Below, in pieces: positions 1 to 23,767 of a stretch of DNA of 23,767 nucleotides. The position numbers and the translations under genes were made by a program. How positions within the stretch are numbered: the first letter of the stretch is position 1; every line of letters begins with the position of its first letter. Under the pieces are notes generated by a model. It was not told the DNA's origin. It saw nothing but the letters and a program-made list of their open reading frames with translations, and did not search any database. This DNA comes from Candidatus Hodarchaeota archaeon (GTDB taxonomy: Archaea > Asgardarchaeota > Heimdallarchaeia > Hodarchaeales > Hodarchaeaceae): assembly GCA_029856365.1 (NCBI GenBank), contig JAHQWW010000055.1:1-23767 (forward strand), written 5' to 3'.

Positions 1-276
1 ATGTATAAGAAAGGAGAGAAAATAAAAAATGATTTAGCTGGAATAATGGCATCTTGTACGGCAGGAATCATACGAACGTTTAATACGGGCGAGTGTCAGG
101 TAGTTATTCCTGGAAATGGGGATCGTGCATTTGCTGCTACTAACGATGACGAAATGTTGTTTACAATCCCTGCAGCAGAAGCTGATGACATTATTGAAGG
201 TATGAGAGCACAACGATTCGCAAAATATCCTATTCCTGTCAGTCTACAGTTACCACCCCCATTCCCTGGAATGTAA
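1..276 (+). CDS. DUF169 family protein, C-terminal part (5' end probably outside the window)
   Basis: Pattern SC...(V/I)PGNGDRAFAATNDDEMLFTIP matches the C-terminal motif of DUF169/UPF0180-like archaeal proteins. The ORF begins at base 1 and is too short for a complete member. Confidence 0.75.
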   Translation: MYKKGEKIKNDLAGIMASCTAGIIRTFNTGECQVVIPGNGDRAFAATNDDEMLFTIPAAEADDIIEGMRAQRFAKYPIPVSLQLPPPFPGM

Positions 277-316
277 ATCAACTATAAGAATTATCAAATT
301 TAGGAGAATAAAAGCT

Positions 317-586
317 TTGTCTGAAGAAATAGATCCCTCTATAAAAGCGAAATTTGAAGAAGTAGTTCAACGTGCCAAAAAGTTACCAAATCAACCGCCA
401 GAAGTCTTACTTGAAATGTATGGATTATATAAGCAAGCACTCAAAGGAGATGTAACAGGAAAACGTCCAGGACGAATAAAAATTCGAGAACGATACAAAT
501 ATGAAGCTTGGACATCCAGAAAGGGAATGTCACAGGAAGAGGCTATGAAGGTTTACATTGAATTAATTGAAAAACTTGAGAAATAG
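317..586 (+). CDS. Acyl-CoA-binding protein (ACBP)
   Basis: 89 aa with LEMYGLYKQALKGD...RPG...RYKYEAW...KGMSQEEAMKVYI, the ACBP signature. TTG start with GGAG at 303-306. Confidence 0.95.
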   Translation: MSEEIDPSIKAKFEEVVQRAKKLPNQPPEVLLEMYGLYKQALKGDVTGKRPGRIKIRERYKYEAWTSRKGMSQEEAMKVYIELIEKLEK

Positions 587-624
587 AATTTTAGAAAAAC
601 GAAATATCTTCTATAATTGAATTA

Positions 625-682
625 GATAAAAAAAGAAAAATCAAAAATAAGGAAGAACTAAAAAAAGTGGGGGGAGAAAAAA
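625..682 (-). terminator. T-rich tract downstream of the ABC permease, putative archaeal oligo-T terminator
   Basis: Several A5-A7 runs on the + strand (T runs on the - strand) in the convergent gap between ACBP and the permease. Confidence 0.35.
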
Positions 683-705
683 TGTATTGTTGTGATTTCA
701 AGGAT

Positions 706-1563
706 TTAAATCGCAAATTCTCTTTTATGGAAAATAATAAGTGCTCCGATGAGAGCTACTAGCCCAACTCCAACAACAATGACGACATCGAAGAGTGGAA
801 GCATTCCGCCATCAAGGATAGTATCAATTTTGAAGTAGTGAAAAAGGGAAAAAGCTTGAATCTCAATAAATCCTTCAAGAAATCCACCTAACAATGCACC
901 TAGACTTTCCAAAAAATATTGTCCTAAGATTATTACACCGGCAGCAGATAAAGATTTGTTAGATTCCAAAAATATGGATGCACAAAGGATGGATAGAGCA
1001 CCTAAGGCAAATAATAACAAAAAGATCCCTAAGGCGTAATTGAGGACAAGATTGATATCAATCTCATAATAATATATAACATCATTATACACATAACCAT
1101 CTGCATAGATTGCATTCATAACTGCTGTTGATCCGATTAAAATAGATACAATAGAAATCGGAAAGATGAGGCCATAAGTGAGATAGACACCAAACTTTTC
1201 CAGTAAATAACGCCATCGAGGGATTGGATAGCTTAACATAACATCCAAGGTGTTTTTATCGATCTCAGTGGATAACAATCGAACTGGAATAAAAAGAGCC
1301 ACAAAGAGGAGAATAATATTCATTGTACCTCCAGCATACATGAACAGGGCACCTTGCCAAGTCAATCCAAGACCTTCAAGACCCAAATCGCCTAAAATTG
1401 CCTGATATATGGGATTATTCATTTGTGATAACCTATCAAGTATTGTTTTTCGTAAAGATGGAAAACCAATAGCAATAGTCGCAACAAATCCTGCAACAAA
1501 TAAAGGAGGTACGATACCTGTCAGCCAGGACTTACGTAAATTCTTCAAATAAACATGTACCAT
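706..1563 (-). CDS. ABC-2 type transporter permease
   Basis: About 6 TM segments and the motif EIDKNTLDVMLSYPIPRWRYLLEKF typical of ABC-2 permeases. GGTGA overlapping the upstream TAG favours ATG at 1563 over GTG at 1569. Confidence 0.9.
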   Translation of the reverse strand: MVHVYLKNLRKSWLTGIVPPLFVAGFVATIAIGFPSLRKTILDRLSQMNNPIYQAILGDLGLEGLGLTWQGALFMYAGGTMNIILLFVALFIPVRLLSTEIDKNTLDVMLSYPIPRWRYLLEKFGVYLTYGLIFPISIVSILIGSTAVMNAIYADGYVYNDVIYYYEIDINLVLNYALGIFLLLFALGALSILCASIFLESNKSLSAAGVIILGQYFLESLGALLGGFLEGFIEIQAFSLFHYFKIDTILDGGMLPLFDVVIVVGVGLVALIGALIIFHKREFAI

Positions 1564-1574
1564 TTTCACATCAC

Positions 1575-2507
1575 CTATTCGTAATATTGGAGGAAGATTT
1601 CTTCAAGACTTGCATCCTCACAAGTAAAGCGTTTAATATCATAACTAGAGAGCCATCTCAACAATTCATTCACATCTTCTTTGATCTTTAAGATAAAGGT
1701 ATCTTTTTTCGTCCGTTCAACAGAAATAACGGTATTTAATTGTTTGATGTCGTTTTCCTTTGGAACAGATGTCCCATTAAATTTTACGGTCACTTTTTGC
1801 ATAAATTTAACTTTAAGGTCTTCAACAGCTTCCACCAGAATCATTTTTCCTTCTTTGATAATCCCAACACGATCACATACCGCCTGAACTTCAGCGAGAT
1901 CATGTGAACTTAAAAAAATTGTGTACCCTTCATTCCTAAGTTCTCTGAGGATTCGGTGAAAATTTGCTGCCATGAGGGGATCGAGTCCGCTAGTAGGTTC
2001 ATCAAGAATCAGAAGATCAGGTTTTGAGGCTAGAGCAGCAATAAGTCCTACTTGTTGACGATTGCCTGTAGACAATGCCTTGATTTTCTTTTCAAGCTTA
2101 ACTCGGAAATTATCACGAAGTTCTCTAAGGAAGGTCTCATTAATCGGTCGAAATTTACCAAAATACTGCAGAAGTTCTTTACCCGTAAAGTTTTCAAATA
2201 ACGCCATGTCACCAGGGACATAACCAATTCGTTTTCGGATTTCAAAACGATCACGGTGATGGTCTAACGACCCAAAAATTGTAACTTTACCAGATTGAAT
2301 CTTCAAATAATCTAAGATAGCACGCATTGTCGTGGTTTTACCTGCACCATTTGGGCCTAAGAATCCAAAAATTTCTCCTTTTTTAACGTCAAAACTAACC
2401 TCTTGAGCCCCAACAACACGTTGTCCAATTTTTTTACCTCCGAGATTAAATTCTCGCCCGTAAATTTTTGTCAAGTTTGATACTTGAAGGATTATTTCAG
2501 TACTCAA
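1575..2507 (-). CDS. ABC transporter ATP-binding protein (ABC-2/DrrA-like)
   Basis: Walker A GPNGAGKTT, signature-like LSTGNRQ, Walker B LLILDEPTSGLD, H-loop SSHDL, C-terminal SLEEIFL. TTG start with GGAG at 2517-2520. Confidence 0.95.
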   Translation of the reverse strand: MSTEIILQVSNLTKIYGREFNLGGKKIGQRVVGAQEVSFDVKKGEIFGFLGPNGAGKTTTMRAILDYLKIQSGKVTIFGSLDHHRDRFEIRKRIGYVPGDMALFENFTGKELLQYFGKFRPINETFLRELRDNFRVKLEKKIKALSTGNRQQVGLIAALASKPDLLILDEPTSGLDPLMAANFHRILRELRNEGYTIFLSSHDLAEVQAVCDRVGIIKEGKMILVEAVEDLKVKFMQKVTVKFNGTSVPKENDIKQLNTVISVERTKKDTFILKIKEDVNELLRWLSSYDIKRFTCEDASLEEIFLQYYE

Positions 2508-2623
2508 TTTTAGTTACTCCATTTTGTGTTTCGTACATCTTCAAGGTGTTTGCTTTGTTTTTCATATTTGCGAACATCACGCAATTATCGACTTTATTTG
2601 TTTAATAGATAAAAACTCTCTCC

Positions 2624-2658
2624 TTTTATAGTTTTCGAAAGCATGCAAAATTCGAAAA
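2624..2658 (-). promoter_or_regulatory. BRE/TATA promoter of the ABC operon overlapped by an inverted repeat (operator candidate)
   Basis: The minus strand reads TTTCGAAAAC-TATAAAA. Inverted repeat TTTTCGAA (2632-2639), 11 bp spacer, TTCGAAAA (2651-2658). Confidence 0.5.
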
Positions 2659-2749
2659 ACTGAGAAAAATGAAAAAAATTTAAAAATAAGTAAATTTTTC
2701 CTTTATTTAAGTAGATTCTATTAAGCAACTCTATTATCAGGAGTTTTAA

Positions 2750-3877
2750 ATGACTTTTAATGTAGATAATTCAGCCTTAATGCAAGTTAAAATAGATTAC
2801 GTTAGCTATATGACACAAATTTTTAAAGTAATGGCGTATGATGAAATTATTACGAGTATTCTGTACGCCTTAATGGTTGAAGGAGGGAAATACTTAACTC
2901 AAGAAGATCTAGAGTTTCTAACTGGGTTTAGTAGAAGTAGTATCTCGGAAGCGTTGTCTAAAGTTACACTAATCACCCAAGATTTTCCTATTATTCATAC
3001 AAGAAAACCAGGAGATAAGAAAAAATATTATTATTGTCCAATTTCATTTGAAGAATATGTCAAAAGATCTTTTCTCGTTACAGCAGATGTTTCCAAACAG
3101 AGTATAGAATTTCTCCCTAAACTCATAACTCGTTTAGACACAATCTCCCCTCAAACCCCTTCAATTTTCAACGTTAAACGGATTTTTATGTATCTTTATG
3201 CTGCAATTTCTTATTATGAACTTATCATGAAGAAATCTAACGAGTTTTTGGGTGAAATGTTCGATGATCCTGATTATGAACCCAATTTTTCAACTTTGAT
3301 TGATAACACTCAAATTTATCTTCCAAAAAGAGGAACCATCCCCTCTAATGATACTTTAGTACAAATTAAGCGAGAATTCATTACCCGAATGATAAGTATG
3401 AGTACAGAATTACTTGGAGGAAATGAAGAATTAATAGCCGTATTTTTAGCCTTAATGCTTGAGAATGATCCTGTAACACAGGATGAATTAATTAAACTAA
3501 CAGGATCTAGCCGCTCAAATGTATCCAGAGCTTTATCCATGATGGTTGATTTAAAGATTCTAGACACCATTAAAAAACCCCAGGACAGAAAAAAGTATTA
3601 CAAATCAAAAACAAGCTTCGAAGATTATGGATTAGGCAAACTTAAGCGAGTGCAGGGTTATTATGCTCAAATCCAGATGATAATGCAAAAGAAATTCCTT
3701 CCAGACTTAGAAAAAATCAACCCTTTATCAGAAGCAGATAAAGAGGAGAAAAAGCGGTTGATCGATTTCTTCCAGGACAACATTAGATTTTTCAACATTT
3801 TTATTAATTTCTCTAATGCCATGCACTCCACAGTTCAGAAAGAATTATTGATATTCGTAGATAAAAATCTAAGTTGA
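2750..3877 (+). CDS. Transcriptional regulator with two tandem GbsR/MarR-like winged-helix domains
   Basis: Repeat 1: ALMVEGGKYLTQEDLEFLTGFSRSSISEAL...KPGDKKKYY. Repeat 2: ALMLENDPVTQDELIKLTGSSRSNVSRAL...KPQDRKKYY. GGAG RBS upstream of the ATG. Confidence 0.8.
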   Translation: MTFNVDNSALMQVKIDYVSYMTQIFKVMAYDEIITSILYALMVEGGKYLTQEDLEFLTGFSRSSISEALSKVTLITQDFPIIHTRKPGDKKKYYYCPISFEEYVKRSFLVTADVSKQSIEFLPKLITRLDTISPQTPSIFNVKRIFMYLYAAISYYELIMKKSNEFLGEMFDDPDYEPNFSTLIDNTQIYLPKRGTIPSNDTLVQIKREFITRMISMSTELLGGNEELIAVFLALMLENDPVTQDELIKLTGSSRSNVSRALSMMVDLKILDTIKKPQDRKKYYKSKTSFEDYGLGKLKRVQGYYAQIQMIMQKKFLPDLEKINPLSEADKEEKKRLIDFFQDNIRFFNIFINFSNAMHSTVQKELLIFVDKNLS

Positions 3878-3963
3878 GAAATTATCTTATAGAATCAGTT
3901 TACCAATTGAACAAAATCAAGAAAGCTGTGGCCTCGTTAGTTTTTAAGTAGGAATGAAGGGTT

Positions 3964-4287
3964 TCATAAATTAGCTTGATCTGGATAATTGCATTGCCAA
4001 CAACGTGGTTCTCGCATCAGATGAAGCTTACAATAGGCTGTTATTTTCCCCGTGGTGGTTAATTTACGACTAAATTTCTTACAATCAATGAAATATTGCT
4101 GCGCTTCAAGTTCTTCCAGACAACCAGGAGTCCCTGCTTTATAATAGGGGCAGCGAGGTGGACATGGTTCATTCCAAAGTTTCAAGATGAGACATTTCGC
4201 TAATGTGTCATCATGGGATTTTATCAGAAATAGACATTCATGATAGGTTGATTTCAACATTTTGGCTGATATCAGGTTCTCTACCAT
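3964..4287 (-). CDS. Small Cys-rich hypothetical protein with two putative Cys4 metal-binding modules
   Basis: 9 Cys, with C-x13-C-x9-C-x3-C and C-x16-C-x9-C-x2-C. The start could be the second Met (MLKSTY). Confidence 0.6.
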   Translation of the reverse strand: MVENLISAKMLKSTYHECLFLIKSHDDTLAKCLILKLWNEPCPPRCPYYKAGTPGCLEELEAQQYFIDCKKFSRKLTTTGKITAYCKLHLMREPRCWQCNYPDQANL

Positions 4288-4542
4288 CTATTATTTCATC
4301 CATCACCAAGGTCAATATCAGAATCTCAAACTCCCATTTAATCACCCAATTATGTGATTCATAGTACACACTACAAAAGGATTGAACTTTTTTGGGGAAT
4401 GTAAAATATAATCAATCTTTTTTATTAGAATAATAGTGAAGAATATGAAAACTTACCAAGAAATTTTAATAACCGGATAGGGATTCTTTTATATGTCCAT
4501 ACCTTTATAGTATCATTTTTTTACAACTATAATGTATAAAAA

Positions 4543-5049
4543 ATGATTAGTCAAACCAAAGCAGTTAATGTTTTACCCTCAAAACTGAAAGTTATAACTA
4601 TTGGAACCCTTTCTTTGGCAATTTTAGGGCTTTCTATGGGCTTACCTTTATTAATATTCAATTTAGATTTACCCTCAATGGAAGGGGTGGAACATGATAC
4701 AAGGGAATACTATGAACTTAGTATAAGATATACTATGCGTTTTTTTGGGGTAATATTTACATTTTTTGGATCAACAGGATTAATTGGGGGGTTTTTAACC
4801 TTGAAAAGAAGCCGCTTTGGTTGGTTAATGCTCGTAGGATTGTATTCTAGTGGTGTGATAGGCTGTTTATACATATTTTTTCGACTTATTATTCTAATAA
4901 TTGATTCTAGCCTTAACTCTTGGCTTCTTATCGCAGCTATTCCCTCTCCTATTACAGTTGTTATGATTTGGGGAGTATTAGCACTGTTTATTCTATTCCA
5001 CAAACAAACAATTGATTTTGTCTTCAGGCAGCACCTAAAATCTGATTAG
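4543..5049 (+). CDS. Hypothetical membrane protein (about 4 TM)
   Basis: 168 aa ORF with four hydrophobic segments. No family recognised. Confidence 0.7.
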   Translation: MISQTKAVNVLPSKLKVITIGTLSLAILGLSMGLPLLIFNLDLPSMEGVEHDTREYYELSIRYTMRFFGVIFTFFGSTGLIGGFLTLKRSRFGWLMLVGLYSSGVIGCLYIFFRLIILIIDSSLNSWLLIAAIPSPITVVMIWGVLALFILFHKQTIDFVFRQHLKSD

Positions 5050-5090
5050 GCTTGCAAAGGTAAGAATATAAGGCTATGAGTTCGCAGAAA

Positions 5091-6131
5091 TCAATTTTTG
5101 TACTTTTTAAAGATTAGTATTCCAATAGAAAAAATAATCACAATTAGTGTCCACCCTGGCGTTTTGTTGGATGTTTTACTAGAAATAGAAGAAGTAGAAT
5201 TATCAGAGAGAGAAGTAGAGTCATGTGATTCCTCAGTTTCATAGTTTATTAGCCATTTCATTGCCTCCAACAATAAAGGCCAGTCTGATCCTTCATCAGA
5301 TAACTCTAGTATCGGTTCTTGGCCGTCTCTGTCGCTATCTTCTTCAACTTCCGCATGAGGTCCTATCAGAAATACCCTTCCTTCCCCATAATTGTATACA
5401 GTAATTGCAGGTGTTCCTGTTATATTATATGTACCCAATATCGTAGCATTTGCGTTTTCATATAGTTCGAAATATGGCCCCCCAGCATACAGTATTTGCA
5501 TATAATCTGGTAATGAGTCAGTAATAGGGTGAGTATGGTCGATTATATTAATTCTAGTCATAGCATATCCTGGATCAGGCCGTTCTACTATCTCAAATAT
5601 CGGGCCATATGCCACTCCAGGAAATAAGTCTAAGTTCAACTCGTCTCCTTCCACTTTGTATTCAGGAGCAGGGTAATCCTCATCATCCATCCAAACCATA
5701 TAGTCACAGGCATAATATGCACCAGCACATACCCCCAAATATCCACCTCCATCGTTTATGAATTCCTGAACTTTTGATTTTCCTTCTAAACCCATTTCAT
5801 CCCAGTATGCTGGATAATGGCCTCCTGGCCAATACAGAACGTCAAACTTGTCCAAGCATCCGTTTTTAATATCATCCCCACAAATTTTTGTGATATTACA
5901 CCCCATCCATTCAAAAAAGCTTGTCATAACAACTTTACCATACTCCCAAGCTCCATCGCCATCATAGAAAGCCACACAAATATCACTGAGATGCTGATTT
6001 TCTTCATTAGGGAAAACATGTCCCATAAAAGATAGAGAGGTCGTGAGTGGATTACTCACTAGTATTACAGAAAGTAAAATTATTAGTAAAGATGGTAGAA
6101 AAGCATGAATCTTTCTATTTATCAAAACCAC
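5091..6131 (-). CDS. Secreted, C-terminally anchored BPL-N / class I glutamine amidotransferase-like protein
   Basis: N-terminal signal peptide, DVLYWPGG, GGGYLGVCAGAYYA nucleophile elbow, GPHAE, Ser/Thr linker, then TPGW, a TM helix and KKYKN (PGF-CTERM-like). Confidence 0.8.
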   Translation of the reverse strand: MVLINRKIHAFLPSLLIILLSVILVSNPLTTSLSFMGHVFPNEENQHLSDICVAFYDGDGAWEYGKVVMTSFFEWMGCNITKICGDDIKNGCLDKFDVLYWPGGHYPAYWDEMGLEGKSKVQEFINDGGGYLGVCAGAYYACDYMVWMDDEDYPAPEYKVEGDELNLDLFPGVAYGPIFEIVERPDPGYAMTRINIIDHTHPITDSLPDYMQILYAGGPYFELYENANATILGTYNITGTPAITVYNYGEGRVFLIGPHAEVEEDSDRDGQEPILELSDEGSDWPLLLEAMKWLINYETEESHDSTSLSDNSTSSISSKTSNKTPGWTLIVIIFSIGILIFKKYKN

Positions 6132-6186
6132 TCACATCTATTAGTAGAACTTTCTGAGATTTGATCCTTCTCAATCTTTCCTCTCA

Positions 6187-6987
6187 TCATTTATTAGGAT
6201 TCCAAAGTTTTTTTATAAAGTCCTCAAATTTATCTAGATCACCATTCATTGCCAATTCAAGAGCTTTGTTTTCTACTTTAAAATAAAACTCTAAATCCTT
6301 CATTAGGAAGTTATTTAGCAATATCTTTATTGGAATGAGGATGCTTTGAGGTTTATTTGACAAATTTTGACAAAATTCGATTGTGGTCTGTTCTAGCGTC
6401 TCTAGTGGACAAACAATAGTAACCAGCCCCACTTCTTTAGCTTGATTTAAAGACAGTTTTTCGGGAATCATCAGAATTTTTTTGGCATGTTTATAACCAA
6501 TCTTAAACAATGCCATCGTTAAAGCCCCTGTTGCTGGGAAAAGGCTGATATCAATTTCAGGTAATGAAAAGAAAGTCCTGGGATTTTCTCCTGCAATAAC
6601 AAAATCAGCTGCCAGACATAAGATCGTACCCCATGCGACAGCGGGTCCTTGAACTTGATTAATAACAGGTTTTTTTGCTTTCAATATAGTTCTCGTTAGA
6701 TCATTACCACATTGGACAAGTTTGGGAACCTCTTCCGGAGTCAATTGCTGTAACATATTCAAATCTAATCCTGCAGAGAAAGCTTTATTTCCTGAAGAAC
6801 GTATACGGATCACATGGACATTGGAATCGTTATCTGCCTTTTTAATGCCCTTGATTAAGGCTTCAAATTCTTCCATACGTAAGGCATTCCTCTTCTCTGG
6901 CCGATTGATTGTTATTGTACCAATTTGATTTTCAATCTTAACTGATATAGTAGAATTAAACTTAGACGATATTTTTGAATCATTCAA
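6187..6987 (-). CDS. Enoyl-CoA hydratase/isomerase (crotonase) family protein
   Basis: ITINRPEKRNAL, FSAGLDL, KPVINQVQGPAVAWG, FSLPE. Start moved to TTG at 6987 (GGTG RBS 7 nt upstream), which removes the overlap with the upstream gene. Confidence 0.9.
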   Translation of the reverse strand: MNDSKISSKFNSTISVKIENQIGTITINRPEKRNALRMEEFEALIKGIKKADNDSNVHVIRIRSSGNKAFSAGLDLNMLQQLTPEEVPKLVQCGNDLTRTILKAKKPVINQVQGPAVAWGTILCLAADFVIAGENPRTFFSLPEIDISLFPATGALTMALFKIGYKHAKKILMIPEKLSLNQAKEVGLVTIVCPLETLEQTTIEFCQNLSNKPQSILIPIKILLNNFLMKDLEFYFKVENKALELAMNGDLDKFEDFIKKLWNPNK

Positions 6988-7024
6988 CTTAAAACACCAT
7001 TTAATGCAATTTAAATCTGTATAT

Positions 7025-7552
7025 TCAATACTCCTTTTTGTAGCACTGATTAACAAGAGATTCTAAGATCCTTTGAAAAGAGTTCACATCGCTGCTCTTG
7101 ATGCTGTAATAAGCTTCATGAGGTGCATTTTCTAATACCTCTGGGTCATTAATTGAGATTTTTTGATCAAAATCATTGATAACTTCTATAAAAGCCACAG
7201 GATTTATTGTTCCAACTGTTTTCCGATAGATTTGGTAAAAAACTTTTGCAGCTACCTCTGAATCATGATCAGAAAATAAGATCATTGCAGCTAAAGATTT
7301 GTAAAAACGTGAATGTAATTTATTAGTGAAAAATTGACTAACTGGTTGAATTAGAATGATTTTGACGGGATTATTCAATATAAACAACTTTATAGAGGAG
7401 ACGTTCGCAGATATGACTGATATATTCTCATGTGTGGCCTGATTAGAATATTTCTCTATCAGAAGCTTAATTAATTGACTAGCATAGCCATCTGGATGGC
7501 TTAGAACTGATATTCTTGGAGAAAATTCATCTTGCAGTCCGAATTCGCTCAT
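7025..7552 (-). CDS. Degenerate Rab/Ras-like small GTPase-fold protein (pseudoGTPase candidate)
   Basis: 175 aa. The strand/helix pattern aligns by eye with a Rab G domain (RISVLS...; NNPVKIILIQPVSQFFTNKLHSRFYKSLAAMILF), but the G1, G3, G4 and G5 motifs are absent. Confidence 0.6.
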   Translation of the reverse strand: MSEFGLQDEFSPRISVLSHPDGYASQLIKLLIEKYSNQATHENISVISANVSSIKLFILNNPVKIILIQPVSQFFTNKLHSRFYKSLAAMILFSDHDSEVAAKVFYQIYRKTVGTINPVAFIEVINDFDQKISINDPEVLENAPHEAYYSIKSSDVNSFQRILESLVNQCYKKEY

Positions 7553-7788
7553 CTATATTTCTCATTTTTTGTTTTATAACCGATGAGTGCTTGTTAATCC
7601 TACAACTCAAAAACACGTTGAATGGCTAATTTGTTCAGTGAAAAATACTTTCTCTTATTTGTAGCTTTTGAAATACTAGTATCCTTTAAAATATGAGCTA
7701 CAATCATAATCCTATTCAGCGAAAATTTTCCTTACAAATAAAAATATGAAATTTTACTTCGGTTATTTATTTATTGTTAATTATGAAC

Positions 7789-8268
7789 CTACTTAACAGA
7801 ACTTTTTATAGGGAGATAGAGGTCAAAGATCATTTCATCCTCATGAACAAATGGCGTAATACATTCCTCTAACCCTGGTTCATTCTCCTCATCTAATTCA
7901 TATTTTGTTGATGATAGCCATTCATTTAGATAAAGCCAGGCTTGAAATATATTCCATACTCCTTTGGTTCTAGTAACGGCATATAAACCCCCAGGAATAT
8001 CCTTTAGTTTGATATCACCTTCAGGATTAACATTTGGTTCAACATTTATCAACAACTCATATCCATATTCTTCACCTCTAGGTGACTCAAAATTTCTAGG
8101 TGGTGGATTATTATAACCAAACGTTGTATGTTTCCCGGGATTGTCAAAAAATCCCTTAGGTTTAGCCCATGCAACTAATGCCTCCCATGCATCTGTTTCT
8201 GGTGTCTTACTGATTGCGTGTGTATAAGCAACACGCATTGCTTCAAGTTTTACAATCTTTACAATCAA
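7789..8268 (-). CDS. Stand-alone GyrI-like (AraC effector-binding) small-molecule-binding protein
   Basis: IVKLEAMRVAY, FGYNNP, YGYE, IPGGLYAV, AW..L.EW, LEE...DLYLPI are typical of GyrI-like domains. No HTH domain. Confidence 0.88.
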   Translation of the reverse strand: MIVKIVKLEAMRVAYTHAISKTPETDAWEALVAWAKPKGFFDNPGKHTTFGYNNPPPRNFESPRGEEYGYELLINVEPNVNPEGDIKLKDIPGGLYAVTRTKGVWNIFQAWLYLNEWLSSTKYELDEENEPGLEECITPFVHEDEMIFDLYLPIKSSVK

Positions 8269-8519
8269 ATTTTCTATTCTCCGATTATTACCTTTAAATA
8301 ACCCTCCATTTGAGCAATAAAACTAAAATGTTAATTTATTTGTAGGTTGACACCATTTTCATCGAATTCTTATTTCAAAACCTTTCTATCTCAAGTGTTA
8401 ATATATTAGCATTATAAGAATTAGTCTTTTATATCTAAAATAGTAATTCATACATATAAATTAATAATTCACTTGTTTCTATTTTCAATCAATGTAGTGA
8501 TAAATTACTGGTTAAGAAT

Positions 8520-9341
8520 ATGACAAAAAACTCAGACAAACAACTAAATTTGAAGAAGATCGAGGAACTGCTAACCACATCAAACACCTCTTCGATTTAT
8601 AGTGCATTGACCAAAATTCAACAAGGGAACCTAATTAATGAAGAAGATATGGAAAAAAGATTAGGGATAGATCTTAATGGTTTTTCGAAACACACGCCTC
8701 TCACTAGGGCAACTCGTCAAAAATTACCTAAGGAGGAAGAAATTATAGAGACTATCTCTAAACAAATTTCAATACCTCAATCTGAAGTCCAAGAAATTGA
8801 AGAAACAGCTAATCAGTACCAAGTATCAATATTAAGTCTCGAATCCTCAATTGAAGGTCTTGGGGATTTAGAAAAAACTCTTTTATTTGTGGGAGGTAGG
8901 AAATTAGAATATTCTTTGAAAACCGTGATGACAACTAAACACTCTGAAGAATTAAAAAATGAAATAAACGGTTCTGACGCAGGAATTATCGTTCTTCCCC
9001 CCTTCCTAGATACAGTTGACATTCACACAATCATAAATAAACATGTTTCTGAATTGTGGAGTTATAATGGATTGGGCCCAATTCCTTTTGTTATAATAAT
9101 ATTAGAGAATAATATCACTACTGGAACCGTGCCTGAAAAAGAATTAAACCAATCCGTTCAAGAATTTATTGATAATTTGGTTCCAATTACAAGAGGTAAT
9201 TATGGCTTTGGTATTAAATGTCACTTTATTGAATCATTAAAGTCAGAAAAAGAATTAAAATCAGTTTTACGCACACTAGCTATATTGCTTATTTCGTACG
9301 AACGATTTAAAATACAGAAAAGTGTTCGTATAAAACCATAA
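8520..9341 (+). CDS. Hypothetical protein with a helical N-terminus and a degenerate Rab-like G-domain C-terminus
   Basis: From about aa 100: YQVSIL...GGRKLEYSL...GSDAGIIV...ELWSYNGLGPIPFVII...GFGIKCHFIESLKS, resembling Asgard Rab-like GTPases. No GxxxxGKS/T, DxxG or NKxD. Confidence 0.55.
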   Translation: MTKNSDKQLNLKKIEELLTTSNTSSIYSALTKIQQGNLINEEDMEKRLGIDLNGFSKHTPLTRATRQKLPKEEEIIETISKQISIPQSEVQEIEETANQYQVSILSLESSIEGLGDLEKTLLFVGGRKLEYSLKTVMTTKHSEELKNEINGSDAGIIVLPPFLDTVDIHTIINKHVSELWSYNGLGPIPFVIIILENNITTGTVPEKELNQSVQEFIDNLVPITRGNYGFGIKCHFIESLKSEKELKSVLRTLAILLISYERFKIQKSVRIKP

Positions 9342-9557
9342 TCTATTGATTTAGTCTTATTTCCACAACGAAGGTCTTAATTTGATACAAATTTCTTCTT
9401 TCAACTTAGCAAAATCAAACCCAGTTATCATCTAAAGGCTTTAAAAAGAATAAATTACTCATCTTTTTCGATTATTCCTATGATCAAAGCATTATAAAAT
9501 TGTAAAATAACACGAAGCTATATATAAAAAAATGAAACGAAAAAGGAGGATCAAAGA

Positions 9558-10124
9558 ATGACTAATAGTAATATGGATCAAATGGAAGGCACCAGTCTAA
9601 TAATAAAACTGTTTGCTTTGATTATTGGATTTATATTCATACTAATAGGTTTGTTTATGATTCTTACCAGTCTTGAACAAACATCTGTGAATGGTGTTAT
9701 TTTTTACTTCTTATTAGCTGTTGTATTTTTTATCATTGCTGGTATATTTGTGTGGCGTATATTAGGTAGAAAACTCATCTATTCTCCTGAAAGGATAGTC
9801 GTTAAAGGTTTTTTAGGATCTAGAAGTATTCATATTGAAAATATCGCTAGTATTGGTAATATGGCGGTTCGTACATCACGAGGAGGAACACCTATATCAA
9901 TTAAATGGATAGAACTTCGTTTAAAAGATGAAGATATAGTGAAATTAGATTTAAATCCTTTTTCTTATTCTGCAAGTATGAATTTCATTTCAATCCTCAA
10001 GAAATACATGGGTATTGATGAGGCTGCATCACAATCTTCAACTAAAGTAGTGTGTGAAAAGTGTGGTTCATCTCTTCCTGCTGGAGCAACTTTTTGCTCT
10101 AAGTGTGGAACATTTACCTCATAA
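9558..10124 (+). CDS. Membrane protein: 2 TM, PH-like beta domain, C-terminal zinc ribbon
   Basis: GGAGGA RBS, two TM helices, IVVKGFLGSRSIHIENI (bacterial-PH-like pattern), and CEKCG...FCSKCG. Confidence 0.75.
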   Translation: MTNSNMDQMEGTSLIIKLFALIIGFIFILIGLFMILTSLEQTSVNGVIFYFLLAVVFFIIAGIFVWRILGRKLIYSPERIVVKGFLGSRSIHIENIASIGNMAVRTSRGGTPISIKWIELRLKDEDIVKLDLNPFSYSASMNFISILKKYMGIDEAASQSSTKVVCEKCGSSLPAGATFCSKCGTFTS

Positions 10125-10169
10125 ATAATCTTTTAATTATTTCATTAATGTATAAGAGTTGATAATGCG

Positions 10170-10967
10170 TTGAATGTACAGAACAGTACACGAGATATAT
10201 TTAAAATTATTCACAATCGTCGATCAATAAGAAAATTCACCAATAAACCAATATCGGATGAAATTCTCGAAACACTCCTTAAAGCAGGAGTTAGAGCACC
10301 ATTTGCAGCCCAATTATACAGTATAATTTATACTAGGAATCCTGAGAAAATGAAAATAAAATGTGGGGTTTATTCGACTACAAAATTATTAATGATTTTC
10401 TTTGTGGACGCCAGAAAGATCGAGAAAATCATTACCCAAAGGGGCTACATATACGACTATGATGACATTAATCTGATTTGGTTAGCAATTCAAGATGCCA
10501 CATTAGTCGCAGAGAATATAATTTTAACTGCAGAAGCACTTGGTCTTGGTTCAGTGCTATTAGGAGTGGTTCCTAATCAGTGGAAAGAAATCAAAGAACG
10601 ATTTAATGTTCCTCCAAGAGTTTTTCCAATAGTGGGGTTATGCATTGGTTATCCTGAACCATCAGCTTTAATGGATGTAAGGCCCCGATATCCCTTGAAA
10701 TACATTGCATTTAAAGATCAATACAAGGATCTAACAGAAAAAGAAGTTCAAGAATGTATGAAGGTGATGGATGAGGGTTATCTAGAACAAGGATATTATA
10801 TCAAACAAAGTGCGAAGATACCGTTGAAAAAAGAATTAGGAGAAGATAAAATCGATTATGATAAATACTCATGGTCAGAGCATATTAGTCGAAAACTGAT
10901 ACAGGGTCGTTGGGGAGAAAAACCCTTTATCTCCCTCTTACGGGATTGTGGTTTCAAATTAGGATAA
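10170..10967 (+). CDS. Nitroreductase family flavoprotein (NfsA/Frp-like)
   Basis: IHNRRSIRKFT, DATLVAENIILTAEALGLGSVLLG, PIVGLCIGYP, RPRYP. Confidence 0.92.
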   Translation: MNVQNSTRDIFKIIHNRRSIRKFTNKPISDEILETLLKAGVRAPFAAQLYSIIYTRNPEKMKIKCGVYSTTKLLMIFFVDARKIEKIITQRGYIYDYDDINLIWLAIQDATLVAENIILTAEALGLGSVLLGVVPNQWKEIKERFNVPPRVFPIVGLCIGYPEPSALMDVRPRYPLKYIAFKDQYKDLTEKEVQECMKVMDEGYLEQGYYIKQSAKIPLKKELGEDKIDYDKYSWSEHISRKLIQGRWGEKPFISLLRDCGFKLG

Positions 10968-10996
10968 TTCTATTTTCTTTTTAGCATTGAAAATGT

Positions 10997-11722
10997 TCAA
11001 CTCTGAAAAAGTATTTCAAAAATCCTCTTAATGAATATAGTAATCGGACTGTCAATATTATCTTGCAAATAGTAAGGTATTAAATCATCTACAATGAGAA
11101 ATGCCTGTAAATAGCTGAACAGTAAGATCCCTATGATTAAAAAACGAGTTAGCTGAATATTTGGTTCATTCTCGAGGCCTTTCTGCAAACTATTGATGGC
11201 TAAAGCTCCAGCTAAAATAATAACAAGAGGTTGGATTTTCATAGAACTATCAATGATGAATTTACAGAAGAATATCTCTCCTAATAATGAAAATAGAATC
11301 ACAGTTTCGTAGTAGAATAGAAAGCGTTTGAATGTTGACACGAATGAAATCTGAGGAGTAACCACCCATAATAGAACAACCCCAGGAATTGCTATTAAAA
11401 TAGCAATAATTGTAGCGCTAAAAATTCGAATCATACCAGTTGCAAATGTAATCAATTCATAAGACACAAATTCTGAGGTTAAGATCACCAAGCTGGAATG
11501 AAAAGTCGAAAAAATTGTCAGAGTCGAAAGGAATAAAGTCAAATAAATCCAAAATGGAAACTCCATGGCACGTTTAGGATTAGTCAAGAGATTTTTTAAT
11601 AAATCCACATTAGCTGTCCAAACATCACGAATTCTATATGTTTCAGGATAAACTTTTTGTGGTGAGCGTTCCTCAACCCAGGTTTCTTCTTTCTTCACAA
11701 TCTGCATTACTTCTTTCACCAA
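10997..11722 (-). CDS. Polytopic membrane protein, Yip1-like
   Basis: LKNLLTNPKRAME precedes about 5 TM segments, and an SF..TF segment follows TM2, as in prokaryotic Yip1-domain proteins. Start is uncertain. Confidence 0.5.
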   Translation of the reverse strand: MVKEVMQIVKKEETWVEERSPQKVYPETYRIRDVWTANVDLLKNLLTNPKRAMEFPFWIYLTLFLSTLTIFSTFHSSLVILTSEFVSYELITFATGMIRIFSATIIAILIAIPGVVLLWVVTPQISFVSTFKRFLFYYETVILFSLLGEIFFCKFIIDSSMKIQPLVIILAGALAINSLQKGLENEPNIQLTRFLIIGILLFSYLQAFLIVDDLIPYYLQDNIDSPITIFIKRIFEILFQS

Positions 11723-11905
11723 TAATGAGTAAACTGAAATCTCTCAACAGTTCTTATTGCAGAATTGTATTTATTCAAAACATCTATTAAAGCTAGATGA
11801 AACTTTCTTTAAGAAAATACTTTGTGGGAGAAACTAACAGAATGATTTTTAGCTAAAAAAATGCAAAGTAATTTTGAAAATGTCAGAAATTCTCAAAAAA
11901 TTGAA

Positions 11906-12820
11906 TCATATTCTCTCACAAAAGAATTTATGATTTATTTCAGAATAATCTTCAGTAATTTGTAATTGATGATTTTTCACTTCAATGATACCGTTAAGTC
12001 GAAGAATTTTGACATAATATGAAATGAGAGATTTGCTATTCCCTGTAAAGAGTGAAAGATCTTTCTGAGAACAATGACTGGTAGAGGTCACCAAAAACTC
12101 CAGTATTTTTTTGATATTCTGATTTCTATTAAGAGAATACCATACTTTATGTTCTGGAGAAAACTTAGAATCACTCATAAAGAAATGTTTACTCTTACCT
12201 AATCTAAACGATTCGATTTCTCCTGATTCAAGATATCGGATATGATATTGGACTACTCCCATAGCGAGGTCGGTTCTTCGTTGGATTTCTCGGAGCCTGA
12301 TACCTGGATTCTCATTTATAGTTTCTTTGATAATGAAACGATTTCTGTTTCTTAATGATTCCTTCTTTGTTTCTTGACCTTCTTGGGTATCAATAGATAA
12401 TGTTCCAATTACTAGCAGAAAGCTATGAACTGACTCTCCTAAACCGTATAATTCTCTATCTGTAAAAAGAAATGATGTCATTTGAGAAAGTTGAGTCTTA
12501 ATTAATGTTTGTAAATCACGAAAAACCATTAAGGAAATATCAGTACTCGTTATTTGATTATTGATAATTACTTCAAGAGATATAACAGTACAGGTGCTAG
12601 TACCAAAATTTATTTCTTGAAACATCCTAAAGATCAGAATATCTAGCTCAGAATAGGTATTACAAGCTAGATTAATTTCATCTCTATTTTGGGAGAGATG
12701 ATTTTTATTAGAAAAAGCTTGAATTGAATGGAAAAACAGCATTAGAGCCAGAAAGAAGTAAACTAGCTTTATCTGCGATTTTCTCGAATAAATCACACTC
12801 ACCAGTTCGCCAAGTTGCAA
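11906..12820 (-). CDS. Double winged-helix regulator (COG3398-like) with N-terminal hydrophobic segment(s)
   Basis: R..I...INENPGIRLREIQRRTDLAMGVVQYHIRYLE and a second HTH SQKDLSLFTGNSKSLISYYVKILRLNGII. N-terminal TM/signal. Start is uncertain. Confidence 0.8.
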   Translation of the reverse strand: MQLGELVSVIYSRKSQIKLVYFFLALMLFFHSIQAFSNKNHLSQNRDEINLACNTYSELDILIFRMFQEINFGTSTCTVISLEVIINNQITSTDISLMVFRDLQTLIKTQLSQMTSFLFTDRELYGLGESVHSFLLVIGTLSIDTQEGQETKKESLRNRNRFIIKETINENPGIRLREIQRRTDLAMGVVQYHIRYLESGEIESFRLGKSKHFFMSDSKFSPEHKVWYSLNRNQNIKKILEFLVTSTSHCSQKDLSLFTGNSKSLISYYVKILRLNGIIEVKNHQLQITEDYSEINHKFFCERI

Positions 12821-12963
12821 TTGAAATCCTAAGGTTATAATTCTTTCCTATTTGGTGCGGTCAAAAGATTGTACTACTATAAAAAAGACTAACTACAATA
12901 GAATAACTGTACCATAATTGATAAAATATCCTTAAAAAGGAATTTATTTCGTGATAGATTGCA

Positions 12964-13677
12964 ATGGTTTCCAACTCATATAATACAAACCCAATTACAA
13001 TTAAAGTCTCGAATGTAACAAAAGCTTTTATTATTGGTAAAACAAGAATCACCATTTTGGATGAATTAGACTTCCAATGTTATGAAAATGAATTCACAAT
13101 AATCTCAGGGCCCTCAGGTTCGGGAAAATCAACTTTTTTAGCAGTAATTGGAGGATTAACTCGCGTAGACGAGGGACACGTGCGAGTGCTAAATCATGAC
13201 TTAAATATAATGGATGAAGAAGCATTGGCACTTTTTAGATCTGTGTATGTTGGTTTTGTATTTCAAACAGGTCATTTAATAGACTCCCTGACGGTACTGG
13301 AAAATGTAATGTTACCTGTTGAACTTGCAGGAAAAAAAGATTTAGATGATAAATCGTATGATGAGAGAGCTTGGAGTCTCTTGGAAGAATTTAAACTCAA
13401 TGAAAGAGCCCATTCTTTACCAGTAATGCTATCGGGAGGTGAGTATCAAAGAACAGCATTTATTAGAGCATTAGTCTTGGATCCTGACTTATTACTCATC
13501 GATGAACCCACATCGAACCAAGATATACAAACAACCGAGATCATTCACCAAAAATTATCCAATTTAAAAGGGAAAAAAAATCTCATTGTAGTTACACATG
13601 AAAGACAGCTTTTTCCTCTAGCAGACAAAATCCTCACTCCTGTTAATGGAAAATTAGTTCCTTATGAAGTGGATTGA
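12964..13677 (+). CDS. ABC transporter ATP-binding protein, LolD/MacB/SalX type
   Basis: GPSGSGKST, VGFVFQ, LSGGEYQR, LLLIDEPTSNQD, VVTHE. Confidence 0.95.
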   Translation: MVSNSYNTNPITIKVSNVTKAFIIGKTRITILDELDFQCYENEFTIISGPSGSGKSTFLAVIGGLTRVDEGHVRVLNHDLNIMDEEALALFRSVYVGFVFQTGHLIDSLTVLENVMLPVELAGKKDLDDKSYDERAWSLLEEFKLNERAHSLPVMLSGGEYQRTAFIRALVLDPDLLLIDEPTSNQDIQTTEIIHQKLSNLKGKKNLIVVTHERQLFPLADKILTPVNGKLVPYEVD

Positions 13678-13683
13678 AGTAAG

Positions 13684-15492
13684 ATGAGTAGTCTTAATCT
13701 TGCTTTGAAAGACATTCAGCGACAAAAACAGAGATCGTTACTATTCATTGCCGTACAGTCCTGTATAACCGCTTCGGGAATGATTATGTATGGTCTAGCT
13801 ATTGTTATCCAAGCTCAAATAGGAAAATCACAAGCTTATTTCAACAATTCGATCATTCAGATCTTCCACGGTTATCTTAATTTTCTATTGGTTTTTGCAG
13901 TAGTGACTGGTATATTAATCGCAGCCATTTTAAGCAGTCTCCTGACAATTGCTAGGATGGATGACTTGGCTGTTTTACTTGCTTTGGGTGGAACATTCAA
14001 ACGAATTCAGAGAGTTCCTTTAGCTCAGATCTTCTTACTGACGCTCATTGCTGGATTAGTAGGATGGATTGGAAGTATCATTGGACTTTCCATCTTAACA
14101 ATCACATTAAGACTTGAAGCAGTAAATATTGGAGAAACTTTAAATTTATCTTTTGGGCTTCTGTATATTGTTTTTCAAATCATTGGTACGTATTTTGCTG
14201 CTGGATTTATTGTCAACCTTCTCATTCGAAAGAAATTCAGTGAAATAATTGATGGTCAGTATGAAGTTGAAGAGGTTGATCAAGACAAGATTTGGGGGAT
14301 ATCAATGCGAGGAAAAATTGGTTTTCGACTAGCCTATCTCTTCAATAAAAGATCCAGAATATTATCATGGGTAATGATTGGGGGAACTTTCATGCTCATA
14401 TTTCTGACTACATTCGGAATTCTGGGGGGGAATATAATCAATAACACAACGAATTCATATATTGAACGTGGTTATGGCACAAATGTTTGCGTAGTTACCC
14501 CGCCTGAGCTAGAACCACTATTACGTGAACTTTATAATCCTTCTAGTGAACTTCAGTTTATATTTCTAAATTCTAGTTATGTTGTTCCATCATTATTTGT
14601 TGAACGATTACCAAAGAACTGTACATACGAAGCCAGACTATTATTAGTAGGAACAATCAGAATGTTAACTGATATTAAAACTACGCCAAACGGAACTATA
14701 CTTGGAGGGGGGAATAAAACGATGGAAACCTATTATTGGGGAGTTAATGAATCCACATTCTCAATATTTGACTATTATGGCACTTATATCACTCCTCCAA
14801 GATCTAAAAATGCCCAAATAGGTGATGGAATGCTTCAATCTTATCCAAATCAAGAAGTTGTCGCAGCCTTTATTCCTAAAGGTGAGATCATCAAGGATCG
14901 TTTCAACATTGAGGGAGTGATCATGGATCCATTTGCCCGTGGACATTGTGTCTATATGGATTCCAGCAAATTGGTTGAAATGAAAAACCTTCAGGATGAA
15001 ACTGTAAAGAATGTGGTATTTATTGAAAATCCTGATGCTGAAATAATCAATCTAATTGAAGAATTTTCATTAGGGTATTTTTTCTTAGATATCTACAAAG
15101 AAAAATATTTTACCTTTAGTAATTCTTTTTGGGTAATATCAACAACAGCCTTTATTCCTGCGATGATCTCTGCAGGACTTTCTTTAGTTGCTTATTCAGG
15201 ATTGATAGCTAGGGTTATACTTATCAAAGATCTGAGAATTCTGCGGCTTTTAGGTGCAAATCCAAAAACTTTGAAGAGGGTCATCCTATGGGTAAACATC
15301 ATTCTATTGCTATATGCAGCCCCTTTAGCTGTACTTTTCGGCTTTACTTTGGCCTATTCATTTCTAATTGCTGATCCAATCCTTCCATCTATTCAAGCAT
15401 GGATAGTTCTTGTTGTAGAGTTTCTAGTCATGATGTTAATCATTTACAGATATATTCATTCCTTTTTCAAAGACTTCTATAGCGATCTCTAA
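13684..15492 (+). CDS. FtsX/MacB-like ABC permease with two permease domains
   Basis: ARMDDLAVLLALGG and KDLRILRLLGANP FtsX-type motifs. One large extracytoplasmic region in the second half. Starts 6 bp after the ATPase. Confidence 0.88.
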   Translation: MSSLNLALKDIQRQKQRSLLFIAVQSCITASGMIMYGLAIVIQAQIGKSQAYFNNSIIQIFHGYLNFLLVFAVVTGILIAAILSSLLTIARMDDLAVLLALGGTFKRIQRVPLAQIFLLTLIAGLVGWIGSIIGLSILTITLRLEAVNIGETLNLSFGLLYIVFQIIGTYFAAGFIVNLLIRKKFSEIIDGQYEVEEVDQDKIWGISMRGKIGFRLAYLFNKRSRILSWVMIGGTFMLIFLTTFGILGGNIINNTTNSYIERGYGTNVCVVTPPELEPLLRELYNPSSELQFIFLNSSYVVPSLFVERLPKNCTYEARLLLVGTIRMLTDIKTTPNGTILGGGNKTMETYYWGVNESTFSIFDYYGTYITPPRSKNAQIGDGMLQSYPNQEVVAAFIPKGEIIKDRFNIEGVIMDPFARGHCVYMDSSKLVEMKNLQDETVKNVVFIENPDAEIINLIEEFSLGYFFLDIYKEKYFTFSNSFWVISTTAFIPAMISAGLSLVAYSGLIARVILIKDLRILRLLGANPKTLKRVILWVNIILLLYAAPLAVLFGFTLAYSFLIADPILPSIQAWIVLVVEFLVMMLIIYRYIHSFFKDFYSDL

Positions 15493-15539
15493 ATTTAATA
15501 AATTAGGTTTTAATTATAAATAATGGACGAAAATAAAAT

Positions 15540-16298
15540 ATGGAACTTATATCATGGAATGTTAATGGTATCAGAGCTTGTATCAACAAAGGATTCATAG
15601 AATGGGTAAAACAAAGAGATCCAGAGATCCTATGCATTCAAGAAACAAAGGCTCAACCCAACCAAATTTCTTTTTCCTTTGATATTCCAGATTATAATAT
15701 CTATTGGAGTTCAGCTAAGAAGAAAGGATATAGTGGAGTAGCAACATTCTCTAAGCAAAAACCAATTTCAATTTCGAAAGAACTTGGAATTAAGGAATTT
15801 GATGGTGAGGGTAGATTTCTACAATTGGAATATGAGAGATTCTTCTTAATTAACACTTATTTTCCGAACGCTCAACGGGAACTAAAACGACTTGAATTTA
15901 AATTACAATTTAATCAAGCAATGTTGAAATACCTTGAGAGTCTTAGAAAGAAAAAGGATTTAGTTATATGTGGAGATTTTAATGTTGCTCATAAAGAAAT
16001 AGATCTCAAGAATCCAAAAATAAATCAAAATAATGCTGGTTTTTCCCCCAAAGAAAGAGCATTCTTTACTGAATTGTTGGAGTATGGTTATATTGATACA
16101 TTTAGAGAATTTGATCAGTCTTCTGAACAGTATACTTGGTGGACTTACCGGTACAATGCTAGATCCAAAAACATCGGGTGGCGTATTGATTATTTTATTA
16201 TCAATAAGGAATTCAGAGAAGAGTTAAAGTCCGCATTTATTTTACAAAATGTGATGGGCTCAGATCATGCGCCCATTGGAATAATTCTAAATGGATAA
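15540..16298 (+). CDS. xth: Exodeoxyribonuclease III / AP endonuclease
   Basis: SWNVNGIRA, LCIQETK, GYSGVA, YFPN, CGDFNVAH, YTWW, GWRIDY, SDHAP. Confidence 0.97.
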   Translation: MELISWNVNGIRACINKGFIEWVKQRDPEILCIQETKAQPNQISFSFDIPDYNIYWSSAKKKGYSGVATFSKQKPISISKELGIKEFDGEGRFLQLEYERFFLINTYFPNAQRELKRLEFKLQFNQAMLKYLESLRKKKDLVICGDFNVAHKEIDLKNPKINQNNAGFSPKERAFFTELLEYGYIDTFREFDQSSEQYTWWTYRYNARSKNIGWRIDYFIINKEFREELKSAFILQNVMGSDHAPIGIILNG

Positions 16299-16362
16299 GG
16301 AGTCTTTTGAGGAGGTTAATTCATTATTTCTGAAATCATAATATTATTATTGAAATAATTCA

Positions 16363-16833
16363 TTAAAATCTATTTTTCTCTTTCTGTTTAACAAAATAAA
16401 AAATCATCAGTCCAAATATTAACTCGATTGAGAGTGAAGTACATGAGGTAATAGATGACAAACTAGTTTCGGTTTTTATTTTTGAGGCCTTACTAGAACT
16501 TTCTGTCGAGCTAGTGGAAAGAGTCGTGGCATCTAGTAAAATTTCATTGAGAAATACCTCATAGAAAAGATCTTCTCCAGAATGAGGATCAACTCATCAG
16601 TAAATCCTTTCCCACTTGAGAATTCAACGAAAAAATTCTTTTTATCCCCAACTTATGATTATGTTATCTACCCAAAGAGTATAATTAAGATTAACAACGT
16701 CTCCAAATTCAACAATAGTGTCAGGAGGAGCATCATTTGCCTGCGAAATCTCAGGTGAGAATATAAGCAGTAAAAATGCTAGTAGGAATATTGGAACTAA
16801 ACCTAATCGTGTGTAGCTATTCCTAAAATTCAT
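16363..16833 (-). pseudogene. Disrupted secreted, membrane-anchored FKBP-type peptidyl-prolyl isomerase
   Basis: Signal peptide and GDVVNLNYTLWVD, then TAA at 16644-16642. A shifted frame from about 16652 gives VGDKKNFFVEFSSGKGFTDE. The original frame resumes at about 16593 with DPHSGEDLFYEVFLNEI, a Ser/Thr linker, a TM helix and KQKEKNRF, with the stop at 16365-16363. Confidence 0.7.
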
Positions 16834-16969
16834 AAGTTAACCTTTGCTATTAACACTATTCTAAAATATTCTAGAATTAACAAAATCTGTACAAAGATAA
16901 ATATTATAGTTAATTGTAATCTTTTATTACTCAATTAATCAATTTTTTTGCATATTGGTTGGTTTTAAG

Positions 16970-18127
16970 ATGGTTGAATGCCTTAATTGCGGGAAAACGG
17001 TTGACATTGGTGATATTTTCTGTTCTTATTGTGGTTTTAATCTTAGGACAACCTTAATTGTTAAGAAAGCTAAGGAAACGATTGGAAAACCACTAACAGA
17101 CTTAGATGTTGATACTATTACCAAGTATCAAAGATTAGAAGAACGAATCGAAGGTTTAAAGAATATTCCAAAAGAACTTGAGCAACAACGAACGTATCTT
17201 AGTAATTTAAACAATTCATTGATTAATGCACAAACAATGTTGGGATCTCTGACGGAACAACGAAAGAAAGAATATAAAGATGTAGAAAAACTCGAAAAAT
17301 TAAGCACAACATCACTTATGGCTAGAATAAAAGGCAAAAAAGATCAACAACTGGAAAAGGAGAAAGTTGAATACCTAAATGTACTCAATAAAGAAGAAGC
17401 CGCAGGTAGGGAATGTCAAGAGCTAACATCTCTAATATCACACACAGAGAAGCAGATAAATCAACTTGAAGATCTTCTTCAGACAAAATCCAAACTTGAA
17501 AAGGAATTGGAAGAATTAATTCATAATGTGTGCCACGGGGTCGTTGACCCCATCGAAGATGCTGTAGAACAACGATTGACAAACCTTGAAAATCAAATAG
17601 AACCGATAACAGATAATCGTTCACGAATATTTCGGGCAAAGAATCATTTAGAACACACAATAGCAGATCTAAATTATGCCTTAGAAGCGCTTAGAAGCGC
17701 ATCAGGATTTTCAACTTGGGATATCCTAGGGGGTGGACTCATCGCTGATTCCATAAAACACTCCAAAATGAGCGATGCACGCAATCGCGTTCATAATGCT
17801 CACAATAACATCCAAAGAGCCATTCAAGAATACCCTGAAATCGGATCCTCACTGAGAAGTGCTTACGTTGAGGAAATGTCATTTTTTTGGGATGGATTCA
17901 TGGATAATATCTTTTCAGATCTTGCAGCACGAGATAAGATTCATAGATCACGAGAATCTGTTCGTCAAGCATTAAAGGACGCATCTACAGCAAATCAGTG
18001 GCTTGATAATAAATTGAGTAATGTAAACCAGCAATTCAACACCCTCAACCGACAAGTGGAAGAAATTAAGAAAGAATTATTAGAAGAACGTAAAAGAATG
18101 ATCAATGAAGCGATCAAGAAGCAATGA
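16970..18127 (+). CDS. Zinc-ribbon plus long coiled-coil conserved hypothetical protein
   Basis: N-terminal CLNCG...FCSYCG, heptad-rich body, conserved-looking WDILGGGLIADSIKH and FWDGFMDNIFSD segments. ATG at 16970 preferred over TTG at 16955. Confidence 0.8.
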   Translation: MVECLNCGKTVDIGDIFCSYCGFNLRTTLIVKKAKETIGKPLTDLDVDTITKYQRLEERIEGLKNIPKELEQQRTYLSNLNNSLINAQTMLGSLTEQRKKEYKDVEKLEKLSTTSLMARIKGKKDQQLEKEKVEYLNVLNKEEAAGRECQELTSLISHTEKQINQLEDLLQTKSKLEKELEELIHNVCHGVVDPIEDAVEQRLTNLENQIEPITDNRSRIFRAKNHLEHTIADLNYALEALRSASGFSTWDILGGGLIADSIKHSKMSDARNRVHNAHNNIQRAIQEYPEIGSSLRSAYVEEMSFFWDGFMDNIFSDLAARDKIHRSRESVRQALKDASTANQWLDNKLSNVNQQFNTLNRQVEEIKKELLEERKRMINEAIKKQ

Positions 18128-18141
18128 AGTAATCAATTTCC

Positions 18142-18693
18142 CTATACTTCTTCGATTCTTTTGGTTTTCCATTCTTCTACTAACAAGTCCATCATCAAAT
18201 CGTTTAAGAATCTGCCTTCGACAAAGTCAGCTTTCCTACGAAGTCCAATTTCTCGAAATCCTAACTTTTTGTAGGCAGCGATAGCTCGGCTATTGTTTGA
18301 AAAAACTCTTAGTTCCATGCTAAGTAAATTGAGTGTGTCAAAACCAAAGTTAATAAGCAGAATTAATGATTCTGATCCCATTCCTTTATTTCGATACTCT
18401 GGATTAAAGATTCCTATGCTCATATCAGCTCTTCTACTTACATTGTTTAGGATTTTAAGACGGATATTTCCAATATATCTTTTATCAACATTTGTTATTA
18501 TTCCAAATGTATAAACTTCACCCTTTTTTCTCTCTTCCCAGGTTTTACGGATCCATTCTTGTCCTTCTTCCTGTGACATTATGGTTATTCGGCCACTATA
18601 ATTCATAAACTGTTTGTTATTCCAATATACCAACAGTTCATCAACATCACTTAGCTCTAGACCTCGTAAAGTTATATTTTTCCCAACAATCAT
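18142..18693 (-). CDS. GNAT acetyltransferase, RimJ/RimL/SpeG-like
   Basis: ITLRGLE, IGIFNPEYRNKGMGSE acetyl-CoA loop, FDTLNL, NSRAIAAYKKLGF. Confidence 0.92.
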   Translation of the reverse strand: MIVGKNITLRGLELSDVDELLVYWNNKQFMNYSGRITIMSQEEGQEWIRKTWEERKKGEVYTFGIITNVDKRYIGNIRLKILNNVSRRADMSIGIFNPEYRNKGMGSESLILLINFGFDTLNLLSMELRVFSNNSRAIAAYKKLGFREIGLRRKADFVEGRFLNDLMMDLLVEEWKTKRIEEV

Positions 18694-18734
18694 CTTAAAA
18701 CCAATACTTGCCAGTTATTTCCAGTTATGGAGAT

Positions 18735-19408
18735 TTAAGATAGTCTTCCTGCTTTTTTCAAAATATAAAGTGCATCTACAGTCACAAACTCATTCATATG
18801 TTTCTGACTAACACCACCCCAATTTACAAGTGATCTGCCACTTCTGTTAACATTAGTAGAAACTTGATAATATTTTTTCTCTGCAGGAAAACCACCATTT
18901 GAGAGTTTTTTTGACTCTAATAAATCCAAAGCATCATTACATCGTTCATCCTTAATAAAGTCGGCCTCAGCTATGACTTTAAGTCCAAAGAGAATATCAT
19001 AATGCCAATAACAGGGATAATGCAACTTAATAAAGTCATCTCTTATAATACTCCCATCTGTCTGCCGCTTGTACATTTTTCTTTTGAGAACCAGTCAAAA
19101 ACCTGTTCTCTCAATGGAATTAAAGTTTCATCACCAGGAGGATAGCTAATATCCGCCAAGCATGCTAATACCCAATGTGCACCAGACCACTTTTTATATG
19201 CATGAAATGGAATCTTTCCGTCCTTATCTCTCTCAGAAAAAAGTTGTTTTACCCGTGGAGAGGATTTAATTTTTTGTTGTAGTTTTTTAATTTTGTCTGA
19301 TTCGATATCCTCACCAAGAATGCTTACTCTGATTTTGAATTCTATTGATGGTTCAGTAGAATTGAGAAGTTGATTAATTATATCATTCACTCCAATCATT
19401 CCAGTCAA
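18735..19408 (-). pseudogene. Split gene for a terpene-cyclase/prenyltransferase-fold (alpha/alpha barrel) conserved protein, frameshifted and apparently internally deleted
   Basis: N-part (19043-19408): YKKWSGAHWVLACLADISYPPGD. C-part (18735-19076): LHYPCYWHYDILFGLKV...DALDLLESKKLSNGGF. The two overlap in different frames, and the central QxxDGGWNC-type region I expect in this family is missing. Confidence 0.7.
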
Positions 19409-19421
19409 ATCAATTAATCTT

Positions 19422-20183
19422 TTAGAAGATCAGTGAAAGACATGTCAGAGCTCCTTCGCATTTTTGAAATTCATTCATTTCTAATGATATCACTTCAAAA
19501 CCAGCTTCCATAACCATTGTTTGGGAGTTAGGGAAACCTTTAGGCATCAATACGCTATCGTTTATTGCCAAAGTATTAGCTGCATAACTTTCATTGTCCT
19601 GTACCACAAGGATATTCATCCCATTTAGTAACGGATTATTAGCATAAGCTTTAGTGGCAATGGCCGTGTCTTTTCCTATATAGGTAACATGACTTTTAAG
19701 GTGTACAATATTGGGATCAATCCATGTTTCTACTGATATATCAAGCCATTTATTCATCTGATTAACGCCATCATTATTTGTTCGCTGGGTCACTCCGCAG
19801 ATCAAACGATCTGGGAGATGAATAACGTCTCCTCCTTCAATCGTGCCTGGAGCCAAGGTTTTTTTAGTTATTAAAAAGTCATTCAAAGCTTTCTCCACTG
19901 CAACTTCTTCTCCACGACGAGTCTCAATCCCCATACGAGTGATTAATGCTTTTTTATTGTGAATAATGGCATTATCCTCAACAAAGCACGAGTCAGGATG
20001 TGTGTCATCTATAGGTAAATAAATAACCTCAAGTCCCAGTTCTTCTAATGTATTACAATAGACCAAATGCTGTTTCTTAACATTAACCACATTTATCGTA
20101 TGTTTTAGTGGATGGGAAGTAATACATTGTGAAAAGCTTCCCCCAGGCTCCCTAACTAACGCAATTTTATGTTTCATTTTCAT
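19422..20183 (-). CDS. Dimethylarginine dimethylaminohydrolase (DDAH) / amidinotransferase family
   Basis: PDSCFVED, TRMG...RRGE, IEGGDV, HLKS, C-terminal GALTCLS (catalytic Cys). ATG at 20183 (or 20177) avoids overlap with dppA. Confidence 0.9.
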   Translation of the reverse strand: MKMKHKIALVREPGGSFSQCITSHPLKHTINVVNVKKQHLVYCNTLEELGLEVIYLPIDDTHPDSCFVEDNAIIHNKKALITRMGIETRRGEEVAVEKALNDFLITKKTLAPGTIEGGDVIHLPDRLICGVTQRTNNDGVNQMNKWLDISVETWIDPNIVHLKSHVTYIGKDTAIATKAYANNPLLNGMNILVVQDNESYAANTLAINDSVLMPKGFPNSQTMVMEAGFEVISLEMNEFQKCEGALTCLSLIF

Positions 20184-20191
20184 CGTCCGAT

Positions 20192-21040
20192 TTATTGTAA
20201 CCATTCAAGTAAACCTGAAACACCTGATGCCGCATACACTAGTAATTGAAATATCTTATAGGCGTCTATTATATTAATGGCTGTGTATTCGACACTTAAT
20301 CCATCTGTTCTGTTAACAATTGGTAATAATTCTGCAACATCAGCAAAGTGACTTGCCTGAAAAGTGATTTTCGCTTTTACTGGTTGTTTTGTTTTTAATG
20401 GTTGTACTTTGTTCTCCTTGAAGTTAGCTACTGCTTTGATAACAGATTCTCGCAATTCAGCTTCAATTTTAATCATACTAGGACTTTTTGCTGAAACTCT
20501 ACTCAAAGACTGTTTTAAAACAACAGTCTCAATCCAAGGTGTAATTTGGGCCACATCATCTTTTAGGAGTTGAGCATCTCCTGCAACCATAATAACGGGA
20601 ACATCATAGAATCCTGCTGCATAAGCATTTAAGAGAAACTCACTCACAAGAACTTTATTGATTTCAAACCTATTGATGCTCCTCCCACTATAGGTGTGAT
20701 CAAATGTGGATTTTGCTGTCCCAAATTTTGCATGATAACCAAGGAACAAAGCTACTTCACATTCTTCTACCCCCGAAACCATACTAACGGGACGAGGTAT
20801 TCCCCTGACTATTTCTACATATTCTGGTAATTCATCAACCTCTATGTTCACCATCGGGCCATGGCTGTCTGCAATGAGAATTTTGTCAAATCCATTCTTA
20901 TTCAACTCATCTGCTACAATCAGAGCGATTTTGGTAGCAATTTTCCTTGCTTCGGAATATAATGACCCTTTAAGATTCAAATGCCCTGGAATAACGATAT
21001 AAGGCAATCCTTCCAAATCAATTGAAATAAAAGCTTTCAT
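20192..21040 (-). CDS. dppA: D-aminopeptidase DppA (peptidase family M55)
   Basis: MKAFISIDLEG, IADSHG, FLGYHA, FDHTYS, SEFLLN, VAGD. GGTGA RBS 5 nt upstream of ATG 21040, and TATAAAAA near 21060-21067. Confidence 0.92.
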   Translation of the reverse strand: MKAFISIDLEGLPYIVIPGHLNLKGSLYSEARKIATKIALIVADELNKNGFDKILIADSHGPMVNIEVDELPEYVEIVRGIPRPVSMVSGVEECEVALFLGYHAKFGTAKSTFDHTYSGRSINRFEINKVLVSEFLLNAYAAGFYDVPVIMVAGDAQLLKDDVAQITPWIETVVLKQSLSRVSAKSPSMIKIEAELRESVIKAVANFKENKVQPLKTKQPVKAKITFQASHFADVAELLPIVNRTDGLSVEYTAINIIDAYKIFQLLVYAASGVSGLLEWLQ

Positions 21041-21175
21041 AAAGTTCACCAGACGGCTTTTTTTATAGATTTTTATGAGCTTAACTATGTAAACTAATAA
21101 CCTACTATTCTCGTATAATAAATTTCTGAACTTTTTTGAAAAAAGGATGTTTTTAATCTGCATTCCTACGTAATG

Positions 21176-21541
21176 TTATATGTAGAGGAGGTCAGCTTCC
21201 TTAAATTCCCTAATTTCTTTATCTGATTTCTTAGAAGTAATTATTCCTTGAATCAATGCACTACAAAAAATACAAATTGGGATTTTCACAGTTCCGATAT
21301 GAGCTGTTTCTAAGGAAATCAAATTTATCTTCACATTAAATGATTGTGCTTGGTTTGTTAATAGAAATTTGTTTTTATCTCTTTTTTCCGAAATTAAACC
21401 GTGATATTCATCACCCTCCTTTCTCCTACACATCCAACATTCGAAAACCACTTTTCTATCAACTAACATGTTTCTTATATCATCTATCGATTGATCACTC
21501 ATGACTGTTATGAATTGTTTAGAATCTTCTGGTATTTTCAT
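21176..21541 (-). CDS. Hypothetical protein with CxxC...CxxC (putative zinc-binding)
   Basis: 121 aa containing ECWMC and ICIFC. Confidence 0.65.
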   Translation of the reverse strand: MKIPEDSKQFITVMSDQSIDDIRNMLVDRKVVFECWMCRRKEGDEYHGLISEKRDKNKFLLTNQAQSFNVKINLISLETAHIGTVKIPICIFCSALIQGIITSKKSDKEIREFKEADLLYI

Positions 21542-21701
21542 TCACCTTCCATTTTCATGAGATTACTATTCTAAATTTATTTAAAACCTAAGGTTGAAGC
21601 CAATAAGTGTTCACATATTCTATATTAGAATAATATATAATAAAATTAAGACATATTGGATGGAAGGATTTGATCTTTATGTTGAAGGATATATACAGAG
21701 G

Positions 21702-22697
21702 ATGAGCTCATTGAAGATTGAAGAGAAAAATAATCCTCATAATTCAATAAACGTAAGAAGAGAAGTTTTAAATGCTGAAAAACGTATTAAGGATTACATT
21801 AGAGAAACACCACTTGAATATTCCCCATATTTAAGTAAAATGGGAAGATGCGATGTTTTTCTTAAGCTGGAAAACATTCAACTAACAGGATCATTCAAGG
21901 TTAGAGGAGCGACAAACAAAATACTTTCTCTTCCTAAAGGAACCGAAGTCATTACTGCTTCATCTGGGAATCATGGGCTAGCAGTGGCCTATACTCTTAG
22001 TAAACTTGGCGGAACTGGGACTATATATCTCCCCATTACCACTACTCAAGTGAAAATTGACGGACTCCGTAATTATGACATCCCAGTGGAATTTTATGGC
22101 TCAGATTGTGTTGAAGCGGAGATTTTCGCAAGGAATATTGCAAATCGGGATAATAAAGTCTTTATTTCACCATATAACGATTTGAAGATTATCGGGGGAC
22201 AGGGTACGATCGCTATAGAACTTATCAGACAGCTTGCTAAGATTGATGCTGTTCTAATCACTATTGGAGGGGGAGGTTTAATATCGGGTGTATCAGGGTA
22301 CTTAAAACAAATAAATCCAAGTATTGAAATTGTAGGGTGTCTTCCACAGAACTCTGCAGTGATGTATGAGTCCATTAAGGCTGGTAAGATCATTGATATT
22401 GAAAGTAAGCCAACACTGAGTGATGGATCAGCAGGGGGCATTGAACCTAATGCAATTACCTTTGAACTATGTCAACGCTTTGTAGATCACTATATTCTTG
22501 TAAATGAAGAGGAAATTGCTAATGCTATATTATTCATTCTCGAAAAACACCACATGGTCGTTGAAGGAGCGGCAGGAGTCACAGTTGCAGCATATCTGAA
22601 AGAGAAAGATCGTTTCAAGGAGAAAAATGTCATCTTGATTATATGCGGAGGGAATATCAGCATTCAGCAGTTAAAAGAGATAATTTGCAACCATTAG
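21702..22697 (+). CDS. PLP-dependent threonine/serine dehydratase family (fold type II), no ACT domain
   Basis: LKLENIQLTGSFKVRGA (PLP lysine), SSGNHG, GQGTIAIE, IGGGGL, EGAAG, CGGN. Start at ATG 21702 or TTG 21711. Confidence 0.92.
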   Translation: MSSLKIEEKNNPHNSINVRREVLNAEKRIKDYIRETPLEYSPYLSKMGRCDVFLKLENIQLTGSFKVRGATNKILSLPKGTEVITASSGNHGLAVAYTLSKLGGTGTIYLPITTTQVKIDGLRNYDIPVEFYGSDCVEAEIFARNIANRDNKVFISPYNDLKIIGGQGTIAIELIRQLAKIDAVLITIGGGGLISGVSGYLKQINPSIEIVGCLPQNSAVMYESIKAGKIIDIESKPTLSDGSAGGIEPNAITFELCQRFVDHYILVNEEEIANAILFILEKHHMVVEGAAGVTVAAYLKEKDRFKEKNVILIICGGNISIQQLKEIICNH

Positions 22698-23767
22698 CGA
22701 TTATGTAATCTATTATACTCTTTAACCATTTTTTGAATATCTACAATAGACCCCTGAGTTGGGCCTTCCTGGAGTGTTTCCTTAGTAAACCTTTCTGGTA
22801 GAGTATCATCTAGTTTTATTCCAAATTTCTGATTTAACTTGTAATCCCTTTCAACAGATTCTCCAAGAATCTTTGTTAGATATTTAGGAGTATATTCAAT
22901 TCCTGTGCCATAAGTCAAGAGATTTGATGCATTCTCTAAGTTTAAGATATCCATGCAAAGACCGATGTTTTTGCACATCGTCATACTATCCGTAAGGAGT
23001 GCAATTTTTTCAGAATAGGTGACTAGTGCTGCTTTACCTTTCTCTGAAAGTCTATTAGCAGCTTTTTCAGTACCAAATCTCTTCTTAGCTTCTTCCCATC
23101 TCTCAGTAAGCTCGAAAAATGGTTCAGCTCTTAGATGATCTCCCCCTCGAGAAGCAATAGCATAAGTTAAACCATATGCTTTCAATCCACGAGGATCGCC
23201 ACAGATAATATCAAGGCCCTTCACCTGCATGACGAGTTTTCTTACCTCCTCACCAAATCTTTGTGAAAATCTGGTCGCACCCTCGGCCAGTTCATCACCA
23301 ATCCCTTTACGGAAGGTTATCATCTCAACGATTTCTCTAATCTTTTTCGTATCACCCCAAGAAATCTCCATTCCACCAACTTCTTCTGGTATGATCAATC
23401 CCTTTTCTTGACATTCCATTAACCATCCGATCACTTCACAGGTGGAGAGTGAGTCCAAACCTACCTGATTGAGATAATAATTCATTTCCAAAGCGAATGA
23501 TAGGTCGGAAACACCTATTCGAGTGGTGAACCCACAGAGAGTTTCATATTCAGGTCCTTCAGCTTCATAATCACCACAAACATAATATCTAGAACAGTGA
23601 AGATGACAATTAAAACACCCCTTATTTTTTACCTTGAAAGTAGCTGCAAGACGTTCTCCTGAGACTTTATCGAGATAATCACACACCCCTTTCTGGAAGT
23701 GATCTGTCGGAAGGATCCCTATCCCATTCAAATCAGTCATAAGCATTGTTGTTCCTAAATTATATCG
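22694..23767 (-). CDS. aor: Aldehyde:ferredoxin oxidoreductase family (W/Mo-pterin), 3' part, running off the window end
   Basis: CFNCHLHC Fe-S motif, GPEYET, GLDSLS, LAEG, VKGL, DPRG, RGGDHLR, DSMTMC, DDTLPERF. The frame is open to base 23767. Confidence 0.93.
   Translation of the reverse strand, partial: RYNLGTTMLMTDLNGIGILPTDHFQKGVCDYLDKVSGERLAATFKVKNKGCFNCHLHCSRYYVCGDYEAEGPEYETLCGFTTRIGVSDLSFALEMNYYLNQVGLDSLSTCEVIGWLMECQEKGLIIPEEVGGMEISWGDTKKIREIVEMITFRKGIGDELAEGATRFSQRFGEEVRKLVMQVKGLDIICGDPRGLKAYGLTYAIASRGGDHLRAEPFFELTERWEEAKKRFGTEKAANRLSEKGKAALVTYSEKIALLTDSMTMCKNIGLCMDILNLENASNLLTYGTGIEYTPKYLTKILGESVERDYKLNQKFGIKLDDTLPERFTKETLQEGPTQGSIVDIQKMVKEYNRLHNR

Follow-up and report, generated by a model that had tools for sequence, protein, structure and literature searches.

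A Rab-like protein without G motifs under strong purifying selection: a candidate pseudoGTPase family in one genus of Hodarchaeaceae

Introduction

What kind of protein remains when a small GTPase of an archaeon has lost every motif for nucleotide binding, and is it a relic, an unrelated alpha/beta protein or a component kept by selection? This question is raised by a 175-aa protein, here termed P0001, that is encoded on a stretch of 23,767 nucleotides from Candidatus Hodarchaeota archaeon (assembly GCA_029856365.1, contig JAHQWW010000055.1; the whole stretch is referred to as the window). The genome assembly has a size of 4.24 Mb in 204 contigs and is 84% complete. One reason for studying Asgard archaea is that their small GTPases have expanded in a eukaryote-like manner, and pseudoGTPases, i.e., dead switches reused as binding modules, have been documented mainly in eukaryotes. 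Eukaryotic class i pseudoGTPases act by protein-protein contacts, as exemplified by pG1/pG2 of p190RhoGAP (PMC5593906) and the psGD of AAGAB (PMC12490416). A full-text literature search, most subscription journals lying outside its scope, returned no paper that joins Asgard and pseudoGTPase; the literature with both “pseudoGTPase” and “archaea” in the text does not connect the two, and degenerate forms go unmentioned in the article on Thor-Rab (PMC10933270).

A sequence-only reading of the window had described P0001 as an intact, full-length open reading frame with the layout of a Ras-superfamily G domain in which each nucleotide-binding motif is replaced, situated 37 bp upstream of a co-oriented crotonase gene. 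It proposed a profile comparison with the Ras family as well as structure prediction followed by fold searches, and it named a predicted structure other than a G domain, orthologues with intact G motifs and a dN/dS near 1 as findings that would speak against it.

Results

Reading Frame and Relationship to Ras-Family GTPases

The coordinates of P0001, its motif-equivalent sites and its neighbors are compiled in Table 1. The open reading frame runs without interruption over 175 codons from an ATG, the first start past the upstream stop, to a TGA at 7027-7025, and no longer frame is possible; frame and translation are those given in the sequence-only reading. The TATA-like box TTATAAAA, centered about 24 nt 5' of the ATG, may be an archaeal promoter of the gene itself and would then give rise to a leaderless or short-leader mRNA. 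A scan for sigma-70 promoters and terminators, a model not applicable to archaea, returned fewer sites than shuffled sequence.

Table 1. Location of the P0001 gene, of sites within the encoded protein and of neighboring features in the window.
Feature	Position	Strand	Basis
PseudoGTPase gene (P0001), 175 aa	7025..7552	(-)	ORF and translation, 16 orthologues, AF2, fold matches, hhalign
TATA-like box	7572..7579	(-)	Sequence reading
Former G1/P-loop, S18-HPDGYA-S25	7478..7501	(-)	Alignment; same length as GxxxxGK[ST]
V46 at the switch-I (G2) Thr position	7415..7417	(-)	hhalign column mapping
Former G3 (DTAGQ), Q69-PVS-Q73	7334..7348	(-)	Alignment; Q69 and P70 invariant
Switch-II-equivalent segment, F74-Y84	7301..7333	(-)	Alignment
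Helix 3 and cap, D95-R110 (DxDS..AAKVFYQ.YR)	7223..7270	(-)	Invariant columns; model helix 96-113
Former G4 (NKxD), E123-V-I-N-D127	7172..7186	(-)	Alignment; E123 invariant
Remodelled helix-4 region, I134-P144	7121..7153	(-)	Alignment and model
Former G5 (SAK), I151-K-S153	7094..7102	(-)	hhalign
Crotonase-fold gene (ECH_1)	6187..6987	(-)	Pfam 9e-42; TTG start 6987, GGTG 6998-6995; co-oriented, 37 nt downstream of P0001
Second pseudoGTPase, 273 aa	8520..9341	(+)	AF2, Foldseek, family HMM, co-location

When used alone, P0001 did not match any entry in Pfam or NCBIfam scans, nor did a profile search find anything at E ≤ 10 among the sequences of all PDB chains. An exhaustive phmmer search of 1.84 billion representatives resulted in 21 clusters in all. 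Several distant relatives lie above the Pfam Ras gathering score of 21.6, namely P0026 (31.7 bits), P0032 (29.9), P0028 (25.4) and P0022 (23.3), and P0036, an LRR-Ras/Roc protein with GHPSELKT and DTAGQE and without NKxD, reaches 106 bits. A family profile from which the near-canonical members P0033 and P0036 had been left out was aligned by hhalign with 25 canonical Ras-family GTPases of the same genome at a probability of 98.5% (E 1.9e-15), residues 8-171 falling on 3-170; with orthologues only, the corresponding values were 81% and 1.2e-5. Pairwise BLASTP of P0001 against one canonical paralogue (C171:37022-37558) gave an E-value of 5e-7 at 23% identity. In line with the relationship read by eye, homology of P0001 to Ras-family GTPases is thus clear at the level of sequence and profile comparison.

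Replacement of the Five G Motifs

Motif positions were mapped by the profile-profile alignment to the 25 canonical GTPases, and the equivalences noted by eye for SHPDGYAS, QPVSQ, VAFIEV and YYSIKS were recovered. FYKSL was placed on YYRGA, VAFIE-VIND on beta5/NKxD and YYSIKS on beta6/SAK. P0001 has none of the G motifs that characterize the Ras superfamily, i.e., G1, the G2 Thr, DxxG of G3, [NT]KxD of G4 and SAK of G5, so that the replacement of every nucleotide-binding motif holds for all five, including G2 (Thr to Val) and G5 (IKS). A pattern search found G1, G3 and G4 to be absent from the entire protein. At the former P-loop, the first Gly is changed to Ser and Lys to Ala, Pro occupies position 3, and the Lys and the glycines are gone. 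In the AF2 model helix 1 begins at residue 22, two residues early, and is preceded by a loop of only three residues.

Other segments have kept or gained a distinct pattern. The F74-Y84 segment is still like that of the nearest canonical subfamily (FFGKLRPSYY vs. FFTNKLHSRFY in P0001), and its K78 is nearly invariant across the wider P0001 family. The most conserved stretch of the protein is D95-R110 with an almost completely invariant helix 3, which constitutes a candidate interaction face. The I134-P144 region contains a conserved acidic [ED]PE.LE..P pattern with two invariant prolines and is modelled as extended at low confidence.

Rab proteins proper carry the RabF motifs IGVDF, KLQIWDTAGQE and RFxxxTxxYYRGA together with a C-terminal pair of prenylatable cysteines. 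In P0001 the corresponding places are taken by ISANV, KIILIQPVSQ and FYKSL, a terminal CC or CXC is absent, and the sole cysteine near the C-terminus, C170, resides within helix 5. Definitions of the Rab motifs are also provided in the legend to Fig. 1 of PMC10933270.

Predicted Fold

An AF2 model of P0001 built with the orthologue alignment is of moderate confidence (pLDDT 79.5, pTM 0.78), the switch-II loop and the helix-4 region being the parts of low confidence with pLDDT near 61-62. It contains strands at residues 13-18, 49-58, 61-70, 88-93, 119-125 and 143-152, an extra strand at 39-44 and helices at 22-34, 81-84, 96-113 and 156-174. The resulting order is b1-a1-(extra strand)-b2-b3-a2-b4-a3-b5-(extended loop)-b6-a5, i.e., the six-stranded mixed sheet with helices of a G domain (b1-a1-b2-b3-a2-b4-a3-b5-a4-b6-a5), with helix 4 replaced by an extended loop.

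In a Foldseek search, all of the best 50 PDB chains belonged to the Ras superfamily (E 1.5e-7 to 3.6e-6, TM 0.53-0.67), with Ran-GDP, Rab9/21, RIT1 and centaurin-gamma first and KRas also among these 50. VIA-align against 48,161 representative chains placed Rab23 first (Z 14.3, rmsd 3.3 over 146 residues), with the leading ranks taken up by small GTPases. RMSD values to Ras-family structures amount to 3-5 A in Foldseek and VIA. The separate model of P0001 in the ESM Atlas has a TM of 0.69-0.72 to Rab/Ras clusters. Two independent structure models matching Rab, Ran and Ras therefore bear out the G-domain layout, and no fold outside the Ras superfamily turned up among the 50 best Foldseek matches.

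Conservation, Selection and Distribution

A word-indexed search retrieved 16 orthologues of 174-198 aa with 61-87% identity to P0001, all of them intact, from organisms labelled by the submitters as Heimdallarchaeota, Hodarchaeota and Promethearchaeota, and in one case as Thorarchaeota. Comparison with the closest orthologue (L011) by the Nei-Gojobori method resulted in a dN/dS of 0.10 at a dS of 0.60, a figure that rests on this pair as more distant pairs are saturated in dS; the same analysis gave 0.15 for the neighboring crotonase. Within the orthologue alignment (16-17 orthologues) the replaced motif positions S18, H19, P20, D21, Q69, P70 and E123 are invariant, the N-terminal MSEFGL is nearly so, and SHPD, QP and FVE are largely retained in the wider family. 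Sixteen intact orthologues combined with such a dN/dS are far more than chance would produce. P0001 is under strong purifying selection and is not decaying: neither orthologues with intact G motifs nor a dN/dS near 1 were encountered, and the motif replacements are shared by the orthologues.

A hidden Markov model of the orthologues was searched against 300 Asgard genomes at E ≤ 1e-10. It had matches in 15 of the 20 other genomes of the window's GTDB genus and none in the 279 other genomes of the Asgard phylum, which represent 69 other genera. Clear orthologues (E ≤ 1e-40) occur in 11 of 22 genomes of the genus, and the match is free of internal stops in ten of these 11. Among the 300 genomes, the fully degenerate family was found to be restricted to this single genus.

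Paralogues and Origin

The family HMM matches 39 ORFs in the window's own genome, 12 of which lack a P-loop (one of these is a 101-aa fragment). They include a graded series that leads from the canonical C171:37022 (GSGSVGKT, DTAGQE, NKKD) via C184:5703, where the sequence G.P..LKT has lost a P-loop glycine and kept K-T, DTAGQE is retained and NKxD is gone, and C180:3265 with DTSGK to the P0001 form with SHPD and QP.SQ. A quick FastTree reconstruction (LG+gamma, SH-like supports) united the P-loop-less proteins in one clade (support 0.999) that is sister to canonical C171:37022 (0.87); C66:15167 and C184:4038 are excepted and are placed inside another canonical clade. The tree has long branches, and the ladder-like order within it may partly be an artefact of these. 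As judged from alignments and tree, the ancestry of P0001 lies in a single subfamily of Rab-like small GTPases of Asgard archaea. C66:15167 and C184:4038 represent a second, independent loss of the P-loop. Including the 273-aa protein described below, the sequences point to at least three independent P-loop losses among the G-domain proteins of this genome.

The neighbors of P0001 paralogues in the window's genome include genes for HSP20, a metallophosphatase, ornithine cyclodeaminase, a RING-like protein and an M14 peptidase, and no recurrent partner was apparent among them. The surroundings of distant relatives were uninformative, P0018 and P0026 being located on tiny contigs and P0020 sharing no neighbors. 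Beside P0019, neither the 249-aa upstream protein nor a GyrI-like protein is similar by BLAST to the 273-aa and GyrI-like proteins of the window.

The Adjacent Crotonase Gene

The longest ORF of the crotonase-fold gene would start at TTG 7056 and overlap P0001. As orthologous crotonases begin about 20 residues before a conserved ENQI.TITINRPEKRNAL block and GGTG lies 7 nt upstream of TTG 6987, the latter is the better start. With this start, the 37-bp distance stated in the sequence-only reading is correct.

A crotonase gene is located directly downstream of the pseudoGTPase gene in the same orientation in six genomes (G000, G216, G210, G138, G249 and G061). It also adjoins the pseudoGTPase gene at three loci from the orthologue search (L011, L013 and L014), some of which may stem from the same genomes. 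The adjacent crotonases are 71-84% identical to the window's copy, whereas those in genomes without the pseudoGTPase as well as second copies in G138 and G061 share about 60% identity with it, which identifies the linked crotonase as a lineage-specific paralogue. In all six genomes carrying this paralogue (≥71% identity), it was found directly downstream of the pseudoGTPase gene only. Conversely, one genome (G255/L012) contains the pseudoGTPase without the crotonase. Based on the 37-nt gap, the SD-like GGTG and the adjacency in six of six genomes, co-transcription of P0001 and the crotonase is plausible.

A gene for a GyrI-like ligand-binding protein adjoins the pseudoGTPase gene at two orthologous loci. 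Another GyrI-like gene is situated near a P0001 relative of 43% identity.

A Second Protein with a Degenerate G Domain

In the AF2 model of the 273-aa protein, residues 1-95 are mostly disordered and residues 98-271 adopt a G-fold with the order b1-a1-b2-b3-a2-b4-a3-b5-a4-b6-a5 (pLDDT 82-93 for the greater part of it). Foldseek ranked Thorarchaeota Rab (7EZE/7EZB) best, and G motifs are absent from this protein as well. Its family comprises 18 members from the same lineages as the P0001 orthologues. Since the HMM of this family matches a different canonical clade (C32, C20, C66 and C18:71681), the protein stands for a third independent loss of a P-loop.

The 273-aa protein has clear orthologues (E ≤ 1e-100) in six genomes of the genus, and an orthologue of P0001 is present in each of them. 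Weak partial matches to the 273-aa protein (E 1e-10 to 1e-14) are present in three further genomes, two of which are without a clear P0001 orthologue. In five of the six genomes the two genes lie within 1.5 kb of each other, in divergent orientation in G000, G210 and G174 and in convergent orientation in G249 and G255; in G240 they are about 1 Mb apart. Proximity that persists through rearrangement speaks mildly for a functional link, with all context evidence drawn from a single genus, in which synteny would be shared in any case.

Discussion

In sequence and model, P0001 combines a G-domain fold with loss of nucleotide-binding and catalytic residues and with retention by selection, which are features of class i pseudoGTPases. 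We consider it probable that the protein is a Rab-derived pseudoGTPase of the class i type that works as a nucleotide-independent binding module and whose partners are likely encoded nearby. The P-loop Lys and the Ser/Thr pair are missing, a proline sits in the loop, which in the model is only three residues long with an early helix 1, and neither the Mg-coordinating Thr and Asp nor guanine-recognition residues are present; for these reasons, P0001 can most likely neither bind nor hydrolyse guanine nucleotides. HPD in place of the P-loop would cap the helix at its N-terminus and so shut the phosphate hole, and the protein may be a constitutive binding module that imitates a single, fixed state of the ancestral GTPase. 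Binding would probably involve the switch-II-like segment, helix 3 and the acidic loop with prolines found in place of helix 4, because family-specific conservation is strongest in these three places. A non-catalytic adaptor role would be in keeping with these sequence features.

Two further explanations concern the nature of the protein as such. That P0001 is a decaying relic, i.e., a recent and functionless GTPase pseudogene, might be suspected from the loss of all catalytic motifs, but it is highly improbable and was rejected on the selection data: the dN/dS is 0.10, 16 orthologues down to 61% identity are intact with the same replaced motifs throughout, and no stop interrupts the match in ten of the 11 genomes of the genus that carry an orthologue. 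An equally slim chance is given to the idea that the likeness to a G-fold is convergent or generic and that P0001 belongs to Rossmann- or flavodoxin-like alpha/beta proteins unrelated to GTPases. Although P0001 alone remains without Pfam or PDB sequence match and its model deviates by 3-5 A from Ras-family structures, this idea was rejected in view of the hhalign probability of 98.5%, the BLASTP E-value of 5e-7 to a canonical paralogue, the Pfam Ras matches of relatives and the graded intermediates.

Other alternatives accept a selected G-fold protein and differ in its task. The conserved residues of the former pocket, H19, P20, D21, Q69, P70 and E123, could equally line a new site for a ligand instead of plugging the pocket. 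A re-purposed pocket lined by His19, Asp21, Gln69 and Glu123 might accommodate another ligand, a metal or a non-canonical nucleotide and make P0001 a sensor or an enzyme, the ligand perhaps being tied to the CoA chemistry of the crotonase. The invariance of the G1, G3 and G4 replacements among orthologues and their wide retention in the larger family would fit, as would the tight linkage to a crotonase-fold gene and the GyrI-like ligand-binding proteins beside two orthologous loci and near the 43%-identical relative. We regard this possibility as unlikely, however: the modelled three-residue loop with its proline before helix 1 leaves no anion hole, the H-P-D pattern suits a structural helix cap, the residues for guanine specificity are all lost, the two GyrI-like proteins are not alike at the BLAST level, and no known ligand-binding family was matched in Pfam or NCBIfam. 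Rather unlikely, too, is a main role of P0001 as accessory subunit or regulator of the crotonase encoded downstream, with both translated from one mRNA and P0001 serving metabolism rather than GTPase signalling. The co-oriented genes with their 37-nt gap and SD-like GGTG speak for such a role, and so does the exclusive occurrence of the ≥71%-identity ECH paralogue directly downstream of the pseudoGTPase (6/6, others at about 60%), but G255/L012 retains the pseudoGTPase without ECH, the evidence all stems from one genus, and adjacency is not binding.

Returning to the favored reading of P0001 as a Rab-derived binding module, comparison with known systems helps to define its position. P0001 resembles the Rab-like GTPases of Asgard archaea, such as Thor-Rab (7EZB/7EZE; PMC10933270) and the C171:37022-37558 subfamily with GS.xVGKT, DTAGQE and NKxD, in fold, length and order of elements, and its helix-1, switch-II (FF.KL...YY), beta4 and beta5 segments are recognizably homologous to theirs. 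It differs from them by the five replaced G motifs and the acidic proline loop in place of helix 4, and it does not reach any Pfam threshold; a nucleotide switch would not be expected. With CENP-M, pG1/pG2 of p190RhoGAP and the psGD of AAGAB/Irc6 it shares a selected Ras-like fold without nucleotide motifs and, presumably, function through protein contacts. In contrast to these eukaryotic domains, P0001 is a stand-alone, single-domain protein, and the proteins most closely related to it are canonical GTPases from its own archaeal genome. This placement in the tree argues for an origin independent of the known eukaryotic pseudoGTPases, none of which (CENP-M, AAGAB/Irc6, p190RhoGAP pG1/pG2) is among the 50 best fold matches shown for P0001.

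P0001 adds a new protein, restricted to one lineage, to the pseudoGTPase class; its evolutionary trail is clear, and two partners are candidates. Within one genome, the steps that lead from a working Rab-like GTPase to a motif-less, strongly selected protein can be followed, and the canonical, intermediate and dead paralogues of this genome allow a direct test, in a prokaryote, of how pseudoenzymes evolve from GTPases, within a family that is confined to one genus and whose partners are candidates only.

The likeliest partners would be the pseudoGTPase encoded at 8520-9341, in a nucleotide-free G-G pair, and the crotonase paralogue, which is probably co-transcribed with P0001. In a more specific and doubtful version, P0001 and the C-terminal domain of the 273-aa protein would form an obligate nucleotide-free G-G heterodimer, a “frozen” counterpart of the Rag type that scaffolds or localizes the crotonase and/or a conserved protein with eight cysteines encoded at 3964-4287. 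If so, a lineage of the Heimdall group would have built a signalling or assembly module wholly from dead GTPases. As in the Rag/Gtr heterodimer, two different G-fold proteins are encoded together in the window; unlike Rag/Gtr, both are without G motifs and without the roadblock C-terminal domain, and the likeness, seen at the level of genes, is a functional analogy only. PDB entry 8YL2, an Asgard RagA-like GTPase, is among the fold matches of P0001 (VIA, Z 11.2).

The PseudoGTPase Locus and Its Neighbours

Next to the 175-aa pseudoGTPase lies a second one, whose Ras/Rab-fold domain (residues 98-271) lacks the G motifs and follows a stretch, residues 1-95, that is disordered except for one helix. 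Its family is confined to the same lineage as the first pseudoGTPase, the two differ in the canonical GTPase clade from which they originated, and in five of six genomes their genes lie no more than 1.5 kb apart. Another neighbour is a small protein with eight invariant cysteines and one invariant histidine that belongs to no Pfam family; its gene accompanies that of the first pseudoGTPase in the same orientation at all five loci (the window and the orthologous loci L011-L014), and in L012 it sits between both pseudoGTPases.

Within the genus, arguments from gene adjacency are weak, since a wider syntenic block flanks the locus in several genomes; besides a Zn-ribbon membrane protein and a nitroreductase, this block encodes an HTH_HVO_0163 regulator and an ABC ATPase whose partner is 600 aa long. 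Immediately upstream of the pseudoGTPase, both in the window and in L011, is a gene for a GyrI-like/Cass2 protein, and an unrelated GyrI-like gene (L015:2401-3021) is found near the 43%-identical relative P0019, a recurrence that may be coincidence. In the Asgard clade of the linked crotonase-fold protein, GPAVAWGTILCLAADF occupies the position of GGG.E[LV]A in canonical relatives. By the residue roles established for rat ECH, Ile or Leu stands in place of the first glutamate of the hydratase pair, whereas the PE glutamate is retained, so this protein is probably not a plain enoyl-CoA hydratase.

PseudoGTPase Termini and Paralogues

The N-terminal segment MSEFGL of the pseudoGTPase is nearly invariant across orthologues, is disordered in the model (pLDDT 43) and may be a short linear motif. 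Many orthologues end in a basic tail (RRK). At least 11 full-length G-domain paralogues without P-loop occur in the window's own genome, several of them in tandem with one another or with GTPases of the canonical kind. In the intermediate forms G.P..LKT and DTAGQE are still present and NKxD is missing; in the distant relative P0036 such a form is fused to LRRs. Two genes flank that of the nearest canonical GTPase: one encodes an Arf/EF-Tu-like G protein of 250 aa, the other a protein of 300 aa that weakly matches the gelsolin repeat.

Features of the pseudoGTPase locus and related loci (Cnn, contigs of the window's own genome)
Feature	Position	Strand	Remark
8-Cys protein	3964-4287	-	~106 aa, conserved
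8-Cys homologues	L011:8063-8383, L012:5987-6310, L013:7008-7328, L014:10206-10520		
Linked crotonase-fold protein	6187-6987	-	Asgard clade member
PseudoGTPase residues 1-6	7535-7552	-	MSEFGL
GyrI-like/Cass2 ligand-binding protein	7789-8268	-	stand-alone
Second pseudoGTPase	8520-9341	+	273 aa
Wider syntenic block	9558-15492; L012-L014		
L006	C171:35540-39052		locus of nearest canonical GTPase, C171:37022-37558
P-loop-less paralogues	C184:5703-6344, C180:3265-3786, C180:3815-4552, C49:17586-18209, C97:7564-8103		
Further P-loop-less paralogues	C183:6696-7247, C136:214-756, C66:15167-15709, C184:4038-4589
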